Positions 1 through 48,021 of a DNA stretch of 48,021 bases are shown one piece after another (positions within the stretch are counted from its first letter, which is position 1; the number at the start of each line of letters is the position of its first letter). The position numbers were made by a program, and so were the translations under genes. The stretch lies in sequence record PQ900155.1. One strand, 5' to 3'. The notes below the pieces were generated by a model. That model saw only the letters and a list, made by a program, of their open reading frames with translations, did no database searches and was not told where the DNA came from. Origin of the DNA: Escherichia phage vB_Eco_CWW26.

Positions 1-300
1 TACTCGTCAACACCTCATTTTACCCCGAAATACCCGAGCTATCGGGGTGGTGAATTTACATTCACAATCATAGGTTTACGCGCATAACCGAAAACCCCGT
101 ACATTCTTCCCTTCTTCCTTCTTATAAACCTTATAAACTATACATTATGTATTATACTACATTTATACTATATATTATATACTTTCTATTACTACTAATT
201 ACTATTTTATAAGGGTATAAGGGTAATAAGTAGTATAGTACTGAAAGGTAAAGAGTTTTTGATACCCCGATGAAGTACCCCGAACGACTTTCAACGGGGT
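1..300. repeat. 300-bp direct repeat, copy A (hairpins, TACCCCGA iterons, ~130-bp AT-rich core)
   Basis: By eye, 1-300 matches 14844-15143; 47945-48021 matches 1-77 (genome wrap). Hairpin CCCCGA-N13-TCGGGG at 23-47; TACCCCGA at 21, 263, 276; AT-rich 111-240. Confidence 0.9.
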
Positions 301-365
301 ATGTGGCAATGACGGTACAGTCATGGTAAAATCGTGGCATTAGAGACAATGACGTGGGGACCATC

Positions 366-824
366 ATGGCAAGGGCTAAACTTAACGAACATGGTGTGAC
401 AGAGCAGCAAGAGAAGTTTGCTCAGGCATTTGTGGAAACGGGTAACGCATCCGAGTCATATCGCCGCTCGTATAACACTTCCCGCATGGCCGTAAACACC
501 ATCGCTAAACGTGCATCTGAAATGCTGGATAACGGGGCAGTTGCGGGGAGAATTGCCTCACTTCGTCAAGTTCATTCAAAGCGCCACAACGTGACAGTTG
601 ATTCACTCGTTGCGGAACTGGAAGAAATTAAAAACGTTGCGCTGTCCGCCGAGACGCCGCAATCATCCGCAGCTGTGGCAGCAGTGCTCGGTAAAGCGAA
701 ACTGATGGGACTGGATAAGCAACTGGTTCAGTTGTCCGGCGGTCTGGATAATGTGAATACAAATATCAACATTACCGCCGAAGATGTGAAAGTATTTAAA
801 AAGGCGTTTAACGATGAATTTTAA
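366..824 (+). CDS. terS: terminase small subunit (putative)
   Basis: ORF 354..824; ATG at 366 preceded by GGGGA. Small protein immediately upstream of and overlapping the terminase large subunit gene. Assignment by position and size. Confidence 0.55.
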   Translation: MARAKLNEHGVTEQQEKFAQAFVETGNASESYRRSYNTSRMAVNTIAKRASEMLDNGAVAGRIASLRQVHSKRHNVTVDSLVAELEEIKNVALSAETPQSSAAVAAVLGKAKLMGLDKQLVQLSGGLDNVNTNINITAEDVKVFKKAFNDEF

Positions 825-2262
825 TTCCCCAAAAGAATTAAAATTACTGCGCCTCGCACTTGAGGAAGATTTTACTTTATTTGCTCGTTTCTTCTTTAAA
901 GTTTTAAAAGGGACTAAATTTGTATTTAGTGACCACCATCATGTAATTTGTGATGCGTTGATGGATGTATTTTACGGTCGCACCACTCATTTAATAATTA
1001 ACATGCCGCCCCGTTATTCGAAAACCGAACTGGCTGTTAAATTATTTTCCGCATGGTGCTACGTTAAGAATCCCAAGTGTGAATTTATTCACCTGTCGTA
1101 TGCTGATATTCTCGCGCTGGATAACTCCGAATCAATCAAATCAGTTTTGAAGTCTGAAGAGTTTCAAAAACTGTGGCCTCATGTGACCATCAAGGCGAAT
1201 AAGGATTCGAAGAAGGCGTGGGGCACTGACCAGGGTGGTGTATTCTATGCGACGGCTGCGGGTGGCCCTATCACTGGTTTTGGTGCTGGCAAACTGGACG
1301 ACTTCGAGAACGGTAATGGGTTTGGTGGTGCAATCATCATCGATGACCCGTTAAAACCAGATGACGCGTATTCTGACCCAAAACGTAACGGTGTTAACCG
1401 TCGCTGGGATGAAACCATCAAATCACGTTTTAACTCCACAAAGACGCCCTGCATTGTCATCATGCAGCGACTTCACGAGGAGGACTTTTGCGGCACCCTG
1501 TTGAAAGACGAGGAGTATAATTTCCGTCATCTGGTGCTTCCTGCCATTGTGGACGAGGGTTTACCGACGGAGCGTGCGTTGTGGCCCCAGAAACACTCTC
1601 TGGAAGCCCTCAAAGCGATGCAGAAGAAAAACTCGTACATGTTCTCCGGTCAGATGCAGCAACGTCCCTCACCGCTCGGGGGCGGCATTCTGAAGGGGTC
1701 ATGGTTCGGACGTTACACCGTTGTGCCAAAGCTGAAATACAGAGCGGTGTTTATCGATACGGCGCAGAAAGCCAAAGAGCATAACGACTATCAGGTCGCC
1801 GAACTGTGGGGACTGGGTGAGGATGGGTATCTGTATCTCCTCGACGTCATGCGTGACAAGTTCGAAGCGTATGAGCTTGAGGTAAAAATTCCCGACTTCT
1901 GGAACAAGCACCGCAATGACAAAAACGGTCGTTTGCGTTACATGGCTGTCGAAGATAAATCATCCGGCACAGAACTTATCCAGAAGATTCGCCGCAAAAT
2001 TAAACCCGTGATACCCGTGCGGGAGATACCACGTGGACCGGCGGCAAATAAATTAACCCGCGTGATGGATGTACAGGGTTACATTGAGTCAGGATATGTT
2101 AAGATACCCGAAGATGCCCCATGGGTTCATGACTTCGTTACGGAGTGTGAAGCGTTCACTGCCGATGATACACACGCTCACGATGACCAGATTGACCCAA
2201 TGTGTGATGCAATTAGTCAAATGCTCCACAATGGCAAAGCAACCGTTTCGGAGATTTTATAA
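814..2262 (+). CDS. terL: terminase large subunit
   Basis: 482 aa; Walker A-like PPRYSKTE, Walker B-like AIIIDDP, C-terminal acidic nuclease-like region; sits between terS and portal. Confidence 0.75.
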   Translation: MNFNSPKELKLLRLALEEDFTLFARFFFKVLKGTKFVFSDHHHVICDALMDVFYGRTTHLIINMPPRYSKTELAVKLFSAWCYVKNPKCEFIHLSYADILALDNSESIKSVLKSEEFQKLWPHVTIKANKDSKKAWGTDQGGVFYATAAGGPITGFGAGKLDDFENGNGFGGAIIIDDPLKPDDAYSDPKRNGVNRRWDETIKSRFNSTKTPCIVIMQRLHEEDFCGTLLKDEEYNFRHLVLPAIVDEGLPTERALWPQKHSLEALKAMQKKNSYMFSGQMQQRPSPLGGGILKGSWFGRYTVVPKLKYRAVFIDTAQKAKEHNDYQVAELWGLGEDGYLYLLDVMRDKFEAYELEVKIPDFWNKHRNDKNGRLRYMAVEDKSSGTELIQKIRRKIKPVIPVREIPRGPAANKLTRVMDVQGYIESGYVKIPEDAPWVHDFVTECEAFTADDTHAHDDQIDPMCDAISQMLHNGKATVSEIL

Positions 2263-2264
2263 AC

Positions 2265-3674
2265 ATGGCTAAGGCTGCTAAAACAAACCTTCATCTCATG
2301 CCAGCTACAACAACCGACGGGCTGGTAAACGTCGTATCTGGTCTCGGAACGTGGAAAGCAAAACGCTCTCACAACGCGTTCCAGTATGCCGCGCTGTCCA
2401 ACTGGCAACAACTTGACGCAGCTTACCAGACTAACTGGCTGGCTCGTCAGATTGTGGAAATACCTGCCGAAGACATGTGTCGTGAGTGGCGCACTATCAA
2501 GTGCAAGGAAGCTGATGACATCCGTATCGAGGAGGACCGACTGATGATACCTGCCGTTGTACAGGAGGCTGTCACATGGGCGCGTCTGTACGGTGGTGGT
2601 GGTATTCTCATGCTGACCGGTCAGGACCTGTCAAAGCCGCTCGACGTGCGCCGTATTCGTAAAGGTGATTTGAAGCGTTGTATCGTGTTTGACCGTCATG
2701 ATATGTCACCTCTCACCATGAACACCTGGGACATTCTGGCACCTAATTACATGATGCCGGAGTATTACACCATTACTGGTGGTGGACAACAAATCCACTG
2801 GACCCATTTTGCGCGTTTCAATGGTAAGCGTTTGCCGCGTCGCCAGATGGTCCAGACTCAGGGATGGGGTGACAGTGAGTTACGCGTGTGCCTCGATGAC
2901 ATCATGGACATGGTTGCGTCGAAGGATGGCATCGCGGAACTGATGCAGGAAGCAAACGTTGATGTGGTCAAGCGTGAAGGGTTGTCCGATGAGTTAGCCA
3001 GTGACCAGGATGACGCGATTGTGTCGCGTTACACTCTGTTCAGTCAGATGAAGTCACTGGTGCAAATGGCCCTGCTGGACGGTGACGAGTCATACGAACG
3101 TAAGACGCTCGACCTGGGCGGCGTTGCACCGGTGCTTGAGACGTTCATGACGTGGATTAGTGGTGCAGCTGACATTCCTGTCACGCGCCTGTTCGGTACT
3201 TCAGCCAAAGGTTTAAACGCCACGGGTGAAGGGGACATGAACAACTATAACAACTCCATCCGTTCTAAACAGTTGACACAAGTTGACCCGGGGTTGCGCC
3301 AGCTTGATGAGGTGCTGGTACGTAGCGCACTGGGTTACTGGCCTGACGACTTCAACTATGTGTGGAATCCACTCGCACAGCCCAATGAGTTACAGATTGC
3401 ACAGGCCGCTAAAACACGCGCTGATAAGGACATGTTGTATCTCGCAGAAGGTGTTATCACCGTGTCACAGGTGCAGCGCAATCTGGAAGCCGCCGAAGAG
3501 TATCAGTTTGAAGACGGTCAGATTGATGAGCAGTCAGAGACTGAGAAAGAAATGTCCACTGTGCAACGCCCTGAGCCTGACGAGCAGACCACGGACGCAT
3601 TCTGGATACGTTACAATGGGTATGTGGCTGACGGACTGTCGCACGATGAGATAATGGCAAAACTGGCCCAGTAA
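2265..3674 (+). CDS. portal protein (putative)
   Basis: 469-aa ORF starting 3 bp after terL stop; size and position typical of portal. No motif verified. Confidence 0.55.
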   Translation: MAKAAKTNLHLMPATTTDGLVNVVSGLGTWKAKRSHNAFQYAALSNWQQLDAAYQTNWLARQIVEIPAEDMCREWRTIKCKEADDIRIEEDRLMIPAVVQEAVTWARLYGGGGILMLTGQDLSKPLDVRRIRKGDLKRCIVFDRHDMSPLTMNTWDILAPNYMMPEYYTITGGGQQIHWTHFARFNGKRLPRRQMVQTQGWGDSELRVCLDDIMDMVASKDGIAELMQEANVDVVKREGLSDELASDQDDAIVSRYTLFSQMKSLVQMALLDGDESYERKTLDLGGVAPVLETFMTWISGAADIPVTRLFGTSAKGLNATGEGDMNNYNNSIRSKQLTQVDPGLRQLDEVLVRSALGYWPDDFNYVWNPLAQPNELQIAQAAKTRADKDMLYLAEGVITVSQVQRNLEAAEEYQFEDGQIDEQSETEKEMSTVQRPEPDEQTTDAFWIRYNGYVADGLSHDEIMAKLAQ

Positions 3675-3688
3675 CGGGCCAGTTTGGT

Positions 3689-3811
3689 TTATTTCTGCTT
3701 CGTAAAGCCACCACAACCACACTTCGGACACATCGTGTAACTCACGCCTTTCTTTTCAACCCGGTCAAGATGGTGATGCTCATGCTTGCATGCTACGCAG
3801 ATGATAATCAT
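3689..3811 (-). CDS. small zinc-ribbon-like protein (40 aa)
   Basis: Hand-translated MIIICVACKHEHHHLDRVEKKGVSYTMCPKCGCGGFTKQK; start overlaps stop of upstream gene (TAATG coupling). Below the 60-aa ORF-track cutoff. Confidence 0.3.
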   Translation of the reverse strand: MIIICVACKHEHHHLDRVEKKGVSYTMCPKCGCGGFTKQK

Positions 3812-4419
3812 TAATCCTCCAGCTTCACGCCGGGAATTTTACCGGCTGCGATGGCGTCGTAGATATGTTTAGCAATGTGCTTGATTTGCTCATTATTGTT
3901 GCTAATTAACTGACTAGCTTTTCCTATCTCGGAAATAGTCTCATCACGCTTGCGCTCTGCTTCGGTGCGGAGTGGGCGGAATCCGCAAACATTACCAACA
4001 AAAAATGGCTGACTTCCGTCAGATGGTTTAAGGCATGCACCATCGCCATCATAAACAAGGACAGTTACTGGAAGCCAATCATGGTCGCCGCTTGCTAGCC
4101 ACTCACACTCGACACCAACCGGCGGAAGACCTTCTCCGTTCCATGCTGGCTTTTGAGATTCGGCTAGTGCTGCTTTGTATTGCCAATAGGTCACTATCGA
4201 CTCCTTGTGGTCGTAAGATAAAGGCATGACCCATTCACCACACCAGAAATACATAAGGCTATTCCCTGTGTGATGTTTCCATGATAATCCATCATAGTGG
4301 GGATCATTCGTGTCCCATACACACAGGGAACCGTCATTATCTTGAGTAATTGACAGCGCACCCTCCGGCCAACCGCCACGCTTTGGTAATTCCTGACACA
4401 ATAGTTCAAGTAATGTCAT
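3811..4419 (-). CDS. hypothetical protein (202 aa)
   Basis: ORF track; second gene of a leftward cassette driven by the promoter at 4646-4674; 4-bp overlap with upstream gene. Confidence 0.5.
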   Translation of the reverse strand: MTLLELLCQELPKRGGWPEGALSITQDNDGSLCVWDTNDPHYDGLSWKHHTGNSLMYFWCGEWVMPLSYDHKESIVTYWQYKAALAESQKPAWNGEGLPPVGVECEWLASGDHDWLPVTVLVYDGDGACLKPSDGSQPFFVGNVCGFRPLRTEAERKRDETISEIGKASQLISNNNEQIKHIAKHIYDAIAAGKIPGVKLED

Positions 4420-4610
4420 TTTGTCTCTCCTGTTGCTTTAAGATAGTGTCGTGCTTTGTCAGTGAGTTGAAAGTTGCCCATCCCGAAGCGAGTTGGTTCT
4501 ATGTAACCTTTGTCCAATAAATCTTCCACTGTCTGAGGTATCACCCGCCAGAAACGTGTATTTTTGAAACTTTTAAGCATGCTAATTTCACGCTTCGTTA
4601 AACTGTCCAT
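4416..4610 (-). CDS. hypothetical protein (64 aa)
   Basis: ORF track; GGGAGGAG SD 5 nt upstream of ATG at 4610; first gene after the leftward promoter. Confidence 0.5.
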   Translation of the reverse strand: MDSLTKREISMLKSFKNTRFWRVIPQTVEDLLDKGYIEPTRFGMGNFQLTDKARHYLKATGETK

Positions 4611-4645
4611 CTCTACTCCTCCCGCTGAATTGTGATAACATGTAC

Positions 4646-4674
4646 ACTCTACTCCATACTGACGAGGCCGTCAA
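4646..4674 (-). promoter_or_regulatory. sigma70-like promoter, palindromic -35 (leftward)
   Basis: Minus strand reads TTGACG-gcctcgtcagtatggag-TAGAGT (17-bp spacer); palindrome CTGACGAGGCCGTCAA at 4659-4674; about 40 bp upstream of ATG 4610. Confidence 0.55.
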
Positions 4675-4676
4675 GC

Positions 4677-5462
4677 ATGTCACGACAAACAGAGCTAAAT
4701 TATTATCGCCAGCTGAAACAGGTTGCACAGCTTGTTCGTGAGGATGTGGACGCCAACATCGTCCCGCTGGTGAAACAGCTTGCGCCGGAGTACACGGCTG
4801 ACGGCTGGAGTGACACTATCACCTCGGCGATTAACCAGTTGCTCACACGGTGGCTTGGTGCGTTTGCTCGTCGTCAGGCTGAGACTATTGCGTCACAGTT
4901 TGTACAGACTGCGGCAAAGGATAACGCCCGCTCATTCGCTATCAATCTGTACGGCGGCGATACACAGCTACAGGAATATCTCAGCGCCGCATCGTATCAG
5001 AACGCTAAACTCATTCAGTCCATTCCGGCTCAGTATCTGGAGCAGGTGCAGAACATCGTCATGACCAACATGCGTAACGGTATGCGCCCCAGTTACATCG
5101 AGGAAGCACTTGTTAAACAATTTGGTATCACGGAGCGTCGTGCCAAACTTATCGCCCGGGACCAGACCAGTAAAATACAGGGCGATATGAACCGCATTCG
5201 CCAGACGAACAGCGGTATTGAGTATTTCAAATGGGTGACGTCACAGGATGAGCGGGTACGTCATAGCCACGTGGAGGTCGCCAAACGCGATGTGGGATTC
5301 GGTGAAGGTGTATTCCGCTGGGATGATTTGCCGGTTGTCGATGGTGTACCAACATTTCCGGGTCAGCCAATAAATTGCCGTTGTGTGGCGAGGCCAGTCA
5401 CAGCGGCACAGGTGGAGCGGAATAAAAGGGCCGGTAAAACCGACCCAAGTGTTAAGCGATGA
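4677..5462 (+). CDS. head morphogenesis protein (Mu gpF / SPP1 gp7-like)
   Basis: C-terminal motif RVRHSH...DG...P...NCRC typical of this family; ATG at 4677 (ORF track begins at GTG 4632, which would overlap the leftward promoter). Confidence 0.65.
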   Translation: MSRQTELNYYRQLKQVAQLVREDVDANIVPLVKQLAPEYTADGWSDTITSAINQLLTRWLGAFARRQAETIASQFVQTAAKDNARSFAINLYGGDTQLQEYLSAASYQNAKLIQSIPAQYLEQVQNIVMTNMRNGMRPSYIEEALVKQFGITERRAKLIARDQTSKIQGDMNRIRQTNSGIEYFKWVTSQDERVRHSHVEVAKRDVGFGEGVFRWDDLPVVDGVPTFPGQPINCRCVARPVTAAQVERNKRAGKTDPSVKR

Positions 5463-5742
5463 TACCGTCGACCACTTTGTACCATTGCTCTTTAATATTA
5501 TCCAGTCGTGCTATATGTCTGGTAATTTGAGTTTCAAGATGAGCATGTGCACCCAGTAAACTACCAAATAACACCCATTTATCTTTGTGCATGTGAATGT
5601 GGACACCTGCGTTTTTACCAGTTCTGACGAAATCATATGAATTTTTATAGCTTCTATTCACATATCCTACAATGATTTCCGCTTGTGATATCTCATCGAT
5701 ATTTATTGGTAACGCAAATCTTATCTCTATCTCTTGCGTCAT
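5452..5742 (-). CDS. hypothetical protein (96 aa)
   Basis: ORF track; last gene of a leftward cassette; His-rich segment GVHIHMH...GAHAHLE. Confidence 0.4.
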   Translation of the reverse strand: MTQEIEIRFALPINIDEISQAEIIVGYVNRSYKNSYDFVRTGKNAGVHIHMHKDKWVLFGSLLGAHAHLETQITRHIARLDNIKEQWYKVVDGIIA

Positions 5743-5852
5743 TATTTACCCTTCCACGTTTCAATTAAACTTTCAATACCCAGGAACAGTAAGTAGCCAA
5801 ATACCAACGTTCCGAACCAGTGGTCAGCAATGAAGTTGAGTACGTCAATCAT
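5742..5852 (-). CDS. small membrane protein (36 aa, putative)
   Basis: MIDVLNFIADHWFGTLVFGYLLFLGIESLIETWKGK; one hydrophobic helix; ATGA overlap with upstream gene. Confidence 0.3.
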   Translation of the reverse strand: MIDVLNFIADHWFGTLVFGYLLFLGIESLIETWKGK

Positions 5853-6037
5853 TTCCCACGTCCTCTGAACACTCGATTCAACACTTCCCACAGTCCGGAA
5901 ATTACAGCAACCGGACCAAATGCGACAATTGTCCATGCCTGCCACTTATATTCCAGTTCCAGAGGCACCGTGGCGATTGTTACTATAATTACCCACCCTG
6001 CAAGCAGGATAATCAGTACACCTTTGGTAATATCCAT
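5849..6037 (-). CDS. small membrane protein (62 aa, two predicted TM helices)
   Basis: ORF track; two hydrophobic stretches (LIILLAGWVIIVTIATV and IVAFGPVAVISGLW). Confidence 0.45.
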   Translation of the reverse strand: MDITKGVLIILLAGWVIIVTIATVPLELEYKWQAWTIVAFGPVAVISGLWEVLNRVFRGRGK

Positions 6038-6234
6038 TAGCCCAACACCTTATTAACAAGTTGGTCCATCGCGGTCCATCGCTTAGATGCCGAACCATCC
6101 TCTTTAGTCGCGGTGAATGTCACAATATCCTCGAGGAAGTTCATTTTAAAGTTTGTCACAGTGATAACACCGTCTGCATCAATAATCCGGTCATTGTTGC
6201 GGAGCATTACCGCTTTAATTGGTTTATAGTTCAT
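6037..6234 (-). CDS. hypothetical protein (65 aa)
   Basis: ORF track; translationally coupled within the leftward cassette. Confidence 0.4.
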   Translation of the reverse strand: MNYKPIKAVMLRNNDRIIDADGVITVTNFKMNFLEDIVTFTATKEDGSASKRWTAMDQLVNKVLG

Positions 6235-6380
6235 TTTCCATACGCCTCACGTAATGCAGCATTAGCGAGCGCCCAATCATCATGCTTGCGCGCAAGCTGC
6301 TGTGCGGTCTGTAACAGTTCTTTATCAATGACCCGCGCCTCTGATACGGGGCGGTCGTAGCCAGGAAGTAATGTGTTCAT
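6231..6380 (-). CDS. hypothetical protein (49 aa)
   Basis: Hand-translated MNTLLPGYDRPVSEARVIDKELLQTAQQLARKHDDWALANAALREAYGK; GAGAGGG SD; stop overlaps next ATG; about 45 bp downstream of the promoter. Confidence 0.35.
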   Translation of the reverse strand: MNTLLPGYDRPVSEARVIDKELLQTAQQLARKHDDWALANAALREAYGK

Positions 6381-6411
6381 CTCTCAAACCCTCTCTGTTG
6401 TTGATGAATTA

Positions 6412-6441
6412 AGTATACGTCATCCCTGACGAACTCGTCAA
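6412..6441 (-). promoter_or_regulatory. sigma70-like promoter, palindromic -35 (leftward)
   Basis: Minus strand TTGACG-N18-TATACT; palindrome CTGACGAACTCGTCAA at 6426-6441. Confidence 0.5.
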
Positions 6442-6447
6442 CTTAAA

Positions 6448-6633
6448 TCACTCCTGCGGCGGCTCGGGTAATGGTTGCCAGTGTGTGGGAGTAAATAAAG
6501 CGCCATAAACTCGCCAGTTACCGCTTAATCCTTCGCTATAGAAACCAGTCTTCATTCCGCAATACTTCTTTGTCACCAGTACATCAACGCCTTCTTCTGG
6601 TAATTTATCACTACACTTAATCCAGTCTGCCAT
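6448..6633 (-). CDS. DUF551-like phage protein
   Basis: C-terminal THWQPLPEPP matches the DUF551 signature as I recall it; upstream KCSDKLPEEG. Confidence 0.5.
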   Translation of the reverse strand: MADWIKCSDKLPEEGVDVLVTKKYCGMKTGFYSEGLSGNWRVYGALFTPTHWQPLPEPPQE

Positions 6634-6814
6634 ACAATGTCCCCACTCGTTTCAAATCGCGCTGTGCGTGACAGCTGTAATTACCATCGTCCCATTTGAC
6701 CCAGTATTGCGGCGGGTCATTTGCGACAACATTTTTAACTGTGCCGGTAACGACACCATCGGGGAATAACTTCACAAGTGTCCCGGTTGGGTAGCGTGGG
6801 ATGGTGCTGGTCAT
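6617..6814 (-). CDS. hypothetical protein (65 aa)
   Basis: ORF track; overlaps neighbours within the leftward cassette. Confidence 0.4.
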   Translation of the reverse strand: MTSTIPRYPTGTLVKLFPDGVVTGTVKNVVANDPPQYWVKWDDGNYSCHAQRDLKRVGTLYGRLD

Positions 6815-7104
6815 TCCAGTTCCTCATCTTTTTGATTAATGTACACTGGTTCACCAAACCATACGGGTGTGACATATCCCTTGATTTCATCAGCAATGCG
6901 ACTGGCGCACGATAGCGCCCCTGATTGTGAATGTATGCGACCGTTGGCATATTCAGTTTGATAGGCGTGAGGCTGCTCACCCTCATACAACGGTTTCAGT
7001 TTATACCCAAACATGACAGCGTTGTTATGCGCCACACTGCCCGCGCGGACCAGATATGTCGTACCGCGATTGGTTGTCACTTCATATGCGTATGGTGTGT
7101 TCAT
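6811..7104 (-). CDS. hypothetical protein (97 aa)
   Basis: ORF track; 4-bp overlap with upstream gene. Confidence 0.4.
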   Translation of the reverse strand: MNTPYAYEVTTNRGTTYLVRAGSVAHNNAVMFGYKLKPLYEGEQPHAYQTEYANGRIHSQSGALSCASRIADEIKGYVTPVWFGEPVYINQKDEELE

Positions 7105-7658
7105 TTGTCACCCTCCGACAGTTCATTAATTAGACGCTCAAGATACCAGCGGGCCTTTTTCACATCTTCCAGGCCGTTCTTCTCTTCATAGCGCCACAGG
7201 TATTTAACAACGTTTGCCACACATACTGCCTCGATACCGGTCTTACCCACCGTGGCAGCGGTGATAGCGTCGATACACTCGATACCGCCTTGTGTGTAGT
7301 GTGACGGGTGGTTGACCATGTCGACATCAATGAGTGGAGTTTGAATGCAACCGAATTGTACAGTACCATCTGGGTGATGAATTGAACGCGGACGATTATC
7401 ATTGGTTGCTACAGGTTCGCGTTGGGCGATGATTTCTATGTTATAGGTAGCGTTAACGTCTCCTTCACCAAGCGTATTACAATCATCAAGACTTGACTCA
7501 CTGGGCCACCAAATTCTGTCCCCCACACTTTGCAAACCGTTACGGTTTTCCTCATATCCGATGTCGCCAGTTCCCAACTCTCTTATCACCTGCTTACACC
7601 AATCCGGCGCACATTCGAAGTCTTTCTCGTCACCTTTAATGTAGTTCCACGTGGTCAT
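7101..7658 (-). CDS. DUF3310-domain protein
   Basis: HPSHYTQGGIECIDAI...VVKYLWRYEEKNGLEDVKKARWYLERL resembles DUF3310; ATG at 7658 with GAGGAGA SD. The ORF-track N-terminus (to 7757) would overlap the promoter. Confidence 0.5.
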   Translation of the reverse strand: MTTWNYIKGDEKDFECAPDWCKQVIRELGTGDIGYEENRNGLQSVGDRIWWPSESSLDDCNTLGEGDVNATYNIEIIAQREPVATNDNRPRSIHHPDGTVQFGCIQTPLIDVDMVNHPSHYTQGGIECIDAITAATVGKTGIEAVCVANVVKYLWRYEEKNGLEDVKKARWYLERLINELSEGDK

Positions 7659-7704
7659 GTTGTATCTCCTCTGAAATATATGTATTATGTGTTTAACGAT
7701 TATC

Positions 7705-7733
7705 ACTATGGCATACTCTGACGGACTCGTCAA
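7705..7733 (-). promoter_or_regulatory. sigma70-like promoter, palindromic -35 (leftward)
   Basis: Minus strand TTGACG-agtccgtcagagtatgc-CATAGT; palindrome CTGACGGACTCGTCAA at 7718-7733. Confidence 0.5.
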
Positions 7734-7734
7734 C

Positions 7735-8829
7735 ATGCAAATCACCGTAACGCACAATGACCGTAAAAGTTTTGCACTGAATTCCCAACGTGTTTACACG
7801 GATGAGGGATTTCTGCGTGTGCCGGGTAAAGCCGCTCGTACTGGTATTCAGGAATATCTCGCTTCGGAACTGGGACTGAAAGGTCGCGCACCGAACGACA
7901 TTATCCGTGTGTACCGTCCCGCCGAAGAAGTGTTTAATGATGAATCACTTCAGAGCTATCTCGGTGCAGATGTCACGAATAACCATCCTCCTACGCTTGT
8001 CAATGCTTCCACATACCGTAATACTTCCGTTGGTGTTGTAACGAGTGTCGGTCGTCAGGACGGCGATTTCGTCATTGTGGATATGGTTATCAAGGATAAA
8101 GACGCGATTAAGGCTGTCGAAACCGGTAAGTGTGAGTTGTCAGCGGGTTACACGGCGGTGTATGATGATACACCGGGGACAACGCCGGAAGGTGAACCAT
8201 ACGACTTCCGACAGACTCAGATTAAAATTAACCACGTTGCAATTGTTGACCGTGCTCGTGCGGGTGCAATGGCGCGTATCTTCGATAATATGGAGAAAAA
8301 ACCCATGTATCAAATCACCACTGACACCGGGCTAAAAGTTGATGTGGCGGATGCTGCGGTAGTAGACGCGTTCAAACGCTTGGAACAGCGTGTCAGTGAC
8401 GCCGAAGCCGCCAAAGAAACCGTACAGGCTCAACTCGACGCAGCAATGGAACAGGTTGCCGACCTGACCACTAAATGCAGCGACGAAGCCCTGAAAGCAC
8501 GCGTGGAAGCAATCGCACGTGTTACCTCCTCAGCGCGTAAAGTTGCTGGCGATGAATTCACCTGTGACAGCATGGACCCGGTTACAATCAAACGTGCCGC
8601 TCTCGCTGTTAAACGTCCGTCTGTTGACTGGGCTGAAAAATCTGCCGCCTATGTTGAAGCCGCTTTCGACATGGCTGTGGAAGAACCGGTGAAACCTGTG
8701 GTAGACTCACAGCTTGAGCAACTGGCTAAAGATGGTGCTAAAGACATCAAACAGCCGGTAGCCGACGCAAAACCTGTACTGTCCCGCGCACAAGAAGCAC
8801 TGCTGCGTCAGACTGGTAAACTTAAATAA
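7735..8829 (+). CDS. head scaffolding / prohead core protein (putative)
   Basis: Directly upstream of capsid genes; C-terminal Ala/Glu-rich helical region. Start ambiguous (7708 or 7735), no clear SD. Confidence 0.4.
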   Translation: MQITVTHNDRKSFALNSQRVYTDEGFLRVPGKAARTGIQEYLASELGLKGRAPNDIIRVYRPAEEVFNDESLQSYLGADVTNNHPPTLVNASTYRNTSVGVVTSVGRQDGDFVIVDMVIKDKDAIKAVETGKCELSAGYTAVYDDTPGTTPEGEPYDFRQTQIKINHVAIVDRARAGAMARIFDNMEKKPMYQITTDTGLKVDVADAAVVDAFKRLEQRVSDAEAAKETVQAQLDAAMEQVADLTTKCSDEALKARVEAIARVTSSARKVAGDEFTCDSMDPVTIKRAALAVKRPSVDWAEKSAAYVEAAFDMAVEEPVKPVVDSQLEQLAKDGAKDIKQPVADAKPVLSRAQEALLRQTGKLK

Positions 8830-8840
8830 GGGTGACATAG

Positions 8841-9329
8841 ATGGCTATTACTGCAACCAGCTACGGTCTGAATCACGACGCAGCCTTTACCGGGATGGTC
8901 GCCGACGGACAAGTAGCGAATATCGTTTCCAAAATCAACGATGACACCGCAACCGTCGCATATGGTAAAGGTGTTGTACGTAGCGGCGAGAAAGGCTTTA
9001 AGGCTGCAACTGCCAGCTCCACAGCTACTGACTTCGTGGGCGTACTGGTTCGTGAACTGAACCGCTCATACGCTGACGGTGCAACTTTTGGTGCTCCGGT
9101 TGATCGTCCGGCATCTGTGCTCACTGCTGGCGTAATCTGGGTAACCGTGGCAGAGGCTGTTGCTGTTGGTGACGCTGCATTCCTGCGTGTTGGTGCGACT
9201 CAGACCGGCGATTTCGCTAAGACAGAGGGTTCCGCAGCAACTCTGTCGGTTGCCATTCCTGGCGCTAAATTCCTCACTGCCGCGACAGCCGGTGGTCTGG
9301 CTAAACTGTCTCTGGTTGTTGGGGGTTAA
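8841..9329 (+). CDS. capsid-associated structural protein (putative decoration or minor capsid)
   Basis: 162-aa Ala/Gly/Val-rich ORF immediately upstream of the major capsid gene; position-based. Confidence 0.35.
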   Translation: MAITATSYGLNHDAAFTGMVADGQVANIVSKINDDTATVAYGKGVVRSGEKGFKAATASSTATDFVGVLVRELNRSYADGATFGAPVDRPASVLTAGVIWVTVAEAVAVGDAAFLRVGATQTGDFAKTEGSAATLSVAIPGAKFLTAATAGGLAKLSLVVGG

Positions 9330-9331
9330 TA

Positions 9332-10366
9332 ATGGATAAGTTAAACAGCGTTGTACTTGACGCACAGACTATCGCGGGTAACCCGTGGGTTAAACAGTAT
9401 CTGGATGGTCAGAATGCTATCAACGTTCCGACTGAATTCCGTGATGCTGACGGCGGTATCGCATTCTACATCTCTCAGCTGGCACAGATTGAGCAGACCA
9501 TCTATGCAACTCCGTATGCGGATATCACTTATCTGCAGGACATCCCGGTTGTATCCGGCATTCCTGAGTTTGCGAACCACTGGAACTACCGGTCATATGA
9601 TGGCGTCACGGTCGGGAAATTCATCGGCGCAAACGCTATGGACCTGCCTCGCGTTGCCCAGTCTGCAAAACTCCACACTGTACCGCTGAACTACGGCGGC
9701 ATCGAGTGTCACTACAGCATCGACGAGCTGCGCACCACTGCGTCTCAGAACATGCCGATTGACACCATGCAGCAGCAGCTGGCATATCGTGGCTATGAAG
9801 AACACAGTCAGAAAGTGGCGTACTTCGGCGACTCACAGCTGGGAATGTCCGGCCTCCTGAATCATCCCAACGTGACAGTTACATCAGCCACTGTCGACTA
9901 TAAAACCGCCACCGGTCAGCAGCTGTTCGACATGATCAACGACCCGTTGTTCAACATCATCAAACTGTCCAAAAACTTCCACCTGCCGAATACCATCCGC
10001 GTATTCCCGGACCTGTGGAAACGCATGAACAGCACGCTGATGACCGGGTATACTGACCGCACCGTTATGGAGCATTTCAAAATCAATAACTCCTTCACCC
10101 TGATGACCGGGCAGGAAATTGATATTCAGGTTCGTTACCAGCTGACCGCTGCGGAACTGGCTGCGGGCGGCGTGTCCAACAGTTCGAAAGACCGCGTGCT
10201 CATTTACGAGAAGAACGACCGCAACCTGGGTGTTGCCAAGCCGATTCCGTTCCGCATGCTGGCGCCGCAGAATAAAGGTCTGGCCGTAACTGTACCGGCA
10301 GAGTATAAGATTTCAGGCACTGAAATTCGCTACCCTCTGAGTGCAATCTACCTCGACATGCTGTAA
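9332..10366 (+). CDS. major capsid protein (putative)
   Basis: 344-aa ORF followed by a strong terminator; position after scaffold; size typical of HK97-fold capsid proteins. Confidence 0.6.
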   Translation: MDKLNSVVLDAQTIAGNPWVKQYLDGQNAINVPTEFRDADGGIAFYISQLAQIEQTIYATPYADITYLQDIPVVSGIPEFANHWNYRSYDGVTVGKFIGANAMDLPRVAQSAKLHTVPLNYGGIECHYSIDELRTTASQNMPIDTMQQQLAYRGYEEHSQKVAYFGDSQLGMSGLLNHPNVTVTSATVDYKTATGQQLFDMINDPLFNIIKLSKNFHLPNTIRVFPDLWKRMNSTLMTGYTDRTVMEHFKINNSFTLMTGQEIDIQVRYQLTAAELAAGGVSNSSKDRVLIYEKNDRNLGVAKPIPFRMLAPQNKGLAVTVPAEYKISGTEIRYPLSAIYLDML

Positions 10367-10388
10367 TACCTACCCTCAGCGACATCCC

Positions 10389-10416
10389 AAGCCCTCTTCG
10401 GAGGGCTTTTCTTTTG
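10389..10416 (+). terminator. rho-independent terminator after capsid gene
   Basis: GCCCTC-TTCG-GAGGGC followed by TTTTCTTTT. Confidence 0.7.
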
Positions 10417-10462
10417 CCTCCTCTTTGGTTATAGTTAACACCATCTCAAGAGGAGCAATTCC

Positions 10463-12043
10463 ATGTTTATAGAAAAAGCAAAAGAAATACATAAAGGAAA
10501 ATATGACTATTCCAAAGTGGAATATGTAAACAACAAAACACCTGTGACGATAGTTTGCCCGGTGCATGGCGATTTCGTTCAACTACCACAGGGACACCTG
10601 AAATGCGAAATAGCGTGCCCAAAATGCAGAATCGACGACGTTTATGACCGAATGATACAACAGGCGCGAGCGATTCATGGTGACAAGTACTCATACGTCC
10701 GGGAATCGTTCATTTCCGTAGTCAAGAAAATGTCCATAGTGTGTCCGGTACACGGGGTGTATTACATGACACTGAATAACCACGTTCACGGGGGTGCGGA
10801 GTGTAAACCCTGCGCACTGGCAAAGCGTGGTGAGTTACACCGAAAGACACTTGATAGTTTTGTAGAAGACGCGAAAAAAGTTCATGGTGACAGGTACGAT
10901 TATTCCAAAGTTGTTTACGAGGGTAACAAAAAGAAAATAACCATCACTTGTGCAAAACATGGTGACTTTAAACAGGAACCATCTTCACATCTTTCAGGAA
11001 GAGGTTGTCCAAAATGCGGCCTTGAGTCAAGAGTAAGCAAAAGCATGAGTACTCTTGAAAGATTCATTCGCAAAAGCAGAGTCATACATGGTGATAAATA
11101 CGATTATTCCAAAGCGGTGTATAAAGGTAGTGACCAAAAATTAACCATAATTTGTCCGGTACATGGTGAATTTTCCCAATACGCAAACAACCACTCTACT
11201 CTTGGCCATCAATGCCCGACGTGTTCTAAAGCTGGTGTGTCCCGGGGTGAATTTGAAGTCTTCAACTTCGTCCGTTCCATCTGTCCCGATGCGGTACAAT
11301 CTGACCGTACAGTCATTGGACCGCTGGAACTTGATGTTGTAGTGCCGTCGCGCAATCTGGCAATTGAATTTAACGGCCTGTACTGGCACGATGAACGCAC
11401 GAAAAACAAGAAGTATCACATCACCAAGCGTCACCGCGTGGAAGCCGCAGGATACCGTCTGATAAGTATCCGTGAGGATGTCTGGAATGAGCGCCGCGAA
11501 CAGGTGGAAAGTATCATTCGCAACGCACTCGGCGTGACATCCGACAAAGTGTTTGCCCGCAAATGTAATATCGTGGAAGTTTCGACGTCTGAAGCGAAGG
11601 TATTTATGGAGAAACACCACGTGCAGGGTTTCCGGGGTGCGACCGTACATTATGGTCTGCAACACGATGATACATTAGTCGCCGTAATCAGTCTGACAAA
11701 CTGGCAGAAAAAGAATGAGTGGGAACTGGTACGATATGCAACCGCGTGTAATGTTCCGGGTGGACTGTCCCGCCTGTGGAAACATGCTACCACGGTTAAC
11801 AACATTGTCCGTGCCTATTCATACGTTGACCGGGATTTGTTCAGTGGTTCCGGTTATATTAATGCCGGTTTCACACTTTCAACCACGACAGTGGGGTTCA
11901 GGATTGTAAATGGTTGCACAACCGAATCGCGTGAGAAGTGGAACCGCGCACCAGATGAAATGACACAGACGCAATGGTACGAATCAGAAGGTGTATCACG
12001 CATCTACGATTCTGGACAGGACAAGCTGTTATGGGTAGAATGA
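10463..12043 (+). CDS. free-standing homing-endonuclease-like protein (4 zinc-ribbon repeats + Vsr/PD-(D/E)xK-like C-terminal domain)
   Basis: Four repeats of HGDKYDYSKV...CP.HG.F...H..G..CPKC; C-terminal LDVVVPSRNLAIEFNGLYWHDE; AT-rich codon usage; AAGAGGAG SD; inserted between capsid terminator and next structural gene. Confidence 0.55.
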   Translation: MFIEKAKEIHKGKYDYSKVEYVNNKTPVTIVCPVHGDFVQLPQGHLKCEIACPKCRIDDVYDRMIQQARAIHGDKYSYVRESFISVVKKMSIVCPVHGVYYMTLNNHVHGGAECKPCALAKRGELHRKTLDSFVEDAKKVHGDRYDYSKVVYEGNKKKITITCAKHGDFKQEPSSHLSGRGCPKCGLESRVSKSMSTLERFIRKSRVIHGDKYDYSKAVYKGSDQKLTIICPVHGEFSQYANNHSTLGHQCPTCSKAGVSRGEFEVFNFVRSICPDAVQSDRTVIGPLELDVVVPSRNLAIEFNGLYWHDERTKNKKYHITKRHRVEAAGYRLISIREDVWNERREQVESIIRNALGVTSDKVFARKCNIVEVSTSEAKVFMEKHHVQGFRGATVHYGLQHDDTLVAVISLTNWQKKNEWELVRYATACNVPGGLSRLWKHATTVNNIVRAYSYVDRDLFSGSGYINAGFTLSTTTVGFRIVNGCTTESREKWNRAPDEMTQTQWYESEGVSRIYDSGQDKLLWVE

Positions 12044-12075
12044 CAACGGGTAAGTATTGCAACTAAAGGTGATTT

Positions 12076-12393
12076 ATGGTTACTGTAAAAAATATTTCCG
12101 CTCGTCCGTTCATGATGCCGGGCGAAGAAGACGTGATGGAACGTATGCTGGCACCGGGTGATTCGAAAGAATTCGAAGTTACTCCGGCAATTTACAGCCT
12201 GGTCAGCGCATATCAGGAAGCAGGTGAACTGGTTGTCATTTCGGGCGAACTGAAGAACCCTGAATCGGACGTCGAGGATGTGACCATCGACAAACTTCGT
12301 GCGGAAGCCGAAGAACTGGGTATCAAAGTTGATACACGCTGGAAGAAGTCACGACTTCAGCAAGAGATTGAGGCAGCAAAAGCCGCCTCTTAA
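12076..12393 (+). CDS. hypothetical structural-module protein with HeH/Rho-N-like C-terminus
   Basis: ORF track; acidic; C-terminal LRAEAEELGIKVDTRWKKSRLQQEIE. Confidence 0.4.
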   Translation: MVTVKNISARPFMMPGEEDVMERMLAPGDSKEFEVTPAIYSLVSAYQEAGELVVISGELKNPESDVEDVTIDKLRAEAEELGIKVDTRWKKSRLQQEIEAAKAAS

Positions 12394-12411
12394 TTAACAT
12401 AGGGGTGTGAA

Positions 12412-12992
12412 ATGGCTTTCCCGTCAAATGTAATTCCACCCTCACAACAGCCCCTGTCTGAACTCCTGGATATCTGGGAGAGACAGGGGTATGTTTTTGA
12501 GGCTTCCACTGTTACCAGCGTTGCTGCGGGTGCATCGAATAAAACTATCTTCGTCGCCGGGTCACGTCCGGTAATCCTCTTTGACCGTCAGTTGTCATAC
12601 GATGGTGTCGGGGTGAACGCCGCAATCTTTCGCGCGCCCACGTACACCGGTGGCACACTTGTTACTGAAATCAACAATGCCAATGACATCATTACACAGA
12701 CCAATACGGCCAATATCTACAGTGGTGCGACGGTGACAGCAGACGGTATCCAGACTCGTTCGGTTCGTTATATTTTCGGCACCACAAGTAACCAGGGCGC
12801 GGGTGACGCATTACGTGCAATCCAAAGTCCACAATTGCTTTTACCCGGCGCAGTGCTTAATCTGGTACTGACGAATCGTGACACCAACGCGGCGCAGAAC
12901 ATCGCATCACATTTGCGCTGGGCCGAACCACCAACAATTCCGGGACTGGTCATTCAGAATGGTCAGTTTGTAAGCTATAACGGGGTCAATCT

Positions 12993-12996
<4 letters not shown>
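12412..12996 (+). CDS. hypothetical head-tail module protein (194 aa)
   Basis: ORF track; rightward operon between capsid and tail genes. Confidence 0.45.
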
Positions 12997-13769
<773 letters not shown>

Positions 13770-13770
<1 letters not shown>

Positions 13771-13790
13771 GCCCCTCACGGGGCTTTGTA
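13770..13790 (+). terminator. hairpin terminator (weak T-tract)
   Basis: AGCCCC-TCAC-GGGGCT then TTGTAAG, between convergent genes. Confidence 0.4.
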
Positions 13791-13865
13791 AGACATGAAT
13801 GCTTTCATGAATTCCGCTGCACCTTTGTCCCATTCGTTACAATGGTTAACCATCCGTATCGTGAG

Positions 13866-14315
13866 TTAACTTCCGGTACTCCCAAAACCACCCTGACGGT
13901 TAGTTTTCTGTTGGGGAGGTTCATTGATTTCATTAAACGTCACTTGTTCGACTGGAATTAGCATCCCCTGTGCGATCCGGTCACCGTGATTAACCCAGAA
14001 CACACCTTCATGATGGTTAACATCCTGCGTCAACTTAACCATTAACTCACCAGTGTAGTCACTGTCAATGACGCCGGTACAATTTGACAGACGGACATCG
14101 CTGTTAAATCCGTGACCACTGCGTGAGTAAATCATCAAAGCATGTCCAACTGGTATATCAAATTTAAGCCCTGTAGGAATGATTACAGGCTCACCGTTGT
14201 GAATTAGCACTGGTTTATCGAGTGCAGCATAAATATCGAAGCACGCGCTTCCTGACGTTGCATACGTTGGGATACGTGCACCAGGACGTGACAGGTAAAC
14301 ATTCATTTCGCTCAT
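13866..14315 (-). CDS. dut: dUTPase (dUTP pyrophosphatase)
   Basis: Motifs PTYATSGSA, YSRSG, GVIDSDYTGEL, GDRIAQ, GGFGSTG. ATG at 14315 with GGAGAG SD gives a typical ~149 aa; the ORF track extends to 14414. Confidence 0.85.
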   Translation of the reverse strand: MSEMNVYLSRPGARIPTYATSGSACFDIYAALDKPVLIHNGEPVIIPTGLKFDIPVGHALMIYSRSGHGFNSDVRLSNCTGVIDSDYTGELMVKLTQDVNHHEGVFWVNHGDRIAQGMLIPVEQVTFNEINEPPQQKTNRQGGFGSTGS

Positions 14316-14394
14316 TTCTTCAACTCTCCAGCCATATTGTGCGCGGTTAAGCGCGATAAATTTATCTTTCGTTGTAAATAAAACTGTTCCGGAC

Positions 14395-14793
14395 TTATGC
14401 ATTACTACCCACATATTTAATCACCATGTATCCTGGTCTGGCGGAAAGTGAGACCTTGTGTCCATATATCCACGCGGTTTTATATACGTATGTCAACTGT
14501 GCGGTGCGCAATTTAATGTCAGAATATGTAGCTTTCGTTCTCCATTCCCATGTAAATTTATCGCCTGGTTTTGCTCTTTCAAGGGCGTCAAGAAGGATGA
14601 TGCGCTCATACGACCTTACTCCACGTGATACGCGTCTCCGGGTTTTGGGCTTCCCTCGTGCCAGACTTCGACCATCTGGTTTTCCACTTTTTGTGATTCG
14701 TATCAGTCTCTGTGATGGCTGTGCGACATCTCGAGGGACACTCTCTTCTGGAACAGAATTTATTTTTTTTAAAATATAAGATGCAAATGACAC
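14395..14793 (-). CDS. hypothetical basic protein
   Basis: GTG at 14793 with AGGAG SD; the ORF-track start at 14856 lies inside the promoter and repeat, so a shorter product is preferred. Confidence 0.4.
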   Translation of the reverse strand: MSFASYILKKINSVPEESVPRDVAQPSQRLIRITKSGKPDGRSLARGKPKTRRRVSRGVRSYERIILLDALERAKPGDKFTWEWRTKATYSDIKLRTAQLTYVYKTAWIYGHKVSLSARPGYMVIKYVGSNA

Positions 14794-14824
14794 TGTGTTA
14801 CTCCTCTCTGTAATTTGTAAAACG

Positions 14825-14853
14825 AGTATATCAATGATTGACGTACTCGTCAA
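14825..14853 (-). promoter_or_regulatory. sigma70-like promoter, palindromic -35 (leftward)
   Basis: Minus strand TTGACG-agtacgtcaatcattga-TATACT (17-bp spacer); palindrome TTGACGTACTCGTCAA 14838-14853 straddles the repeat boundary. Confidence 0.6.
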
Positions 14854-15143
14854 CACCTCATTTTACCCCGAAATACCCGAGCTATCGGGGTGGTGAATTT
14901 ACATTCACAATCATAGGTTTACGCGCATAACCGAAAACCCCGTACATTCTTCCCTTCTTCCTTCTTATAAACCTTATAAACTATACATTATGTATTATAC
15001 TACATTTATACTATATATTATATACTTTCTATTACTACTAATTACTATTTTATAAGGGTATAAGGGTAATAAGTAGTATAGTACTGAAAGGTAAAGAGTT
15101 TTTGATACCCCGATGAAGTACCCCGAACGACTTTCAACGGGGT
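14844..15143. repeat. 300-bp direct repeat, copy B
   Basis: Matches 1-300 by eye; flanks diverge immediately outside. Confidence 0.9.
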
Positions 15144-15198
15144 GTGTGGATACTGACGCAATGCTGTGTGATAATGTCTTGACAAACGAGGGCACACT

Positions 15199-15702
15199 AT
15201 GTCAGTCAACATTACAGAATTGCAAAAGGCTAAAGGCATCATACGCGACAGGCTCGGGAGATTTGTTAAAGCCAGTAATCGTGTGATCACTGTTGGGATA
15301 CATGAGGACGCGGGTGAACATCCTGACTCCAGTATGACAAATGCCCAGCTTGGTGCATTGCTGAATTACGGTAACCCGAATAACAAATTGTACGGTAATC
15401 CTGCACCTATTCCGCCGCGCCCCTGGCTGATACCCGGTGTGGAAAGTGGTAAACAGGACATCATCGACACCATCGCTCACGGTGTAGCCAATGATTTACC
15501 GCTTGACCAGGTTCTGGAACAAGTGGGCGAGTTTGCAGCTGGTGCCGTTCAGCAATACATGACCGATTTACAGCAACCCCCAAACAGTCCCTACACTATT
15601 GCTCAGAAGGGTTCCAGTAATCCACTTATCGATACTGGTGCTTTACGTGCAAGCGTGACGTATAAGGTCAGCAACGAAAAACCTGATGAGGGTATCTTAT
15701 GA
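15199..15702 (+). CDS. head-tail joining / virion morphogenesis protein (HK97 gp10-like, putative)
   Basis: C-terminal IDTGALRASVTYKV motif; first rightward gene after repeat copy B. Confidence 0.4.
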   Translation: MSVNITELQKAKGIIRDRLGRFVKASNRVITVGIHEDAGEHPDSSMTNAQLGALLNYGNPNNKLYGNPAPIPPRPWLIPGVESGKQDIIDTIAHGVANDLPLDQVLEQVGEFAAGAVQQYMTDLQQPPNSPYTIAQKGSSNPLIDTGALRASVTYKVSNEKPDEGIL

Positions 15703-16052
15703 GTCTGTCAATGCGTGGTCATATTGACAACGTGTTTAAATCTGTACCGGCGACACATGTGGGTAAATCTGGCTCATACGTGGACGGTATCTGGACACCC
15801 GTGACATCCGGACCGGTTGCGTTCACGGTGAACATTCAACCACTGAGCGACAAGGAAATTGATTTTCTGCGTCAGGGCGGTCAGCGCATCGTTGACCCGC
15901 GTAAGATATACGTTAACAATGGTGACCTCGACTCAATCGCGCTCGATGGTGAATGGGTATTCCTGGGTCAGCGCTGGAAAGTCATTCGCACTGACAATCG
16001 CCCGTGGCGTAAATACTGTAAGGTAATTGTGGACCGCTATGACCAACAATGA
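15699..16052 (+). CDS. hypothetical tail-module protein (117 aa)
   Basis: ORF track; ATGA overlap with upstream gene. Confidence 0.45.
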   Translation: MSLSMRGHIDNVFKSVPATHVGKSGSYVDGIWTPVTSGPVAFTVNIQPLSDKEIDFLRQGGQRIVDPRKIYVNNGDLDSIALDGEWVFLGQRWKVIRTDNRPWRKYCKVIVDRYDQQ

Positions 16053-16563
16053 AATCTTTGCAGCTCTCAGGCCGCATATACTCAACGTGACGGGTGTCAG
16101 CGAGTGTATCCTTGCCGACCCCAACGGACCGTCTCCGGACGGCCCCTACGCGTCTGTACGCCCACGTCAGAGCATCCGTGAACGCGGTCAGGCGAACATC
16201 ATCATGACCGACGGCGCAAATGACACCATCGTGTACGAAATTCGTGCGCAGATTGTCGCATCCTGTGAAATTAATTTCTTCCGCGGTGAAGCAATGCAGT
16301 ACGCTGAAATGCTGAAGGAATGTCACAAGCGCCCGGACGTGTGCTGGTCCCTGTGGCAAAAGGGGATTGGCTGGGGTGGGACTGAACCAGTTAATAACCT
16401 GACAGCGCTACAGGCGAGCAACTTTGAACAGCGTGCACAAATCATCGTTAAACTACTTTACGAAGCGGTAAATACGGTGACAGTAAATAATATTCTGCAC
16501 GCTCCGGTTAATGTGTGGGACGAGTACAACAGAGTATTACTTTCTGATGAAATTTCGATATAA
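16039..16563 (+). CDS. hypothetical tail-module protein (174 aa)
   Basis: ATG at 16039 within ORF-track frame 16027..16563. Confidence 0.4.
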   Translation: MTNNEIFAALRPHILNVTGVSECILADPNGPSPDGPYASVRPRQSIRERGQANIIMTDGANDTIVYEIRAQIVASCEINFFRGEAMQYAEMLKECHKRPDVCWSLWQKGIGWGGTEPVNNLTALQASNFEQRAQIIVKLLYEAVNTVTVNNILHAPVNVWDEYNRVLLSDEISI

Positions 16564-16603
16564 TGGTCAACGTGTGCACACTGTAACTTACGAGGACTCG
16601 TAA

Positions 16604-17740
16604 ATGTCTTTTCCAGTTGAACAAATCATCCCAATCACGACCCGGATTTCTCCGGCGGGGTTAGGTACGGCAAACTTCGCTTCCGCGATGTTGTTTGCTA
16701 AAAACTCCGAACTCCCGAGCAGTTTCACCAAAGACACTGTTCGTACCTACTATTCCACCTCTTCTCTCGCCGCTGACTTTGCCCCTACGACTGAGACGTA
16801 CAAGGCTGGTGCCAAGTTCCTCGGCTCCACCCCCGCTGTACCGAAACTTACCGTGTGGGCTACCGCTGACGATGATGCCGATATCAAAGCAACGCTGACC
16901 AAAGCATTTGACAAGCATTACTGGTACTGGACACTTTTCACCAAAGACGTGCTGGCAACAGAGGCAAACGTATTGTCGATCGCATCCTGGTGTGAAGAGA
17001 ACAGCATCATGTTCCCGAACAGTCAGACTGGTGAGGCTGTGGTTAAAATTCGCAACCCTGACGCCAGCGATGACATCTGTTCACAGCTGAACACGCTGGG
17101 CTATCGTCACGCGTTTACCGTCGCTCACGCAACTGACCCATATGCGGCTTATGCGCTTATCAAGCATTCTGCTTCAGTCAATTACAGTGCTGACAACAGT
17201 ACCATTGATACCGAGTTCAAGAAATCTCCTGGTGTTGCTGCTGAAGACCTGTCCGACACCGAACAGAACGCGATGGTTGCCAAACGCTGCGCATTCTACA
17301 GTGTGCTCGACCTGCAAGGTAGCGCTGACAGTGGTCGCTGGTTACAGACGTGGTCGCACAGCACCTACGGTGAGTCTATTTCCGATATCGTCGATTTGGA
17401 TGCATTTGTGAACTCTCTGCGTGTGGAACTATACAACACCATCGTTAACCAGACCACCAAACTTCCGCAGACTCCTGTCGGTCAGGAAGCGCTCATTGGC
17501 GCCGCCAAACGTGTCGGTAAACAGTACATCCGTAACCGTTATCTCGGCCCGCGCAATTACACCAGTCCTGACACTGGTCTGGAAGCGTACACCGATGGCT
17601 TCGAAGTGCTGACTAAAGCGACGGATATTCTCGACTTGTCCGATTCTGACCGCGCGGCACGCAAGTCTGCACCGATTAACATGCGTGTGTTCAAAGCCGG
17701 CAGTATTCGCATCTGTGATGTCACCGTAGACGTTTATTAA
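16604..17740 (+). CDS. tail sheath-like protein (DUF3383-like, putative)
   Basis: 378-aa ORF followed by a 138-aa ORF, the sheath/tube arrangement; family from memory only. Confidence 0.45.
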   Translation: MSFPVEQIIPITTRISPAGLGTANFASAMLFAKNSELPSSFTKDTVRTYYSTSSLAADFAPTTETYKAGAKFLGSTPAVPKLTVWATADDDADIKATLTKAFDKHYWYWTLFTKDVLATEANVLSIASWCEENSIMFPNSQTGEAVVKIRNPDASDDICSQLNTLGYRHAFTVAHATDPYAAYALIKHSASVNYSADNSTIDTEFKKSPGVAAEDLSDTEQNAMVAKRCAFYSVLDLQGSADSGRWLQTWSHSTYGESISDIVDLDAFVNSLRVELYNTIVNQTTKLPQTPVGQEALIGAAKRVGKQYIRNRYLGPRNYTSPDTGLEAYTDGFEVLTKATDILDLSDSDRAARKSAPINMRVFKAGSIRICDVTVDVY

Positions 17741-17753
17741 TGGAGAATGACCG

Positions 17754-18170
17754 ATGTCATTAGAAAACTTTTCCACAAGTAACACGGTCATTACTATAAA
17801 TGGCCGAATCATTACTGATTTCGGGGAGTCTGACCCGCCGTACACTGACGAGCCGATTGACGCATCCACTGCGTTACGTCGTGGTCTCGGCGGTAACGCT
17901 ATTCGTCTGGACCGTATCAACCCGGGTCGTCGTGTCACGCTGAACCTCAACCCCGGCTCGGCTGACTCCGCGTATATTAACGGGCTGTTTCTGAGCAAGG
18001 CTAACATCGAGTTGACCTATACTCAGATTGGCACACTTGACGCCGCTGTTGGTGCAGAAGGTGTGATTGTGAACGATGGTCCGCGTGGGCGTGGTGGTCA
18101 GACAATTACCGATGACCAGTGGATTTTTGAGTTCAATTCATGGACTGCGTCAAAGGGTCCGGCAAGCTAA
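17754..18170 (+). CDS. tail tube-like protein (putative)
   Basis: 138-aa ORF after the sheath-like gene, followed by a bidirectional terminator. Confidence 0.45.
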   Translation: MSLENFSTSNTVITINGRIITDFGESDPPYTDEPIDASTALRRGLGGNAIRLDRINPGRRVTLNLNPGSADSAYINGLFLSKANIELTYTQIGTLDAAVGAEGVIVNDGPRGRGGQTITDDQWIFEFNSWTASKGPAS

Positions 18171-18174
18171 ACAA

Positions 18175-18194
18175 AAGGGGCCTGATGGCCCCTT
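18175..18194. terminator. bidirectional rho-independent terminator
   Basis: AAGGGGCC-TGAT-GGCCCCTT between convergent genes; T-rich on both sides. Confidence 0.65.
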
Positions 18195-18196
18195 AG

Positions 18197-18532
18197 TTAT
18201 TTCTGGTTGAGCATGGCGGTGCGGTAGGATTCATCCTCACCAAATATAGCCGCCTCCAGTACATCAATGGCTTGCGATGGTGAGTGTGAATATTTATCGA
18301 AGGTCGGACCTTTGATGAACTGTGCGATTTTGAACAGTCGTTTTTCTTGCGCGTGATACAAATCACTTAGTTTCTTATATCTCTCATCGGACTCACTATC
18401 CATCGTCGCCAGGAGCATTTTATACACCTGAAGATTGTATTCACCGTTCATCGATAGCTGACCTTGCTCATCTTTTATTTTGTACAGTCGGTCGATTTGT
18501 GTAATCAGGTTTTCTTTTGTCACTCTTCTCAT
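18197..18532 (-). CDS. hypothetical protein (111 aa)
   Basis: ORF track; second gene of a leftward two-gene cassette in the tail module. Confidence 0.45.
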   Translation of the reverse strand: MRRVTKENLITQIDRLYKIKDEQGQLSMNGEYNLQVYKMLLATMDSESDERYKKLSDLYHAQEKRLFKIAQFIKGPTFDKYSHSPSQAIDVLEAAIFGEDESYRTAMLNQK

Positions 18533-18777
18533 TTTCTTTTACTCCGAATGTGAAAGTCTGCTTTATCCATCATATCTTTACGCCAGCAAACGCCGGTACC
18601 CATATACGCCGGGTCGTCACTTTCCGCATAACCAAATTCATTTTCATGATACGTGCAAATCGTGTCGGTCTGTCCGTCATAAATCTGGAACTGATCACCT
18701 TGTGCAGCGTGGGCACCGCTGCAGTAAATTGTCGCAGCCATGATGACTGCTAACTGAATTTTAAATTTGTGAATCAT
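18529..18777 (-). CDS. small secreted protein with signal peptide
   Basis: MIHKFKIQLAVIMAATIYCSGAHA then mature part with 3 Cys; ATG at 18777 with AGGAGA SD. The ORF-track TTG at 18837 is the promoter -35. Confidence 0.5.
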   Translation of the reverse strand: MIHKFKIQLAVIMAATIYCSGAHAAQGDQFQIYDGQTDTICTYHENEFGYAESDDPAYMGTGVCWRKDMMDKADFHIRSKRK

Positions 18778-18808
18778 TTCTCTACTCTCCTGTTGTTCTG
18801 CTGAGGTA

Positions 18809-18837
18809 ACTATAACCCACCTTGACGAGTCCGTCAA
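18809..18837 (-). promoter_or_regulatory. sigma70-like promoter, palindromic -35 (leftward)
   Basis: Minus strand TTGACG-gactcgtcaaggtgggt-TATAGT; palindrome TTGACGAGTCCGTCAA 18822-18837. Confidence 0.6.
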
Positions 18838-18897
18838 TAATTGATTGATGATTTCGTCAGGGGTACACTGTAACGACTAACAACCGGAGAAATAAGA

Positions 18898-19272
18898 ATG
18901 TCACTCATTAAAACTTTTACCGCTGGCGACATCACCGTAAACGCCGCGATGCCTTCCGCAATCGAGCAGGACGAACTATTATCCCTGGTGAGCGCACAGT
19001 TTATCGCACATGCCGCCAACGTTTACAAAAACGGCGGCGAACTCGGTGTCAAAGATGTAACCCTGTTGCTCACTGCTGTACCGCATCACATCAAGCAACG
19101 TATTACCGATGTACTTCTGAGTAAAGCAATGACGGCTGGTACTAACACTAAAATCACAGTGAATGATTTCCCCGGTAAAATGATGACGCTAAACACTCTG
19201 CTGGCAGAATTGTTTCTGTGGGTTTATGCTGATTTTTTCGATTACGTGCAAAACGCAAACAAAGACGAGTAA
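18898..19272 (+). CDS. tail assembly chaperone (putative, zero-frame product)
   Basis: 124-aa ORF between tube and tape measure genes; slippery heptamer near its 3' end. Confidence 0.45.
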   Translation: MSLIKTFTAGDITVNAAMPSAIEQDELLSLVSAQFIAHAANVYKNGGELGVKDVTLLLTAVPHHIKQRITDVLLSKAMTAGTNTKITVNDFPGKMMTLNTLLAELFLWVYADFFDYVQNANKDE

Positions 19273-19481
19273 GGGACACCGGGCGACCCAGCCCGGTTAA
19301 CTGGTACTTTATGCGGGTTTGCACGGGTATCGAGGGAGTGTGCCCACCTCTTTGTACATGGGCGCAGTTAAAAGATGGTACAATATCGCTTGCTGAAGTC
19401 GAACAATTTCACTTTGCGATGGATGAATTGCAGGGTAAGTATATCGAGGCGATGAACAATGCAAGAAATTCCCCTAAATAA
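18898..19481 (+). CDS. tail chaperone frameshift fusion product (putative, ~194 aa)
   Basis: Predicted product of a -1 shift at 19233-19239; the extension begins RLRAKRKQRRVR. Confidence 0.3.
19233..19239 (+). other. candidate -1 programmed frameshift site T_TTT_TTC
   Basis: Canonical X_XXY_YYZ heptamer 11 codons before the chaperone stop; the -1 frame is open for 80 further codons to TAA at 19479-19481. Confidence 0.4.
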
Positions 19482-19755
19482 TGGCGCGGCTAACGCTCAT
19501 CAGACTTTCACGGTTAAGCTGGGTGACAACGTTCTCGACTTTGCGCTGGATTACATCAGCTATACCGACAAGCCCGCGTGGACAATGACTGTCTCACAGG
19601 ATGGTATCAACTACATCACCGGTGCAATGCTTGTCCCAAATGCTGAGGTCAGCAAAGCATACCGCGCCGGACTGGGTCGTTTTTTCTTTGTGGGCGATGA
19701 GGTAACCATCGACAACCTCGGCGTTGATAACCATCTTCTGTGGGTGCCCGAATAA
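19459..19755 (+). CDS. hypothetical tail protein (98 aa)
   Basis: ORF track; stop overlaps the tape measure ATG (TAATG). Confidence 0.4.
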   Translation: MQEIPLNNGAANAHQTFTVKLGDNVLDFALDYISYTDKPAWTMTVSQDGINYITGAMLVPNAEVSKAYRAGLGRFFFVGDEVTIDNLGVDNHLLWVPE

Positions 19756-21092
19756 TGGCTAATGTGATTACGCAGTTTCTGGTCGGTCTCGGCATCTCTT
19801 ACGATGGTAAAGGTGCTGAACAGGCTGAAAAAGATATCGACAACCTCGGCAAATCGGCGGAGCAAGCCGGTAGTCGGATGGACGATGTCGGCAAGTCCCT
19901 CGACCAGGGTGTTAAAACCGGTGTAGAAAATTCAAAATCACGCATCATGAGTCTGGTCGCTACGTTCAAAGGAGCAGGACTTGCGATGTCCGGTGTTGCT
20001 GCGGGTGTCGGCGCAGCGTGGGCGTTTGAGTCGAAGAAAGCGCAACAGGCTTACGACCTGAACAACCAGCTTGCAACCAGTCAGTTCGGACCAACTGAGG
20101 TTTACGGACTTGGTGCACTGGCTGAACAGCGTGGCGGCGACCGGCAAGCAACAACAAACAGCCTTTTAAATATTGAGCGTGGAATTAACCGCATTCAGAC
20201 CGGTGACGCCGGGATGATTCAACAACTGGCGGTCGCAGGAATCCGTGTCGATAACCCTACGGGGCGTACACGCGAAGATATTTACAGCGACATCGCCGGA
20301 CAGTTCCAGCACCTCGATACGACGCGTCAGAGCAACGTAGCGGATATTTTAGGTCTCGACCCGGCTACCGTCAGAGTATGGCAGGAGTTCGGCACTACAA
20401 CGCTGGAAGTGTCAAAAGCCCGTGCCGCTGAACTGGGTTACACCGAGAAACATAATGCAGCACTGGATGCAATCAATCAGACCATAATTGACACGCAACA
20501 GAAAATGGAAGGACTGGGTAACACTATTGCAGATGTTCTCGCACCCAGTATTAAAACCTTGTCCGATAGTTTCCTGTCTGCTGCCACGGGTTTTACAAAC
20601 TGGCTGAAAGCACACCCTGATTTACCGACGGATATCGTAAGTGGTAACTGGTATGATAAGTATATTGTTGGTAGTGCCAATAATACAGCGGAGTGGATCA
20701 AGGAGAAAACAGGATTCGATACCCGTGATATTGGGAGGTCTTTTAGCGCCGAGAATAATCCACCAAAACCAGATTACGACTACACCAGGAAGCCAGAAGA
20801 TAAACCACAACAATCATTTGTGTGGCAGCAACCACAGCAGGAGAATATCATCTCCAACGACGGTTCATACGGTGCCGAAGCAAGCCCGGTAACGAACAAT
20901 TACGCGCAGCAAAGCCAGCAGATGAGTCAGATTATGGAGTCCATAAACCGTCCGATTCAGCTTAACGGTAATTTTACCACACAGGGCGACGTGATACTGG
21001 ACGGTAATGCGATTGGTCGTTATACCGTGAATCATCTTGAGACGCAGGTGTATCCACAGGCGATTGACCAGACCCGGCAAAGGAGTTACTGA
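19755..21092 (+). CDS. tape measure protein (putative, short)
   Basis: 445 aa; Ala/Gly-rich hydrophobic segment GLAMSGVAAGVGAAW; position after chaperone genes. Confidence 0.45.
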   Translation: MANVITQFLVGLGISYDGKGAEQAEKDIDNLGKSAEQAGSRMDDVGKSLDQGVKTGVENSKSRIMSLVATFKGAGLAMSGVAAGVGAAWAFESKKAQQAYDLNNQLATSQFGPTEVYGLGALAEQRGGDRQATTNSLLNIERGINRIQTGDAGMIQQLAVAGIRVDNPTGRTREDIYSDIAGQFQHLDTTRQSNVADILGLDPATVRVWQEFGTTTLEVSKARAAELGYTEKHNAALDAINQTIIDTQQKMEGLGNTIADVLAPSIKTLSDSFLSAATGFTNWLKAHPDLPTDIVSGNWYDKYIVGSANNTAEWIKEKTGFDTRDIGRSFSAENNPPKPDYDYTRKPEDKPQQSFVWQQPQQENIISNDGSYGAEASPVTNNYAQQSQQMSQIMESINRPIQLNGNFTTQGDVILDGNAIGRYTVNHLETQVYPQAIDQTRQRSY

Positions 21093-21094
21093 TA

Positions 21095-22519
21095 ATGGAT
21101 TTGCGCCAGTATGAGATACTCATTGATACAAAGAATTTCATCACTCAGTCGTACCCGATGCTCCGGTGCTCGTTCGATGTAACAACGTATACCGGCGACA
21201 GTCTGAGTACCTGTGAGTTTCGCTTGTGGAACCTCGCACCGACAACGAAGATTGAACCTAATCAGACCGTTGTTTTTCGCGCCGGGTATCAGTCGCGCAT
21301 GGGTCAGATTTTTACTGGATTTGTTACCAACGTTTTCACTATTCGTGACGGTACTGACATTATTACACGTGTGACGTGTCGCAGCGGTAGCAACGTGCTC
21401 GACGGTGGGACAACGAGTGCAAGTTTCGGTAAGGGGGTGACATTGTTTGACGTCCTGACCAGCCTCGCACAGGACTGGTCAAAACCGCTATATCTTGTCA
21501 ATAGCGTGGACAAATTTACCTCTATTGTCATGGTTAGCGGCTACAACGTCAGCTCCGACATTAGTAAAGAACTCGATATTCTGGCCAAAGCGTATGGCTT
21601 CGAATGGCATCTGTACGCTGGACAGGTGTTTGTCGGATTCCCGTCTGATGACCGTAAAGCCACACCTGTTAAAATCAGTTCCGCCACCGGGATGATTGAT
21701 GCTCCCACGCTTCACGGCGGTATTGATGGTGTATTCTGTGACGTTAAAATGCGTCTTGACCCCCGTATGACACCCGCATCGGTGCTCAATATCGAGTCAA
21801 AATGGCCTAAATTCGATTTCGGAGCAGTGGAGTTCCAGACAACCGTCGACGCTAAACTGGAAGGTGACTGGAACGTTCAGACCATTCAACACACTGGCGA
21901 TACACATGGTCCCGACTGGTACACATTTGTCAAAGCTGTGCGCGCCGGGTCAATGGATACCACCACGGCAAATGCTGACGTTGGTAATCGTCTTATTTAC
22001 GGTCGCGTGGGTGTGCAGGGTGAGGATGCCAGTCAGCAACAGGATTTCCGTACTGAGGTGCGTAAACTTGGGCAAAGTCTGGGTATCAGTCCTAACTGGA
22101 TTATGGCTGTAATCTCTGCCGAGTCTAACTTCAATCCACAGTCAAAGAACAGCAAATCCGGCGCGGTAGGACTGATTCAGTTTACTAATGCCGGTTGGAC
22201 GAGTGCGTTTCAGAGTAAGTACGGTCGCAATAAAAATATCATCCTGTCAATGACTGCAGCCGAACAGGTGAGGGGTCCGATTACTGATTATCTCAATCAA
22301 TATAAAGGGCGTTACAAGACAATGGGGGATGTATACATGGCGGTATTCAGTCCGGCATTTATCGGTAAACCTTCAACAACCGTGATGTACACGTCACCGT
22401 CCAAAGCGTACAATCAGAATGCAGGGCTTGACACGGAGCATAAAGGTTACATTACTGTCGGTGACGTGTGGCGGCGTGTTGAGGAACGATTCAGACAAGG
22501 TAAGGCGTACATGTTATGA
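21095..22519 (+). CDS. tail protein with lytic transglycosylase (SLT) domain
   Basis: C-terminal AVISAESNFNPQSKNSKSGAVGLIQFTNAGW matches the SLT signature (E-S...GLMQ). Confidence 0.55.
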   Translation: MDLRQYEILIDTKNFITQSYPMLRCSFDVTTYTGDSLSTCEFRLWNLAPTTKIEPNQTVVFRAGYQSRMGQIFTGFVTNVFTIRDGTDIITRVTCRSGSNVLDGGTTSASFGKGVTLFDVLTSLAQDWSKPLYLVNSVDKFTSIVMVSGYNVSSDISKELDILAKAYGFEWHLYAGQVFVGFPSDDRKATPVKISSATGMIDAPTLHGGIDGVFCDVKMRLDPRMTPASVLNIESKWPKFDFGAVEFQTTVDAKLEGDWNVQTIQHTGDTHGPDWYTFVKAVRAGSMDTTTANADVGNRLIYGRVGVQGEDASQQQDFRTEVRKLGQSLGISPNWIMAVISAESNFNPQSKNSKSGAVGLIQFTNAGWTSAFQSKYGRNKNIILSMTAAEQVRGPITDYLNQYKGRYKTMGDVYMAVFSPAFIGKPSTTVMYTSPSKAYNQNAGLDTEHKGYITVGDVWRRVEERFRQGKAYML

Positions 22520-23166
22520 GTTTAATTAACCTTCTGGTAAAGCGCGGTCCACAGCTTGGGTCGCTTCAGTTCGATGCCGTCCTGTCTGATGACCTTGATG
22601 CCAGCGTGGATATCGTGCAGTACCCCATTGAGACAGGTACGCCAATTGCAGACCACATTATCTATCAGCCTATTCGTTACACGATGACAGGTGCAGTATC
22701 GAACAACCCGTTGAAAGTTAGTATCACCGATTTCACCGGGGCATTGACAAATCTTGTCGATGACAATCCGTTCATTGCAGCGGGTGCCGGTCTGTTCGCG
22801 GGGTGGTTGAGCGGCTCAAATGAAACTCGCTCCAGTACGACACTGAATACTTTGCTCGATTTCATGTACTCCGGTCAGGTATTCACAGTGGATACGGGCG
22901 AAATTACGCTGAACAATATGGTCATTCAGCGTATTGGGCGCTCTAAAGACCCGGAGAATGAGAACGGATTGATATTTGTTGCTGAACTACAGCAGATTGT
23001 CACGCTTGACCGCGTGGCGAACGGTTCACAACCGGCACAATATCAGCTGAACAGTAACGACGTTTCCAGCACGTCCATATCAGGACTGATTGAGCGTGGT
23101 TATATCAATGTGAAGACAGCTGCAACGAATGTTGCCGACCAGGTTACGACACTTTTGGATTTGTAA
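22516..23166 (+). CDS. hypothetical tail / baseplate hub protein
   Basis: ORF track; last gene before the non-coding island. Confidence 0.4.
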   Translation: MSLINLLVKRGPQLGSLQFDAVLSDDLDASVDIVQYPIETGTPIADHIIYQPIRYTMTGAVSNNPLKVSITDFTGALTNLVDDNPFIAAGAGLFAGWLSGSNETRSSTTLNTLLDFMYSGQVFTVDTGEITLNNMVIQRIGRSKDPENENGLIFVAELQQIVTLDRVANGSQPAQYQLNSNDVSSTSISGLIERGYINVKTAATNVADQVTTLLDL

Positions 23167-23193
23167 AAAAAAAAAAGCCCCGTACTCCGGGGC
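23165..23193 (-). terminator. rho-independent terminator for leftward transcription
   Basis: Hairpin GCCCCG-TACTC-CGGGGC (23177-23193) preceded on + strand by A12, so on the minus strand it is followed by U12. Confidence 0.6.
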
Positions 23194-23677
23194 AAACATA
23201 CTGAAGCGCAATGGAGAGAGAGTATGGTTTACAGTTGTGGCGGCCGGTGCTGATCTCCGGCTTGTATATGGACTACCCGTCGTCGCCATGGTGAGCCATT
23301 ACCTCACCATCTAGCTGATAAGTTAGCGCATCAGCCCGCGCATTCACCACAACTCTAAACCATCGTCGCAACTGTTGTTATGTTTCACAACATTACCCCA
23401 GTCACTTACGGCTTACCCGTCAGCAAGATTGGACCACCTCCTCGGGGGTTACAACAGGAAAGAGCATTCAGTTGTACCTGCCAGTTGTGCCACTAGGAAA
23501 CGCTTTCGCAGACCGTTAAGCTCTTTGCAAGTTCTTTAATGCTCTTACCTGTTGTATTGGTCGAACCGCCACGGTGACCAACCGCATTCGTGCATGCCTG
23601 GCTACACATTCCGGCTACCCGCTGGTGCGAAGGAATAGGACACCCCGGACCGCTAAGACACATGTGCTATATGCCTG
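23194..23677 (-). ncRNA. putative leftward non-coding transcript (~480 nt)
   Basis: Region has no ORF of 60 aa or more; bracketed by a leftward promoter (23685-23713) and terminator; several hairpins. Class not recognised. Confidence 0.25.
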
Positions 23678-23684
23678 TGAATAA

Positions 23685-23713
23685 ATAATTACATTGTTTG
23701 ACGTGATTGTCAA
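23685..23713 (-). promoter_or_regulatory. sigma70-like promoter, variant palindromic -35 (leftward)
   Basis: Minus strand TTGACA-atcacgtcaaacaatgt-AATTAT; + strand palindrome TTGACGTGATTGTCAA 23698-23713; weak -10. Confidence 0.35.
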
Positions 23714-23748
23714 TAGTATACTTGACATTATTTTCACAGGAGGGCGAC

Positions 23749-24423
23749 ATGACCGACATTAACCAGCGCCGCTCGTTTTTACAGAACGTCACCAATGACA
23801 CGTTTTTCGAGAACATGAAGGACGTGTACACGTGCATCCCGGGTTACGTGCTGACGTTCGACCCGGACACACAGCGCGCACAAATTCAACTGGGAATCAC
23901 CCGGACTGATGATGTCGCTAAAACTACATTTGACCCGCCGCCCATCGTGGACGTTCCAGTAAGTTTCCCGGGCGATGACTTCGTACTGGAATTTGCCGTC
24001 AATCCGGGTTGTGAAGGTATGGTACATTTCAGTCAACGTTGCATTGATGGATGGAAGCAGACCGGCGGCATTGCTGCCAATCCAGTTAAACGCTTTCACC
24101 ACAAACAGGACGCAATGTTTGTACCTGGAATTCGTTCGCTCGATAACCTGATTGCAAGTTTTTCCAACGATGGGATACGTCTGCGTAATGCCGACGCGTC
24201 ACAGCACGTCTGGTTAAAGGGTGACGGTTCGTGCATAATGGCTAACGGGAACGGCAACGTTCAACTTCTTGCAAACGGCACGGTGAGTATCAATGGCGTG
24301 ACCATTGATAAAGACGGGAATATCACCGCTCTGAATTCTCTGGTGCTGGATGGCAAAGAACTCAACGGTCACACTCATGGCGGCGTTGCTTCCGGTGGTG
24401 CTAATACGGGGCCGAATAACTGA
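23749..24423 (+). CDS. baseplate spike / gpV-like protein (putative)
   Basis: C-terminal LDGKELNGHTHGGVASGGANTGP; ATG at 23749 with AGGAGGG SD. Confidence 0.45.
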   Translation: MTDINQRRSFLQNVTNDTFFENMKDVYTCIPGYVLTFDPDTQRAQIQLGITRTDDVAKTTFDPPPIVDVPVSFPGDDFVLEFAVNPGCEGMVHFSQRCIDGWKQTGGIAANPVKRFHHKQDAMFVPGIRSLDNLIASFSNDGIRLRNADASQHVWLKGDGSCIMANGNGNVQLLANGTVSINGVTIDKDGNITALNSLVLDGKELNGHTHGGVASGGANTGPNN

Positions 24424-24770
24424 TGACAGTACGTAAATTAGATGAAGATGGTGACATTGTTACCCAGGGTTCGATGTTCATCACTGAACAACTGGAAATA
24501 GAACAGACGATACGTACTCGTCTACGTCTGTTTTTGGGTGAGTATTTCCGGGATGTGACCGACGGCACACCGTGGTTTCAGGAGATACTCAACAAACAAA
24601 CTTCTATGGATGTCCGCGAAGCGCGTCTTCGTGAACGCATCGCTGGTACTCCGGGCGTCCAGCAGTTAACCAGTTTTAGTACGAACTTCGACATCGACAA
24701 CAAAACTTATACGGTCACCGCCAGCGTGTTGACCTCCTACGGATTATTAACGGTGACCGAGAATGGCTGA
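24423..24770 (+). CDS. baseplate gpW/gp25-like protein (putative)
   Basis: 115 aa; position between V-like and J-like genes; ATGA overlap. Confidence 0.4.
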   Translation: MTVRKLDEDGDIVTQGSMFITEQLEIEQTIRTRLRLFLGEYFRDVTDGTPWFQEILNKQTSMDVREARLRERIAGTPGVQQLTSFSTNFDIDNKTYTVTASVLTSYGLLTVTENG

Positions 24771-25971
24771 ATTAACCAGTACCGGCTATAGCGTAAAATC
24801 ACAGAATGACTGGTTCGACGAAGAAAAACAGTTATATCTGGATATTGACAGTAACTGGAATCTTGACCCGTCTACACCAGACGGGCTGAAGATAGCGCAC
24901 GATGCTGAAATCTTCTCCGCGCTCGATGAGGTGTTGCAACAGGCATACAACTCCAAAGACCCGAACAAAGCCAGCGGCTATGACCTCGATGTGATTTGTG
25001 CGCTGACAGGTACCGTCAGAAGTGAAGGTACCGCGTCAACTGTTACAGGGTTTGTGTTAACGGGTACACCTGGCACTCAGGTTCCCGCAGGTACACGCTT
25101 TGAATCATCTGTAACGGGTTATCGATTCACACTCGACCAGACGTGGACACTGGACAGTACAGGCACTGCAACGGTTGATATCACGTGTACTACGGTTGGC
25201 GAAATTGAAGCAGACGCCAACACCATTACAACCATTGTGGATACGGTTGCCGGTCTGGTGTCAGTCAATAACCCTACTCCCGCAACACCCGGTACATCCG
25301 TTGAATCAGATGGGTCATTACGTCTTAAACGAGCGACAGCGGTGGGATTACCCGGTAACAACCAGGTTGATTCAATGCTGGGTCAGTTGTTCAAAGTGGA
25401 CGGTGTACGTCGAGTACATGTCTATGAGAACGACGAAGCCACAACCGACAGCAATGGTCAGCCCGGTCACAGTATTGCACCCATTATCGATGGTGGTACA
25501 GACGACGACGTAGCAATGGCCATCTACCTTAAAAAAAATCCGGGCGTTACACTTTATCAGGCTGGCACACCAGTAACGGTCACTGTTACGTCGCCTACTT
25601 ACCCCACGATGACCAAAAATATCAAATTCAGTCGCCCTGTATATGTGGACATGGTCGTGACCATCGAAATCAAAGATGATGGTTCTCTACCGTCTCAGGC
25701 AACTCTCGAACCACTTATTCAGGACGCAATCATGGAATATGCCGCGGGTGGCCTGATTCCGACGGAGTACGGCTTTAAACCCGACGGGTTTGATATCGGT
25801 GAAACAGTCCCATACAGTTCACTTTACACACCCATTAACAAAGTCATTGGCTCATACGGCAATAGTTACGTCAACAGCATGACGTTGAATAGCGGTACTG
25901 CGAATGTTACCATTAAGTTTAACGAATTATCCCGCTGGACAACCTCAAACATCACGGTGACCATCGTATGA
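24763..25971 (+). CDS. baseplate J-like protein (putative)
   Basis: 402 aa; position and size typical of baseplate J. Confidence 0.45.
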   Translation: MAELTSTGYSVKSQNDWFDEEKQLYLDIDSNWNLDPSTPDGLKIAHDAEIFSALDEVLQQAYNSKDPNKASGYDLDVICALTGTVRSEGTASTVTGFVLTGTPGTQVPAGTRFESSVTGYRFTLDQTWTLDSTGTATVDITCTTVGEIEADANTITTIVDTVAGLVSVNNPTPATPGTSVESDGSLRLKRATAVGLPGNNQVDSMLGQLFKVDGVRRVHVYENDEATTDSNGQPGHSIAPIIDGGTDDDVAMAIYLKKNPGVTLYQAGTPVTVTVTSPTYPTMTKNIKFSRPVYVDMVVTIEIKDDGSLPSQATLEPLIQDAIMEYAAGGLIPTEYGFKPDGFDIGETVPYSSLYTPINKVIGSYGNSYVNSMTLNSGTANVTIKFNELSRWTTSNITVTIV

Positions 25972-28013
25972 CCATTATCAAACGCGCAGACCTGGGTCGA
26001 CCCTTAACTTGGGACGAACTGGATGATAACTTTCAGCAGGTTGATAATTTGACAGCCGCCGCATCAGCGGCTGTATCAAGTGCAGCTGCTTCAGCTACAG
26101 CCGCCGCAACCAGCGCCACTGCATCTGCAACCAGCGCAACAGATGCAGCTAACTCCGCAGCTAACGCAGCTGCGGCAATTGTGAGCGCTGTCAAGAGTAC
26201 CATCACATTCACGACTGGTGGTACTTTAAATAGTAATCTTGACCGTATCAGTGACGGTACTTATCTGTATTATTGGACTGGTGCGTACCCAGTAACTGTT
26301 GCTGCTGCTTCCACTGTAGAGAGTACGGGTGGGATTGCACCGGGGTTTTGGGCGGTTGACAATGACCAATTAATGAGGAACTTACTCACCACAGTGGGCG
26401 ATGGTACAGGTGCCGATTACATTCCGTTACCCGGAGGCGGTACCGTACAGGATGCGTTGTGGTACAAAACAGTGGAAATGTTCGGTGCGGTAGGGGACGG
26501 AGTAACTGACGATTCTTCAGCACTCCAGTCCGCATTGAATTGGGTATGTGGAGCGTCATACCGTAAATTAGTGTTCAGTTCTGGAAAAAAATACAGACAC
26601 TCTGTAGGTCTTACGGCCACTTTCGGCGCATCTTCTACCATATTTTGCCACATTGACATGTGCGGGGCGTTATACCCCGATGCAACTGTGGGTGATGCAC
26701 TCACCATTTCGGAAGCAACGTATTGCTTCTTCGACCTCAACATAGTTGGTGATGGGTATGATGTCTCCACCATGCCAGATTATTCTCTGCCTGACCCCGA
26801 TGGAGCACAGCAGGGCATCGTCGTGAATTCTTGTCGTGGATGTCGGGTGCATGTCAATGGTAACGGCTATGCTGGTCGAGTGCTGAGGACGAAGGGAACC
26901 GGTACCGTCAAGTTGTCATTCCTCACCATCCAGATCATAACTGGTGAGGGTTCGTGTGGGCAAGCCGCATATCTGGAAGCAACCTCGGATGCATTTGGTC
27001 GAATCTCGCACGCACAAACACAGTGGGATTATTACGGCAGCGTGCTTAAATCATTAACCGACGTTACGATTTCTTACTGGGAGTACGGTAATAAGAACTC
27101 TGCTGTACCAGCACTCTTGATTGATAATTGCGGCAGTTTGGATGGTTCAAACATTACCGGCGGGTCTACGTGGGACGCCGACACATCCACCACACTCAAG
27201 ATTGTAAATGGCCAAGGTATTCATTTCACACGAGTGCAGGTTGGCGAAGCGTATAATGGGTTGGTCATAGAAGGCGAAGGTACTGTTGACGATAAACCTA
27301 CTGTCGTCATTGATTATCTACTCAGCTATAAAACCAACACCGCTGTCACGCTCAATAATACAACAGGTGTTCAGATTAAATCGGGATTGATGGACAACAC
27401 ATATGACGGTGTCGTGTATCGGGGTAATATTCATAATTGTAGCGTGAATATCGATGGTCGTAACAATTTCACTAGGATGCATTTTGCCGGAACGGGCGTG
27501 AACATTGATTCCCTTCGGATTGGTGGTGGGCTGTATACCACGACTACAGCACCGTTCATTAGTATGGTGAACGCAACGGTTAACCAATTGTCGGTAGTGG
27601 ATACTGTCGTCAATACCGCAGGTCTGTACTTGAACATCCCAACAAGTAACCAGTGCGTCGTGCGTGGTGGGATGTGGTCTGGCTCTGCATCTGCCACACC
27701 GATACCTGCTCGCCCTAAGCACATAAGCGGTGTTGTCGGGGTCAAAACCGTATATCTCAGCGCTGCCGCAAGTTTCCCCATTGGGACAGTACAGGGGGAT
27801 ACTTTAACATTGACTCATGGTCTATGGGCAACCCCATATCAGTTGAATGTGACTCCTTTCAACGTTAGTTTGGGTACTACTTTTGCCAATGGTAATATCG
27901 TCGTCAAAACTTTATCATCTACTCAGGTTGTTCTAATGTACACGGGGGCCACTACTTTGACTGAGAGCATACCTCTCATCGTAGAGATGAGATCTGAATC
28001 GAGACTGGATTGA
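25968..28013 (+). CDS. tailspike / tail fiber with predicted beta-helix domain
   Basis: N-terminal Ala/Ser/Thr-rich region typical of fiber N-termini, then a long Gly/Asn/Thr-rich region suggesting a beta-helix. Confidence 0.5.
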   Translation: MTIIKRADLGRPLTWDELDDNFQQVDNLTAAASAAVSSAAASATAAATSATASATSATDAANSAANAAAAIVSAVKSTITFTTGGTLNSNLDRISDGTYLYYWTGAYPVTVAAASTVESTGGIAPGFWAVDNDQLMRNLLTTVGDGTGADYIPLPGGGTVQDALWYKTVEMFGAVGDGVTDDSSALQSALNWVCGASYRKLVFSSGKKYRHSVGLTATFGASSTIFCHIDMCGALYPDATVGDALTISEATYCFFDLNIVGDGYDVSTMPDYSLPDPDGAQQGIVVNSCRGCRVHVNGNGYAGRVLRTKGTGTVKLSFLTIQIITGEGSCGQAAYLEATSDAFGRISHAQTQWDYYGSVLKSLTDVTISYWEYGNKNSAVPALLIDNCGSLDGSNITGGSTWDADTSTTLKIVNGQGIHFTRVQVGEAYNGLVIEGEGTVDDKPTVVIDYLLSYKTNTAVTLNNTTGVQIKSGLMDNTYDGVVYRGNIHNCSVNIDGRNNFTRMHFAGTGVNIDSLRIGGGLYTTTTAPFISMVNATVNQLSVVDTVVNTAGLYLNIPTSNQCVVRGGMWSGSASATPIPARPKHISGVVGVKTVYLSAAASFPIGTVQGDTLTLTHGLWATPYQLNVTPFNVSLGTTFANGNIVVKTLSSTQVVLMYTGATTLTESIPLIVEMRSESRLD

Positions 28014-28726
28014 TGAACTTCTTCCCCGCTCCCTACTTCGTACCGCTGACAATTGTCAGCGGCTACGTCGCAAATGAGTCAGATGCTCCGAATCGCATCT
28101 ACGCTCAGTACCGTAACAAGCCAAAGGCTATCGCATGGTATAACATCACGTGTAGCCTGGCTACACAGATTGCAGACGTAGCTACAGCTGTGCGCATAAT
28201 GTATGCGATTGATTATGCACAGGGTGAACAGCTCGACGTTATCGGACGCATTGTGGTGATACCCCGGGATTTTATGGGTGAAGTCACGATGAAAACAGCG
28301 ATGTGTGCCAGTGATGTTAATGGTCCGGCTGAATTCGGTGACACTGCTGCGATGTGTAGTGTACCATCGATTGACCAGTCGATGATGATGTCGGATAACT
28401 TATATCGCCTGGCAATTAAATCTAAGATTTTAAAAAATAACTCATACTCGACCATTGAGGACATTATTAATGGGTTGAATTTCCTGTTACCAAACGCACG
28501 GGCCACCCGTCTGGTCGATGGTGAGGACATGAGTTTCTCCGTCGAATTTTACGGACAAATCACAGACCTTGAACGGTGGGCGCTCGTTAATGCGTCTTTC
28601 ATTCCGAAGCCGCAGGGGGTAAAATTCAATGGTTTCCTTGAGGCTTACGATTATGTACAGGCAGGCGATTCATCAATGCAATTTGGTGACTCACTGGCGC
28701 AAGCGACCGGATTTATAGGAGTTTGA
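28010..28726 (+). CDS. hypothetical tail fiber-associated protein (238 aa)
   Basis: ORF track; between tailspike and Gly-rich fiber. Confidence 0.4.
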   Translation: MMNFFPAPYFVPLTIVSGYVANESDAPNRIYAQYRNKPKAIAWYNITCSLATQIADVATAVRIMYAIDYAQGEQLDVIGRIVVIPRDFMGEVTMKTAMCASDVNGPAEFGDTAAMCSVPSIDQSMMMSDNLYRLAIKSKILKNNSYSTIEDIINGLNFLLPNARATRLVDGEDMSFSVEFYGQITDLERWALVNASFIPKPQGVKFNGFLEAYDYVQAGDSSMQFGDSLAQATGFIGV

Positions 28727-28729
28727 ATA

Positions 28730-29587
28730 ATGGCTTTAGACCGCAGCAACCGTTACCCGGGAAGGTTTGAGAATCCCACAACTGTATCACCCCAGGGAGC
28801 ATTTAAAAACCGCACATCACCAACGGCGGAAGATGGTTCGTATTTCGAGGCTGACTGGGCCAATGACTGGGATGGTTTTTTTGCTCGCATCCTCAACGTG
28901 GCGGGTGTTACGCCAAATGGAACCGTCGATAACGGTACGTCGAGCCAGCTTTACGACGCACTCATGACTGCCACACCGGGTCGGTTGTTGAATGTGCGTA
29001 CACTCACATCGTCTGGGATTTATACCCCGACAACAGGTACGAAGGCCATTAAGGTGACTCTCACCGGTGGTGGTGGCGGTGGTGGTGGTTGTCAGGCAAC
29101 TAGTACATCCGATACGTTCTCTGGTGCCGGTGGTGGCGCAGGTGGGACTGTTGTCGCCTGGATTACTTCCCCAGCGTCGTCATACTCTGTAACGATTGGT
29201 GCTGGTGGTGCCGGCGGCGTGGGTGCAAACGCGGGTTCTGCTGGTGGAAACAGTGTATTCGGCACACTAACAGCGGGTGGTGGTGGTGGTGGTCTGAAAT
29301 CATCTGTTACGTCCACGCCAGGTGGTTTGAGTGGTACAGCAACCGGCGGCCTAATAAACATTCGTGGTGGTGATGGTAGTGATGGTCAGAACGGTACGTA
29401 TTTCGTCACCGGTAACGGTGGGTCATCCTTCTGGGGCGGTGGCGGTCGTGCCGGTGCGTTAGGTGGGGTTACCGGGAAAGCCCCTGGTAGTGGTGGCGGC
29501 GGTGCATATGATGTTGGTGTGAGTGGTACATCATACACCGGTGGAGCGGGTGCTGCCGGTATCGTAATGATTGAGGAATACTCATAA
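28730..29587 (+). CDS. Gly-rich tail fiber protein
   Basis: Glycine runs (TGGGGGGGGC, GAGGGAGG, GGGGGGL) after a fiber-like N-terminus. Confidence 0.5.
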   Translation: MALDRSNRYPGRFENPTTVSPQGAFKNRTSPTAEDGSYFEADWANDWDGFFARILNVAGVTPNGTVDNGTSSQLYDALMTATPGRLLNVRTLTSSGIYTPTTGTKAIKVTLTGGGGGGGGCQATSTSDTFSGAGGGAGGTVVAWITSPASSYSVTIGAGGAGGVGANAGSAGGNSVFGTLTAGGGGGGLKSSVTSTPGGLSGTATGGLINIRGGDGSDGQNGTYFVTGNGGSSFWGGGGRAGALGGVTGKAPGSGGGGAYDVGVSGTSYTGGAGAAGIVMIEEYS

Positions 29588-29818
29588 GGTTTTACAACCT
29601 TCCCACCAGTTTTGCCACCGGGACACTCTGTCCCGGTCGGACATCAGAACTTCCCCGTTATGTGGAATTACCGTAGCGGCTCGTTCAGGGTCGCCATTAA
29701 TCGTCCACAATTCACCACTCGGCGTAAGCAGGTCGTTAGATGGCGGCGGACATTTGCGTACTTCCTGAGTACACGCGGCTAAAGTAAGTACAGATATCAG
29801 CAGGATAAGTTTTTTCAT
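29582..29818 (-). CDS. o-spanin (Rz1-like outer-membrane lipoprotein)
   Basis: Signal peptide with lipobox LTLAAC; proline-rich mature part; ATGA overlap with i-spanin. Confidence 0.6.
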   Translation of the reverse strand: MKKLILLISVLTLAACTQEVRKCPPPSNDLLTPSGELWTINGDPERAATVIPHNGEVLMSDRDRVSRWQNWWEGCKTL

Positions 29819-30129
29819 TTTACAGTCGCATCATACAGGTCGAGGATACCGCTTTCTTTGACACACTGAGCGGTGGCGGAGTCTTTGATTCGGTCACGGT
29901 AGATGGCGACTTTTTCAACGACTTTTTTGGAACGAGCTTCTTTCAGTTCCTGTTGCTTTTTCTGCAATTCCACATCGGAAGCATTGAGTTTTTCTTGTAG
30001 CGCATTACGGGCTTCAACGACTGTCTTATATTCTTTGAAATCGTCCAACTTGACCGACTGCTTCCCTTGTGAATATCCCCACCAGAACGCCAGCGCAAGC
30101 AACACAAGTGCTGGTATAATTGTGCGCAT
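29815..30129 (-). CDS. i-spanin (Rz-like)
   Basis: N-terminal TM helix IIPALVLLALAFWWGY, then a charged coiled-coil region; start overlaps endolysin stop. Confidence 0.6.
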   Translation of the reverse strand: MRTIIPALVLLALAFWWGYSQGKQSVKLDDFKEYKTVVEARNALQEKLNASDVELQKKQQELKEARSKKVVEKVAIYRDRIKDSATAQCVKESGILDLYDATVK

Positions 30130-30671
30130 CATTTCTCCCCCAGTGTATACAGGCACAAATACTCTTCCTGCTCCCGACGAATTGGCTGCCCGGAACAGTT
30201 GTTGCTTTTGATACGGCAGTCTTTACCGCCATCAAAAACCCAACGTGGAATCTGTTTACACGCATTCTTCCAGTCGCCTTTTTGCAGTAACTTAAAGAAT
30301 GTTGACCCCTTACATTTGGTAGGTCCAATGTTGTACGGGCAGAACGATGCAATACCGACCTGTTGCACCGGGTTCAGTTTTACCGGAATATTCTCACGTA
30401 CCCATTCGAGTGACTTCTGCGCTTCCTTATCGTTCAGAAGGTCACATTGCTTTTCGGTAAGTCGCATACCCTTTGTGACTGGTTTACCATCAATGCGTGT
30501 GATTCCACGACAGATGGTCCAGATACCTTTACCGTCCCGGTACGCAGTGGTGCGGTTACCTTCCTTCTCGTTCAGGAACTGGTTGAACAGGTCCGTCTGC
30601 GTGACTACTCCCCCCCCTAATGCAAATACTGCCAGGAGTGCCGTCATTTGCTTACTTAAAGGATTTTTCAT
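30129..30671 (-). CDS. SAR endolysin (GH24 / T4-lysozyme-like)
   Basis: Catalytic signature EKEGNRTTAYRDGKGIWTICRGI; N-terminal Gly/Ala-rich weakly hydrophobic segment TALLAVFALGGGVV typical of a signal-anchor-release domain. Confidence 0.7.
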   Translation of the reverse strand: MKNPLSKQMTALLAVFALGGGVVTQTDLFNQFLNEKEGNRTTAYRDGKGIWTICRGITRIDGKPVTKGMRLTEKQCDLLNDKEAQKSLEWVRENIPVKLNPVQQVGIASFCPYNIGPTKCKGSTFFKLLQKGDWKNACKQIPRWVFDGGKDCRIKSNNCSGQPIRREQEEYLCLYTLGEK

Positions 30672-30725
30672 TTTGTTACACTCGTTGTACAATTAAGCTT
30701 AATCCTAACATATAAAGGCGACAAA

Positions 30726-30836
30726 ATGTACAAGACTAAACCACGTAAAGCAGGTGACGCCGGTGGGACATGTGTTAAACCCCGTGGTAAAACAGGTGAC
30801 GCGGGCGGTTCCAAAGTAAAACGCCGGACCAAATAA
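30726..30836 (+). CDS. small basic Gly-rich peptide (36 aa, putative)
   Basis: Hand-translated MYKTKPRKAGDAGGTCVKPRGKTGDAGGSKVKRRTK with internal repeat K(A/T)GDAGG; weak SD. Confidence 0.2.
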   Translation: MYKTKPRKAGDAGGTCVKPRGKTGDAGGSKVKRRTK

Positions 30837-30839
30837 ACA

Positions 30840-31250
30840 ATGTACACCTTCCTGATTGCCTCGCTAATCGTCAGACCCCGGAGAGCCTCGTTTCTCTTCG
30901 TGCTGGTGGCAACTCTCTTTCAGGAGTTATGTGGTAATATGGATGGTTCGATTTATTTTTTCCTCGCCGCATTTTGTGATTTCATCGTAGCCGGTGTTCT
31001 GTACCATTTTGGAACATCCCGAAAGTCTCTCGACATGATGCTCATCAGCATTGTTTCCATGTCGATCAATCTGACAGGCTGGCTCCTGTGGTTTTTCTAT
31101 CAACCGCTCGATGTCTATGTGGCAATGTTCACGGTGCTGTACTGTGCGGCAATCCTCACGATACTGAAAAAGGATAGTGACGATGCTGGAGGTATTGCGG
31201 TTCATATCGACAACTCTGGTCATCATCCTTATGCTGGCGCAGGTCGTTGA
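30840..31250 (+). CDS. integral membrane protein (3-4 TM; holin or exclusion candidate)
   Basis: Several hydrophobic helices; divergent from the lysis cassette. Confidence 0.4.
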   Translation: MYTFLIASLIVRPRRASFLFVLVATLFQELCGNMDGSIYFFLAAFCDFIVAGVLYHFGTSRKSLDMMLISIVSMSINLTGWLLWFFYQPLDVYVAMFTVLYCAAILTILKKDSDDAGGIAVHIDNSGHHPYAGAGR

Positions 31251-31276
31251 GTGGTATATCAAAGCGAGAAAACATT

Positions 31277-31558
31277 ATGAGCTTTACCGGAAACACACAA
31301 GCCGGAACGGTAGTAGCAAGCGGAACGACGGTAACGGGTCTAATGACTAAGTACGGTATCACCCCGGAAACCATCGGTATCTTCGCAACATTAGTGGGTA
31401 TCGTACTTTCTCTGGTGATGATTTACGGTCACATCAAGCGTATCAGAAATGAATCGGCGGAACGCAAGGAAAAGGAAGCCATTGCGAGAATTGAAAAGGA
31501 AAAGGCAGAGATTGAACTTGCTGAAATGCGCCGAAGGATGAACAACCCGGCGCAGTGA
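31277..31558 (+). CDS. holin-like protein (one TM helix, charged C-terminal tail)
   Basis: TM IGIFATLVGIVLSLVMIYG followed by KRIRNESAERKEKEAIARIEKEKAEIELAEMRRR; start ambiguous (TTG 31247 or ATG 31277). Confidence 0.4.
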   Translation: MSFTGNTQAGTVVASGTTVTGLMTKYGITPETIGIFATLVGIVLSLVMIYGHIKRIRNESAERKEKEAIARIEKEKAEIELAEMRRRMNNPAQ

Positions 31559-31574
31559 CGCGCCGGTAATTTCA

Positions 31575-31916
31575 CTACCCGTAAGGCTTCCACACGACCA
31601 CGGATGCTTTTTCGCATTGCCTTACCATATCCGCAGTCCCATTACCGCCGGGAAACGCAACACAGTAATCGGGTTTTCCAAAGTTTAACATTGCCCAATT
31701 TCGTTTCGGTCCGGCCCCTTTACCATGTGCATTCCACAGGGCATCCATTCTCATAACGAACACGCCGTGTTTCTTAGCCCACATGTCAGCGATGCTATCC
31801 GCACCTCTCGCACCACCGTGGATAATTAGTTCAATTTTGAACGGCAACATCTCCATAGCTTTTTCGAACGCATCAAAATCCGAATAACCCCGCCCACCTG
31901 TTATGAGAACTTTCAT
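31575..31916 (-). CDS. SLOG/DUF2493-like Rossmann-fold protein
   Basis: LITGGRGYSD...HGGARGAD...AFPGGNGT pattern; ATGA overlap with the polymerase gene. Confidence 0.45.
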   Translation of the reverse strand: MKVLITGGRGYSDFDAFEKAMEMLPFKIELIIHGGARGADSIADMWAKKHGVFVMRMDALWNAHGKGAGPKRNWAMLNFGKPDYCVAFPGGNGTADMVRQCEKASVVVWKPYG

Positions 31917-34027
31917 TTTGTGACCCCCAACAACGGCAGAACTAACTTTTCCGCTTCCTGAATGTACCAGTCATAATTTAGTGCACCCCAGTCAAAATCC
32001 TTAGCGTCGGCACACTCTGTCACCTTCCATCCTACATACATCCCGGTTTCACGCACTGCATCATGCTTGCTGCGGCTTTTCGTGTGGATACGCTCGTCCC
32101 ACGGTGTGCCGATGCTGTCGAGTTCTCCAGGTTGACCGGTAATCTCACACATTACCTCGTTGTACACGTCGTCCTTGATACCATTCTTACGCTTCCATGT
32201 GCCCGGTACACCGGTTGGCGGTAACAGCTTAACCAGTGACCCACCATTACGCGAGATAAACACACGTGTGGTATTCTGCATCTCCTGTTCAGCACCCCAC
32301 TCAGGCCAACGCATGACCAGACGTGCGCTTCTGGGCACCTTAGCACGTAGCATAAAGTCGAACGGGTCACGGTGCTGTGTGATGAATGTGCGAATGTCCA
32401 CACCGTGTACGAGGGCTGCTTCAGCTGCGCGGGCAACAATCATCGCCGATGGGTCCTGATGCCACTGGTAATTGTACTCGTAAGCGCCTTTACGCTTGAT
32501 TTTACCGTCCGTACCAACCTGAATATAGTTGTTCACATCTCGCTGATAAACCGAGGCGATATCCTCGCATTCCAGATTCAGTTGTGTGACATCCATCCAC
32601 CACTGACACACATTGTCAACGTGTTCCAGGCATTGCGCCGGGTGGTGCAGGATGAGGCCATCGGTGTTAGTCTGCACGATGGTCATCTGTGGGACTTTAC
32701 GCAACTGTTCGACCAGCATCGCCATACTCAACTGACCAGTAATGGTAATGCTCAACAGACATTTGTGGTCACAGAAAGGGCTGAAGCGACTACCCATATT
32801 CCCGAATGTACCGTTTAGTGCTAGTTTGAGCGTGGCATCGACTACCTTATCACCCGCACGCTTTGCATCACGGCGGCGAAAAAATAACTGTTCGTACACA
32901 TCGCAAAATGTTTCACCAAGGTGCTCGGGATAGTACCGGTTTTTAATGGCGAGCGACGGATACAGACTTGTCACATCGCGCGCGCTCATAACGAAACCGT
33001 CACCGGATTTATAAATGCAGTTCGGAATCCCACTGTGGATACCACCCAGCCCGAATGTATATTCAATACCATCAACAGTGGCGACCATGTCACTAAATAC
33101 GCCTTTGGTGGTCAGTAATTCATCCTGTTGCTTTTTGGTCAACACTACCGATTTCATTCTGTTCATGATATCGGTGAACTCTGTTGTCTCCAGCTTGACA
33201 TATGGAGGAATCACATCGGTGAGCGCAATACGTTCACGAATGGTTACCCCGGAGCAATCTACCCCGGCCTTTTCCAGTTCGTGAACGAATATATCTTTGC
33301 CGATTTTTGTATCGGCGTGGTTCATAAAGTTACGTCCGTATTGCTTTGTCAGTTCCTCGCGGAAATGAATTTTGTCGAGTGAACGTACAAAGAATTTAAG
33401 TGTTTCGCGAACGTCGTGCTTGTTGTATGCGATGAGAATGTCTTTCTGCTGGTCGTTTAGCACCATTCCGACCGGGAATGGCAGGTCTTTTACGTTAGGG
33501 GACTGCATACCCACTTCTAACGCCTTCAGACTAGTGCGTCGGGCTTTATTATCGAAGTGGTTTATTTTGTACAGATCAATCTGCTCGAAAATCTGGTCGC
33601 GGTCCCATATAATTTCTGGCCACTGACCTTCGGGCTTAATCTGTGATTGCGCTTTTGCGTAAATCTGTTCCAGTGTACAACCCGGTGCATTGACCACGTA
33701 GTGCAGCACTGGATAGTCGAATGCCAGGTTATTAAATCCAATCCCACGGGCCTTACTACGTCCCAGGTTGAATACGAATTCGATTAATTGCGACTGCTCG
33801 TTTTTGCGGTCACTGATTTCGAAGATTAACTCCATACCCGTCGCAGCGTGAATAAATGAGGCGGTGAAGATGTTAGGATATGTTTCGATGTCCCACCCCC
33901 AGTCCCGCGGGTCCAGTGGTGCGATGCTGGAGAACGCCGAATCAGCCCCACAGTGGGGGCAATTGTGGAGGTCAGCGGGATAATTTTTGCCACACGTTGC
34001 ATCCTCGCATTTTGATAAATAGTGCAT
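31913..34027 (-). CDS. DNA polymerase (family-B-like motifs, N-terminal zinc ribbon)
   Basis: Exo DxE WGWDIETYPN; motif A DVTSLYPSLAI; motif B-like KLALNGTFGNMG; TDG. ATG at 34027 with GGAGAGGA SD (ORF track starts TTG 34057). Confidence 0.65.
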   Translation of the reverse strand: MHYLSKCEDATCGKNYPADLHNCPHCGADSAFSSIAPLDPRDWGWDIETYPNIFTASFIHAATGMELIFEISDRKNEQSQLIEFVFNLGRSKARGIGFNNLAFDYPVLHYVVNAPGCTLEQIYAKAQSQIKPEGQWPEIIWDRDQIFEQIDLYKINHFDNKARRTSLKALEVGMQSPNVKDLPFPVGMVLNDQQKDILIAYNKHDVRETLKFFVRSLDKIHFREELTKQYGRNFMNHADTKIGKDIFVHELEKAGVDCSGVTIRERIALTDVIPPYVKLETTEFTDIMNRMKSVVLTKKQQDELLTTKGVFSDMVATVDGIEYTFGLGGIHSGIPNCIYKSGDGFVMSARDVTSLYPSLAIKNRYYPEHLGETFCDVYEQLFFRRRDAKRAGDKVVDATLKLALNGTFGNMGSRFSPFCDHKCLLSITITGQLSMAMLVEQLRKVPQMTIVQTNTDGLILHHPAQCLEHVDNVCQWWMDVTQLNLECEDIASVYQRDVNNYIQVGTDGKIKRKGAYEYNYQWHQDPSAMIVARAAEAALVHGVDIRTFITQHRDPFDFMLRAKVPRSARLVMRWPEWGAEQEMQNTTRVFISRNGGSLVKLLPPTGVPGTWKRKNGIKDDVYNEVMCEITGQPGELDSIGTPWDERIHTKSRSKHDAVRETGMYVGWKVTECADAKDFDWGALNYDWYIQEAEKLVLPLLGVTK

Positions 34028-34065
34028 CTCTGTTCCTCTCCGTAAGAAAAGCCCCAATTAAGGGG

Positions 34066-34245
34066 CTAAACGATAATAGTGTCACCTACTTTTAAAGCGT
34101 AGGCTTCATTTCGGTCTTTGAACCATCTTTCTGTATTTGAAACACTTCCCCAGCAGTTGTATTCAATCTTGACACGGTATGTTTGATACTCTTCATCCCA
34201 CATCGGTTCTTCCACTTTGGTTACCGTTGCATTAAGATTATTCAT
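34066..34245 (-). CDS. hypothetical small protein (59 aa)
   Basis: Hand-translated MNNLNATVTKVEEPMWDEEYQTYRVKIEYNCWGSV...; ATGA-coupled to upstream small ORF. Confidence 0.3.
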   Translation of the reverse strand: MNNLNATVTKVEEPMWDEEYQTYRVKIEYNCWGSVSNTERWFKDRNEAYALKVGDTIIV

Positions 34246-34391
34246 CCCCGTGTATACTCCGTATCATTTGTTTTATTTAACCCATTCTGGTTAATGTATT
34301 CCCGGCGTTGCTCCTGCACCTGTTTAATAGCCTTTTCCAGTTCGGCTAACTTGTCATCAAACTGTTTCAGTCGTTGGTCGTGTTCGGTCAT
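34242..34391 (-). CDS. hypothetical small coiled-coil protein (49 aa)
   Basis: Hand-translated MTEHDQRLKQFDDKLAELEKAIKQVQEQRREYINQ...; ATG overlaps the exonuclease stop. Confidence 0.3.
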   Translation of the reverse strand: MTEHDQRLKQFDDKLAELEKAIKQVQEQRREYINQNGLNKTNDTEYTRG

Positions 34392-34921
34392 AATTTCACC
34401 CCGTGCTTTTCACAAATTTCAATTAAGTGCCACGCTTGCGTGCGAGCGTCATCCAACGCATTATGATGCGTACCGAAACGGTCGCACTTAACGTCTGGAA
34501 ACAGCGATTTCATTGTGCGATAACAACGGTCATTCCAGAATTTCCACGGTTGGTTTTGACCGCATTTACGATATGCAGCACTGAGAATGGTGTTATCGAA
34601 TGCAGCACCGTTCCCCCACATCTGAACATCGCCGAATTTTTCCAACCAGGTTGCAAAATCATTAAGAACGGTTGCGAGAGATTGGGCTTTTTCGTTGTTC
34701 TCAAATGCAGCACGTGCGGCATCGGATTGTTGCAACCACCACAGCACTGTAGAAGTGTCCATTTCAAGTCCCTGACGCACTGAGCTATCAAGCGACACTT
34801 GCGCATAAAACCCTTCTTGCTCAACATTCTGAGCATCAAAAATAACCGCACCAATGGCAATAATTGCTGCACGATTACCGTTGCCCATTGTCTCAAGGTC
34901 TAACATGCAATGTTTCATCAT
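34388..34921 (-). CDS. 3'-5' exonuclease (DnaQ-like DEDD family)
   Basis: N-terminal MLDLETMG (Exo I D-x-E) and C-terminal HNALDDAR (Exo III). Confidence 0.6.
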   Translation of the reverse strand: MMKHCMLDLETMGNGNRAAIIAIGAVIFDAQNVEQEGFYAQVSLDSSVRQGLEMDTSTVLWWLQQSDAARAAFENNEKAQSLATVLNDFATWLEKFGDVQMWGNGAAFDNTILSAAYRKCGQNQPWKFWNDRCYRTMKSLFPDVKCDRFGTHHNALDDARTQAWHLIEICEKHGVKL

Positions 34922-34964
34922 CTCTCCGGATTAAATTACCCCGGCTCGCACCGGGGCGTTGTAG

Positions 34965-35768
34965 TTATGCTACTTTCTGACAGTGTTGTGCGATTAACTC
35001 TTCGCTCCAGCCTGGCATATTGAGCAACTGTGCTTTGGTATACACCGCGCCGTTGTAGCTGTACTTCTCTTCGACAACCGGCGGCGGTGTTACTAACAGG
35101 TCAGTTGCTGGCGGCGGTGTTGCAGGTGCCGGAGCAGCCGGAGCCGGGGTTGGAACAGGTGCGCCGCCGCCGAATACACTTGCCGCATCCGGACCGCTGC
35201 CTTCACGAACAATCGCTTCACCGGGGCGTGACAGTTCGAGCAGGTTTGGGTTCAGATATACGCCCGGAGACTTTGCTGGTTTATTGCCTTTAGCCACGAT
35301 ATTTACGCGTACATAGTCACCCAGCTTGATAGCGTTTGCGTCCTGAATTGCGTCCAGCGGGCTATATTTGCCAACGTGGTAGCAGTTGTAGGGAATTCGA
35401 GTATTAAGATGTAATACCCAGTGGCCGCGTTTGTAAGGGTCACTATTAGGAACATTACCTTCCTTGTTGGGAATGTCGCTATCGCCGTCAACTACCTTCC
35501 ATGAGAAATCGTTACGACGGGTCATTGCCTCATCGTAACCATGTTCAGCATCCAGTGCCGCCATGACGATTTGTTTGCCCCATTCGGTATCTTTCCAGTC
35601 TGCTTCACCAGTTTTAGGAATTGCAATACCGATGTAAATTTCCTTAACTGGCTGACCATCTTTACCGATGACCGGCTGTTTTGTGACTTTATCGGTGCGT
35701 ACATTTTGCTTCAGCGGGTGACCATGAATCAGACGAGCAACAGGGGTAACGAAAGTAAATTGAGCCAT
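34965..35768 (-). CDS. putative ssDNA-binding protein (DUF2815-like) with Pro/Ala-rich linker
   Basis: Position next to the Cas4-like nuclease; linker PVPTPAPAAPAPATPPPA; family from memory only. Confidence 0.35.
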   Translation of the reverse strand: MAQFTFVTPVARLIHGHPLKQNVRTDKVTKQPVIGKDGQPVKEIYIGIAIPKTGEADWKDTEWGKQIVMAALDAEHGYDEAMTRRNDFSWKVVDGDSDIPNKEGNVPNSDPYKRGHWVLHLNTRIPYNCYHVGKYSPLDAIQDANAIKLGDYVRVNIVAKGNKPAKSPGVYLNPNLLELSRPGEAIVREGSGPDAASVFGGGAPVPTPAPAAPAPATPPPATDLLVTPPPVVEEKYSYNGAVYTKAQLLNMPGWSEELIAQHCQKVA

Positions 35769-35822
35769 CTTGTAAATCCTCTCTGCTAAGTGTGGGAGAC
35801 CCTCTGTCTCCCGGTGATTTGA

Positions 35823-35851
35823 ATACTACGTTGGTTTGACGAGTACGTCAA
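35823..35851 (-). promoter_or_regulatory. sigma70-like promoter, palindromic -35 (leftward)
   Basis: Minus strand TTGACG-tactcgtcaaaccaacg-TAGTAT; palindrome TTGACGAGTACGTCAA 35836-35851; 5'UTR hairpin GGGAGAC-N5-GTCTCCC. Confidence 0.55.
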
Positions 35852-35854
35852 CAA

Positions 35855-37030
35855 CTATTTTCGGGAAAATACATTTTTAATTGCACGTTCATCGACCTGT
35901 TCCAGCTTGACACCTGTCACAGGTGTTTCGGAGTACTGCTCAATAATGGACGGGTCGATACCTTTTTTGACACACTGTGCGGGTGTGTCCAGTTCCTGCG
36001 GCTTACGAAGATTCTGACCGAGTAAATCCCCCATCATAATCACCTGGTCAACCGGAACATCTTTCTTCCAGCGCTTACGACCGTATGTGGTTTTGGCGCT
36101 ATAGAATGTCACGTGTTGCCCCTGCTTAATCTCGTGCAGTGCCTGTTCCTCCAGACCACTGAGACGCATTTTAATCATCTCCTGAGCACGCTGCAGGAGT
36201 CGCAATTCAACACCCAGGGCATGACCGGACAGGTTGTGCGTCTGTAACGACTGCACGTAGTCCACACCGGCATAACTTTGTTGCTTCAGCGTGTCACAGT
36301 GTGCGCGTGCGCTACAGTCGAGACAGTGTGGCCCCGGCGTACACATCGGCGCGGTGTCCAGCACGCGGGGCATCGTCTCGTTCACCTGCTGCCGGTATAC
36401 ACACAGTTCATCGTATGTGAGCGCCCATTTGCGTACCGTACCGTCACTGGTGAATCCGCGAGGCTGCACGATGACCAGTTCAATAACGTCCGGCGGCGTC
36501 TGGAATTGCTCACAAATACTGAACGCTTCAATCAATAGCTGCCAGTTTTCAAACGGGTCAACAATGCGATGACCGAATTTAGCGTCCCAGACACGTAGTA
36601 CCTTTTCTTCCGGTACGTACACCCACGCGTCAGGAATACAGTACCAGTCGCCGTAACCCGGGACGGGACACGCTTCCTCAACGTGAAGTCCCTGAGTGCA
36701 GTCATGACTGTTACAGTAACCCCACACCTCGTTAAAATACTCACGAGCGGCGTCAAACAGTTCATCCGTGATAACAATTCCATCCTTTGACAGACTGCCC
36801 ACCAGTTCACCAAACGGCTCATTACGGAACAGTTTCTGAGCCACTTCGTGACATGCCCGGCCCTCTAGCCGGGATTGTGACGGTTCGACGTCCAGTGGTG
36901 GATAAGCCTGCTGCGCACGGAACGACCCGTTACAGTTCATCCACGTACCAGCGTCGGATACTTTGGGTAAATTAGTCATGTTTACTCCAACCCATCCATT
37001 ACGACCAGACGCAATCCCGCAATTAGGCAA
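35855..37030 (-). CDS. Cas4-like PD-(D/E)xK nuclease (DUF2800-like) with C-terminal Cys cluster
   Basis: Cys cluster CTPGPHCLDCSARAHC near the C-terminus; adjacency to the SSB-like gene. Confidence 0.45.
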   Translation of the reverse strand: MPNCGIASGRNGWVGVNMTNLPKVSDAGTWMNCNGSFRAQQAYPPLDVEPSQSRLEGRACHEVAQKLFRNEPFGELVGSLSKDGIVITDELFDAAREYFNEVWGYCNSHDCTQGLHVEEACPVPGYGDWYCIPDAWVYVPEEKVLRVWDAKFGHRIVDPFENWQLLIEAFSICEQFQTPPDVIELVIVQPRGFTSDGTVRKWALTYDELCVYRQQVNETMPRVLDTAPMCTPGPHCLDCSARAHCDTLKQQSYAGVDYVQSLQTHNLSGHALGVELRLLQRAQEMIKMRLSGLEEQALHEIKQGQHVTFYSAKTTYGRKRWKKDVPVDQVIMMGDLLGQNLRKPQELDTPAQCVKKGIDPSIIEQYSETPVTGVKLEQVDERAIKNVFSRK

Positions 37031-37311
37031 TTATCACCGTATGCAAAATTTGCGGTATGTGGTGATTTAGCCATCACACTGGTGTCAGAAACCCATTCAA
37101 AATCGATTCCCTGTTTTTCGATGATTTCCATACCAATACCATAAGCGTTAGAAGGGCAAAACGGTTGCCAGTGGTCTTGCTCATTTCTTACGAATAAACA
37201 ATCACCGTGATGTTCCCGAATTATGAAACCATTCACTTGTTCACCCGGTTTGAAAATCTTGTAATTTAGTTTCAGCGCTTTTGCGACATTTAAGTCTAGT
37301 TCTTTGTCCAT
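36982..37311 (-). CDS. hypothetical protein (109 aa)
   Basis: ATG at 37311 (MDKELDL) within ORF-track frame; overlaps the downstream gene start. Confidence 0.4.
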   Translation of the reverse strand: MDKELDLNVAKALKLNYKIFKPGEQVNGFIIREHHGDCLFVRNEQDHWQPFCPSNAYGIGMEIIEKQGIDFEWVSDTSVMAKSPHTANFAYGDNCLIAGLRLVVMDGLE

Positions 37312-37315
37312 TGTC

Positions 37316-38350
37316 TCACTCCCCCAAATGCGCTTTAACACGTGCCACAAACGGACCGATTTTATCCGGGTGGGCGTTCAGTTCCTGCACCGACGACATA
37401 CCGTCCTGCGCCAGCAGCGTGTTCACCGTTGCCACATCAATCTTACCGTGACGCTCGGTCAGGAAGGTCATGAGGCGTGGGAAGTCCCAGTCGGTTACTT
37501 CCGGTACAGGCGGTGCAACAACTACCGGCGGCGGTACAGGTTTCTCGTATGCAGGAGCACCACCGTGACCATTTTCACACGTTACGCCGCTGGGCGATGA
37601 AAATTGAGGTTTCATGCACACTGAACACAGGTCACCAGTTTCAGGATGTGTCACTTCCGATTTCCAGTCATCAGTAGGAGGCGGCACAGGAAGTGGCGGA
37701 ATACCTGCAACGGTCTGCTCGGTTACCACGCCAGCGTCAGTGTGGAAGTCATCGGCCGGAGGTGTTACCGATGGTTCAGGAGTGACGCAAATATGTGGAG
37801 TTCCGTGATGGTCACAACCTTCATCAATGCACAATTCTTCACCGGATGGTGTCACCGGTACAGGTTCTTGAGGGAAACGTAATTCATCCTGTACTCGCTG
37901 AATAGTTGCCGCCCACTGCTCCTCATCCATGCCCTTCGGCTTACGACGCAGACGCCACGTACCGTCCGCATTAAGCGCCTTACTGGTGGAGTGGATACGC
38001 TCGTCCCACGGTGTACCGGTTGAGTCGGTAGTGGGTGGGTCGATATCCGGTTTAACTGGTACGCACAATTCAACCATTTCGCGAGTTACTTCAATACTTC
38101 TCCCGTCACGGGGAGCCAGCGACTCAACCTGTTGAGCAGTCGTGTCGACTTCCGGCTCATCCATCATTTGTGGCGCGGATTGTTGCAGTAATTCAGTGCT
38201 GATAACCAATGGGGTTACGGTCACATCGACTGGGTGACCATCTTTTTTGCTGGCAATTTCGATAAGCGCTTTACCGAATTGAAGCAATGCGATGGTATCG
38301 TCGTTCGGGATGGTTAAAGTGATAAGGTTGGTCATTGTTCTACGCTCCAT
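37316..38350 (-). CDS. modular Pro-rich zinc-binding replication-module protein
   Basis: 344 aa; Cys/His clusters CIDEGCDHHGTPHIC and CSVCMK...CENGHGG; contains GTPWDERIH also found in the polymerase C-terminus. Confidence 0.5.
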   Translation of the reverse strand: MERRTMTNLITLTIPNDDTIALLQFGKALIEIASKKDGHPVDVTVTPLVISTELLQQSAPQMMDEPEVDTTAQQVESLAPRDGRSIEVTREMVELCVPVKPDIDPPTTDSTGTPWDERIHSTSKALNADGTWRLRRKPKGMDEEQWAATIQRVQDELRFPQEPVPVTPSGEELCIDEGCDHHGTPHICVTPEPSVTPPADDFHTDAGVVTEQTVAGIPPLPVPPPTDDWKSEVTHPETGDLCSVCMKPQFSSPSGVTCENGHGGAPAYEKPVPPPVVVAPPVPEVTDWDFPRLMTFLTERHGKIDVATVNTLLAQDGMSSVQELNAHPDKIGPFVARVKAHLGE

Positions 38351-38622
38351 AATAAAGTTTCTTCAATCACTTCGAATTCGATTTCATCAACGTAACCGGT
38401 TTCCCAGTCTGTACCGACATTTAAGTTGCATTTCCACTTGTAAACGCCGGGAATTTTATCTTCTACCTCAAACGGTAAACCGATTTCCTCAGCGTTGCCG
38501 GGGTCAAGCAAGCTGTAATGAATGTTGGGGGTTTTAAGAATTGTAACTGTGCCCCATTTATCAACCGCCACGATCCACTCGGACCCGTTGGGTGAGTCGT
38601 ATTGTTCATCATTTTCTTGCAT
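38332..38622 (-). CDS. small highly acidic protein (96 aa)
   Basis: About 21 Asp/Glu versus about 5 Lys/Arg; ATG at 38622 with GGAGGA SD; first gene after the promoter. Confidence 0.45.
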   Translation of the reverse strand: MQENDEQYDSPNGSEWIVAVDKWGTVTILKTPNIHYSLLDPGNAEEIGLPFEVEDKIPGVYKWKCNLNVGTDWETGYVDEIEFEVIEETLLWSVEQ

Positions 38623-38654
38623 CTCTCTGTCCTCCATTGTTGTCGATGTGGTGA

Positions 38655-38683
38655 ACTCTATATCACCATGACGCAACCGTCAA
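38655..38683 (-). promoter_or_regulatory. sigma70-like promoter, palindromic -35 (leftward)
   Basis: Minus strand TTGACG-gttgcgtcatggtgata-TAGAGT; + strand palindrome ATGACGCAACCGTCAA 38668-38683. Confidence 0.5.
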
Positions 38684-38697
38684 CACTAATTTTAAAT

Positions 38698-38726
38698 TTG
38701 ACACGGGGTGGGTGGTGCGACATAAT
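38698..38726 (+). promoter_or_regulatory. sigma70-like promoter (rightward)
   Basis: TTGACA-cggggtgggtggtgcga-CATAAT (17-bp spacer), about 35 bp upstream of ATG 38761. Confidence 0.55.
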
Positions 38727-38760
38727 GACGCCATCGTCAATAGTTGAGAGGAAGTGAGAG

Positions 38761-38964
38761 ATGAGTAATATTAAACCCGGCAAAGACCTTGCACCTTACT
38801 GTCATTTTAGACCGATGACGTACCATCAATGCGACAGCCGTTGCGACGATTATTATGATGGATGGGAATGTGACTTCTGTGGTCACGTTATCCCCGCTCC
38901 AGAATGGAATGCAAAGTTAAAAGTAAAATATGACGGTGGGGATTTAACCAATGACACAAATTAA
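38761..38964 (+). CDS. small Cys-rich protein (67 aa)
   Basis: ORF track; GAGAGGAAGTGAGAG SD; CHF...CDSRCDD...CDFCGH. Confidence 0.45.
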   Translation: MSNIKPGKDLAPYCHFRPMTYHQCDSRCDDYYDGWECDFCGHVIPAPEWNAKLKVKYDGGDLTNDTN

Positions 38965-39124
38965 ACAACTGCTCCGGCCATCTTACGGCTGGTACAACTC
39001 GGTCAGTAAGAAGGATAAGTGGTTTCTCGACGATGTGCAGATACCGATGTATGTGGCACGTAAACTAATCAGAAAAGCACGTATGGTCGAGTCGAACGAC
39101 GTGCGCAAAGTGTGGGAGATGTAG
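38951..39124 (+). CDS. hypothetical small protein (57 aa)
   Basis: Hand-translated MTQIKQLLRPSYGWYNSVSKKDKWFLDD...; overlaps neighbours in a coupled array. Confidence 0.3.
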   Translation: MTQIKQLLRPSYGWYNSVSKKDKWFLDDVQIPMYVARKLIRKARMVESNDVRKVWEM

Positions 39125-39126
39125 AG

Positions 39127-39315
39127 ATGGGAACAGGGCGTATACGAGCCGCTTTACAAGCTATCGATGTCGAACTGAAGATATGTGAACTCGGTGTCAT
39201 AGGGTGGAGTCATTTTTATGATACTCCGTTAAAGAAAAAGAAAAGACAGCTTAAAGCTCACACGAAGGGATTAATAAATCACGACAGGATTATCACGTGG
39301 AGCGACCGTAAATGA
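39127..39315 (+). CDS. hypothetical small protein (62 aa)
   Basis: ATG at 39127 within ORF-track frame 39112..39315; stop overlaps the helicase ATG. Confidence 0.35.
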   Translation: MGTGRIRAALQAIDVELKICELGVIGWSHFYDTPLKKKKRQLKAHTKGLINHDRIITWSDRK

Positions 39316-40955
39316 TACCAACACTCCGACCCTATCAGGAAAAACTGGTCAAAGACACGTACCAGCAGTGGGACGCCGGTAAGCAGTTTGTGGCAATGGT
39401 GAGCGCTACCGGCTCCGGCAAGTCAATGACCCTGACCGCTATTGTCGCAAAAGAGCGTGACCGGGGTCAGTATGTGCTGGTGCTGGCGCATCGTCAGGAG
39501 CTTATAACACAGTTGAGCGACACGATGGGACGTATGGAAATCCGCCACCAGGTTATCGCTGCTAATAAAGTGGTACGCTTCGCCGCTAAACAGTCGATGG
39601 AAAACCACGGGGTTAATTATGTTGACCCGAATGCGCGGGTAATGGTTGCGTCCGTACAATCAATGCGTGAGGCTAAAATTGCTGACCTGGCAAAGCTGGG
39701 TAATAAGCTGACCGTTGTGCAGGATGAATTCCACCATGCCACGAAGAAATCGAAGACCTGGGGAGGTGTGCTGACACCCCTGCTTAACGCTGGTGCACGC
39801 GGACTTGGACCGACCGCCACACCTTGTCGTGCGGATGGACAGGGTTTATCACGCGAGACGGACGGTTACGCGGATGTGATTGTTGAAGGTCCGTCAATGC
39901 GCTGGCTTATCGACAACGGATATCTTAGTCAGTACAAAATTTACTGCCCGCCGACCGACCTACAACTGGATAACGTGGAAACCAGTAAAACCACGGGGGA
40001 CTATAAAGAGAAGGAACTCAAAGCGGAGATTGGGCGTTCACATATCGTCGGCGACATTGTGAGTCACTATCTCAAAATCTGCCCGGGTAAACGCGGCATC
40101 ACCTTTACCGTCGGCGTGGATACGGCAGAGGAAGTAGCGGAAGAATATCGTAAGCGTGGTGTACCAGCAATTGCATTGTCCGGGCGCAATGCAGATGAAG
40201 AACGTGTACAGGCTATCCGTGATTTGAAGTCTGGAAAGATTTTGCAAATTGTTAATGATTCGTTAATAGGGGAAGGAGTGGACATTCCCGCAGTGGAAGT
40301 AGTGTCTTTCGCCAGACCGACACAGAGTTATGCACTTTATGCACAAATGTTCGGTCGTGCGCTGCGTCCGTTCGAGGGAAAATCACACGCTATCATTATC
40401 GACGCAGTATCAAACGTCATGCGCCACGGTTTACCGGATGCACCGCGTGAGTGGAGTCTTGACCGTCGGGAGCGTCGCACGGGTAAAAGTGAACCATCGA
40501 CGGTGCGCGTGTGTACAGCTTGCGCGGCAGTGTATGAGCGGTTCCGTGACGCATGTCCGGACTGCGGTGAGCCTGTACCTAAACCGGCGCAACGTAGTGG
40601 TCCAGAGTTTGTAGACGGTGACCTTTACGAGCTTGACCCGGACGTACTGGCGCAGATGCGTAATGAGGTTGTGGGGGCACGTGAGACACCCGAGGCAATG
40701 CGTGACAGACTGACCGCACAACATGCGCCGCCTGCTGGAGTAATGGCTAACGTCAAACGTCAGAGAGAAAGGCTTGACGCGCTCGTCAAATTGGACCTAA
40801 AATTAGCGGAGTGGGCCGGGTATCGTCGTGCGGAAGGTCTGAGCGACAATGAAATATTTCGCAAGTTTTACCTGACGTATGGCGTGTCATGGCTGGAGGC
40901 GCAGGCGCTCAAATCGGCTGATGCGGATAAATTAAGAGAGAGGATTGGGTTATGA
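39312..40955 (+). CDS. SF2 DNA helicase (DEAD/DEAH-like)
   Basis: Walker A SATGSGKS; motif II VVQDEFHH; C-terminal zinc-ribbon-like CTACAAVYERFRDACPDCGEP. Confidence 0.65.
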   Translation: MIPTLRPYQEKLVKDTYQQWDAGKQFVAMVSATGSGKSMTLTAIVAKERDRGQYVLVLAHRQELITQLSDTMGRMEIRHQVIAANKVVRFAAKQSMENHGVNYVDPNARVMVASVQSMREAKIADLAKLGNKLTVVQDEFHHATKKSKTWGGVLTPLLNAGARGLGPTATPCRADGQGLSRETDGYADVIVEGPSMRWLIDNGYLSQYKIYCPPTDLQLDNVETSKTTGDYKEKELKAEIGRSHIVGDIVSHYLKICPGKRGITFTVGVDTAEEVAEEYRKRGVPAIALSGRNADEERVQAIRDLKSGKILQIVNDSLIGEGVDIPAVEVVSFARPTQSYALYAQMFGRALRPFEGKSHAIIIDAVSNVMRHGLPDAPREWSLDRRERRTGKSEPSTVRVCTACAAVYERFRDACPDCGEPVPKPAQRSGPEFVDGDLYELDPDVLAQMRNEVVGARETPEAMRDRLTAQHAPPAGVMANVKRQRERLDALVKLDLKLAEWAGYRRAEGLSDNEIFRKFYLTYGVSWLEAQALKSADADKLRERIGL

Positions 40956-41251
40956 GCAATATGTGCGACTGTCATTCCTGTGGTCTAAGAAGTAGTGCGG
41001 CACCCGAAAAGAACAAGGAATACGAAAAAATAATCAATATGTTAATCGACTCTGGTGGGGAGAAACAACTTGTTGAGTTAATTAGAATTTTTACGAATAA
41101 AATTTCCACGGAAATATCCACATCTCGTGGTCCGAATCTGCTTGCATATGAAAACAAAGAATTAGCACGAGTAGATGTAATTACGCGGGCAGCTGAACAA
41201 TTGAAAAGTCTTCTCACCTCTCGCATTCAGGATGGGGGTGACACAAAATGA
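40952..41251 (+). CDS. hypothetical protein (99 aa, AT-rich codons)
   Basis: ORF track; ATGA overlap with helicase. Confidence 0.4.
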   Translation: MSNMCDCHSCGLRSSAAPEKNKEYEKIINMLIDSGGEKQLVELIRIFTNKISTEISTSRGPNLLAYENKELARVDVITRAAEQLKSLLTSRIQDGGDTK

Positions 41252-41721
41252 CACCAACACTTCTCGAATGGCAACGTAAGCACGGTATCACGGCTGAGGC
41301 GCTGGCTGACCTTGTGACAATGGTGGGACTGGATGTCCCACGCTCAACCAAAGATACGCCCGAAGCGCGTGTACAGGATGAGGCGCGACTGCTGGCAAGT
41401 AAGATGGGCTGGCGACTTTTTCGCAATAATGTGGGTGTCCTGAAGGATGAGCGGGGTGTACCGGTACGTTACGGTATCGCAAATGACTCCCCGGCGATGA
41501 ACAAACGTATCAAGTCAAGCGACCTCATCGGCATTCGCCCCGTGGTTATCACACCCGATATGGTCGGGTCAACCATTGGTCAGTTTGTGGCGCGTGAGGT
41601 GAAAAAAGCCGGGTGGAAGTATAAAGGTACGGAACACGAAAAGGCACAGCTCGCATTTGGGACGCTGATTATCGGGCTGGGCGGTGATTTTAAATTTTAT
41701 AGTGGTGAGGGGGAATTGTGA
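41248..41721 (+). CDS. VRR-NUC domain nuclease
   Basis: LFRNNVGV...RYGIANDSPAM...SDLIGIRP...QFVAREVKKAG matches VRR-NUC (PD-(D/E)xK). Confidence 0.6.
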   Translation: MTPTLLEWQRKHGITAEALADLVTMVGLDVPRSTKDTPEARVQDEARLLASKMGWRLFRNNVGVLKDERGVPVRYGIANDSPAMNKRIKSSDLIGIRPVVITPDMVGSTIGQFVAREVKKAGWKYKGTEHEKAQLAFGTLIIGLGGDFKFYSGEGEL

Positions 41722-41996
41722 TGGCTGTTATTACACTTGAGCAAATTATCGAACTTCAATATCGAAGACACAACAACGTGTCGAATCAACAATTCAAACA
41801 ACTTAACGGAAAATATTCTTCCAGAGGTTTGAGAAATGCGCACCGTTACGCCGATATTGAGCGCCACAAATGTTGGCCACGCGGTAAAACTTATTACCGT
41901 CTCTACCGTCGCCAGATGAATCCACACATCAACTTTACTGTTTCACCGGGTCATCCGGACAGATATAAACACATGTCGTTGCGGATGTGGAGTTGA
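41718..41996 (+). CDS. hypothetical basic protein (92 aa)
   Basis: ORF track; ATGA overlap with VRR-NUC gene. Confidence 0.4.
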   Translation: MMAVITLEQIIELQYRRHNNVSNQQFKQLNGKYSSRGLRNAHRYADIERHKCWPRGKTYYRLYRRQMNPHINFTVSPGHPDRYKHMSLRMWS

Positions 41997-42050
41997 CCAC
42001 TCCGTCAACCTGTGCCATACTGCAACAAATTACCTAATGGAACCGAACTC

Positions 42051-42329
42051 ATGAGCAAAGAGCATATTTTAGAAGTAGCTTACACGATGGCACAGCGCGA
42101 CGGCTTTGGTACTCTTACCCGCGATGGTGTCGCTGCCGAGGCTGGTGTGGCGATGGGAAGCGTTAACCATCACTGGGGTAAGATGTCCGCACTTCGTGAA
42201 GCAGTGATGCAACGGGCGGTAGAAGAAGAAAACCTCGAATTGATTGGGCAGGGGATGGCGCTGGGTGATAGCGTTGCCAAATCCGCCCCACTGGAGCTAC
42301 GCACACGCGCGTTGACAACCCTGCTTTAA
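42051..42329 (+). CDS. small HTH protein (TetR-type N-terminal HTH, no ligand domain)
   Basis: SKEHILEVAYTMAQRDGFGTLTRDGVAAEAGVAMGSVNHHWGKMSALREAV fits the TetR HTH pattern; ATG at 42051 (ORF-track frame 42012). Confidence 0.45.
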   Translation: MSKEHILEVAYTMAQRDGFGTLTRDGVAAEAGVAMGSVNHHWGKMSALREAVMQRAVEEENLELIGQGMALGDSVAKSAPLELRTRALTTLL

Positions 42330-42353
42330 TAACTAAAACAGAGAGAGACAGAG

Positions 42354-44711
42354 ATGACACATGTGAATCCCCCGGTGCAGGGGGCCGATTCCCTGCACTT
42401 TATCGTCTGCAAAACAGTATCTTCACAGAAGAAGCCCGGGCGCACGGAGAAGATGCCATGTAATGCCGCTGGTGATGTAGTCAGTCTGCACGTTGCGGAC
42501 CGTATGACTCATGCTCAGGCGGTTGCGGCGGCTTCTGCACTGGGTGAGTCATATCGCCCCGCAGTCATTCTCACGGGTGACGGTCGTTTCTGCGTGGATA
42601 TCGACGGTGCACTACAGGATGATAACACCTGGTCACCGCTCGCGCTGGAGTTGTGCACCACTTTTGCCGGTTGTTACGTGGAAGTGAGTAACAGCGGTAA
42701 AGGCTTGCACATTTTTGGTTACAGTCCGTCCATCCCTGAGCATAGCTGTAAAAATATTTCGCTGCACATCGAACTGTACACGTCTGACCGTTTTATCTGT
42801 CTGGGAAGTGGTGCACGGGGTGACATGATGTTTAACGCGTCTGTACCACTCAACGCCACGGTTGCACGTTATTTCCCACAGACCGAGCAAGTTACGGCGA
42901 CGGAATGGACCACAACTCACGTCGAAGGCTCATGTCCGATTGAGGACGATGCGAAACTCATCGAAAAAGCCTGTTCGAGTAAAGGTGGTGTCGCGGCTGT
43001 TTTCGGTGGCAAAGCAACATTCAAAGACCTGTGGACGCGTAATGTTGAGGTACTGAGTGATGCGTATCCAGATGAGGACCGCGAGTATGACGGGTCGAGC
43101 GCCGATGCCGCACTGGCCCAACATTTATCGTTCTGGACCGGTGGTAACTGTGAACGTATCGAACGCCTGATGTGTCTGTCTGCGCTGGCACGTCCTAAAT
43201 GGGACAGTCACAAATCGTACATGCGACGTACCATTCTGGGTGCTTGCGCGCGTCAGACAACTTATTACAGTGTCGGCGCACCGATTGAACTGGTGACCCC
43301 TGCTCAGGTCATTGAGACGGGTGCACCAGTTATCCGCAGTGGGTATCAATTTATTGGTGGCTCGCAGCTTGTTGACCACTTCAAAGGTTGTGTATATGTG
43401 GCAGACAGTCACCGTATTCTCACCCCCAACGGTCAGATGCTGAAGTCTGAGCAGTTTAACGCGATGTACGGTGGCTATGTGTTTGCGCTGGATGATGGTA
43501 ATGAGAAGACCACTAAAAAGGCTTTCGAAGCGTTCACCGAGAACCAGTGTATCATGTTTCCGAAAGTTGACCGCTCAACGTTCCGTCCGGACCTGCCGCA
43601 GGGTGCTATCATCGAAGAAGATGGTCTGCGTCATGTCAACGCATACGTACCGGTGACAGTAGCAAGCGTCCCGGGCGATGTGACACCTTTCCTTACTCAT
43701 CTGGCCAAACTGTTACCCGTCGAGCGTGACCGCGACATCCTGCTGTCCTACATGGCAGCATGCGTACAGTACAAAGGGACCAAGTTCAAATGGGCACCAT
43801 TGTTGCAGGGCGTCGAGGGTAACGGTAAAACACTGTTCACACTGTGCGTAATGGAAGCGGTTGGTTCACGCTACAGCCACATGCCGCCAGCGCAGGAAAT
43901 CGGTGAGAAGTTCAACGCCTGGCTGTTCGATAAAATATTTATCGGCGTGGAAGATATTTACGTTCCGGAGCAGAAACTTGAACTGATTGAAACACTCAAG
44001 CCAATGATTACCGGTGAGTACCTCGCTAAGCGTGCGATGCAGCAGGACCAGGTAATGCACCGCCTGTGTGCTAACTTCATGTTTAACAGTAACCACAAGA
44101 ACGCCGTGCGCAAGACCGCTAATGACCGCCGGTTCGCTATTTTCTACACCGCGCAGCAGGAGCATATGGACATTGTGCGCGATGGCATGGGTGGCGACTA
44201 CTTCCCCAACCTGTACGACTGGCTCAAACGTGGCGGTGGATTTGCAGCCGTAACGCATTATCTGGAGAACTACGCCATTCCCGCACAACTTAACCCGGCG
44301 ACACATTGTCAGCGTGCCCCGGAAACAAGTAGCACCCATGAGGCTGTGACAGCATCGCTCGGTAGTGTCGAGCAGGAAATCATGGAAGCAATCGACGAGG
44401 GTCGCCAGGGCTTTGCGGGCGGTTGGGTGAGTAGTAAGGCACTGGATAATCTGTTACGCCAGATGCGCGCTGACCGCGCTGTACCGGTAGGTAAACGTCG
44501 TGACATGATGCGTCAACTGGGTTACGACTGGCACCCGGCGCTTAAAGACGGACGTGTGAACAATGTGATAATGATTGACGGTGGTAAGCCGCGGTTGTAC
44601 ATCAAGATTGGACACATTCACGCTAACCTCACAAATGCGGCGGACGTGGCGCGCCATTACGCAGCGGCACAGGGTGATACAAGTGCGTTAGCCTTTGCAG
44701 AAACTAAATAA
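42354..44711 (+). CDS. primase-polymerase (AEP) fused to SF3/D5-like helicase
   Basis: AEP motifs CVDIDG and SNSGKGLHIFG in N-terminal half; Walker A GVEGNGKT in C-terminal half. Confidence 0.65.
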   Translation: MTHVNPPVQGADSLHFIVCKTVSSQKKPGRTEKMPCNAAGDVVSLHVADRMTHAQAVAAASALGESYRPAVILTGDGRFCVDIDGALQDDNTWSPLALELCTTFAGCYVEVSNSGKGLHIFGYSPSIPEHSCKNISLHIELYTSDRFICLGSGARGDMMFNASVPLNATVARYFPQTEQVTATEWTTTHVEGSCPIEDDAKLIEKACSSKGGVAAVFGGKATFKDLWTRNVEVLSDAYPDEDREYDGSSADAALAQHLSFWTGGNCERIERLMCLSALARPKWDSHKSYMRRTILGACARQTTYYSVGAPIELVTPAQVIETGAPVIRSGYQFIGGSQLVDHFKGCVYVADSHRILTPNGQMLKSEQFNAMYGGYVFALDDGNEKTTKKAFEAFTENQCIMFPKVDRSTFRPDLPQGAIIEEDGLRHVNAYVPVTVASVPGDVTPFLTHLAKLLPVERDRDILLSYMAACVQYKGTKFKWAPLLQGVEGNGKTLFTLCVMEAVGSRYSHMPPAQEIGEKFNAWLFDKIFIGVEDIYVPEQKLELIETLKPMITGEYLAKRAMQQDQVMHRLCANFMFNSNHKNAVRKTANDRRFAIFYTAQQEHMDIVRDGMGGDYFPNLYDWLKRGGGFAAVTHYLENYAIPAQLNPATHCQRAPETSSTHEAVTASLGSVEQEIMEAIDEGRQGFAGGWVSSKALDNLLRQMRADRAVPVGKRRDMMRQLGYDWHPALKDGRVNNVIMIDGGKPRLYIKIGHIHANLTNAADVARHYAAAQGDTSALAFAETK

Positions 44712-44735
44712 GCCCTTCGGGGCTTTTTTTTTTTT
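44711..44735 (+). terminator. rho-independent terminator after primase-helicase
   Basis: AGCCC-TTCG-GGGCT followed by T12. Confidence 0.75.
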
Positions 44736-44745
44736 GCAATTAGTG

Positions 44746-44774
44746 TTGACGAGTTCGTCAATGGGGAGTATAGT
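44746..44774 (+). promoter_or_regulatory. sigma70-like promoter, palindromic -35 (rightward)
   Basis: TTGACG-agttcgtcaatggggag-TATAGT (17-bp spacer); palindrome TTGACGAGTTCGTCAA 44746-44761; about 30 bp upstream of ATG 44805. Confidence 0.65.
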
Positions 44775-44804
44775 TAGTTCATCGACAACAGAGAGGTGAT
44801 GAAG

Positions 44805-44912
44805 ATGAGCAAGAAAACACAATTTTCAGTAAGCAACTACCATAACGAGCACGTCATGCGCTGGCACTGGCAGAAACTCAAAGAGCGCTACCTGGCAACG
44901 CAGGGTAAATAA
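44805..44912 (+). CDS. hypothetical small protein (35 aa)
   Basis: Hand-translated MSKKTQFSVSNYHNEHVMRWHWQKLKERYLATQGK; GAGAGGTGA SD; followed by hairpin GCGCCAC-CGAA-GTGGCGC. Confidence 0.35.
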   Translation: MSKKTQFSVSNYHNEHVMRWHWQKLKERYLATQGK

Positions 44913-44956
44913 ATAACATAGCGCCACCGAAGTGGCGCATAACCAGAGATAAGACC

Positions 44957-45130
44957 ATGAAAAACATTATCAATCATCACAAATTGTCTGACCTTCTGCG
45001 TGATATGACCGAGGTTCAGGCGTTGAACGCACTGTCACGTATGCGCACACAAGCTGACCGGGAGGGACTGTGTGTCACTCGTCTCATTGTTGAAGGTAAA
45101 GTTGTGGAGCAATGGATATGGAAACATTGA
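44957..45130 (+). CDS. hypothetical small protein (57 aa)
   Basis: Hand-translated MKNIINHHKLSDLLRDMTEVQALNALSRMRTQADREGLCVTRLIVEGK...; weak SD. Confidence 0.3.
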   Translation: MKNIINHHKLSDLLRDMTEVQALNALSRMRTQADREGLCVTRLIVEGKVVEQWIWKH

Positions 45131-45333
45131 GTTATTGTCAGCTGATGGAGCGCATGTTAGCGGCTGAAGCGCGGGTGGTGGAACTGGAGAAATATAAAGC
45201 TGCATTTATAACGTGGCAAGACAAAACAGAATGGGTACAGAAGGATTCACGCTTTGACATTTTATTACCCTGGGGTAAACATCGCGCGGACGTACTGAAA
45301 GAGTACATTGAATTGCTGGAGCGTAAACCATGA
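45112..45333 (+). CDS. hypothetical protein (73 aa)
   Basis: ORF track; coupled (ATGA) to downstream gene. Confidence 0.4.
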   Translation: MDMETLSYCQLMERMLAAEARVVELEKYKAAFITWQDKTEWVQKDSRFDILLPWGKHRADVLKEYIELLERKP

Positions 45334-45626
45334 TTAAATATTTACCACTTGTAGCGCTCCTGGTGGGCGCTCAGGTTAACGCAGCTGTTACTGCTGAAAC
45401 AAATGAGTCACAGGTTGCTAACCTGCTCTTTAACGGCTGTAGCGCTCAACGTGCACAAATGGGCGTACAGGAAATTATTAAACAGGCTAACCCCGGCGGC
45501 AATCCAGCAGTGACTGACCTTATCATCAAAGGTTACAAGTTCGGCATTGATTACCCGAACGTCGGATGTAACCAGTTCTTCACGGTTGTCATTGACCAGT
45601 TAGTTAAAAGCCGGAGTAAAGCGTAA
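45330..45626 (+). CDS. small secreted / periplasmic protein with signal peptide
   Basis: MIKYLPLVALLVGAQVNAAVTAE signal-peptide-like N-terminus; two Cys in mature part. Confidence 0.45.
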   Translation: MIKYLPLVALLVGAQVNAAVTAETNESQVANLLFNGCSAQRAQMGVQEIIKQANPGGNPAVTDLIIKGYKFGIDYPNVGCNQFFTVVIDQLVKSRSKA

Positions 45627-45961
45627 TGACTGTACCAGTATTCATTGAAGTATCTGGAGGATACAACAGGCCACCAGTATTGTGCGAATTCGTGATAACC
45701 AAAATGGGGCGGAAATACGCATACGGGTACCGTACGGATATTCCCTATAAAATCGAAGAAAAAATCGACATTGATAACTGGTGGTACTCGCGTGAAGAGT
45801 ACGAACACGAAGTAGTCCGACGGAAATTAGCTGACGCAATAAAGAAGCGATTAAGCGAGTTCATGGGACTGGAATCAATAACGCGCGCATCTGCTTCTGA
45901 TTTACACGGATTAGTTTTGCAACTGAAGAAATGTGGGATAGAGGTGAAATTTGATGATTAG
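45626..45961 (+). CDS. hypothetical protein (111 aa)
   Basis: ORF track; start overlaps upstream stop. Confidence 0.4.
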   Translation: MTVPVFIEVSGGYNRPPVLCEFVITKMGRKYAYGYRTDIPYKIEEKIDIDNWWYSREEYEHEVVRRKLADAIKKRLSEFMGLESITRASASDLHGLVLQLKKCGIEVKFDD

Positions 45962-47096
45962 ATTGACAGACGAACAATTGATTACGGATGTCACATCTGG
46001 AATGAGTGGTCACGCTATTGCGAGAAAGTATGGTATGACCCCCGGCAACATTAACCGCCGCATCAAACGTCTCGGTGCGCGCGGTCTTGGTCACGGTGGT
46101 GATGTGTCTCGCTTTGTGCCGGACGGTTACAAGGTGAAAGGTACATCATCACTGGTGAAGGAGGATGGGACTGTAGCGCTACAATGGGTTAAAACCGACG
46201 TAGACGCCGAGCGTCAGCTGAAAATGATGCAGGAAGCGATTGTGGCACTTACAGAGTGCTTATCCCCACTAGAGGAAATCAATTTAATATCCCATGATGA
46301 GGATAGCACTCTCCTGAACATGTACACAGTAACAGATGCACACATTGGTATGTTGGCATGTGAAGAAGAGGGTGGAGACGATTACGACACCAATATCGCG
46401 GAACATCTCATATCATCGTGGTTCAAATCAGCGACAACATTGGCACCCAATGCAACAGAATGCCTCATTAACCTTCAGGGGGATTTCCTGCACTTCGACG
46501 GACTGAAGGCAGTTACACCAACATCCGGACACATTCTCGACTCTGATACGCGTTTCTTCAAAGTGGTACAGACTGCTATCCGCGTGATTAAACGAGCCGT
46601 GAATATGTGTCTGGAGAAGCATCGGAAAGTGACGCTGCTAATCGCCACTGGTAACCATGACCTCGCGTCCGCCGTGTGGTTGCGAGAGATGTTTAAAGAG
46701 GTGTATTGCGGTAATCCCCGCGTGACCATTGTAGACGAACAAAGTCCCTACTACGCAATCGAATTCGGTAAAGTGATGATTGGTGTCCATCACGGGCATT
46801 GTTCCAGAATGGAAAAGTTGGACGCAGTATTTGCCAGTAAGTTCCGGGAGATTTATGGCCGTACTAAGTTCGGCTACCTACACATGGGACACTATCATCA
46901 TCGGAAAGTGTCAGAGAGCAACATGTTCGTTACCGAGATGCACCAAACTCTGGCGGCCAAAGACGAGTATTCAAGTAACGGAGGTTACGACTCCGGAAGA
47001 AGCGCCACTGTCATAACATATCATCGAGACTATGGTGAGATTGGCAGAATATCAATTCCCGTAGAGATGATTAAGGACCAGTATGGACTGGAATAG
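45954..47096 (+). CDS. HTH domain fused to calcineurin-like metallophosphoesterase (putative)
   Basis: N-terminal HTH-like SGHAIARKYGMTPGNINRRIKRLG; ordered phosphoesterase motifs VTDAHIG, LQGDFLHFDG, IATGNHD, GVHHGH, GHYHH; GAGGTGA SD before ATG 45954. Confidence 0.45.
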   Translation: MIRLTDEQLITDVTSGMSGHAIARKYGMTPGNINRRIKRLGARGLGHGGDVSRFVPDGYKVKGTSSLVKEDGTVALQWVKTDVDAERQLKMMQEAIVALTECLSPLEEINLISHDEDSTLLNMYTVTDAHIGMLACEEEGGDDYDTNIAEHLISSWFKSATTLAPNATECLINLQGDFLHFDGLKAVTPTSGHILDSDTRFFKVVQTAIRVIKRAVNMCLEKHRKVTLLIATGNHDLASAVWLREMFKEVYCGNPRVTIVDEQSPYYAIEFGKVMIGVHHGHCSRMEKLDAVFASKFREIYGRTKFGYLHMGHYHHRKVSESNMFVTEMHQTLAAKDEYSSNGGYDSGRSATVITYHRDYGEIGRISIPVEMIKDQYGLE

Positions 47097-47111
47097 TATC
47101 AGGTAAATAAA

Positions 47112-47138
47112 AGGCCCGCATTTAGCGGGCTTTGTTTT
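47112..47138. terminator. bidirectional rho-independent terminator
   Basis: GCCCGC-ATTTA-GCGGGC followed by TTTGTTTT; T-rich on the minus side too; between convergent genes. Confidence 0.7.
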
Positions 47139-47316
47139 ATCCAAGTGGAAATTTTTTATCAATCCATTCGTTCATCCTAATTCTCAATCTCTTCACGGAG
47201 TAACTCCAGTCATCGGCCTTATTTAGTATCGACTCAACAACTAAAATAATAATGAATACAGGTAGTACGATTATCCTTCCTGTGAGACTTTTCTTACTCA
47301 TCTTGTGCCATTGCAT
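47137..47316 (-). CDS. small membrane protein (59 aa, putative)
   Basis: ATG at 47316 (MQWHKMSKK...) with GGAAGA SD; TM IIVLPVFIIILVVESIL; within ORF-track frame 47137..47484. Confidence 0.35.
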   Translation of the reverse strand: MQWHKMSKKSLTGRIIVLPVFIIILVVESILNKADDWSYSVKRLRIRMNEWIDKKFPLG

Positions 47317-47320
47317 TTTA

Positions 47321-47899
47321 TTATCTTCCACAGTTGCGGCATTCACCATTTGCCACATAACGTTCCGCAATAATATTACAATGCTTGCAAGGCTCATACG
47401 GAATATACCAGCGTTTGCCGTCAGCGATGGCCTGCTGGCGCGGTGATTTAATTTTAATGACTCCAACGTGAATTCCCGATTCACTCAGTAACAGGGCGTT
47501 TTTCATCGTCTCCAACTGTTCATTTAAAACAGAAATATTATGCTCAATCATGGCGATGTTTTCACGCAGTGCATCGACCTCACCAGCGGTGTCAACAATG
47601 GCTGCTTTTGGTTTTTTCCATTCCCCCGTCATGCGTTGTTCGGTTAAGCAGAAGACACATTTACCAGCAGTGTTACGGACGCCCGGATGTCCACATTCAC
47701 TGTTCGGTTTCTTCTGTACTCTCCACGAGCGACCATCATTAAGACCGTCGAGAACTTTTTGATAGAGTTCGTTGCGTGCAGGAAGACCCATGTTTTTCGC
47801 TTTCACAAAATCATGATGGTCATGAAGTGCACAAATACTACACAATTCTGTTTCTTTAAATTTTGTAGTGCCGTGACAATTATCTATAAGATGAATCAT
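47321..47899 (-). CDS. Cys-rich zinc-finger protein (192 aa)
   Basis: Three CxxC-type clusters (C-x8-C-x2-C; C-x11-C-x2-C; C-x2-C-x12-C-x2-C) and a central coiled-coil-like region; first gene downstream of the repeat-associated leftward promoter. Confidence 0.45.
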   Translation of the reverse strand: MIHLIDNCHGTTKFKETELCSICALHDHHDFVKAKNMGLPARNELYQKVLDGLNDGRSWRVQKKPNSECGHPGVRNTAGKCVFCLTEQRMTGEWKKPKAAIVDTAGEVDALRENIAMIEHNISVLNEQLETMKNALLLSESGIHVGVIKIKSPRQQAIADGKRWYIPYEPCKHCNIIAERYVANGECRNCGR

Positions 47900-47924
47900 G
47901 TTTCTCTCCTTTTGTAGAGTATAT

Positions 47925-47954
47925 ACTATAAAATAATAGAGAATTACTCGTCAA
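47925..47954 (-). promoter_or_regulatory. sigma70-like promoter, half-palindrome -35 at repeat boundary (leftward)
   Basis: Minus strand TTGACG-N18-TATAGT; -35 is the first 10 nt of repeat copy C; the second half-site is absent here. Confidence 0.45.
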
Positions 47955-48021
47955 CACCTCATTTTACCCCGAAATACCCGAGCTATCGGGGTGGTGAATT
48001 TACATTCACAATCATAGGTTT
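47945..48021. repeat. start of 300-bp repeat (wrap-around copy of 1-77)
   Basis: 47945-48021 matches 1-77 by eye; implies a 47,944-bp circular or permuted unit. Confidence 0.9.

Follow-up and report, generated by a model that had tools for sequence, protein, structure and literature searches.

A candidate modular non-coding RNA gene of Escherichia phage ZCEC13 with a widespread phage RNA motif and a copy of 16S rRNA helix 11

Between two structural genes of Escherichia phage ZCEC13, a Jedunavirus, we identified a stand-alone minus-strand gene for a predicted non-coding RNA of ~510 nt (~23678 to 23166), built as a chain of putatively independently folding modules (A, B, C and D, followed by a tail) that comparison with other phages indicates are exchanged among them. 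The window, meaning the whole stretch of DNA analysed, was identical to the genome of ZCEC13 (ON086804 / NC_071140, 48,021 bp). The non-coding island occupied 23167-23748, bounded by the stop codon of a tail gene encoding 216 aa (22516-23166, plus strand) and the ATG of a baseplate-spike gene (23749, plus strand). The explanation that we favour, with moderate confidence, is that this minus-strand modular gene encodes a trans-acting folded RNA whose core would display an arm, which in ZCEC13 would be a decoy of the site bound by ribosomal protein uS17.

A predicted leftward transcription unit

A σ70 promoter was located on the minus strand at 23685..23713, with a −35 element TTGACA (23713-23708), a 17-nt spacer and an extended −10 element TG-T-AATTAT (23693-23685, with AATTAT itself at 23690-23685). 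The original prediction had proposed this TTGACA promoter, and the site matched 10 of 12 consensus positions with TG preceding the −10; it was the top site in a 3-kb scan, in which promoter-like sites as a class were not enriched (5 vs 3.9 ± 1.9 in shuffles). Transcription would probably start near A23678. The intrinsic terminator with U12 that had been proposed for the same strand was likewise present at 23166..23193, as GCCCCG-GAGUA-CGGGGC (23193-23177) followed by U12 down to 23166. All JD001-like relatives kept the promoter (TATTGACA-N17-TGTAATTAT), including those with a different downstream RNA, and all had a terminator of some kind, in which either the stem was kept and the loop varied or another hairpin was used; three of them had different terminator hairpins. 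The same arrangement of own promoter and terminator with no ORF downstream was found for the unit in phage swi2, and in both phages it argues for an RNA that would act in trans rather than in cis.

These conserved signals, together with covariation of the helices of modules A and D among relatives, support the original reading that a discrete transcript runs leftward here, non-coding and with hairpins that are conserved. Many G-U pairs occurred in the helices of modules A and D, and these are valid on the minus strand only. The 515-nt minus-strand RNA folded better than 100 of 100 dinucleotide shuffles (z = -3.26), though the real evidence against chance is comparative rather than this folding z-score. 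No Jedunavirus transcriptome was found in the searchable literature.

The island held no conserved ORF. As originally stated, no ORF of at least 60 aa lay wholly within 23167-23748, though two mechanical ORFs entered its left edge from the upstream gene (23080-23289, minus, 69 aa; 23129-23314, plus, 61 aa). The one coding possibility put forward, a 56-aa Cys-rich minus-strand ORF at 23493-23663, was present in the ORF listing, and the sequence bore out the remark that it has no Shine-Dalgarno. RefSeq annotation places three further ‘hypothetical proteins’ of 23-32 aa onto the island. Such ORFs do exist mechanically and could be taken as small protein genes, an explanation to which we assign next to no probability: the 56-aa frame was stopped at codon 4 by a 1-nt indel in 27/27 relatives (0/27 keep the frame), so that we rejected it as a gene, besides which it is without a Shine-Dalgarno sequence, and the annotated mini-ORFs lie on both strands within covarying helices. 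Reading the island as an RNA gene would thus correct the public annotation of these three proteins.

Directly upstream of the terminator lay a tail (23194..23232, minus) that was unstructured, G-poor and rich in C, U and A (GUAAACCAUACUCUCUCUCCAUUGCGCUUCAGUAUGUUU). It was conserved among JD001-like relatives, even in those left with only module A and the tail, and the sequence UCAGUAU(G/U)UUUG directly 5′ of the terminator was common to the ZCEC13 tail and the lambdoid version of the RNA. Such a tail, single-stranded and low in G, ahead of a terminator that ends in a U-run is what would be expected of a base-pairing regulatory RNA, in which the CU/CA-rich tail and terminator would form an Hfq- or ProQ-type seed for host or phage mRNAs, or a sponge for host sRNAs, and the 5′ modules would only stabilise it. 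The persistence of the tail beside module A alone fits such a role, and lambdoid prophages carry short anti-sRNAs downstream of pR′ (PMC4104026). However, it leaves ~450 nt of covarying structure and the helix 11 copy unexplained, and the tails of unrelated motif-D copies share composition only; we therefore think a base-pairing function of this kind improbable.

Modules exchanged among phages

The modules were gained and lost among relatives and recurred in unrelated phages, so that the RNA is a mosaic whose parts are found in hundreds of other phages and prophages. Module A, the 5′ domain (23556..23678, minus), comprised a hairpin A1 (23676-23656), a helix GCGGUCCG with CGG..GCCG around an invariant GGUAGCCGGAAUGUG, and a T-loop-like hairpin GGUCACCGUGGCGGUUCGACC. 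Its pattern, GGTAGCCGGAATGTG, was found in at least 120 viral contigs, and module A, alone among the modules, occurred in every JD001-like relative. In an alignment of 24 sequences 97.8% of cells were paired, eight pairs had changed on both sides alongside invariant U-G pairs, and the covariation score was reached by 0 of 500 shuffles.

Module B (23451..23555, minus) formed a long hairpin whose base was conserved (ACAACAGGUAAGAGCAUU / AAUGCUCUUUCCUGUUGU) while its tip varied (minimum free energy z = -3.44), and in other phages the base was likewise kept with different tips. It was 94% identical to unannotated DNA in phage HK620 and in Escherichia coli prophages. Module C (23355..23450, minus; minimum free energy z = -2.52) contained the TGTTGT-N8-ACAACA hairpin of the original prediction, which proved real and mapped to 23373-23392 on the plus strand. 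This module occurred separately in three loci (L051, L062 and L115) and in phages of Salmonella, Proteus and Hafnia. Of 5,426 complete E. coli genomes, 1,599 matched parts of the 556-nt RNA, with modules B and D giving the best matches.

In HK620 and many E. coli prophages, modules B and D had the orientation of late transcription and lay after Q/pR′ and before the holin gene, a location known to harbour small RNAs as a ‘moron’ site (PMC4104026, PMC7547250). They thereby occupy the same place as lambda 6S RNA, StxS and AgvB/AsxR, from which they differ in that the latter are base-pairing RNAs of 50-200 nt or simple leaders and have other sequences; no match to the Rfam models of AgvB and AsxR was found in the window or in 10 related loci.

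The remark that the island could be matched to no RNA family was right at Rfam gathering thresholds, since a scan of the whole window gave no match at that level, and the scan of the 10 related loci returned two tRNAs only. In E-value mode, nothing was found on modules A, B and D except the helix 11 stretch described below.

Motif D, a junction with two complementary loops

Module D (23233..23354, minus) folds, on the comparative evidence, into a putative four-way junction. Along the minus strand, the closing stem P1 (23354-23345 with 23242-23233) is followed by the joining segment J1/2, AAU (23344-23342), the hairpin stem P2, GCGC/GCGC (23341-23338 with 23329-23326), with its loop L2, GGGCUGAU (23337-23330), the variable arm (23325-23262), and the stem P4, GCCGG/CCGGC (23261-23257 with 23247-23243), with its loop L4, AGAUCAGCA (23256-23248). 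We found 260 unique copies of this arrangement, here called motif D, in phages and prophages. Its general plan was a covarying closing stem of 7-10 bp (mode 7-8), a 4-bp hairpin, a 5-bp hairpin and a variable arm of 9-265 nt, with an overall size of ~70-120 nt. The loops were near-invariant (AGGCUGAU in 253/260 copies), and the L2 sequence GCUGAU is complementary to AUCAGC of L4, with which it could form a 6-bp kissing helix. By eye, the junction residues (GUG/CAC, AAUGCGC, GCCGG/CCGGC then CAC) resemble the consensus of small-subunit (SSU) rRNA.

All 10 pairs of P1 covaried, with 383 cells changed on both sides, as did four of the five pairs of P4, and 0/500 shuffles matched the observed covariation score. 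In a selection-free test that dispensed with the P1 criterion, at least six of seven pairs formed in 44 of 50 unique P1 strand pairs, vs 16% in the control. The kissing helix had zero double compensatory changes, with 15 changes from G-C to G-U and 15 mismatches at the outer pair. A minimum-free-energy fold of module D favours a nested L2:L4 helix; covariation of P2 and P4 favours the form with two hairpins and kissing loops instead. The near-invariance of L2, L4, P2 and P4 across phyla exceeds what a passive scaffold would need and points to a partner of the core itself. No dedicated partner protein emerged near motif D, whose neighbours were common phage genes, namely those for cI-like repressor, Q, NinG, holin, endolysin, Rz, RecT, RecE and terminase.

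A covariance model of the motif (R1) had module D as its sole match in the window (50.4 bits, E = 4.8e-11, with the window copy part of the seed alignment). Exact copies of the 19-mer AATGCGCAGGCTGATGCGC were present in 120 or more bacterial species, which belong to several classes. Motif D matched no model of Rfam 15, its exact sequence strings were absent from the searchable literature, and the literature on sRNAs of prophages and on large or tRNA-like RNAs of phages yielded nothing that matched it. It may be contained anonymously in a catalogue that gathers over 10,000 candidate structured RNAs of viruses (PMC10690425). Motif D is thus a widespread and apparently undescribed phage RNA motif. 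If so, the short list of widespread structured phage RNAs would gain no fewer than two families of considerable size, module A and motif D, copies of which lie in stretches without annotation in hundreds of phage contigs and at least 120 bacterial species.

GOLLD and ROOL are large ornate phage-associated RNAs, often adjoining tRNA genes, with kissing loops (PMC12286853, PMC5737381). Motif D is likewise non-coding, occurs in phages and prophages near tRNA genes, combines a conserved core with variable parts and has complementary loops, L2 and L4. It differs in that the Rfam models of GOLLD and ROOL gave no match, in its far smaller core, and in its hosts, which were mainly Pseudomonadota, whereas those of GOLLD and ROOL are Firmicutes or rumen and lake taxa. 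Intermolecular loop-loop assembly has been solved for ROOL, GOLLD and OLE, and phi29 pRNA offers a further case. Were L2 and L4 to pair between molecules into dimers, rings or cages, the RNA would be a self-assembling particle whose function lies in assembly and not in the arm. Perfect complementarity of the two loops over 6 nt in nearly all copies is what such a particle would require, and motif D is phage-borne, near tRNAs and modular, as GOLLD and ROOL are (PMC12286853). Pairing within and between molecules leaves the same mark on the sequence, however, and given the small size of motif D and the silence of the GOLLD and ROOL models we consider assembly as its function unlikely.

The dimensions of motif D resemble those of a tRNA. 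Its stem lengths follow the cloverleaf (P2 of 4 bp, P4 of 5 bp, P4 abutting P1 without a spacer), so that a four-way junction with a closing stem of ~7 bp runs straight into a 5-bp hairpin and also holds a 4-bp hairpin; the putative loop-loop contact is placed where the D and T loops of a tRNA meet, and the variable arm is at the position of the anticodon arm. Pairing in P1 was at least 93% at pairs 1-7 and then fell to 68%, 46% and 27%, with 10 bp in the window copy. In contrast to tRNA, the loops have no D or T consensus, the contact would be a Watson-Crick helix of 6 bp, an anticodon arm is lacking, P1 often exceeds 7 bp, and CCA is not consistently conserved. Just beyond P1, A, C and C were enriched, each reaching ~53% at positions 8-10 after P4; the window copy (CGCCACAACUGUAAACC) does not have them. 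Neither tRNA nor tmRNA was detected in the window by ARAGORN, and the Rfam tRNA model had no match there at E up to 10. Elsewhere, a ‘tmRNA’ called in swi2 (L033) was false and built on a genuine tRNA-Met, and two apparent matches to tRNAs nested in motif-D arms were discarded, since the model sets those tRNAs just downstream of the motif.

In some phages motif D was located in tRNA arrays, where the tRNA genes within 600-700 nt were all co-oriented with it (44-51), with spacers of 0 nt upstream and 5, 5, 6, 8, 12 and 20 nt downstream. Among the loci of motif D, 18% were downstream of cI-like repressors and upstream of RecE/RecT, 42 of 348 had Q/NinG upstream, and 47 had lysis genes downstream. 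Tight spacing in tRNA arrays, tRNA-like dimensions and these two recurrent sites, one beside cI-like repressors and RecE/RecT and one between Q/NinG and lysis genes, would suit a tRNA-like punctuation or stabiliser element, which RNase P, RNase E or 3′ exonucleases would recognise so as to cut and protect neighbouring RNAs (tRNAs or leaders of the early-left and late operons), with no trans function of its own. The ZCEC13 unit, however, is antisense to its neighbours and has a strong terminator at its end, so that there is nothing to process; moreover, an ordinary tRNA would suffice for this purpose, and the invariant loops would be left unexplained. We accordingly give punctuation little credence as the whole function of the motif.

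The c4 antisense RNAs of P1/P7 and the CI RNA of P4 are matured by RNase P. Like motif D, they are phage-encoded, combine a closing stem with two hairpins bearing functional loops, and are found in an immunity or early region. Their loops, however, pair with targets on the same transcript and vary between heteroimmune phages, whereas in motif D both loops stay the same in unrelated phages and are each other’s complement; no match to the Rfam c4 model was found. A riboswitch layout was not found, given an unstructured spacer of ~40 nt between P1 and the terminator and no gene downstream.

A copy of 16S rRNA helix 11 and possible functions

The variable arm of module D in ZCEC13 held a copy of 16S rRNA helix 11 (23276..23322, minus). 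The perfect hairpin ATGGTGAG-N7-CTCACCAT noticed originally is real (23288-23310 on the plus strand), and turned out to be the tip of this copy. The 47 nt of the copy correspond to E. coli nt 240-286, and the Rfam SSU model aligned them with 33.4 bits (E = 1.6e-7) and every pair kept. Compared with E. coli rrsH 242-282, 33 of 40 positions were identical, with a compensatory UA-to-AU swap, and the similarity to E. coli 16S stood at z ~10-12 against shuffles (11.8 in one test). The seven differences in 40 from the helix 11 of an E. coli-type host argue against recent capture from such a host. The copy is not part of a 16S gene: with 33.4 bits it stayed below the gathering score of 50, and its flanks were unrelated to 16S, with the exception of a weak likeness in module C.

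The island might instead be a DNA-level element, such as a replication or packaging site, or functionless recombination debris, piled up at a hot spot and including a piece of a 16S gene. Relatives were extremely mosaic here, an HNH endonuclease gene is inserted at this place in BUCT_49532, and several JD001-like records start exactly at the terminator. Neither version would account for the many helices with compensatory changes, the G-U pairs that only one strand can form, a conserved promoter and terminator, the exact recurrence of the 19-mer across species, or a helix 11 copy that departs from the host’s own sequence, and we hold both to be very unlikely.

The helix 11 element was not confined to ZCEC13, being found in 90 viral contigs and at least four RNA scaffolds, with covarying flanking pairs. 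In ‘scaffold 2’ (Yersinia and Shewanella phages, ~75 contigs), a version close to the Rfam bacterial SSU consensus was situated in a 5′ leader 10-40 nt upstream of an ORF start, adjoining the ribosome-binding site, where it may work in cis. Streptomyces phage Omar carried a miniature of the h7-h11-h12 sub-domain that reached 62.6 bits on the bacterial SSU model. When 249 distinct motif-D arms were compared with the rrn operon of E. coli, a match was seen for the helix-11 type alone. We therefore rejected the idea that variable arms are general rRNA mimics, as most had no detectable rRNA likeness, and uS17 cannot be the general partner of the motif.

In the ribosome, uS17 interacts with 16S helix 11 (PMC4604426) and touches helices 7, 9 and 11 (PMC3359968). 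Under the explanation that we favour, the RNA would act in trans as a stable folded particle, in which the junction and kissing-loop core would be a compact scaffold displaying the variable arm; in tRNA arrays, motif D would be freed by tRNA-processing enzymes. The arm of ZCEC13 would serve as a decoy for uS17, whose primary binding site it copies, or for some other factor reading helix 11, and might titrate or report on that protein during infection. We know of no natural mimic of the uS17 site described so far. A natural scaffold that displays a variable RNA arm would also have practical interest.

Leaders of ribosomal-protein mRNAs mimic rRNA for autoregulation, as for S4, S8, S15, L1, L20 and others. 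Here too a protein-binding site of rRNA is reproduced outside the ribosome, and ‘scaffold 2’ is similarly placed upstream of an ORF start. The ZCEC13 mimic differs in being viral and in lying in a stand-alone RNA without an ORF to regulate: in the window, no ORF followed the mimic and the RNA would stop at the terminator, which is not the position of a cis regulator.

A bolder possibility, offered tentatively and with some doubt, is that phages of Pseudomonadota and Actinobacteria encode RNAs reproducing the uS17-binding part of the 16S 5′ domain, either helix 11 alone (ZCEC13 and ~90 viral contigs) or an h7-h11-h12 miniature (Omar), and would use them to titrate or sense a primary 30S assembly protein, as trans decoys (ZCEC13) or as 5′ leaders (‘scaffold 2’). 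If true, this would be the first case found of a virus copying a protein-binding helix of rRNA into its own non-coding RNAs. More speculatively still, motif D itself might be a small version of the 16S h7/h11/h12 four-way junction; model R1 had no match to E. coli 16S or to the mini-16S of Omar.

Colinearity of the whole RNA with the 16S 5′ domain was rejected as unproven, since only helix 11 was significant. Modules A and B and the 5′ and 3′ parts of module D were at shuffle level against E. coli 16S (z -0.1 to 0.5), and no similarity of the RNA to 23S was found. The top local match of module C to E. coli 16S fell at the colinear place (92-132) and was weak (z = 2.1).

A minus-strand transcription unit without coding capacity

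The island at 23167-23748 was flanked by a 216-aa tail gene (ending at 23166) and a baseplate-spike gene (starting at 23749), both on the plus strand, and carried a promoter-to-terminator unit on its minus strand. The predicted promoter was found as described, with TTGACA at 23713-23708, a 17-nt spacer and TG-T-AATTAT to 23685, matching 10 of 12 positions and forming the top-scoring site across the 3 kb scanned. The terminator (GCCCCG-GAGUA-CGGGGC at 23193-23177, minus strand, followed by U12) and both hairpins quoted in the original prediction were likewise located. As a class, promoter-like sites were not enriched over shuffles, so such matches in themselves prove little. The 515-nt RNA, whose start site is predicted, folded better than 100 of 100 shuffles (z = -3.26). 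Among the JD001-like relatives, the promoter TATTGACA-N17-TGTAATTAT was retained throughout and a terminator always closed the unit, mostly with the same stem and a varied loop, and with a different hairpin at loci L051, L062, and L063. Since the unit stands alone, lies antisense to its neighbours and ends in a strong terminator, we infer that its RNA would have to act in trans.

The minus-strand unit had no coding capacity. ORFs lying wholly within the island were all shorter than 60 aa, as originally claimed; two mechanical ORFs, 69 and 61 aa long, began inside the upstream gene and extended into its left edge. The 56-aa minus-strand ORF at 23493-23663, previously put forward as the only coding possibility, was present in the window but failed as a coding candidate, being disrupted in all 27 JD001-like relatives by a stop at codon 4 that arose from a 1-nt indel. 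In RefSeq, three hypothetical proteins 23-32 aa long are annotated atop the RNA gene (23273-23371, minus; 23516-23587, minus; 23590-23688, plus); they sit within covarying helices and are probably spurious calls. That the island acts by encoding small proteins is almost certainly wrong.

A weaker promoter-like site on the plus strand (TTGTCA-16-TATTTT at 23707-23734, 9 of 12 positions) overlapped the minus-strand promoter back to back and pointed at the baseplate-spike gene, making a divergent promoter pair possible. Several JD001-like genome records, JX866719 (JD001), MT757392 (KB2), MG197810 (1611E-K2-1), and NC_071128, start or end exactly at the terminator of the RNA gene (~23177 in the window, adjoining the A12/T12 run), which may reflect a physical genome end, a homopolymer assembly break, or a copied convention.

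A mosaic of RNA modules

From promoter to terminator, the minus-strand unit comprised module A (23678-23556), module B (23555-23451), module C (23450-23355), module D (23354-23233), and the tail with the terminator (23232-23166). Its inner sequence was a mosaic among JD001-like relatives: most held only A and the tail (~260 nt), some had A, B, and C, and few had the full set, at ~80% identity. Function as a base-pairing sRNA through the CU-rich tail seems improbable. Module B formed an extended hairpin whose base was conserved and whose tip varied, and C was another module with a separate occurrence. In Klebsiella phages BUCT_49532 (NC_071129, 20980-22103) and RCIP0033, an HNH endonuclease gene sat inside the homologous RNA region and split the match in two.

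Pieces of the RNA recurred in unannotated DNA of unrelated phages, and parts of it were matched in at least 1,599 of 5,426 complete E. coli genomes, with "none" as the annotation among the matches listed. Modules B and D, at 94% identity, occurred together in the P22-like phage HK620 (L002, 3990-4200) and many E. coli prophages, including one of E. coli HS (L001, 5990-6200). There they lay in the late leader, with the Q antiterminator/pR' on one side and the holin gene on the other, and were oriented as late transcription runs. Terminator-like hairpins stood on both sides of these copies. In an Stx2c-converting phage (L520, 2506-2642), motif D, the RNA motif to which module D belongs, lay directly downstream of a cI-like ORF; among the matches listed, no annotation covered the sites in L001, L002, or L520.

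Modules A and D are two covariation-supported domains. The invariant GGTAGCCGGAATGTG of module A was found in at least 120 viral contigs, and motif D followed within 900 nt downstream in 20 of 106 distinct A copies. Across 24 aligned sequences, the five helices of module A had 97.8% of cells paired and 8 pairs changed on both sides; several U-G/G-U pairs were invariant or dominant and, as they would be A-C on the opposite strand, the pairing is strand-specific. The possibility, raised alongside the original prediction, that the hairpins are not conserved or the island is a decayed remnant is countered by relatives that keep the signals and by the covarying helices of A and D, and DNA-level debris is a very improbable reading.

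A widespread motif with tRNA-like geometry

Module D belongs to a motif that is very widespread and tRNA-like in its geometry. Scans with TACAAGCCGGAGATCAGC, with AATGYGCRGGCTGATGCRC, and with both loops unconstrained returned at least 34, 120, and 120 viral loci, respectively, and the exact 19-mer AATGCGCAGGCTGATGCGC occurred in at least 120 species of bacteria. Gamma-, Beta-, and Alphaproteobacteria (such as Pseudomonas, Xanthomonas, Burkholderia, Thauera, Rhizobium) made up most of these, and a few were Bacteroidota or MAGs from other phyla. Combined, the four scans gave at least 260 distinct copies; all motif and element counts here are lower bounds. The motif opens with stem P1 (6-14 bp, any sequence) and AAU, followed by P2 (GCGC / AGGCUGAU / GCGC), a variable arm of 9-265 nt, N-A-(A/U), and P4 (GCCGG / AGAUCAGCR / CCGGC), which abuts the 3' strand of P1.

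In 118 copies aligned with the arm trimmed out, double-sided changes occurred at 10 of 10 pairs in P1, four of the five in P4, and a single one in P2. The alignment held 383 such doubly changed cells, against 127 +/- 8 in shuffles that ignore phylogeny, and 92% of cells were paired versus 29-50% with partners slid. Because this set had been chosen partly by P1 pairing, the test was repeated on loci taken from the P2 pattern alone, with P4 located without the P1 criterion: of the 50 distinct strand pairs obtained, 44 formed at least six of seven P1 pairs; with 3' strands reassigned across loci, the share was 16%. A covariance model of the trimmed alignment, with the window copy in its seed, gave one match in the window (23354-23233, 50.4 bits) and also matched HK620, E. 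coli HS, an Stx2c phage, and others. The Rfam scan suggested earlier, run on the window and related loci, found no Rfam 15 family matching motif D, and the sequence strings of the motif were absent from the searchable literature.

Both loops hardly varied. Loop L2 was AGGCUGAU in 253 of 260 copies (GGGCUGAU in the window), and its GCUGAU is complementary to AUCAGC of loop L4. The sole frequent change, C to U, was seen in 15 cases and leaves a G-U pair; mismatches at the outer pair also numbered 15, and no double (compensatory) change was seen among the 118 aligned copies, so that a kissing contact between L2 and L4 is consistent with the data, short of proof.

P1 pairs 1-7 were at least 93% paired and the next positions 68%, 46%, and 27%, which makes the closing stem typically 7-8 bp; A, C, and C were each enriched, to ~53%, directly after it. 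Like the tRNA cloverleaf, motif D leads a 7-bp stem into a 5-bp hairpin and a 4-bp hairpin with a putative loop-loop contact, and its variable arm takes the place of the anticodon arm. All tRNA genes within 600-700 nt of a copy were co-oriented with it (51 of 51 and 44 of 44 in two counts). Several phages carried the motif inside a tRNA array at tRNA spacing, 0 nt after tRNA-Gly in L288 and 5, 5, 6, 8, 12, or 20 nt before the next tRNA, and phage swi2 (L033) had its own promoter, B, D, tRNA-Met, and terminator in that order. Neither tRNA finders nor the Rfam tRNA model recognised motif D, which is tRNA-shaped yet no tRNA. Within such arrays it is predicted to be released by the tRNA-processing machinery; that it serves as a tRNA-like processing signal is unlikely. 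An ARAGORN "tmRNA" in swi2 (3200-3574; tag peptide AKAVRLRKCSFRCGECAG) spanned B, D, and the real tRNA-Met and was a false positive. T-arm-like hairpins (GGTTCGAnTCC, 4-5-bp stem) occurred within variable parts, at the tip of B in L010 and L033 and in the arms of L087, L100, L114, and L170, and none drew a tRNA prediction.

Genes beside motif D were nearly always co-oriented. Among 348 loci, a cI-like repressor lay upstream in 63 (18%), often with RecE/RecT downstream, Q/NinG lay upstream in 42 and lysis genes downstream in 47, and no specific partner protein was found nearby. We propose that the core of module D would act as a compact scaffold presenting the variable arm. A weak point of this proposal is that L2, L4, P2, and P4 are invariant across phyla, which implies that the core itself has a partner or takes part in assembly; a self-assembling RNA particle has in our estimate a low probability.

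A copy of 16S rRNA helix 11

The window is the complete genome of phage ZCEC13 (ON086804 / NC_071140, genus Jedunavirus), and its module D arm is a bona fide copy of helix 11 of 16S rRNA. Run in E-value mode, the SSU model of Rfam matched 47 nt at 23322-23276 (minus strand) with all pairs intact (33.4 bits, E = 1.6e-7). Identity with E. coli rrsH was 33/40 (16S positions 242-282), a match scoring 10-12 standard deviations over shuffles, and a UA-to-AU swap preserved two pairs; the seven differences argue against recent capture from an E. coli-type host. Published work reports that ribosomal protein uS17 interacts with helix 11 (PMC4604426) and that it contacts helices 7 and 9 as well as 11 (PMC3359968). 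On the reading judged most likely, with moderate confidence, the ZCEC13 arm presents the uS17 site and so would bind free uS17 or another helix-11 reader. Against this proposal, most motif-D arms are not rRNA-like: compared with the E. coli rrn operon, arms other than the helix-11 type gave no resemblance. A resemblance by eye between the motif-D junction and the 16S h7/h11/h12 junction was negative in the one test run, with the motif-D covariance model.

In its proposed working, the element would resemble both a tRNA-shaped RNA and an rRNA mimic; structured RNAs of phages and the molecular mimicry of rRNA are both known kinds. It did not qualify as a tRNA, GOLLD, ROOL, c4, or riboswitch, its likeness to GOLLD/ROOL being limited to lifestyle. 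Neither Rfam 15 nor the searchable literature held descriptions of motif D, module A, or phage-borne helix-11 copies; the motif may be listed anonymously among the >10,000 candidates of PMC10690425.

The helix-11 element AGCTAG[N]TGGTGAGGTAATGGCTCACC was present in at least 90 viral contigs, none a 16S gene, and in at least four settings: as an arm of motif D (the window, L013, L465, L527, L547, L566, L592), in a Y-shaped RNA termed scaffold 2 (at least ~75 IMG/VR contigs of 45-50 kb), and in L569 and L572, each a setting of its own. Comparison of 14 distinct 47-mers showed almost no variation in the central 35 nt and covariation at the three outer pairs (CUU/GGG, GUU/GGC, CCU/GGG, GGU/GCC). 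Cultured carriers include Klebsiella phages SBP and SCNJ1-Y, Yersinia phage vB_YenM_30.14, and Shewanella phage Y11, as well as Streptomyces phages Omar and Stella. Scaffold 2 (L528, 7520-7700, minus; L610, ~1490-1610; L608, ~1490-1600) joins the helix-11 copy and a second hairpin on a covarying closing stem, AAUGCUUUGG / CCAAAGCAUU, and stood 10-40 nt upstream of an ORF start, a placement that looks like an r-protein-leader 5' UTR. The ORF in L528 encodes a Cys-rich 212-aa protein (phrog_27543); this locus also had a motif-D copy 120 nt upstream.

Omar (NC_054662, ~48630-48750; L607, 550-667, plus) carried a mini-16S sub-domain (h7 stub, h11, h12) in non-coding DNA near the genome end, where the bacterial SSU model covered 118 nt (62.6 bits, over the gathering score of 50; E = 2e-17). 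The match spanned model positions 106-311, 8 nt standing in for helices 8-10. A similar stretch occurred in Stella. Moraxella phage Mcat16 (KR093640, ~3550-3900; L609) contained >300 nt of genuine 16S-like sequence whose flanks also matched 16S, probably through contamination or chimeric assembly, and several very short "phage" records were 16S fragments too.

Follow-up and report, generated by a model that had tools for sequence, protein, structure and literature searches.

Closely comparable to the locus considered here is that of the Klebsiella phage MMNM (Jedunavirus), a member of the same subfamily in which recognition proceeds in two steps, capsule first and LPS second. Its depolymerase MMNM_24 degrades the K2 capsule, but the capsule is dispensable for this phage while waaL and the O-antigen are essential, and the wedge and fibre of the baseplate act as host-range determinants, with 31 of the 37 host-range mutations lying in the J, wedge and fibre proteins (PMC11633184). 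In the solved structures of Vibrio phage XM1 and cyanophage Pam3, the receptor-binding proteins (RBPs) are carried as 12 trimers by the gp17/gp23-type wedge protein, each copy of which binds two of them (PMC10457771, PMC9942802). The XM1 baseplate is built as (gp16)2-gp17 with 12 gp18 spikes (PMC10457771; PDB 7kh1); the single tailspike-like gp18 occupies both RBP docking regions of the wedge protein, and a separate tailspike sits at the neck. Pam3 combines a gp22/gp23 wedge with the fibre gp24 and the chaperone gp25 (PMC9942802, PMC9608196; PDB 7ypx, 7yfw, 7yfz) and has no tailspike. The occupants of the wedge docking sites are identical within each phage, 12 spikes in XM1 and 12 fibres in Pam3. 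The occurrence of 'pam3 fiber-like' adhesins together with a tailspike depolymerase in Jameshumphriesvirinae has already been classed in a 2026 preprint (10.64898/2026.05.12.724579).

The 48,021 nucleotides of the window analysed make up one complete genome, that of ZCEC13 (Zewailvirus, Jameshumphriesvirinae; formerly Jedunavirus). The region of interest is 100% identical to the record of Escherichia phage ZCEC13 (ON086804/NC_071140), which labels the three ORFs tail spike/tail protein, structural protein and tail fiber protein. An earlier note, made from the letters alone, had placed ORFs of 681, 238 and 285 aa at positions 25968-29587, and they are found exactly there, as the distal part of the following gene set:

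23707-29587, plus strand: baseplate operon of the minimal Pam3/XM1 type, myophage ZCEC13
23707-24423, plus strand: central baseplate spike, gpV-like (Pfam N-terminal spike domain, E 5.4e-23; gpV Apex motif; 'baseplate spike' in RefSeq)
24423-24770, plus strand: gp25-like sheath-initiator/wedge subunit (phrog_120 baseplate wedge subunit, E 2.4e-33)
24763-25971, plus strand: baseplate J-like wedge protein (PF04865, E 4e-16; phrog_6, E 2.3e-65)
25968-28013, plus strand: tailspike gp51, 681 aa (PF18668 Tail_spike_N, E 1.7e-11; 44.5 bits, cut-off 25)
28010-28726, plus strand: gp52, 238 aa from TTG (PF11041, DUF2612, E 4.9e-24; 85.7 bits, cut-off 23.5)
28730-29587, plus strand: fibre gp53, 285 aa (PF21722 Gly_rich_2, residues 97-282, E 3.3e-14; 53.9 bits, cut-off 24.3)

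The genes form one translationally coupled baseplate operon with ATGA and TGATG overlaps. The gpV-like spike gene comes first and is overlapped by the gp25-like gene by one nucleotide, while the J-like gene, whose product is the analogue of T4 gp6, XM1 gp16 and Pam3 gp22, overlaps the tailspike start by ATGA. Promoter and terminator counts in 23000-31500 are at chance level, and the operon boundaries were therefore not refined. The three distal ORFs are genes rather than chance readings, since all of them have strong homologues and family matches; their PHROG matches reach E 1e-73, and an NCBIfam search returned no family for gp51, gp52 or gp53. The tailspike start at 25935 given in the GenBank record was rejected: the codon is CTG, and all homologues begin MTIIKRADLG. 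Counted from the ATG at 28013, the start used by RefSeq (28013..28726), gp52 has 237 aa. Gene structure, homologies, folds at the level of prediction and mosaic boundaries are directly supported by these data.

What kind of recognition apparatus does the operon encode? We favour, with a probability of roughly 0.78, two RBPs on a minimal baseplate: a depolymerase-type tailspike, gp51, and a glycine-rich adhesin, gp53, together with the adaptor gp52. The two-adhesin interpretation of the earlier note is thereby supported, and its view of the locus as a host-range determinant rather than a novel system agrees with the arrangement already described in Klebsiella-phage relatives; gp51-gp53 are ordinary host-recognition genes of an E. 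coli phage that is already known, and no new kind of system. MMNM likewise encodes J, a tailspike of the same three-part architecture, a DUF2612 wedge protein (MMNM_26) and a Pam3-like fibre (MMNM_27), differing in one extra small gene between its tailspike and wedge genes. The listed host of ZCEC13 is Escherichia, whereas MMNM is a Klebsiella phage. XM1 shares the minimal baseplate gene order but deploys its single RBP at both sites, where the ZCEC13 operon contains genes for two distinct RBPs; the tailspike of ZCEC13 also sets it apart from Pam3.

The 238-aa ORF between the two adhesins is a wedge adaptor and not filler. By sequence comparison gp52 is identified as a DUF2612 baseplate wedge protein, the analogue of T4 gp7, XM1 gp17 and Pam3 gp23: it matches phrog_587 at E 7.7e-65, aligns with XM1 gp17 (7kh1) at E 1.6e-6 over residues 30-206 and with gp89 of 9zd7 at E 3.2e-7, and shows a weak sequence match to Pam3 gp23 (E 0.77). 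Analogy with the solved baseplates suggests that gp52 is the adaptor carrying the RBPs. Its gene immediately precedes that of the fibre, the tailspike gene being inserted between J and gp52; in the Vibrio and Iodobacter relatives vB_VchM-138, 49E33-1 and phiPLPE the J-DUF2612-fibre order is contiguous.

The tailspike is a mosaic protein with a lineage-conserved N-terminal virion-attachment module and an exchangeable body, divided as follows:

25968-26186, plus strand: gp51 residues 1-73, docking peptide and Ala/Ser/Thr-rich helix (helix prediction, identity across tailspikes)
26193-26357, plus strand: gp51 residues 76-130, small beta domain like that at the N-terminus of CBA120 TSP1 (PF18668 and 4oj5)
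26358-26462, plus strand: gp51 residues 131-165, flexible linker and recombination junction (pLDDT 46-52)
26463-27692, plus strand: gp51 residues 166-575, right-handed parallel beta-helix, putative body for binding and cleaving polysaccharide (predicted structure)
27720-28010, plus strand: gp51 residues 585-681, C-terminal beta-sandwich of carbohydrate-binding or trimer-stabilising type (strands 585-675)

The conserved docking peptide of about 27 aa, MTIIKRADLGRPLTWDELDDNFQQVD, is 96-100% identical in many otherwise unrelated tailspikes, which match gp51 at 4% coverage; the N-terminus of the Vibrio phage 49E33-1 tailspike, searched for the same peptide, has no significant similarity to gp51. 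An Ala-rich N-terminus had been pointed out in the earlier note, and residues 28-75 indeed contain 52% Ala (83% Ala+Ser+Thr). The structure models of gp51 and gp53 are monomers, and the single long helix that the gp51 model places at residues 15-73 is presumably a trimeric coiled coil. The small beta domain matches 4oj5 by sequence at E 2e-13. Residues 1-137 are nearly identical to the tailspikes of Klebsiella phage BUCT_49532 and Klebsiella jedunaviruses; this likeness fades past about residue 137, and likeness to the tailspike of Klebsiella phage Menlow (Taipeivirus; AUG87748.1) starts at 159, so that residues 131-165 appear, from these alignments, to join a jedunavirus-type anchor to a Menlow-type catalytic module. 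Identity to the Menlow protein is 64% over 522 residues, a stretch that takes in the entire beta-helix together with the C-terminal domain, whose strands at 585-675 are modelled at pLDDT about 90 and are kept in the Menlow C-terminus. The N-terminal 437 residues of the Menlow tailspike, an Ackermannviridae branching anchor, are completely different from gp51. With the K2 depolymerase of MMNM the ZCEC13 body shares no sequence relationship.

The beta-helix-like body noted earlier is borne out by the model, which predicts a right-handed parallel beta-helix in the centre of gp51. The pectate-lyase-type fold that the note proposed to look for is thus present at the level of structure, with PF12708 scoring 23.5 bits, below its cut-off of 27, over the 29 residues 169-197 only, and PF13229 giving no match. 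The fold matches mix lyases, an epimerase and hydrolases, and the catalytic mechanism is therefore not assignable from the fold; nor does the fold have the power to separate a hydrolase, a lyase and a pure binder. Our searches found no characterised homologue of the catalytic module, no characterisation of the Menlow tailspike substrate in the literature, no entries for Menlow, AUG87748, SU552A or P929 in the DepoCatalog main text and supplements, and no published experiment on ZCEC13. The acidic residues D262, D276, E327, D354, D365, E372, D476 and D545 are conserved in homologues of 34-69% identity. By analogy with related tailspikes, the gp51 body would bind, and most likely cleave, a polysaccharide of the cell surface, be it capsular or of the O-antigen type.

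The second adhesin consists of two parts:

28730-28978, plus strand: gp53 residues 1-83, conserved domain, putatively for baseplate attachment (sequence conservation)
28979-29584, plus strand: gp53 residues 84-285, TNF-like and glycine-rich receptor-binding domain of the Pam3 gp24/gp38 type (PF21722)

The earlier note had called it a Gly-rich fibre with poly-Gly tracts. The glycine richness holds, at 25% of the protein and 34% of residues 100-285, with runs of G8 (113-120), G3, G6 (183-188), G4 and G4; gp53 is a short, Pam3 gp24-like adhesin and not a long fibre. The two proteins are similar in size (280-289 aa in Pam3 against 285 aa) and share an N-terminal region, putatively for attachment in gp53, followed by a TNF-like and a glycine-rich domain; both genes follow a gp23-like wedge gene. 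The Pam3 fibre is matched by sequence at E 1.8e-7 and by Foldseek at E 2.7e-10 (7ypx_A, TM 0.58/0.65, 27% identity), ahead of tail-tip chains of Bxb1 and glycine-rich domains of ALK, and its TNF-like fold with a Gly-rich lattice is reproduced in the gp53 model at pLDDT of at least 90 over most of residues 84-285. Glycine-rich motifs, a polyglycine-type lattice and variable loops are also features of gp38 of Salmonella phage S16 and T2-type phages (PDB 6F45), a likeness drawn through the literature on Pam3 gp24; 6F45 was absent from the Foldseek matches of gp53, and gp38 caps the tip of the long gp37 fibre, whereas gp53 would attach directly to the baseplate. The N-domain, with predicted helices at 37-57 and 73-81 (pLDDT of just 51-64), is 80-98% identical across jedunavirus-like proteins irrespective of C-domain type and 40-65% identical to fibre N-termini of Vibrio myophages. 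Among relatives the C-domain is swapped while the N-domain is kept; that of gp53 shares 64-66% identity with the fibre tips of P2-like and Mu-like prophages in E. coli. In an alignment of 24 homologues, Gly is invariant at G113-120, G132-138, G157-160, G184-185, G213-219, G236-239, G253-258 and G272-277, and substitutions cluster between these motifs.

How might these parts work together? A trimeric gp51 would be held on the virion by its invariant N-terminal peptide together with the coiled coil rich in Ala, and its beta-helix would bind, and most likely cleave, the surface glycan, allowing the particle to pass through the glycan layer. The adaptor gp52 would complete the (J)2-wedge heterotriplex and offer peripheral docking sites, into which the conserved N-domain of a trimeric gp53 could plug. 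The glycine-rich lattice of gp53 would then present its variable loops to a second receptor close to the membrane, which may be LPS or an outer-membrane protein, and receptor engagement would be relayed via gp52 and J to sheath contraction. We infer for ZCEC13 the enzymatic activity, the receptor identities, the stoichiometry and the docking site of each RBP. The Pam3 fibre is disulfide-linked to the wedge via Cys28, a cysteine that ZCEC13 does not have: the sole Cys of gp53 is at position 121, inside the Gly-rich domain, gp51 has none before residue 194, and Pam3-style disulfide anchoring is therefore impossible, the cysteines of gp52 being Cys47, Cys98 and Cys115.

An improbable alternative makes the tailspike the sole adhesin and gp53 a truncated, non-receptor-binding 'first RBP' that only anchors the depolymerase. 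Latka et al. 2019 modelled the JD001 protein YP_007392884.1 (285 aa, 87% identical to gp53) as such an 'anchor' without enzymatic activity, and proposed that the depolymerase of the JD001 group attaches via its conserved N-terminus of about 70 aa (PMC6872550). A pure anchor would not, however, be expected to have its C-domain swapped among close relatives over a conserved N-domain. In the Pam3 fibre, whose fold gp53 shares, the Gly-rich domain lies exposed at the distal end; prophages of E. coli use this domain as the distal tip of their fibres, loop mutations in MMNM_27 alter host range, and relatives without any tailspike retain the J-DUF2612-fibre set, all of which speaks against this alternative.

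The role and position of gp51 could also be read differently. It might be a lectin-like binder or a deacetylase-type modifier that attaches reversibly and leaves glycan backbones uncut, but we give this long odds: phage proteins with an N-terminal anchor, a beta-helix and a C-terminal domain are overwhelmingly depolymerases, the MMNM protein in the orthologous position is one by experiment, and several acidic residues are conserved across the homologues. Nor do we think it likely that gp51 sits mainly at the neck or collar, like XM1 gp40, as a capsule-clearing or orienting device that leaves gp53 as the only baseplate adhesin. The long N-terminal helix predicted for gp51 does recall the long coiled coil of the XM1 neck tailspike, and immunogold labelled the MMNM depolymerase at the collar; the same labelling, however, shows it at the baseplate too, gp51 has no detectable sequence similarity to XM1 gp40, and its gene stands within the coupled baseplate operon, flanked by the genes for J and the wedge protein. 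A baseplate tailspike of depolymerase type paired with gp53 thus remains our preferred reading. A more specific form of it, in which the wedge docking sites of ZCEC13 and its subfamily are heterotypic (one taken by six tailspikes, the other by six glycine-rich adhesins), the adhesin folds without a Tfa-type chaperone and the host label rests on the tailspike swap alone, is tentative and on balance doubtful. If true, the fibre would read a receptor common to Klebsiella and Escherichia.

In a subfamily of Klebsiella phages, ZCEC13 is the sole member with an Escherichia label, and the body of its tailspike is of a Klebsiella-phage type. This combination fits recent evidence that relatives of Klebsiella phages infect those E. 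coli strains whose group 1 capsules are Klebsiella-like (bioRxiv 10.64898/2026.05.19.726188), and such a capsule on the E. coli host is a plausible target of gp51. The fibre is 92% identical to Klebsiella-phage fibres, while the tailspike body is replaced; in Klebsiella phages, fibres of the gp53 type (83-92% identity) are paired with different tailspike bodies. The practical value is modest, and lies in engineering boundaries: the gp51 anchor at residues 1-137 with a junction at about 138-158, and a fibre junction at G84-R85 of gp53.

One small oddity concerns chaperones. Related Gly-rich fibres have a Tfa chaperone, and Pam3 encodes a Tfa-like one downstream; in ZCEC13, tblastn and phmmer searches of the genome for Tfa/Caudo_TAP with four queries, drawn from prophages of E. 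coli and from the Vibrio relatives, gave nothing better than E 0.35, a search whose reach stops short of remote or non-homologous chaperones. At its 3' end, the gp53 gene meets the convergent spanin gene, and the two overlap by 6 nt.

The region 25968–29587 matches Escherichia phage ZCEC13 (ON086804.1 / NC_071140.1) with 100% identity, and the genes gp51–gp53 that it carries are an ordinary, already annotated host-recognition module of a known phage. This architecture has already been described, and in part tested by experiment, in close relatives. The interpretation offered in the earlier note, namely two receptor-binding proteins in a host-range module rather than a novel system, is supported. 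ZCEC13 is filed under Jedunavirus in its sequence records; NCBI now classifies it in Zewailvirus (subfamily Jameshumphriesvirinae), beside Jedunavirus and Peatvirus. In the literature searched there is no paper characterizing ZCEC13, which is cited solely as a relative. The three reading frames described previously were all recovered:

25968–28013, plus strand: gp51, tailspike, 681 aa
28010–28726, plus strand: gp52, DUF2612 baseplate wedge protein, 238 aa with a TTG start; 237 aa with the RefSeq start, ATG at 28013
28730–29587, plus strand: gp53, glycine-rich fiber, 285 aa

An alternative tailspike start at CTG 25935, used in ON086804.1, receives no support from homologues. The same GenBank record lists 116 CDS, compared with 88 in RefSeq; many of them are short, overlapping ORFs that carry unlikely labels, for example 'tetracycline resistance leader peptide' or 'NADH-ubiquinone oxidoreductase chain 3'.

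The three genes lie at the distal end of an operon whose members (spike, gp25-like, J, tailspike, wedge, fiber) are coupled in translation, with TGATG and ATGA overlaps and a single 3-nt gap at the junctions. Convergent lysis genes follow on the opposite strand, and the fiber gene shares 6 nt (29582–29587) with the 3' end of the o-spanin (Rz1-like) gene, so that an intergenic terminator would have no space between them. On the minus strand, a GC hairpin with T10 after it, strongly terminator-like, is present at 23177–23193, in the gene-poor stretch of ~540 bp that separates gp44 from the baseplate spike gene; the total count of terminator-like signals across the region around it is at chance level.

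The Ala-rich N-terminus ascribed to the 681-aa protein is real, with 52% Ala in residues 28–75. Pfam places a CBA120-type Tail_spike_N domain at residues 73–129, above the cut-off, and a sub-threshold match to a pectate-lyase-like family covering 29 residues only, while PHROG matches to tail, tail-fiber and tailspike families concentrate in the N-terminal 200 residues. An AlphaFold2 model built with 30 homologues (mean pLDDT 85) predicts the following parts of gp51:

residues 15–73: helix
residues 76–130: small beta domain
residues ~131–165: linker, low confidence
residues 166–575: body of many short strands in a long series, pLDDT mostly >90
residues 585–675: C-terminal beta domain

The tailspike fold proposed in the earlier note is supported by this model, for which the top Foldseek matches in the PDB are exclusively phage tailspikes and capsule lyases (CBA120 TSP1 and TSP3, Sf6, HK620, LKA1 gp49, AP22 gp54 and K1 lyase). 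Eight acidic residues of the body are conserved across 15 homologues.

To judge from sequence comparison, gp51 is a chimera of a jedunavirus-type N-terminus and a Menlow-type body. Over residues 1–137, gp51 and the tailspike of Klebsiella phage BUCT_49532 are nearly the same in sequence, a similarity that collapses beyond this point, and residues 159–680 align without gaps to residues 438–959 of the tailspike of the Klebsiella phage Menlow (Taipeivirus; AUG87748.1) at 64% identity; the junction falls at the low-pLDDT linker. The first ~27 residues recur at 96–100% identity in many otherwise unrelated tailspikes, which fits a docking peptide of the kind proposed by Latka et al. for the JD001 group (PMC6872550). 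All phages in the INPHARED collection with a gp51-type body are Klebsiella phages. The infection of E. coli HS by relatives of Klebsiella phages via its Klebsiella-like K47 group 1 capsule (preprint, 10.64898/2026.05.19.726188) plausibly sets a precedent, by a link that we infer, for such a body in an Escherichia phage.

The intervening gp52 is a DUF2612 protein (Pfam, E 4.9e-24) that matches wedge proteins located in cryo-EM maps, namely gp17 of Vibrio phage XM1 (E 1.6e-6) and gp89 of 9zd7 (E 3.2e-7), and weakly gp23 of cyanophage Pam3. XM1 gp17 and Pam3 gp23 link two J-like subunits in the wedge heterotriplex and offer two docking regions, so that the baseplate carries twelve receptor-binding trimers (PMC10457771; PMC9942802). 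The match to these carriers indicates that gp52 belongs to the adsorption apparatus and is not an unrelated spacer. Mutations in the DUF2612 wedge protein alter host range in the Klebsiella jedunavirus relative MMNM (PMC11633184) and in Pseudomonas phage K8.

The poly-Gly tracts noted in the 285-aa protein were likewise found (25% Gly, five runs of at least three Gly including one G8), and gp53 matches Pfam Gly_rich_2 and the Pam3 fiber gp24 (E 1.8e-7). Its model (pLDDT 81 overall, >90 across most of residues 84–285) has the Pam3 fiber as best structural match in Foldseek (TM 0.58/0.65, 27% identity), followed by Bxb1 tail-tip proteins and, weakly, ALK glycine-rich domains. Since Pam3 gp24 is a torch-shaped trimer ~100 Å in length, 'fiber' here denotes a short adhesin. 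Among jedunavirus-like proteins the N-domain (1–83) retains 80–98% identity, and identity in the C-domain varies between 92% and 37%; fibers in the fiber slot of P2-like and Mu-like E. coli prophage tail modules share a C-domain 64–66% identical to that of gp53 on an unrelated N-terminus. This domain-wise pattern is the hallmark of a receptor-binding protein. As in gp38-type adhesins, variable segments of the family alternate with invariant Gly motifs.

Vibrio phage vB_VchM-138 and Iodobacter phage phiPLPE possess the J–DUF2612–fiber trio with the conserved fiber N-terminus and no tailspike, and Vibrio phage 49E33-1 (L005:744–2813) encodes a beta-helix tailspike between the gp25-like gene and J, unlike ZCEC13, where it lies between J and the DUF2612 gene (25968–28013). 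The tailspike thus looks independently inserted, and its absence or different placement in relatives indicates that the fiber is the ancestral receptor-binding protein of this minimal-myophage lineage and the tailspike an accessory acquisition. Klebsiella jedunaviruses pair a gp53-type fiber (83–92% identical) with differing tailspike bodies, and according to a preprint of 2026, 'pam3 fiber-like' adhesins occur together with a tailspike depolymerase in Jameshumphriesvirinae (10.64898/2026.05.12.724579).

How could the three proteins act together? We favor, with a probability of about 0.78, a two-step recognition device: gp51 would bind, and probably cleave, a surface polysaccharide, after which the short gp53, docked on the DUF2612 wedge, would bind a receptor near the membrane, and the wedge would pass on the signal for sheath contraction. 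The older view of the 285-aa protein as an anchor only remains a rival. In MMNM, 31 of 37 mutations arising under experimental evolution fell in the J, wedge and fiber proteins, and infection required the O-antigen gene waaL, the capsule being dispensable (PMC11633184). A non-catalytic tailspike also remains a contender. The predicted fold is compatible with a lyase, a hydrolase or a binder alike and cannot tell them apart; the MMNM tailspike, MMNM_24, degrades K2 capsule (PMC11633184). The same protein was located at the baseplate and, unexpectedly, at the collar (PMC11633184), and a tailspike situated mainly at the neck remains the third rival to the two-step device.

Two differences from Pam3, the nearest structural model, concern fiber attachment and assembly. 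Cys98 and Cys115 of gp52 (window 28013–28726) lie in a loop (~90–118) that aligns with the loop of XM1 gp17 (residues 80–106) that binds the receptor-binding protein and with the Cys-rich fiber-binding loop of Pam3 gp23; an N-terminal cysteine to pair with them is absent from both the tailspike and the fiber of ZCEC13, so none is available for Pam3-style disulfide anchoring. Whereas a Tfa-type chaperone gene directly follows the fiber gene in Pam3, in the related Vibrio phages and in those E. coli prophages whose domain is 64–66% identical, no Tfa / Caudo_TAP homologue adjoins the ZCEC13 fiber gene or is detectable in the whole genome, a minor unexplained point.

In Mu-like E. coli prophages (L007, L008 and L009, each at 5001–5927), the fiber slot, 3' of gp47 and gp48 and 5' of Caudo_TAP, is occupied by 308-aa Gly_rich_2 proteins, for which the name 'carbohydrate kinase', widespread in NCBI, is evidently a misannotation of a tail-fiber tip. 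Just downstream of the fiber and chaperone genes in one of them, an Acyl_transf_3 gene on the opposite strand (L007:6604–7671) is possibly an O-antigen-modifying moron. In the tail module of a P2-like prophage, a TIR_2 (PF13676) gene between gpS-like and gpV-like genes (L006:1700–2500) looks like a defense-type moron.

Follow-up and report, generated by a model that had tools for sequence, protein, structure and literature searches.

A predicted SAR endolysin, a two-component spanin and a candidate S21-like holin in the divergent lysis region of Escherichia phage ZCEC13

The window analyzed here, the whole stretch of 48,021 nucleotides, matched Escherichia phage ZCEC13 (Jedunavirus; NC_071140.1 / ON086804.1; 48,021 bp) with 100% identity across the query. 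It is the complete ZCEC13 genome, and this known Klebsiella/E. coli phage carries an ordinary set of lysis genes. The lysis region comprises six genes, with gp56-gp55-gp54 (endolysin, i-spanin, o-spanin) reading leftward and gp57-gp58-gp59 reading rightward. For each of them either a dN/dS well below 1 or a PHROG match at E<=8e-23 was found. The identities of these genes, their family links and their synteny were established in this analysis. A preliminary description of the region had reported a leftward cassette of GH24 endolysin, i-spanin and o-spanin with the lipobox LAAC, and these genes were recovered as claimed by the PF00959 match, the PHROG matches and the sequence. Its statement that no holin lies upstream of the endolysin on the same strand was borne out, as no membrane-protein gene was found upstream of gp56 on that strand. 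The two open reading frames placed divergent to the endolysin, 30840-31250 and 31277-31558, were present as well, coding for a multi-TMD protein of 136 aa and a protein of 93 aa with one strong TMD. However, calling this opposite-strand layout unusual was an overstatement, since the same divergent layout was observed in all ~70 Jedunavirus records, in Yokohamavirus PEi21, in vB_KsaM-C1 and in metagenomic relatives. Holin and endolysin genes are unlinked in T4, T7 and P1.

The endolysin gene gp56 (30129..30671, minus strand) encodes a GH24 protein of 180 aa, with matches to PF00959 (E=2.9e-25) and phrog_7 (1.1e-53) and, in the PDB, to R21 (3hde, E=1.9e-15) and P1 Lyz (1xjt, 5.3e-6). Its start is the ATG at 30671, which is given in RefSeq and conserved in relatives. 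The catalytic triad E37-8-D46-5-T52 aligned to E35/D44/T50 of R21, and the alignment to 3hde extends from the SAR helix GGG to the end of the E-8-D-5-T motif, with the GGG of gp56 lying on the SAR GGG of R21. At the N-terminus K2 and K7 precede an uncharged stretch of 19 residues (Q8 to T26), nine of which are Gly, Ala or Thr, and D27 comes next. The putative signal-anchor-release segment of residues 8-26 (QMTALLAVFALGGGVVTQT; codons at 30594..30650, minus strand) was assigned by hydropathy and by the R21 GGG alignment. This putative anchor is free of Cys, corresponding to the R21 mode and not to the P1 Lyz mode. Eight Cys occur in the full protein, among them those of a C-x7-C insertion with respect to R21. 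In PEi21 the homologue bears the label ‘putative SAR endolysin’. Taken by GH24 domain, triad, Gly/Ala-rich N-terminus and GGG alignment, gp56 is a predicted R21-type SAR lysozyme, in support of the earlier reading of this gene.

The i-spanin of 105 aa is encoded by gp55 (29815..30132, minus strand), as deduced from phrog_8821 (2.9e-35), hydropathy and sequence, and consists of an N-terminal TMD (residues 4-20) and a charged, helical periplasmic domain. For the o-spanin of 78 aa encoded by gp54 (29582..29818, minus strand), a match to phrog_16495 ‘Rz-like spanin’ (8.9e-41), the RefSeq annotation and the sequence agreed. The protein starts with MKKLILLISVLTLAAC and carries a signal with the lipobox LTLAA/C (L-A-A-C), Thr at +2 and a Pro-rich mature part of 62 aa. 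The gp55 gene shows ATGA overlaps on both sides, with gp54 and with gp56, while gp54 and the tail-fibre gene gp53 overlap tail-to-tail by 6 nt (29582-29587). Of the previous wording, non-embedded and separate spanins, only the first part stood, because the two spanin genes overlap by 4 nt. By TMD, lipobox, Pro-rich part and adjacency of the genes, gp55/gp54 are a predicted two-component Rz/Rz1-like spanin. The JD001 homologue of gp54 was catalogued in Kongari 2018, and the spanins of JD001 and MSW-3 were already listed there (PMC6139136).

Between the divergent start codons of gp56 and gp57 extends a non-coding, putative control region of 54 bp (30672..30725), recognized by promoter scan and by conservation across relatives. 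The 147 bp given for it in the preliminary description resulted from placing the endolysin start at TTG 30692 instead of ATG 30671. A -10-like TACAAT (30688-30693, plus strand) is located inside the palindrome TTGTACAA, and a -35-like TTTTCA is found at 30665-30670. The sequence TGTA(C/G)AAT is conserved at this position in Jedunavirus, Erwinia phage AnSW2-5, vB_KsaM-C1, PEi21 and the relative L019, which suggests a host-type promoter. A conserved -10-like promoter of the host type would mean an odd timing for a holin. The first gene behind it, gp57 (30726..30836, plus strand), encodes a basic Gly-rich micro-protein of 36 aa (phrog_32836, 8.1e-23) with two ‘GDAGG...K’ repeats, and its stop lies 3 nt ahead of the gp58 start codon. 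A dN/dS of 0.04-0.30 was obtained in 8/10 pairs, indels were whole codons, and other genera encode the peptide motif through different codons. Peptides of the GG(R/Q)GK(T/Q)R type were found at the same position in PEi21, the Erwinia phage, PLPE and the relatives L011-L013, L020 and L022. By these measures of coding sequence gp57 is a real gene maintained by purifying selection and belongs to a conserved three-gene operon, and it is not, as previously considered, mere content of an intergenic region. A GC-rich hairpin (CCGGCGC-N6-GCGCCGG, 31547..31566) was detected by terminator scan and folding (-18 kcal/mol, z=-3.1) between the convergent genes gp59 and gp60, where it overlaps the gp59 stop codon. 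It is likely a two-way terminator.

The second gene of the operon, gp58 (30840..31250, plus strand), codes for an inner-membrane protein of 136 aa (phrog_15451, 1.9e-65), which is conserved in all Jedunavirus records at a dN/dS of 0.08-0.28 and has homologues in PEi21, CP-T1, PLPE and metagenomes. The AF2 model (pLDDT 78) contains helices at residues 2-11, 15-31, 36-56, 61-85 and 91-109, corresponding to a short N-terminal helix and four long TM helices, followed by a disordered C-terminal tail, and the positive-inside rule yields an N-in, C-in topology. With the size of a holin, several TMDs and charges in its C-terminal tail, gp58 could be the actual holin, or could form a two-component holin with gp59, with gp59 as antiholin, timer or accessory. 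Moreover, gp58 always directly precedes gp59, frequently with translational coupling of the two, and N4 possesses two membrane proteins, both with triggerable holin activity. However, no holin or antiholin family was matched by gp58 in Pfam, NCBIfam or PHROG, which returned only ‘unknown’, and a BFVD fold search retrieved uncharacterised homologues only. The gp58 family is also narrower, with 39 proteins versus >194 for gp59 in the same kind of search, and in the relative L009 gp59 is kept while gp58 is absent. We consider gp58 unlikely to be the holin or half of it. A P2 LysA-type four-TMD timing protein was rejected as a model for gp58, since hhalign of the family against LysA gave a probability of 0.4% (P=0.15) and the two proteins belong to different PHROGs (phrog_15451 versus phrog_162). 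Instead, gp58 is proposed as a partner or regulator of gp59.

The third gene, gp59 (31277..31558, plus strand; 93 aa; phrog_13707, 2.4e-41), encodes the candidate S21-like holin, an assignment made from family links and AF2. Its predicted build is a weakly hydrophobic G/A/S/T-rich helix (about 9-25), an ITPE turn, a strong TMD (33-51), basic residues after the TMD and then a coiled coil. Segment hydrophobicity was +6.5 for residues 12-28 and -2.5 for residues 33-49, compared to +6.2 and +0.2 for TMD1 and TMD2 of S21. In the AF2 model helices span 7-25 and 30-89; because the first one is of low confidence (pLDDT ~55), the two-TMD topology is a prediction only. Prediction of TM topology, as previously suggested, was in line with a membrane protein of four long helices for gp58 and of one strong TMD for gp59. 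No conserved dual start was found, as an in-frame upstream TTG is present only within Jedunavirus and homologues outside this genus carry stop codons just upstream of the ATG.

The gp59 gene was found in 70/70 related phage records, its unnamed family (phrog_13707) comprises 730 representative clusters at E<=1e-3, and some depositors labelled homologues ‘holin’. Searches with gp59 alone yielded no holin model, with phrog_13707 ‘unknown’ as the sole match at E<=0.01 and nothing relevant in Pfam and NCBIfam, and among 145 family members no convincing match to a Pfam holin family was observed. At the level of PHROGs, phrog_4237 ‘holin’ was matched by 22/145 members (best 4.1e-8) and phrog_20 and phrog_1350 by one member each, with colinear alignments of near full length. 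S21 itself (sequence verified) matched the same three, phrog_20 at 1.1e-32, phrog_4237 at 4.8e-7 and phrog_1350 at 0.0028, while the PHROGs of lambda S, P2 Y and T7 gp17.5 were never matched by the gp59 family. Direct comparison of the family with S21 by hhalign gave P=1.4e-4 (probability 53%) for TMD1 and P=0.0023 for TMD2, with controls at P=0.18-0.32, for a link that runs through relatives and over short, compositionally biased membrane segments. Because the family weakly matches exactly the three S21 holin PHROGs and not those of lambda S, P2 Y and T7, we infer that gp59 is the strongest holin candidate, of class II and remotely S21-like. Of the two opposite-strand holin candidates named before, gp59 was thus retained for its family link and gp58 was not. 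An S21-like class II holin agrees with the SAR endolysin alongside.

One strong TMD followed by a charged segment of ~40 residues, predicted to be cytoplasmic, is also what a protein like the Mu releasin gp25 would look like, which is membrane-tethered, mostly cytoplasmic and would ease the gp56 anchor out of the bilayer without holes. In this respect K2 and K7 in the short cytoplasmic N-terminus of gp56 compare to K6 and K7 of the releasin-dependent Mu gp22 (PMC9239132), and the gp59 family, like releasin families, also occurs with non-SAR endolysins. In Mu gp25, however, no more than 4 residues are periplasmic and the cytoplasmic domain of 73 aa is anionic (PMC9239132), whereas ~32 residues precede the TMD of gp59 and its tail is mixed and basic-proximal. 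DUF2730 was matched neither by gp59 nor by its 145 relatives, and the PHROG links of gp59 are to S21 holins. A DUF2730 releasin was rejected for gp59, and a releasin-like role appears highly improbable to us.

In related dwarf myophages the trio gp57-gp58-gp59 forms a conserved module on either strand, and gp58-like and gp59-like genes share an ATGA overlap in many relatives. It is found beside a SAR-type GH24 lysozyme in ZCEC13, PEi21, vB_KsaM-C1, L019 and L021, beside a soluble GH108 endolysin in CP-T1, L009 and L011, and beside an Amidase_2 in L020, while in PLPE, L013 and L022 it is present without an adjacent endolysin. The divergent layout looks like the outcome of a cassette swap, in which a co-directional cassette with a GH108 endolysin, located upstream of the conserved trio, would have given way to an inverted SAR-endolysin/spanin cassette.

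The three lineages without adjacent endolysin would fit a trio with a function outside lysis, such as superinfection exclusion, as would the conservation of the host-type -10-like motif. The trio would then serve some other purpose at the membrane and be located where the tail-fibre operon ends, and the SAR endolysin would lyse without a dedicated holin, gp56 being spontaneously released upon a drop of the proton motive force, or with the aid of a small membrane protein encoded elsewhere, for example gp13 or gp87. In N4, SAR endolysin and spanins alone cause slow lysis, and gp13 (5849-6037, 62 aa, two TMDs, basic C-terminus) is pinholin-like in shape. The GH108 relatives encode an extra 2-TMD protein (phrog_1544) that could be their real holin, and the trio would therefore have another role. 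This is opposed by the three unrelated endolysin classes adjoining the trio in most lineages sampled, by the specific PHROG link of the gp59 family to S21 holin families and by the lack of PADLOC matches. Furthermore, gp13 was found in only 20/~70 related records and resembles neither gp59 nor the S21 profile, gp13 and gp87 matched only PHROGs of unknown function, and gp12 had no PHROG match. Overall, a non-lysis role of the trio is distinctly unlikely in our judgment.

A broader reading takes the trio as a previously undescribed, widely distributed and portable three-component lysis-timing module that works with SAR-GH24, soluble GH108 and amidase endolysins from its own promoter. This is a tentative proposal which we regard as possible and rather doubtful. 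The components would be an S21-like pinholin, a dedicated four-helix partner and a histone-tail-like basic micro-protein with GG(R/Q)GK(T/Q)R repeats; the promoter would belong to the trio and not to the endolysin operon, and gp59 would account for at least 730 sequence clusters.

We assign a probability of roughly 60% to the reading in which a SAR endolysin, an S21-like pinholin in a divergent operon and a spanin form the lysis gene set. From the data given above we infer how gp56 is exported and released, how holes form and lysis is timed, and which way the cassette swap went. The gp56 protein would be exported by Sec and then held inactive in the inner membrane by its weakly hydrophobic Gly/Ala-rich N-terminal helix. 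With its SAR-like first helix, strongly hydrophobic second helix and basic C-terminus, gp59 would depolarize the membrane on reaching a critical level, upon which the gp56 anchor could slip out, refold and allow the wall to be degraded. Once the wall is gone, gp55 and gp54 would fuse inner and outer membrane. The closely spaced gp58 and gp57 are probably co-translated partners of gp59, and their most likely role is to adjust lysis timing, be it as antiholin, co-holin or regulator, comparable to N4 gp62.

The combination of SAR endolysin, pinholin and spanin is an established scheme, and the understanding of phage lysis is left unchanged. Jedunaviruses are under development as Klebsiella therapeutics, and for a relative it was reported that no holin could be identified (PMC10276810). 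Placing gp59 in the S21 pinholin lineage would give ~70 phages, together with several hundred relatives from metagenomes, a holin assignment that can be tested. In addition, a conserved operon of three small genes is flagged, in which gp57 and gp58 are the putative partners.

Compared to known systems, Mu shares with ZCEC13 a SAR endolysin with a basic cytoplasmic N-terminus (gp22) and a small single-TMD protein with a cytoplasmic C-terminal domain (gp25), but differs from it by the DUF2730, the short segment before the TMD and the PHROG links, which for gp59 are to holins and not to releasins. In Vibrio phage CP-T1 homologues of gp58 (gp69) and gp59 (gp70) occupy the same genome position, with the tail fibre module on one side and the DNA polymerase module on the other; there, however, all genes are co-directional, the endolysin is a soluble GH108 enzyme accompanied by the 2-TMD protein (phrog_1544), and neither recognisable spanins nor a gp57-like peptide were found. 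The ZCEC13 genes recur in identical divergent order in Jedunavirus including Klebsiella JD001, in Edwardsiella PEi21/MSW-3 and in vB_KsaM-C1. Among these, the ZCEC13 endolysin has a SAR stretch shorter by 3 residues and the canonical D-5-T spacing, versus D-7-T in JD001, BUCT_49532 and RCIP0093, and the overlap of the spanin genes is 4 nt versus ~100 nt in PEi21 and KsaM-C1. N4 employs the SAR endolysin gp61, the pinholin gp63, the non-essential lysis regulator gp62 and the spanins gp60/60a (bioRxiv 10.1101/2025.11.12.688109). Its likeness to ZCEC13, a SAR endolysin and spanin with two separate small membrane proteins, is one of architecture. The N4 lysis genes form one co-directional cassette, gp63 is C-terminally anchored by one TMD and gp62 has two TMDs, while ZCEC13 adds a basic micro-protein. 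From phage 21 (S21-68/71, R21, Rz/Rz1) ZCEC13 differs by a holin candidate whose operon is divergent and contains two further conserved genes, by the missing conserved dual-start antiholin and the longer coiled-coil C-terminus of gp59, by a gp59-S21 similarity detectable only through relatives and by spanins that are not embedded. Nevertheless, ZCEC13 and phage 21 have in common an endolysin of GH24 type, predicted to be a SAR protein in ZCEC13, whose triad is E-8-D-5-T and whose Gly-rich anchor is free of Cys, a two-component spanin, the predicted holin build of weak helix, turn, hydrophobic helix and basic tail, and the link of the gp59 family to the S21 PHROGs phrog_20, phrog_4237 and phrog_1350.

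A 3-kb query around the lysis region was found 100% identical to Escherichia phage ZCEC13 (NC_071140.1/ON086804.1, Jedunavirus), the record of which has the same length as the window (48,021 bp). About 70 related records were retrieved, for the most part of Klebsiella phages. All features of the preliminary description were found in the window sequence. RefSeq lists gp54 and gp55 as "Rz-like spanin", gp56 as "endolysin", gp57 and gp58 as hypothetical, gp60 as DUF2493 and gp61 as DNA polymerase. The name of gp59, "microfibrillar-associated 1 family protein", found no support here and resembles a spurious transfer, as do the names of other tiny ORFs: gp12 (36 aa, "NADH-ubiquinone oxidoreductase chain 3"), gp15 (49 aa, "glycosyltransferase") and gp87 (59 aa, "restriction-modification system S subunit"). 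An Rfam scan of 29300-31900 and a PADLOC scan gave no match.

The leftward genes encode the o-spanin gp54 (29582-29818, minus strand), the i-spanin gp55 (29815-30132, minus) and the endolysin gp56 (30129-30671, minus), with ATGA overlaps at both gene junctions. The o-spanin starts with MKKLILLISVLTLAAC and carries the lipobox L-A-A-C with Thr at +2. The i-spanin combines a TMD at its N-terminus with a helical, charged body. gp56 is a GH24 lysozyme (PF00959, 2.9e-25; phrog_7, 1.1e-53). Its start codon is ATG 30671, which is used by RefSeq and kept in five Jedunavirus sequences and three other genera, and not the TTG at 30692, which falls within a conserved promoter-like palindrome. The two divergent start codons are therefore 54 bp of non-coding DNA apart; the 147-bp region described before is mostly the gp57 gene. 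The N-terminus of gp56 contains K2 and K7 followed by 19 uncharged residues (Q8-T26), 9 of them Gly, Ala or Thr, and no Cys. In a comparison with solved structures the best relatives included R21, the SAR endolysin of phage 21 (3hde, 1.9e-15), and P1 Lyz (1xjt, 5.3e-6). The R21 alignment opens inside the N-terminal hydrophobic helix, with FALGGGVV of gp56 over AAIGGGAI of R21, and places E37/D46/T52 of gp56 onto E35/D44/T50 of R21. Once released, the helix of R21-like enzymes refolds to become part of the enzyme, while the P1 Lyz kind employs a disulfide switch. As gp56 bears the typical SAR signature of R21-like enzymes, we infer that it is probably an R21-type SAR enzyme. Compared to other Jedunaviruses (L002, i.e. 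BUCT_49532; L015, i.e. JD001; L017), the ZCEC13 endolysin diverges over its first ~55 residues, with a SAR stretch shorter by 3 residues. It carries the canonical D-x5-T, whereas JD001, BUCT_49532 and RCIP0093 show D-x7-T (SADPPIW). Eight Cys are present in gp56, as is a conserved C-x7-C insertion relative to R21.

On the opposite strand lie gp57 (30726-30836, plus), gp58 (30840-31250, plus) and gp59 (31277-31558, plus), together referred to as the trio. In alignments, a G/A/S/T-rich segment of weak hydrophobicity (about residues 9-25) is joined by a turn of the conserved sequence I-P-x-D/E-I-G-K to a strongly hydrophobic helix (33-51), after which gp59 continues with a basic stretch and a coiled-coil tail; an AlphaFold model shows helices at 7-25 (low confidence) and 30-89. 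gp59 was present in 70 records and gp58 in 84, and some depositors labelled gp59 homologues as holin. Pfam and NCBIfam scans of gp57, gp58 and gp59 yielded only sub-threshold noise (e.g. COX14 and a pilin-like model), and gp59 itself reached no holin model. In a search of 1.84 billion representatives with a gp59 profile, 730 clusters passed E<=1e-3, of which 365 also passed E<=1e-10; the members were small proteins throughout. All of the 145 top family members matched phrog_13707, a family of unknown function. A total of 22 of these 145 also matched phrog_4237 (best 4.1e-8), and single family members matched phrog_20 and phrog_1350, all three being PHROG families termed "holin". These matches were colinear and near full length. 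As a control, the phage 21 pinholin S21, the sequence of which was confirmed at 100% identity in a phage genome, was searched against PHROG and hit the same three families (phrog_20, 1.1e-32; phrog_4237, 4.8e-7; phrog_1350, 0.0028). The families of lambda S (phrog_126), P2 Y (phrog_175) and T7 gp17.5 (phrog_920) were never matched by the gp59 family. Compared directly with the S21 sequence, the gp59 profile gave P=1.4e-4 for the first helix and a smaller profile P=0.0023 for the second, while unrelated small membrane proteins gave P of 0.18-0.32. In simple Hessa-scale sums the two segments of gp59 scored +6.5 and -2.5, those of S21 +6.2 (TMD1) and +0.2 (TMD2). Taken at the level of sequence, gp59 most likely belongs, as a distant relative, to the lineage of the S21 pinholin, a connection that is transitive through relatives and drawn on biased membrane sequence. 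A kinship with the T7 gp17.5 or P2 Y holins was rejected by profile comparison and by their different PHROGs. A Mu-type releasin was dismissed as no DUF2730 match was obtained, and a dual-start antiholin as it was not conserved. A tblastn search of phages with the distant gp59 relative P0084 gave no match.

A hydropathy scan of all annotated CDS revealed a few other small membrane proteins, namely gp12 and gp13 (both within 5742-6037, minus) and gp87 (47137-47316, minus; one TMD). PHROG gave no match for gp12, and for gp13 and gp87 only families of unknown function. gp13 (62 aa, two TMDs, basic C-terminus) has a pinholin-like shape, but was discarded as holin since only 20 of the ~70 relatives encode it and its sequence did not resemble the gp59 profile.

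The model of gp58 (phrog_15451; pLDDT 78) shows a short N-terminal helix, four long helices and a disordered tail, and the positive-inside rule (RPRR, SRK, KK) predicts an N-in/C-in topology. A BFVD fold search of viral models retrieved only uncharacterised homologues, and a relationship to the four-TMD lysis-timing protein LysA of P2 was rejected on comparison. gp57 is a real micro-protein. Peptides of this type, with 1-3 copies of a D/T-A/G-G-G-x-x-K / GG(R/Q)GK(T/Q)R motif, were found in Jedunavirus, Erwinia phage AnSW2-5, PEi21 (as (TDAGGRGKTRV)x3), PLPE-like contigs and several metagenomic contigs, with codons differing between lineages. They are very basic, comprise 32-44 aa and always lie directly 5' of a gp58-like gene, as in the window and in the contigs L004 (2858-2983), L018 (2867-3001), L012 (3418-3519), L013 (3439-3537), L020 (2927-3046) and L022 (2921-3040); vB_KsaM-C1, CP-T1 and L019 are without one. 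The motif (GG(R/Q)GK(T/Q)R / DAGG..K) recalls the N-terminal tails of histones H2A/H4. The JD001 homologue (L015, 2054-2170; 38 aa, MYKTKSAAVKPRKAGDAGGACVKPRGKTGDAKVKRRTK) is unannotated in its RefSeq record. Only 3 nt separate the gp57 stop from the gp58 start, and the stop codon of the gp58-like gene and the ATG of the gp59-like gene overlap in many relatives, which suggests coupled translation and a functional partnership. By analogy to N4 gp62 we propose that gp57 and gp58 may serve in timing control. Among Jedunavirus pairs, dN/dS values of 0.02-0.10 for gp56, 0.04-0.30 for gp57 (8 of 10 pairs; indels comprise whole codons), 0.08-0.28 for gp58 and 0.09-0.29 for gp59 show purifying selection in all four genes tested.

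At the junction of the tail-fibre operon with the leftward replication operon, the constant element was found to be the trio or, at minimum, the pair of gp58 and gp59, while the neighbouring endolysin varied. An inverted SAR-type GH24 lysozyme with spanins is present in ZCEC13 and all Jedunavirus, PEi21, vB_KsaM-C1 and the contigs L019 and L021; a convergent Amidase_2 is found in L020. In CP-T1 and L009-L012 a co-directional soluble GH108 endolysin is followed by a two-TMD protein of 170-190 aa (phrog_1544), and PLPE, L013 and L022 lack an adjacent endolysin. That endolysins of three unrelated classes are found next to the trio speaks for its being part of the lysis function. As the trio is constant and the adjoining endolysin varies, the divergent layout of ZCEC13 is best seen as an inverted-orientation cassette replacement. 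The uncoupling of holin and endolysin, previously called unusual, is lineage-wide and explicable, and no oddity; the earlier observation holds, and its interpretation is supported in part. In the phrog_1544 protein (L005, 2483-2992; L009, 3282-3854; L011, 2861-3418), for which PHROG lists an unknown function, a soluble N-terminal half precedes two TMDs at the C-terminus; its gene lies 3' of the GH108 endolysin in CP-T1-like phages. The protein was seen with the soluble endolysin only and was missing wherever the endolysin is SAR-type. This distribution fits a gp59 acting as small-hole holin, enough for a SAR enzyme and not for a soluble one, with the phrog_1544 protein as a possible large-hole holin of CP-T1-like phages. 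It equally allows that phrog_1544 is the holin there and the trio has another job. A resemblance of the two-TMD protein to the "3TM holin" family of GTA was considered and dropped, as Pfam scans at E<=5 gave no support for it.

The tail-fibre gene gp53 (plus) shares its last 6 nt (29582-29587) with the o-spanin gene, which it meets tail-to-tail. There is therefore no space for a terminator, and unless late rightward transcription stops inside coding sequence, it must continue antisense into the genes for spanins and endolysin. In the divergent gap, TACAAT (30688-30693), 13-17 nt from the endolysin start, lies within TGTACAAT, and TGTA(C/G)AAT is kept at the same position across genera. As the TG abuts the hexamer and is not placed one base upstream, an extended -10 was dropped and the element is termed only "-10-like". 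For the endolysin operon, a promoter scan gave no convincing sigma-70 promoter in the leftward direction. A stable GC hairpin ends the rightward operon. A perfect extended -10 consensus, TGGTATAAT (30112-30120, plus), lies inside the i-spanin gene just below the endolysin junction (30129-30132) and points antisense across the endolysin gene towards gp57-59; a genome-wide count of such motifs was not above chance. Next to the trio, gp60 (31575-31916, minus) adjoins the DNA polymerase gene and encodes a SLOG-family protein related to YspA/cpYpsA (PF10686, 3.9e-14), termed "GTP-binding domain" in PHROG; BUCT_49532 and phiYH65 are without it at this position. The ZCEC13 DNA polymerase is a single 704-aa ORF (31913-34027); in the annotation of BUCT_49532 (L002, 4344-5595) the gene is broken up, with an HNH endonuclease gene among the pieces.

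With a predicted SAR endolysin, a candidate pinholin, spanins and possibly a regulator, the functional scheme is, as far as sequence comparison indicates, of the phage 21/N4 type. Parts of it are on record: the spanins of JD001 and MSW-3 are included in a spanin census (PMC6139136), the PEi21 enzyme is annotated as "putative SAR endolysin", and the holin gene was stated to be absent in a close relative (PMC10276810). The link of gp59 to the S21 lineage, the breadth of the gp59 family and the conserved gp57-gp58-gp59 operon appear to be new to the literature.

Follow-up and report, generated by a model that had tools for sequence, protein, structure and literature searches.

The DNA polymerase of phage T7 (gp5), a family A enzyme, carries a thumb insertion that binds thioredoxin, and this insert docks the host processivity factor as well as the acidic tails of gp2.5 and gp4. 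Replisome recruitment motifs include the beta-clamp-binding peptide QL[SD]LF, the PIP box, and the C-terminal tail of SSB. The C-terminal domain of Redbeta and lambda Orf bind lambda Exo and the C-terminal peptide of Escherichia coli SSB (PMC6393309), and in RecT/Redbeta, it is the C-terminal regions that provide the coupling surfaces for the exonuclease and the host SSB tail (PMC6393309; PMC13490951). In clamp-less phages of the group with DUF2800, gp2.5-like, and polymerase genes, replisome organization and its coupling to exonuclease/annealase recombination are poorly understood. Here, we describe a module found in two proteins from one operon of such a phage, Escherichia phage vB_Eco_CWW26 (PQ900155.1; "the window" is the whole stretch analyzed, 48,021 nucleotides). 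Gene product names are those of Escherichia phage ZCEC13 (Jedunavirus). The features discussed are as follows.

31913-34027, minus strand: gp61, family B DNA polymerase with exonuclease motifs, DVTSLYPS, TNTDG, and an N-terminal four-Cys element.
32045-32218, minus strand: thumb insertion of gp61 (residues ~604 to 661), with a GTWKRK hairpin and helix (DDVYNEVMCEI), a linker, and the PWDERIHTKSRSKH loop.
32084-32110, minus strand: GTPWDERIH codons in gp61 (24-nt identity at 32084-32107).
34388-36979, minus strand: operon downstream of gp68 (gp66, gp65, and gp64).
34388-34921, minus strand: gp64, Rv2179c-like DEDDh exonuclease.
34965-35768, minus strand: gp65, gp2.5-like SSB/annealase.
35855-36979, minus strand: gp66, DUF2800/PD-(D/E)XK exonuclease.
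37316-38335, minus strand: gp68, three-part protein, mostly disordered (pI 4.6; 12% Pro; PHROG 11133, function unknown).
37319-37498, minus strand: C-terminal four-helix domain of gp68 (residues ~280 to 339), nearly invariant in the alignment (AF2 pLDDT, 88 to 93).
37871-38041, minus strand: module of gp68 (residues ~99 to 155; 63-protein consensus), with the PWDERIH loop, a Gly-Trp basic beta-hairpin (DGTWRLRRK), and a short helix.
37991-38017, minus strand: GTPWDERIH codons in gp68 (24-nt identity at 37991-38014).

When the whole window was scanned, the plus-strand string GTGGATACGCTCGTCCCACGGTGT occurred at exactly two sites, 32084-32107 and 37991-38014, with no third site at up to 3 mismatches and no matches in 100 dinucleotide shuffles. 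Both copies are coding on the minus strand, where the 24 nt specify TPWDERIH in gp61 and in gp68; the Gly codons differ (GGC versus GGT), so that the DNA identity covers 24 nt and the peptide identity 9 amino acids. GTPWDERIH spans residues 640 to 648 of the annotated 704-amino-acid gp61 (650 to 658 of its 714-codon open reading frame) and residues 107 to 115 of the annotated 339-amino-acid gp68 (112 to 120 of its 344-amino-acid open reading frame). The original prediction had reported an identical 24-nt segment shared by the polymerase and a Pro-rich 344-amino-acid protein, with the peptide at the open reading frame positions given above and within a wider match, DS(I/T)GTPWDERIH(T/S)xS(R/K); each of these statements was confirmed. 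Nucleotide similarity between the two loci reaches 37 nt (86% identity), with the 24-nt core identical. In a six-frame translation of the window, the pattern W[DE]xR[IVL]H occurs only at these two copies.

Two explanations had been offered for the repeat, a common docking peptide and a recent recombination. The DNA identity is not trivial, since eight identical codons for one peptide have a P of ~0.0013 under the window's own codon usage; this would fit a tract that recombined or was converted between the two genes, in which case the shared peptide would result from the shared DNA and not be its cause. Codon identity is also in excess within Jedunavirus (~7 of 10 shared residues versus 3.7 expected, in genomes that are non-independent samples), which leaves room for an old micro-conversion, and the residue before Pro in Jedunavirus gp68 is Thr, as in polymerases, where most small proteins have Leu. 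However, the identical tract is only 24 to 28 nt long and is bounded by conserved residues with unrelated codons, the conserved flanking Ser being encoded by AGC in one copy and by TCA in the second (different at all three positions). The copies in relatives differ from each other by 0 to 4 synonymous changes and are not homogenized within genomes (mean mismatches, 1.23 for within-genome pairs and 1.41 for cross-genome pairs; permutation p=0.27), and lineages outside Jedunavirus have no codon excess (30 of 61 codons identical versus 25 expected). The two copies likewise have an identical core in 3 of 15 related genomes, with 1 to 4 synonymous differences in the others, so the DNA identity is not special to this genome. 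Moreover, hundreds of lineages keep the peptide unchanged over differing DNA; the core is written in 10 codon variants in polymerases and in 59 in small proteins. Neither identity extending into the flanks nor within-genome homogenization, the hallmarks of recent conversion, was found; recent recombination is thus not supported, and we consider conversion of any age very improbable as the source of the shared DNA, a very old tract of at most 30 nt in the Jedunavirus ancestor being possible. An invariant peptide and narrow codon choice, and not ongoing DNA exchange, account for the 24 identical bases, and short exact DNA repeats between genes can therefore come about without recombination. A DNA-level element (binding site or structured RNA) was rejected on the basis of the 10 and 59 core codon variants and the position of both sites inside open reading frames.

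The family B assignment of gp61 agrees with its 3'-5' exonuclease motifs and polymerase motifs A and C (WDIETYP, NNLAFDYP, YNKHDV, DVTSLYPS, and TNTDG), with its match to PHROG 1252, "DNA polymerase" (E=3.7e-200), and with its AF2 model (pLDDT, 91.7), which matched archaeal PolB structures down to E=9e-16 (Foldseek). In an alignment of 14 polymerase C termini, the 9NA and L089 polymerases have nothing that corresponds to residues ~606 to 658, i.e., gp61 has, like T7-type polymerases, a thumb insertion that homologous polymerases lack. The insertion is ~55 to 65 amino acids long and is modeled at a pLDDT of 82 to 91. Its motif, G-x-P-[WHY]-D-x-R-I-H-T, is kept in polymerases down to ~50% identity, with substitutions of W by H or Y, of E by A, T, or P, and a WDERVC variant. 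Given these tolerated substitutions and the folded thumb setting, the polymerase motif could be mainly structural.

In gp68, an N-terminal strand-helix element is followed by the module and by the C-terminal helical domain. The protein matches PHROG 11133 (E=1.4e-89), an unannotated cluster for which Pfam, NCBIfam, and literature searches returned no function, domain description, or publication. Its module lies between disordered, Pro/Ala-rich linkers in the AF2 model, in which the hairpin (residues 119 to 129) and helix (138 to 153) have pLDDT values of 65 to 78 and the motif loop falls below ~55. The gp68 family has the same plan, with the PWDERIH loop, hairpin, and helix at the center between low-complexity flanks, together with the N-terminal strand-helix element and the C-terminal helical domain; among 149 diverse module proteins (iterative HMM search), 119 have the C-terminal domain and 61 the N-terminal element. 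All 120 gp68 homologues contain the motif, in which W, D, R, I, and H are invariant and which is more strictly conserved here than in the polymerases. A Foldseek search of the gp68 model against PDB gave no fold match with E<1, and a search of PDB plus BFVD returned only uncharacterized orthologues, a weak negative given that 51% of the model lies below a pLDDT of 50.

On profile evidence, the homologous unit around GTPWDERIH is a mini-domain of ~55 to 60 amino acids, of which the peptide is the core, and not a 9-residue linear motif. The module comprises a loop (D-x-x-G-x-P-W-D-E-R-I-H-[ST]-x-x-[KR]), a basic Gly-Trp beta-hairpin, and a short helix; in 63 diverse viral proteins, conservation extends across ~45 columns and the consensus at the loop end reads H-[SA]-x-x-K. 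Profile-profile comparison (hhalign) of the gp68 module gave E=2e-10 against the polymerase motif and, across 64 columns, E=6e-12 against the polymerase. The hairpin and helix alone matched polymerase residues ~601 to 636, upstream of the motif (E=1.4e-5), and gave no significant match to the segment downstream of it (E=0.16); the same two elements are thus found in the polymerase and in gp68, in swapped order. The polymerase motif region (residues 630 to 654) was also matched by the PHROG 11133 profile. From sequence and DSSP patterns only, we infer that the two folds are equivalent. The docking peptide of the original prediction was, on this evidence, right in direction but too modest, since the peptide is the core of a mini-domain, folded in the polymerase thumb, and not a short linear element.

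With the 61-amino-acid gp68 module as the query, phmmer retrieved 1198 protein clusters (50% identity) at E<=1e-3. IMG/VR held more than 120 loci with PWDERIH and more than 120 further loci with PWDARIH, although these scans selected exact motif variants and so inflate the apparent invariance. Cultured phages with the module (133 records) have alpha-, beta-, and gammaproteobacterial hosts. A relaxed core, [WFYH][DE]xR[IVLM]H, was present in 143 of the 149 representatives, one of them containing it twice, and two-module proteins also occur. A scan of 185,579 species genomes gave 105 matches, near the ~200 expected by chance (our estimate), and only 12 were true modules, mostly on MAG contigs. 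The module is essentially absent from bacterial chromosomes, and a cellular origin was rejected on these counts. No Pfam family matched gp68, eight module segments, or the 149 representatives, except for one exonuclease fusion; the module itself had no Pfam match at E<=10 (including Mago-bind), no NCBIfam match, and only unknown-function clusters among PHROGs, and our literature search found no paper containing "PWDERIH." Known domain families were rejected by these scans, and the module is, as far as database searches reach, previously undescribed.

The gp68-type gene heads a DUF2800 exonuclease/gp2.5-like SSB/polymerase operon on more than 100 viral contigs from phages of Proteobacteria, divergent from an SF2 helicase gene. 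Among 102 module open reading frames, the DUF2800 gene was downstream of 80 and the SSB gene of 68, and the divergent SF2 helicase was upstream of 77. The module open reading frame often abuts the DUF2800 gene; in this phage, an extra small gene, gp67, lies between the two. Elsewhere, the module is fused to Rv2179c-like DEDDh exonucleases or forms a C-terminal extension of RecT (contig L032), where it adjoins a DUF3799 exonuclease gene.

We consider it probable, if only just, that the homologous module in gp61 and gp68 is a portable docking handle for one conserved ligand at forks or on single-stranded DNA. Docking onto a partner is what we infer from the architecture. The handle would bring the polymerase, the recombination adaptor, RecT, and the exonuclease, enzymes that act on single-stranded DNA, to a common and very conserved ligand, and the place of action would be the fork or resected ends. 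In gp68, the setting resembles a tether, with disordered flanks, a low-confidence motif loop, and N- and C-terminal elements common to the family. The ligand may be a host factor, for which the C-terminal tail of host SSB is the first candidate, or DNA itself. Either is more likely than a phage protein, because the module occurs in a temperate RecT phage with no PolB, DUF2800, or gp2.5-like gene on the available 5.3 kb (part of the phage only) and because the module core is invariant while phage SSB tails vary. At least four tail types were seen on gp2.5-like SSBs (GWT[DE]-type, ...MPPR, acidic ...ADELFG, and ...DRIPF) while the small-protein motif stays PWDERIH, and phage 9NA has the common SSB tail and a polymerase without the insert; the gp2.5-like SSB tail is accordingly disfavored as the ligand. 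No T7-like acidic C-terminal tails were seen on the helicase, primase, and nucleases of the window.

Alternatively, the module may be a small nucleic acid-binding element that has no protein partner, one that would lengthen the polymerase thumb for a grip on the primer-template duplex and would anchor the gp68, RecT, and exonuclease proteins directly on DNA. All of the fusion partners are DNA enzymes, the thumb is the DNA-gripping domain of family B polymerases, and DNA, being the one ligand that every host and context has in common, would account for invariance across phages of alpha-, beta-, and gammaproteobacteria. Conservation includes basic and Ser/Thr positions (R, H, [ST], and K/R at +10, and W-[RK]-x-[RK]-[RK] in the hairpin), and backbone contacts with DNA could come from the hairpin, which is basic, and from the HTKSRSKH loop. 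However, neither version of the module is net basic (pI, 5.7 in gp68 and 6.1 in the polymerase insert), so protein docking fits better than plain DNA binding; three invariant residues of the module are acidic, as is gp68 as a whole, strongly so. RecT and exonucleases bind DNA by themselves, the module in RecT takes the position of the Redbeta protein-docking domain (PMC6393309), and the low confidence of the motif loop in gp68 alone (AF2) is what segments that fold upon a partner typically show. We therefore regard a purely DNA-binding role as unlikely, though still credible.

A third possibility is that gp68 mimics the thumb insert or competes with it, taking the site used by the insert or docking on the polymerase and so regulating the activity of the polymerase or the way in which recombination and replication hand over to each other. 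Such a role would suit the homology of the gp68 module to a polymerase-internal element, the shared operon, and the stricter motif of the small protein. It is at odds with the gp68 family's occurrence beside insert-less polymerases (9NA and BcepB1A type) and beside the family A polymerase of Mulvp2, in which the same insertion is absent, as well as with its occurrence in a prophage-like RecT setting whose available sequence has no PolB; the two copies also show no within-genome co-variation. We consider it improbable.

Within the docking-handle reading, the module may more specifically be a receptor, specific to phages, for a hub of replication that is universal among hosts, with SSB as the candidate, a proposal that we hold as doubtful. 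Domain shuffling would then have spread the module to the polymerase thumb, the RecT annealase, the DEDDh exonuclease, and a dedicated adaptor. If so, thousands of phages of Proteobacteria would plug their replication and recombination enzymes into SSB-coated single-stranded DNA (of host or phage) by a new class of SSB interaction domain, and whether a phage polymerase or recombinase suits a given host would follow a general rule. More broadly, should the module bind a host factor, it might account for the host compatibility of phage polymerases and recombineering proteins, and it might find new use as a portable recruitment tag. It offers a concrete handle on the replisomes of clamp-less phages, with a single bait peptide, few invariant residues, and the insert-less 9NA polymerase as a natural control.

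Among known systems, the Mago-binding hairpin of PYM (WIBG; 1rk8 chain C), which is protein-docking in PYM, resembles the module hairpin (RPDGTWRKARRVKDGYV versus K-x-x-N-x-DGTWR-x-RRGV-D). The likeness covers the hairpin only, without the PWDERIH core, and is a lead only; the best PDB sequence match was 1rk8_C at E=0.13 over 21 residues, which does not support membership in the Mago-binding domain family (PF09282). The Redbeta C-terminal domain has the same C-terminal position as the module in the RecT fusion of contig L032, where an exonuclease gene adjoins, but it is a three-helix bundle, in contrast to the loop, hairpin, and helix of the module, and neither Foldseek of the gp68 model against PDB (E<1) nor a profile search of PDB sequences matched the Redbeta C-terminal domain/Orf fold. 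Like the module, replisome recruitment motifs place one element on several DNA metabolism enzymes, often beside disordered linkers, and lead to one hub, a role that for the module is proposed here. These motifs are peptides of 5 to 8 residues, whereas the module is a mini-domain with a hairpin and a helix; on inspection, its conserved columns fit neither the beta-clamp QL[SD]LF nor the PIP QxxLxxFF consensus, and if its ligand is the SSB tail, it would act as the receptor of the pair, not as the tail. The thioredoxin-binding domain of T7 gp5 differs from the gp61 insert in belonging to a family A polymerase and in its unrelated sequence, and while the gp61 insert is homologous to a free-standing module, the T7 domain is not known to have such a homologue. 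Both are lineage-specific elements of tens of residues in the thumb of a phage polymerase, absent from related polymerases, and the T7 thumb insertion may serve as the closest working analogy.

The window is 100% identical to the complete record of Escherichia phage ZCEC13, a Jedunavirus (NC_071140.1/ON086804.1), whose gene numbers are used here. Both copies of GTPWDERIH lie within one leftward operon (gp69, gp68, gp67, gp66, gp65, gp64, gp63, gp62, gp61, gp60). A rightward operon diverges from it, with an SF2 helicase (gp74), a nuclease (gp76), and an NrS-1-like primase/DUF5906 helicase (gp79). Leftward-operon features used here were as follows.

37316-38335, - strand: gp68, hypothetical protein
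gp66: DUF2800/PD-(D/E)XK exonuclease
34965-35768, - strand: gp65, gp2.5-like SSB/annealase
gp64: Rv2179c-like DEDDh exonuclease
31913-34027, - strand: gp61, DNA polymerase

The 24-nt segment GTGGATACGCTCGTCCCACGGTGT, originally predicted to be identical at the two loci, occurred exactly twice in the window (32084-32107 and 37991-38014), with no third site allowing ≤3 mismatches and 0 matches in 100 shuffles. Both copies read GTPWDERIH on the - strand (polymerase, DSIGTPWDERIHTKSR; gp68, DSTGTPWDERIHSTSK), and nucleotide alignment of the loci extended the likeness to 37 nt at 86%. No other site in a six-frame translation of the window matched W[DE]xR[IVL]H. The predicted coordinates and residue numbers were right for the long open reading frames (ORFs). 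Counted on the annotated proteins, which start where the homologue consensus does, the motif occupies residues 640-648/704 (polymerase) and 107-115/339 (gp68).

Other repeats in the record were an exact 300-nt direct repeat (1-300 and 14844-15143) and an 87-nt direct repeat (10883-10969 and 11087-11173; 74% identity, 204 nt apart) within a 526-aa ORF (10463-12043), which points to a repeat inside the protein. The record ends share an identical 77 nt (1-77 and 47945-48021), resembling the overlap that an assembler run at k=77 leaves on a circularised contig, in which case the genome proper would be ~47,944 bp.

Given the codon usage of the window, two copies of one peptide would share all eight codons with P ~0.0013, so recombination was worth testing. 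Searched for in IMG/VR as degenerate DNA, PWDERIH was encoded at >120 loci, with 10 codon versions of the core in polymerases and 59 in small, gp68-like proteins; the window's CCG-TGG-GAC-GAG-CGT-ATC-CAC was the commonest or joint commonest in both. Where both copies were compared (15 genomes), the 21-nt core held 0-4 synonymous differences (0 in 3/15). Mean mismatches were 1.23 for within-genome pairs versus 1.41 for cross-genome polymerase-i/gp68-j pairs, which was not significant (permutation p=0.27). Codons at shared residues were identical in 125/198 cases versus 76.7 expected (23 genomes), an excess confined to Jedunavirus genomes, which are mutually related; nine more distant lineages gave 30/61 versus 25 expected. 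The conserved Ser immediately upstream is encoded differently in the two genes (AGC versus TCA). Recent recombination, proposed in the original prediction, was therefore rejected: there is no recent or ongoing exchange between the polymerase and gp68 copies. One old conversion tract (≤30 nt) in the Jedunavirus ancestor would be compatible with these data and would alter no later conclusion.

The motif belongs to a module, a mini-domain of ~55-60 aa comprising a motif loop with the PWDERIH core, a basic Gly-Trp beta-hairpin, and a short helix. The motif was present in 120/120 gp68 homologues retrieved (down to ~52% identity), which were mostly variable outside it. Beyond Jedunavirus, tblastn with gp68 gave short matches limited to residues ~90-165, in unrelated phages (PTXU04, Pondi, Mulvp2, Proteus PM-CJR, Burkholderia BcepB1A, and Aeromonas KLEA5), and the module gene was directly upstream of DUF2800, SSB, and polymerase in 4/4 loci examined (Mulvp2, PM-CJR, BcepB1A, and PTXU04). 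Sixty-three dereplicated viral proteins, with Pro/Ala-rich sequence on both flanks of the module, gave the consensus (L/V)-D-x-x-G-(L)-P-W-D-E-R-I-H-(S/A)-x-x-K-x-x-(N/T)-x-D-G-x-W-(R/K)-x-(R/K)-(R/K)-G-V-D-...-V-x-A-E-L, in which core invariance is partly circular, as the set was picked by exact core. A search unbiased by the motif (phmmer, 61-aa gp68 segment against 1.84 billion cluster representatives) yielded 1198 clusters at E≤1e-3; among the best 150, nearly all were 115-470 aa long, cores varied as PWD[EAKSQDG]RIH, and a few proteins held two copies. Such proteins (P0324, P0361, P0329, and P0267), whose second copy has often degenerated (PWDARIN, PWDVRIH, PWNSATH), suggest tandem duplication. 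The module was found in 133 cultured phage records, with alpha-, beta-, and gammaproteobacterial hosts. It is essentially a phage feature, because across 185,579 species genomes the pattern occurred at about chance frequency and 12/105 matches were true modules. No matching model was found in Pfam or NCBIfam, PHROGs places gp68 in cluster 11133 (function unannotated), and the motif string was in no paper within the library searched.

When the small-protein module was compared profile to profile with the polymerase alignment, the motif aligned at 96.9% probability (E=2e-10); a more permissive alignment reached E=6e-12 over 64 columns. Without its motif, the hairpin-helix of the small proteins matched polymerase residues ~601-636 (PGTWKRKNGIKDDVYNEVMCEI; E=1.4e-5), which lie upstream of the motif, and not the segment downstream (E=0.16), so the polymerase holds both elements in swapped order, for which tandem duplication could also account. 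Alignment of 14 polymerase C-termini placed hairpin-helix and motif loop in one insertion of ~55-65 aa, bounded by ...LPPTG and a GW-x-V-x-EC hairpin. The polymerase model (mean pLDDT, 91.7; pTM, 0.86) resembles archaeal family-B polymerases, and its insertion is predicted to be folded in context, given a pLDDT of 82-91. Polymerase cores are looser (PHD, PYD, QWDARIH, WDERVC, WNPAIH) than the small-protein cores of the same genomes, and no co-variation of the two copies within genomes was seen. In the same alignment, polymerases of Salmonella phage 9NA and contig L089 were without the insertion; 9NA gp68 (L380 3507-4301, +; annotated hypothetical) is a gp68-family protein with a variant module (GLRHDPRIHTDSKSINKGDGLWRQRKK) and divergent core (GLRHDPRIHT...GDGLWRQRKK). 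That this family also occurs beside polymerases lacking the insert weakens the reading of gp68 as a mimic or competitor, a role we consider improbable.

Residues 1-26 of the polymerase (33949-34027, -) carry a nearly invariant four-Cys element (C7, C12, C23, and C26; CEDATCGKNYPADLHNCPHCG) that resembles a zinc ribbon preceding the exonuclease domain. In many Jedunavirus relatives (L013, L045, L063, L080, and L103; phage records such as JD001, FZ14, and BUCT_49532), the polymerase is divided between two ORFs, one of 507 aa and a C-terminal one of 194-238 aa that carries the thumb insertion with motif; the annotated phage records place HNH or T5orf172 endonuclease genes there.

The gp68 model is mostly disordered (pLDDT <50 for 172/339 residues), with an N-terminal helix, the module (low-confidence motif loop, then hairpin 119-129 and helix 138-153, pLDDT 65-78), and a confident C-terminal helical domain (280-339, pLDDT ~90). 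Among 149 diverse module proteins, the C-terminal domain recurred in 119 and the N-terminal element in 61; thus, the small proteins are one family with a three-part architecture. As predicted, gp68 is Pro-rich (12%); it is acidic (pI 4.6), and pI values of the module (5.7) and polymerase insert (6.1) are near neutral. Residues ~169-255 (37571-37829, -), a region variable among homologues, hold two Cys/His clusters (CIDEGCDHHGTPHIC and CSVCMKPQFSSPSGVTCENGH) and a small hairpin predicted by AF2 (243-253), and may form a putative lineage-specific zinc-binding insert.

Around 102 small module ORFs (first IMG/VR set), DUF2800 was next downstream on the same strand in 80 (gap ≤10 nt in 44), a divergent SF2 helicase was upstream in 77, a gp2.5-like SSB was found in 68, and PolB was within reach in 36. 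The module is also fused to an N-terminal Rv2179c-like DEDDh exonuclease (Mulvp2, P0367, L072, and L118) and, in contig L032 (2943-4292, -), to the C-terminus of a RecT annealase (Pfam RecT, E=1.6e-51), with a DUF3799 PD-(D/E)XK exonuclease, RdgC, and integrase as neighbours; no PolB, DUF2800, or gp2.5-like gene was seen in the available part of this contig. In a Marichromatium prophage-like region and in L303, it is fused to uncharacterised N-terminal domains; in Marichromatium gracile DSM 203 (L144 2115-3521, -), it sits on a PHROG 3657 domain in the position of RecT in L032, and both regions share the order DUF3799 exonuclease, annealase::module, RdgC-FtsK-gamma. Related loci carried at least four types of phage SSB tail while the module core was constant.

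In gp65 and its homologues from L002-L124, the C-terminus is a Pro/Ala linker plus a conserved ~25-aa tail, Y(T/S)x(E/A)Q(L/F)xxxGW(T/S)(D/E)xxLxxxGxM, not the acidic ...DDDIPF type, and is probably a partner-recruitment tail. Other tails in related loci were ...PGMPGxMPPR, acidic ...SADELFG, and ...DRIPF.

A portable homologous mini-domain is thus common to a polymerase thumb, a disordered adaptor heading an exonuclease/annealase/polymerase operon, and the C-termini of a RecT and an exonuclease. The docking peptide originally predicted survives as docking, putative and plausible, but not as a mere peptide, given the hairpin-helix homology alongside the motif. The module would act as a docking handle bringing ssDNA-processing enzymes to one shared ligand, which is plausible because its setting is tether-like, with linkers on both sides, it is occasionally duplicated and near neutral in charge, and its fusion partners bind DNA on their own. 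A precedent for docking is the thumb insert of T7 polymerase. The RecT fusion argues likewise, as its position is that of the surface coupling Redbeta and other RecT proteins to exonuclease and host SSB tail (PMC6393309; PMC13490951). The constant core against varied SSB tails, and the RecT phage with no PolB, DUF2800, or gp2.5-like gene in its available sequence, favour a host factor or DNA over a phage protein as the ligand; the first candidate, tentatively and at fairly low probability, is the host SSB C-terminal tail. The main rival, in which the module would bind DNA directly as a thumb extension, fits the thumb location and the conserved basic and Ser/Thr positions, yet we consider it rather unlikely.

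As a docking handle, the module is closest in working to recruitment devices such as the T7 thumb insert, clamp-binding or PIP motifs, and SSB-tail receptors (Redbeta CTD), and belongs to none of these types, as it shares neither their sequence nor their fold hallmarks. The Mago-binding hairpin of PYM faintly resembles the module hairpin (E=0.13), a lead rather than evidence. With an unannotated PHROG as its only database home, what is new is an undescribed mini-domain that doubles as a polymerase thumb insertion and would serve as a shared recruitment module.

Follow-up and report, generated by a model that had tools for sequence, protein, structure and literature searches.

An acidic, mobile DUF8046 protein at the head of a jedunavirus replication operon, a possible nucleic-acid-mimicking decoy

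Ocr is an all-helical decoy for type I R-M systems and BREX, and ArdA-type mimics are common on plasmids and conjugative elements. Ugi, phi29 p56, T4 Arn, and T7 gp5.9 are proteins of 50–100 aa with a net charge of about −10 or more negative, some of which present carboxylates on the edge or face of a β-sheet. The SPO1 protein Gp46 (pI 4.3) blocks the DNA-binding site of HU with a diffuse negative surface, and the bacterial protein DMP12 from Neisseria is a small acidic HU-binding mimic that, like Gp46, is no strict copy of B-DNA (PMC8892312). Few anti-defence proteins are known to be DNA mimics (11 of the 268 catalogued), and those few are diverse in structure (10.1101/2025.06.06.658234). Here we set beside these systems gp69, a small acidic protein encoded at the start of a jedunavirus replication operon.

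The window, that is, the whole 48,021-bp stretch of DNA that was analysed, is a complete genome and is 100% identical, at the same coordinates, to Escherichia phage ZCEC13 (ON086804.1 / NC_071140.1; Jedunavirus), a phage that the literature searched mentions only briefly, in three papers. Rfam and tRNA scans of the window returned nothing. The features around gp69 are collected in Table 1. RefSeq labels PQZ67_gp69 a 'hypothetical protein'; its translation (MQENDEQYDS...LLWSVEQ) comprises 96 aa with a mass of 11.0 kDa and a pI of ~4.05. It contains 7 Asp and 14 Glu, amounting to 21 acidic residues (21.9%), as well as 5 Lys and no Arg, which gives a net charge of −16. An earlier, sequence-only reading of this DNA had put the balance at about 21 Asp/Glu versus 5 Lys/Arg, and the recount reproduces it exactly, all five basic residues being Lys. 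The six frames of the whole window contain 139 ATG-started ORFs of 60 aa or more; among them, the gp69 frame, taken in an ATG-extended form of 101 aa, shows the highest acidic fraction and the joint-lowest pI. The gene differs from its copy in phage IME346 at 20 nucleotides, ~13 of them synonymous, with a dN/dS of 0.12. Gp69 is a genuine gene under purifying selection.

Table 1 Positions of gp69 and of the features around it in the window
Feature	Position	Strand	Description
gp68	37316..38335	-	339 aa, PHROG 11133, Cys-rich, acidic, no assigned function; context gene; no functional partnership with gp69 implied
ATGA overlap, gp69 stop (TGA) / gp68 start (ATG)	38332..38335	-	Downstream edge of inserted cassette
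gp69 CDS (PQZ67_gp69, YP_010684640.1)	38332..38622, TGA stop included	-	96-aa acidic protein, DUF8046 / PHROG 4953
GGAGG ribosome-binding site	38631..38635	-	8 nt upstream of gp69 ATG at 38622
Sigma-70-like leftward promoter	38655..38683	-	-35 TTGACG (38683-38678), 17-nt spacer, -10 TAGAGT (38660-38655); 9/12 consensus matches
Palindrome TGACG-N4-CGTCA	38669..38682		Overlaps -35 and spacer of leftward promoter
Divergent rightward promoter TTGACA-17-CATAAT	38698..38739, including palindrome	+	Consensus scan; 11/12 matches

The sequence-only reading had also placed a promoter upstream of gp69 and taken gp69 as the first ORF after it and the first gene of a leftward replication operon. This arrangement holds. 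In a consensus scan, a promoter-like site comes up at precisely the coordinates proposed, and no ORF intervenes between the promoter and gp69. The description as first gene of the operon is fair, because gp68, a NinX-like gene, a DUF2800/PD-(D/E)XK exonuclease, another exonuclease, and the DNA polymerase lie downstream on the same strand. The record of the Klebsiella phage KpV52 annotates a promoter at the equivalent site, and the promoter sequence is near-invariant in a DNA alignment of four jedunaviruses (ZCEC13, IME346, KpV52, and SBP). The palindrome that overlaps the promoter occurs in 10 exact copies in the genome, of which ~9 are at promoter-like sites, with 17 matches in the scan versus 2.3 expected; a second copy (38726–38739) immediately follows the divergent rightward promoter. 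We infer that gp69 is probably expressed early in infection, and the ATGA overlap suggests that its translation may be coupled to that of gp68.

Gp69 matches the phrog_4953 profile over residues 2–95 with an E value of 1.5e-34. Its homologues in a 5.8-billion-protein collection all carry the precomputed label PF26219, their UniRef name is 'DUF8046 domain-containing protein', and the top match in BFVD is the DUF8046 protein of IME346. Over its whole domain, gp69 is a member of DUF8046 (PF26219) / PHROG 4953. Scans with Pfam (E up to 1), NCBIfam, and PADLOC gave 0 matches, the Pfam scan being empty because the PF26219 model is absent from the copy scanned. The family is small: a HMMER search of 1.84 billion cluster representatives returned 115 clusters only, nearly all of them stand-alone proteins of 90–160 aa. 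Its members, including gp70 of the Klebsiella phage IME346 (95% identical to gp69), KP27_036, phAPEC8_00131, and CB7_236 of a Pectobacterium phage, are homologous over an 85-residue core (E 1e-17 to 1e-54). They share with gp69 a common predicted fold (Foldseek TM 0.87–0.95 to BFVD models), the conserved acidity, and the motifs SPNGS-WIVAVD, PNIH, and GVY-W-C. ZCEC13 gp69 is among the shortest members and lacks the acidic N-terminal extension of 10–60 residues that most of them have (median ~26 aa, 28% acidic). Domain fusions were rejected as functional hints, since nothing beyond unknown PHROGs, DUF551, or a weak zinc ribbon accompanies the domain in the longer homologues; a match to a 1722-aa protein was discarded as noise, as it falls within a fibronectin-III repeat region. 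A literature search found no mention of DUF8046, PF26219, phrog_4953, or the locus tags of six homologues, and the BASEL R-M sensitivity data for Vequintavirinae and relatives were set aside as inapplicable, the phages tested there being rV5-like and phi92-like. Gp69 is an uncharacterised member of an already catalogued DUF family.

The AlphaFold2 model of gp69, built from the family alignment, has a pLDDT of 92.5 and a pTM of 0.81. It runs from a disordered acidic N-terminus through the hairpin β1-β2 (residues 14–30) and a 28-residue loop with a short helix to the long hairpin β3-β4 (residues 59–93). Gp69 is thus predicted to be a compact β-rich domain of ~85 residues, consisting of two β-hairpins with a short acidic tail in front. 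No significant match was obtained between this model and solved structures. At the sequence level, PDB searches gave nothing but weak hits to designed 'Pizza' β-propellers and PknD NHL blades (whole-chain E 5.6e-4), and these were rejected; they do not reflect homology, because the strand motif WIVAVD..G.V.VL matches six repeated blades, and no single stretch is significant. The invariant residues of the family (P50, G59, Y61, W63, C65, and F83) are hydrophobic or structural, and the conserved positions show no sign of a catalytic constellation. Judged by strand periodicity, Y61, W63, C65, and F83 probably line the hydrophobic core: the first three alternate along strand 3, and F83 is on strand 4, which pairs with it.

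The acidity is shared by the whole family. Across 121 homologues the net charge has a median of −19, and the core domain alone carries −9 to −18 in 76 non-redundant members (<85% identity). Thirteen core positions are acidic in at least 60% of members, namely D9, D21, D40, E45, E52, E54, D55, D72, E74, D79, E82, E84, and E87; several of these (D9, D21, D40, E45, E74, and D79) reach at least 90%. The predicted surface thus bears a conserved set of Asp and Glu residues. The outward-facing positions 80, 82, 84, 86, and 88 of strand 4 are 42–80% acidic, most clearly at 82 and 84, and by canonical β-strand geometry these acidic positions would be spaced ~6.5–7 Å apart.

By tblastn, the gp69 gene is found in at least 275 GenBank phage records, and the hosts named in them are almost all Enterobacterales. 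The jedunavirus carriers are ZCEC13, IME346, and P5026 (95–100% identity). The other carriers are large virulent myoviruses (42–60% identity), including Slopekvirus (KP15, KP27), RB16-like and related T4-like phages, certreviruses (CR3, CR8, CB7, phiTE), phapecoctaviruses with a 156-aa form, and Serratia phage Kashira. No homologue occurs in 72,556 plasmids, and none came up when 185,579 representative genomes were scanned by pattern; the family is seen in virulent phages only. Even among the 72 jedunavirus-type records that match the 2.4 kb around gp69, only ZCEC13, IME346, and P5026 have the gene at this position, so that just two other phages among the DUF8046 carriers share the promoter-proximal replication-operon slot. 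DNA alignment of ZCEC13, IME346, KpV52, and SBP resolves the junctions: the promoter, the 5′ UTR, and the ribosome-binding site are nearly identical in all four. In KpV52 and SBP this ribosome-binding site is joined straight to the gp68 homologue, while in ZCEC13 and IME346 a 288-bp ORF is inserted after it and ends in the ATGA overlap with gp68. In jedunaviruses without gp69, gp68 is the conserved first gene of the operon.

Elsewhere the gene occupies quite different surroundings. An IMG/VR contig whose portal is 71% identical to that of ZCEC13 carries it antisense between terminase and portal, preceded by its own promoter of the TTGACG-N4-CGTCA type. At ~14 loci of T4-like phages (Slopekvirus, RB16-like, and others), its place is between gp41 and gp61, with an orphan N6-adenine methyltransferase gene directly downstream. 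Certreviruses have it immediately upstream of the ATP-dependent DNA ligase, and phapecoctaviruses within an array of small hypothetical genes. Altogether, the DUF8046 gene is present in at least five unrelated genomic contexts, at least four of them besides the ZCEC13 slot, and its function is therefore independent of particular neighbours. Two independent jedunavirus-type contexts place the gene next to a promoter; outside these phages, for example in KP27 or CR3-type phages, such a position was not found. These data identify gp69 as an accessory, self-contained cassette that moves between slots.

Conserved acidity and the status of an accessory cassette suit a host-directed or anti-defence protein. 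As the best supported of the mechanisms considered, though one that we rate short of probable, we tentatively propose that gp69 mimics nucleic acid and, as a decoy, occupies and blocks the basic surface with which a host protein binds nucleic acid. From composition, conservation, gene mobility, and precedent, we infer the following course: early expressed and soon after infection, gp69 would act stoichiometrically as a polyanionic decoy that mimics nucleic acid, and would fill the basic nucleic-acid-binding surface of an Enterobacterales host protein. The target could be a defence enzyme directed at DNA, or else a protein of the nucleoid, of repair, or of transcription, and binding would leave it blocked. 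The mimic interpretation is plausible and is somewhat strengthened at the family level. Against the decoy stand the lack of similarity to known mimics, the position away from promoters outside jedunavirus-type phages, the absence of copies from plasmids and conjugative elements, and the absence of a match in EVADES or PADLOC. Specifically, PF26219, DUF8046, Jedunavirus, and Slopekvirus are not named in the supplements of the EVADES catalogue of 268 anti-defence proteins, and no gp69 homologue emerged when the supplements of two systematic accessory-gene screens were searched by motif. Composition alone also gives mimicry a low prior, because phages encode many small acidic proteins that do not mimic DNA.

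The accessory, mobile, early-gene signature also fits a protein that inhibits or hijacks, through protein-protein contacts, a host factor with no nucleic-acid binding of its own, for example a protease, a toxin-antitoxin or abortive-infection toxin, or a cell-division or metabolic protein. Here the acidity would serve solubility or complement a basic patch, and the well-folded domain offers a conserved loop (PNIH, EE-GLP) as a possible specific interface. However, the conserved charge is scattered over the domain, with −9 to −18 in the core, which resembles a general polyanionic surface more than a single interface; we regard this explanation as unlikely, if still credible.

It is quite unlikely, in our estimate, that gp69 works inside the phage as an accessory of replication, recombination, or repair, chaperoning or regulating a basic DNA-handling protein such as a ligase, helicase, SSB, or exonuclease. 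The gene is dispensable in most jedunaviruses with the same replication genes, and it is also found between terminase and portal and in small-gene arrays away from annotated replication genes. Moreover, the lineages have no neighbour in common, and the structural matches are below significance.

An anti-restriction DNA mimic of the Ocr/ArdA kind, which would block type I R-M and possibly BREX, is suggested by the small size and acidity of gp69 and by its place as first gene after the promoter. The sole specific support is the linkage at the ~14 T4-like loci, an orphan N6-adenine DNA methyltransferase being a typical anti-restriction gene, but this linkage is confined to one syntenic lineage. 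The comparison with Ocr/ArdA-type mimics that the sequence-only reading had proposed reveals no sequence or fold similarity of gp69 to either protein, and a relationship to them is rejected. Specifically, the Ocr PDB chain is absent from phmmer and profile searches at E up to 10, and the predicted β-rich fold of gp69 is not the all-helical banana-shaped dimer of Ocr. For ArdA, neither sequence homology nor the three-domain elongated fold is matched. More broadly, Ocr, ArdA, Arn, Ugi, p56, gp5.9, Gam, and DMP12/19 are all absent from the sequence results and from the structure matches listed. DUF8046 is also absent from plasmids, where ArdA-type mimics are at home, and ZCEC13 already has an Stp-like peptide that could act against type Ic systems. 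Taken together, an Ocr/ArdA-like activity appears improbable. A sponge for small molecules or metals, or a small enzyme, which might for instance take up an immune signalling nucleotide through aromatics or divalent cations through carboxylates, has in its favour the conserved W16, Y61, W63, and F83, one His (H35), one Cys (C65), many carboxylates, and a size similar to that of the sponges Tad and Acb2, but it is highly improbable, given that the conserved aromatics and C65 are predicted by strand periodicity to point into the hydrophobic core, that no solved sponge or enzyme matches the fold, and that a net charge of −16 disfavours the binding of an anionic nucleotide.

At present, gp69 is an ordinary uncharacterised accessory gene of suggestive composition. 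If DUF8046 were a decoy inhibitor, the few phage DNA mimics and anti-defence proteins described so far would be joined by one with a new fold. A function would then also be assigned to a gene that at least 275 sequenced phages carry; many of these are Klebsiella and E. coli therapy candidates, for which host-range determinants matter. A further-reaching version, which we consider quite unlikely, is that DUF8046 represents a structural type of nucleic-acid mimic that has so far gone unrecognised. The family would then be a β-rich acidic single-gene cassette in virulent phages of Klebsiella, Escherichia, Enterobacter, and Cronobacter, and would neutralise DNA-targeting defences (R-M, BREX, or similar) or an Enterobacterales nucleoid protein. 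With natural pairs that do and do not carry the cassette (ZCEC13, IME346, and P5026 versus KpV52 and SBP), the question can be tested easily.

Set against the described systems, gp69 displays the generic traits of DNA mimics, namely small size, high Asp+Glu content, and low pI, and these traits are conserved across its family. T7 Ocr (gp0.3) and ArdA are likewise small and strongly acidic and embody the concept of stoichiometric decoys of DNA-binding defence enzymes; the Ocr gene is the first to be transcribed after entry, as gp69 is the first after its promoter. SPO1 Gp46 and DMP12, although they share neither homology nor fold with gp69, exemplify the type of mechanism that we propose for the polyanionic decoy.

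The palindrome TGACG-N4-CGTCA occurs 17 times in the window (10 exact copies and 7 with one mismatch) against an expectation of 2.3, and none of 100 shuffled sequences reached 17. About nine of the ten exact copies lie within a promoter family, TTGACG-N4-CGTCA-N7-TA(T/G)A(G/C)T, one member of which is the promoter of gp69, the gene for the acidic DUF8046 protein, and these family palindromes are located where the direction of transcription switches. The copy at 38726 lies immediately downstream of the -10 element of the divergent rightward promoter, a placement like that of an operator. The same palindrome also occurs in L006, L010, and L013, which are jedunavirus-type loci, and is absent from the compared phage loci of other types. 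It may serve as the binding site of a phage regulator, for which gp78 and gp86 are candidates, or alternatively as a bidirectional -35 element. The annotated gp70 overlies this promoter region and is probably not a gene. Additionally, the RefSeq names given to very small ORFs of the window are implausible, including a 36-aa 'NADH-ubiquinone oxidoreductase chain 3', a 49-aa 'glycosyltransferase', and a 59-aa 'R-M system S subunit' with a long hydrophobic stretch in its sequence.

Features of the ZCEC13 genome and of contig L013 considered here
Feature	Position	Strand	Remarks
TGACG-N4-CGTCA, exact	4660, 6427, 7719, 14839, 18823, 35837, 38669, 38726, 40775, 44747		
gp70	38668-38757	+	29 aa; overlies divergent promoters and palindromes
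Further tiny RefSeq CDS, examples	5742-5852, 6231-6380, 47137-47316		
gp68, longest ORF	37316-38350	-	furthest upstream start 38350; annotated start 38335
Variable slot	36982-37311	-	between gp68 and DUF2800 exonuclease; equivalents in L002, L003, L006
DUF8046 gene, L013	3897-4285	antisense to flanking genes	IMG/VR contig IMGVR_UViG_3300042115_000016
gp81	44805-44912	+	35-aa peptide MSKKTQFSVSNYHNEHVMRWHWQKLKERYLATQGK; Pfam PF08133 match

Downstream of gp69 lies gp68 (PHROG 11133), which is conserved among jedunaviruses as the first gene of the leftward operon and encodes an acidic, proline-rich protein (pI about 4.65) with two Cys/His clusters resembling zinc ribbons. Alignment of its N-terminus with those of the jedunaviruses KpV52 and SBP (MSNITLTIPND vs MTNLITLTIPND) favours the annotated start codon, which forms an ATGA overlap with the stop codon of gp69. 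A second site of variable content separates gp68 from the DUF2800 exonuclease: ZCEC13 has a NinX-like gene there, KpV52 and SBP have an HNH endonuclease, and the Klebsiella phage IME346 has an N-acetyltransferase together with a small ORF.

DUF8046 genes are also found in other arrangements. In L013, from a jedunavirus relative whose portal is 71% identical to that of ZCEC13, the gene forms a single-gene unit with its own promoter, TTGACGAGCCCGTCA...TATGCT, inserted antisense between the terminase large subunit and portal genes, which are adjacent in ZCEC13. In the 189-aa protein P0169, from the representative search, DUF8046 (residues ~13-106) is naturally fused to the phage domain DUF551 (126-182), which ZCEC13 encodes twice as a stand-alone gene (gp16 and gp38). 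In the T4-like phage KP27 (L004 3453-4557) and ~13 other T4-like loci, the DUF8046 gene immediately precedes that of an orphan methyltransferase, which contains an NPPF motif and weakly matches Pfam MTS and N6_Mtase. The annotated methyltransferase start of KP27 falls 65 nt inside the DUF8046 gene and may be mis-called, since the two genes are ~20 nt apart in another locus, L025.

Finally, gp81 has a match to PF08133, the Pfam family of anticodon nuclease activators to which T4 Stp belongs, with an E value of 3.3e-5 and 24.2 bits, slightly below the gathering score of 25. The core SN[FY]HNEHVM is common to gp81 and T4 Stp. Based on this resemblance, ZCEC13 may already possess, in gp81, a peptide that is directed against type Ic restriction (EcoprrI) and activates PrrC.
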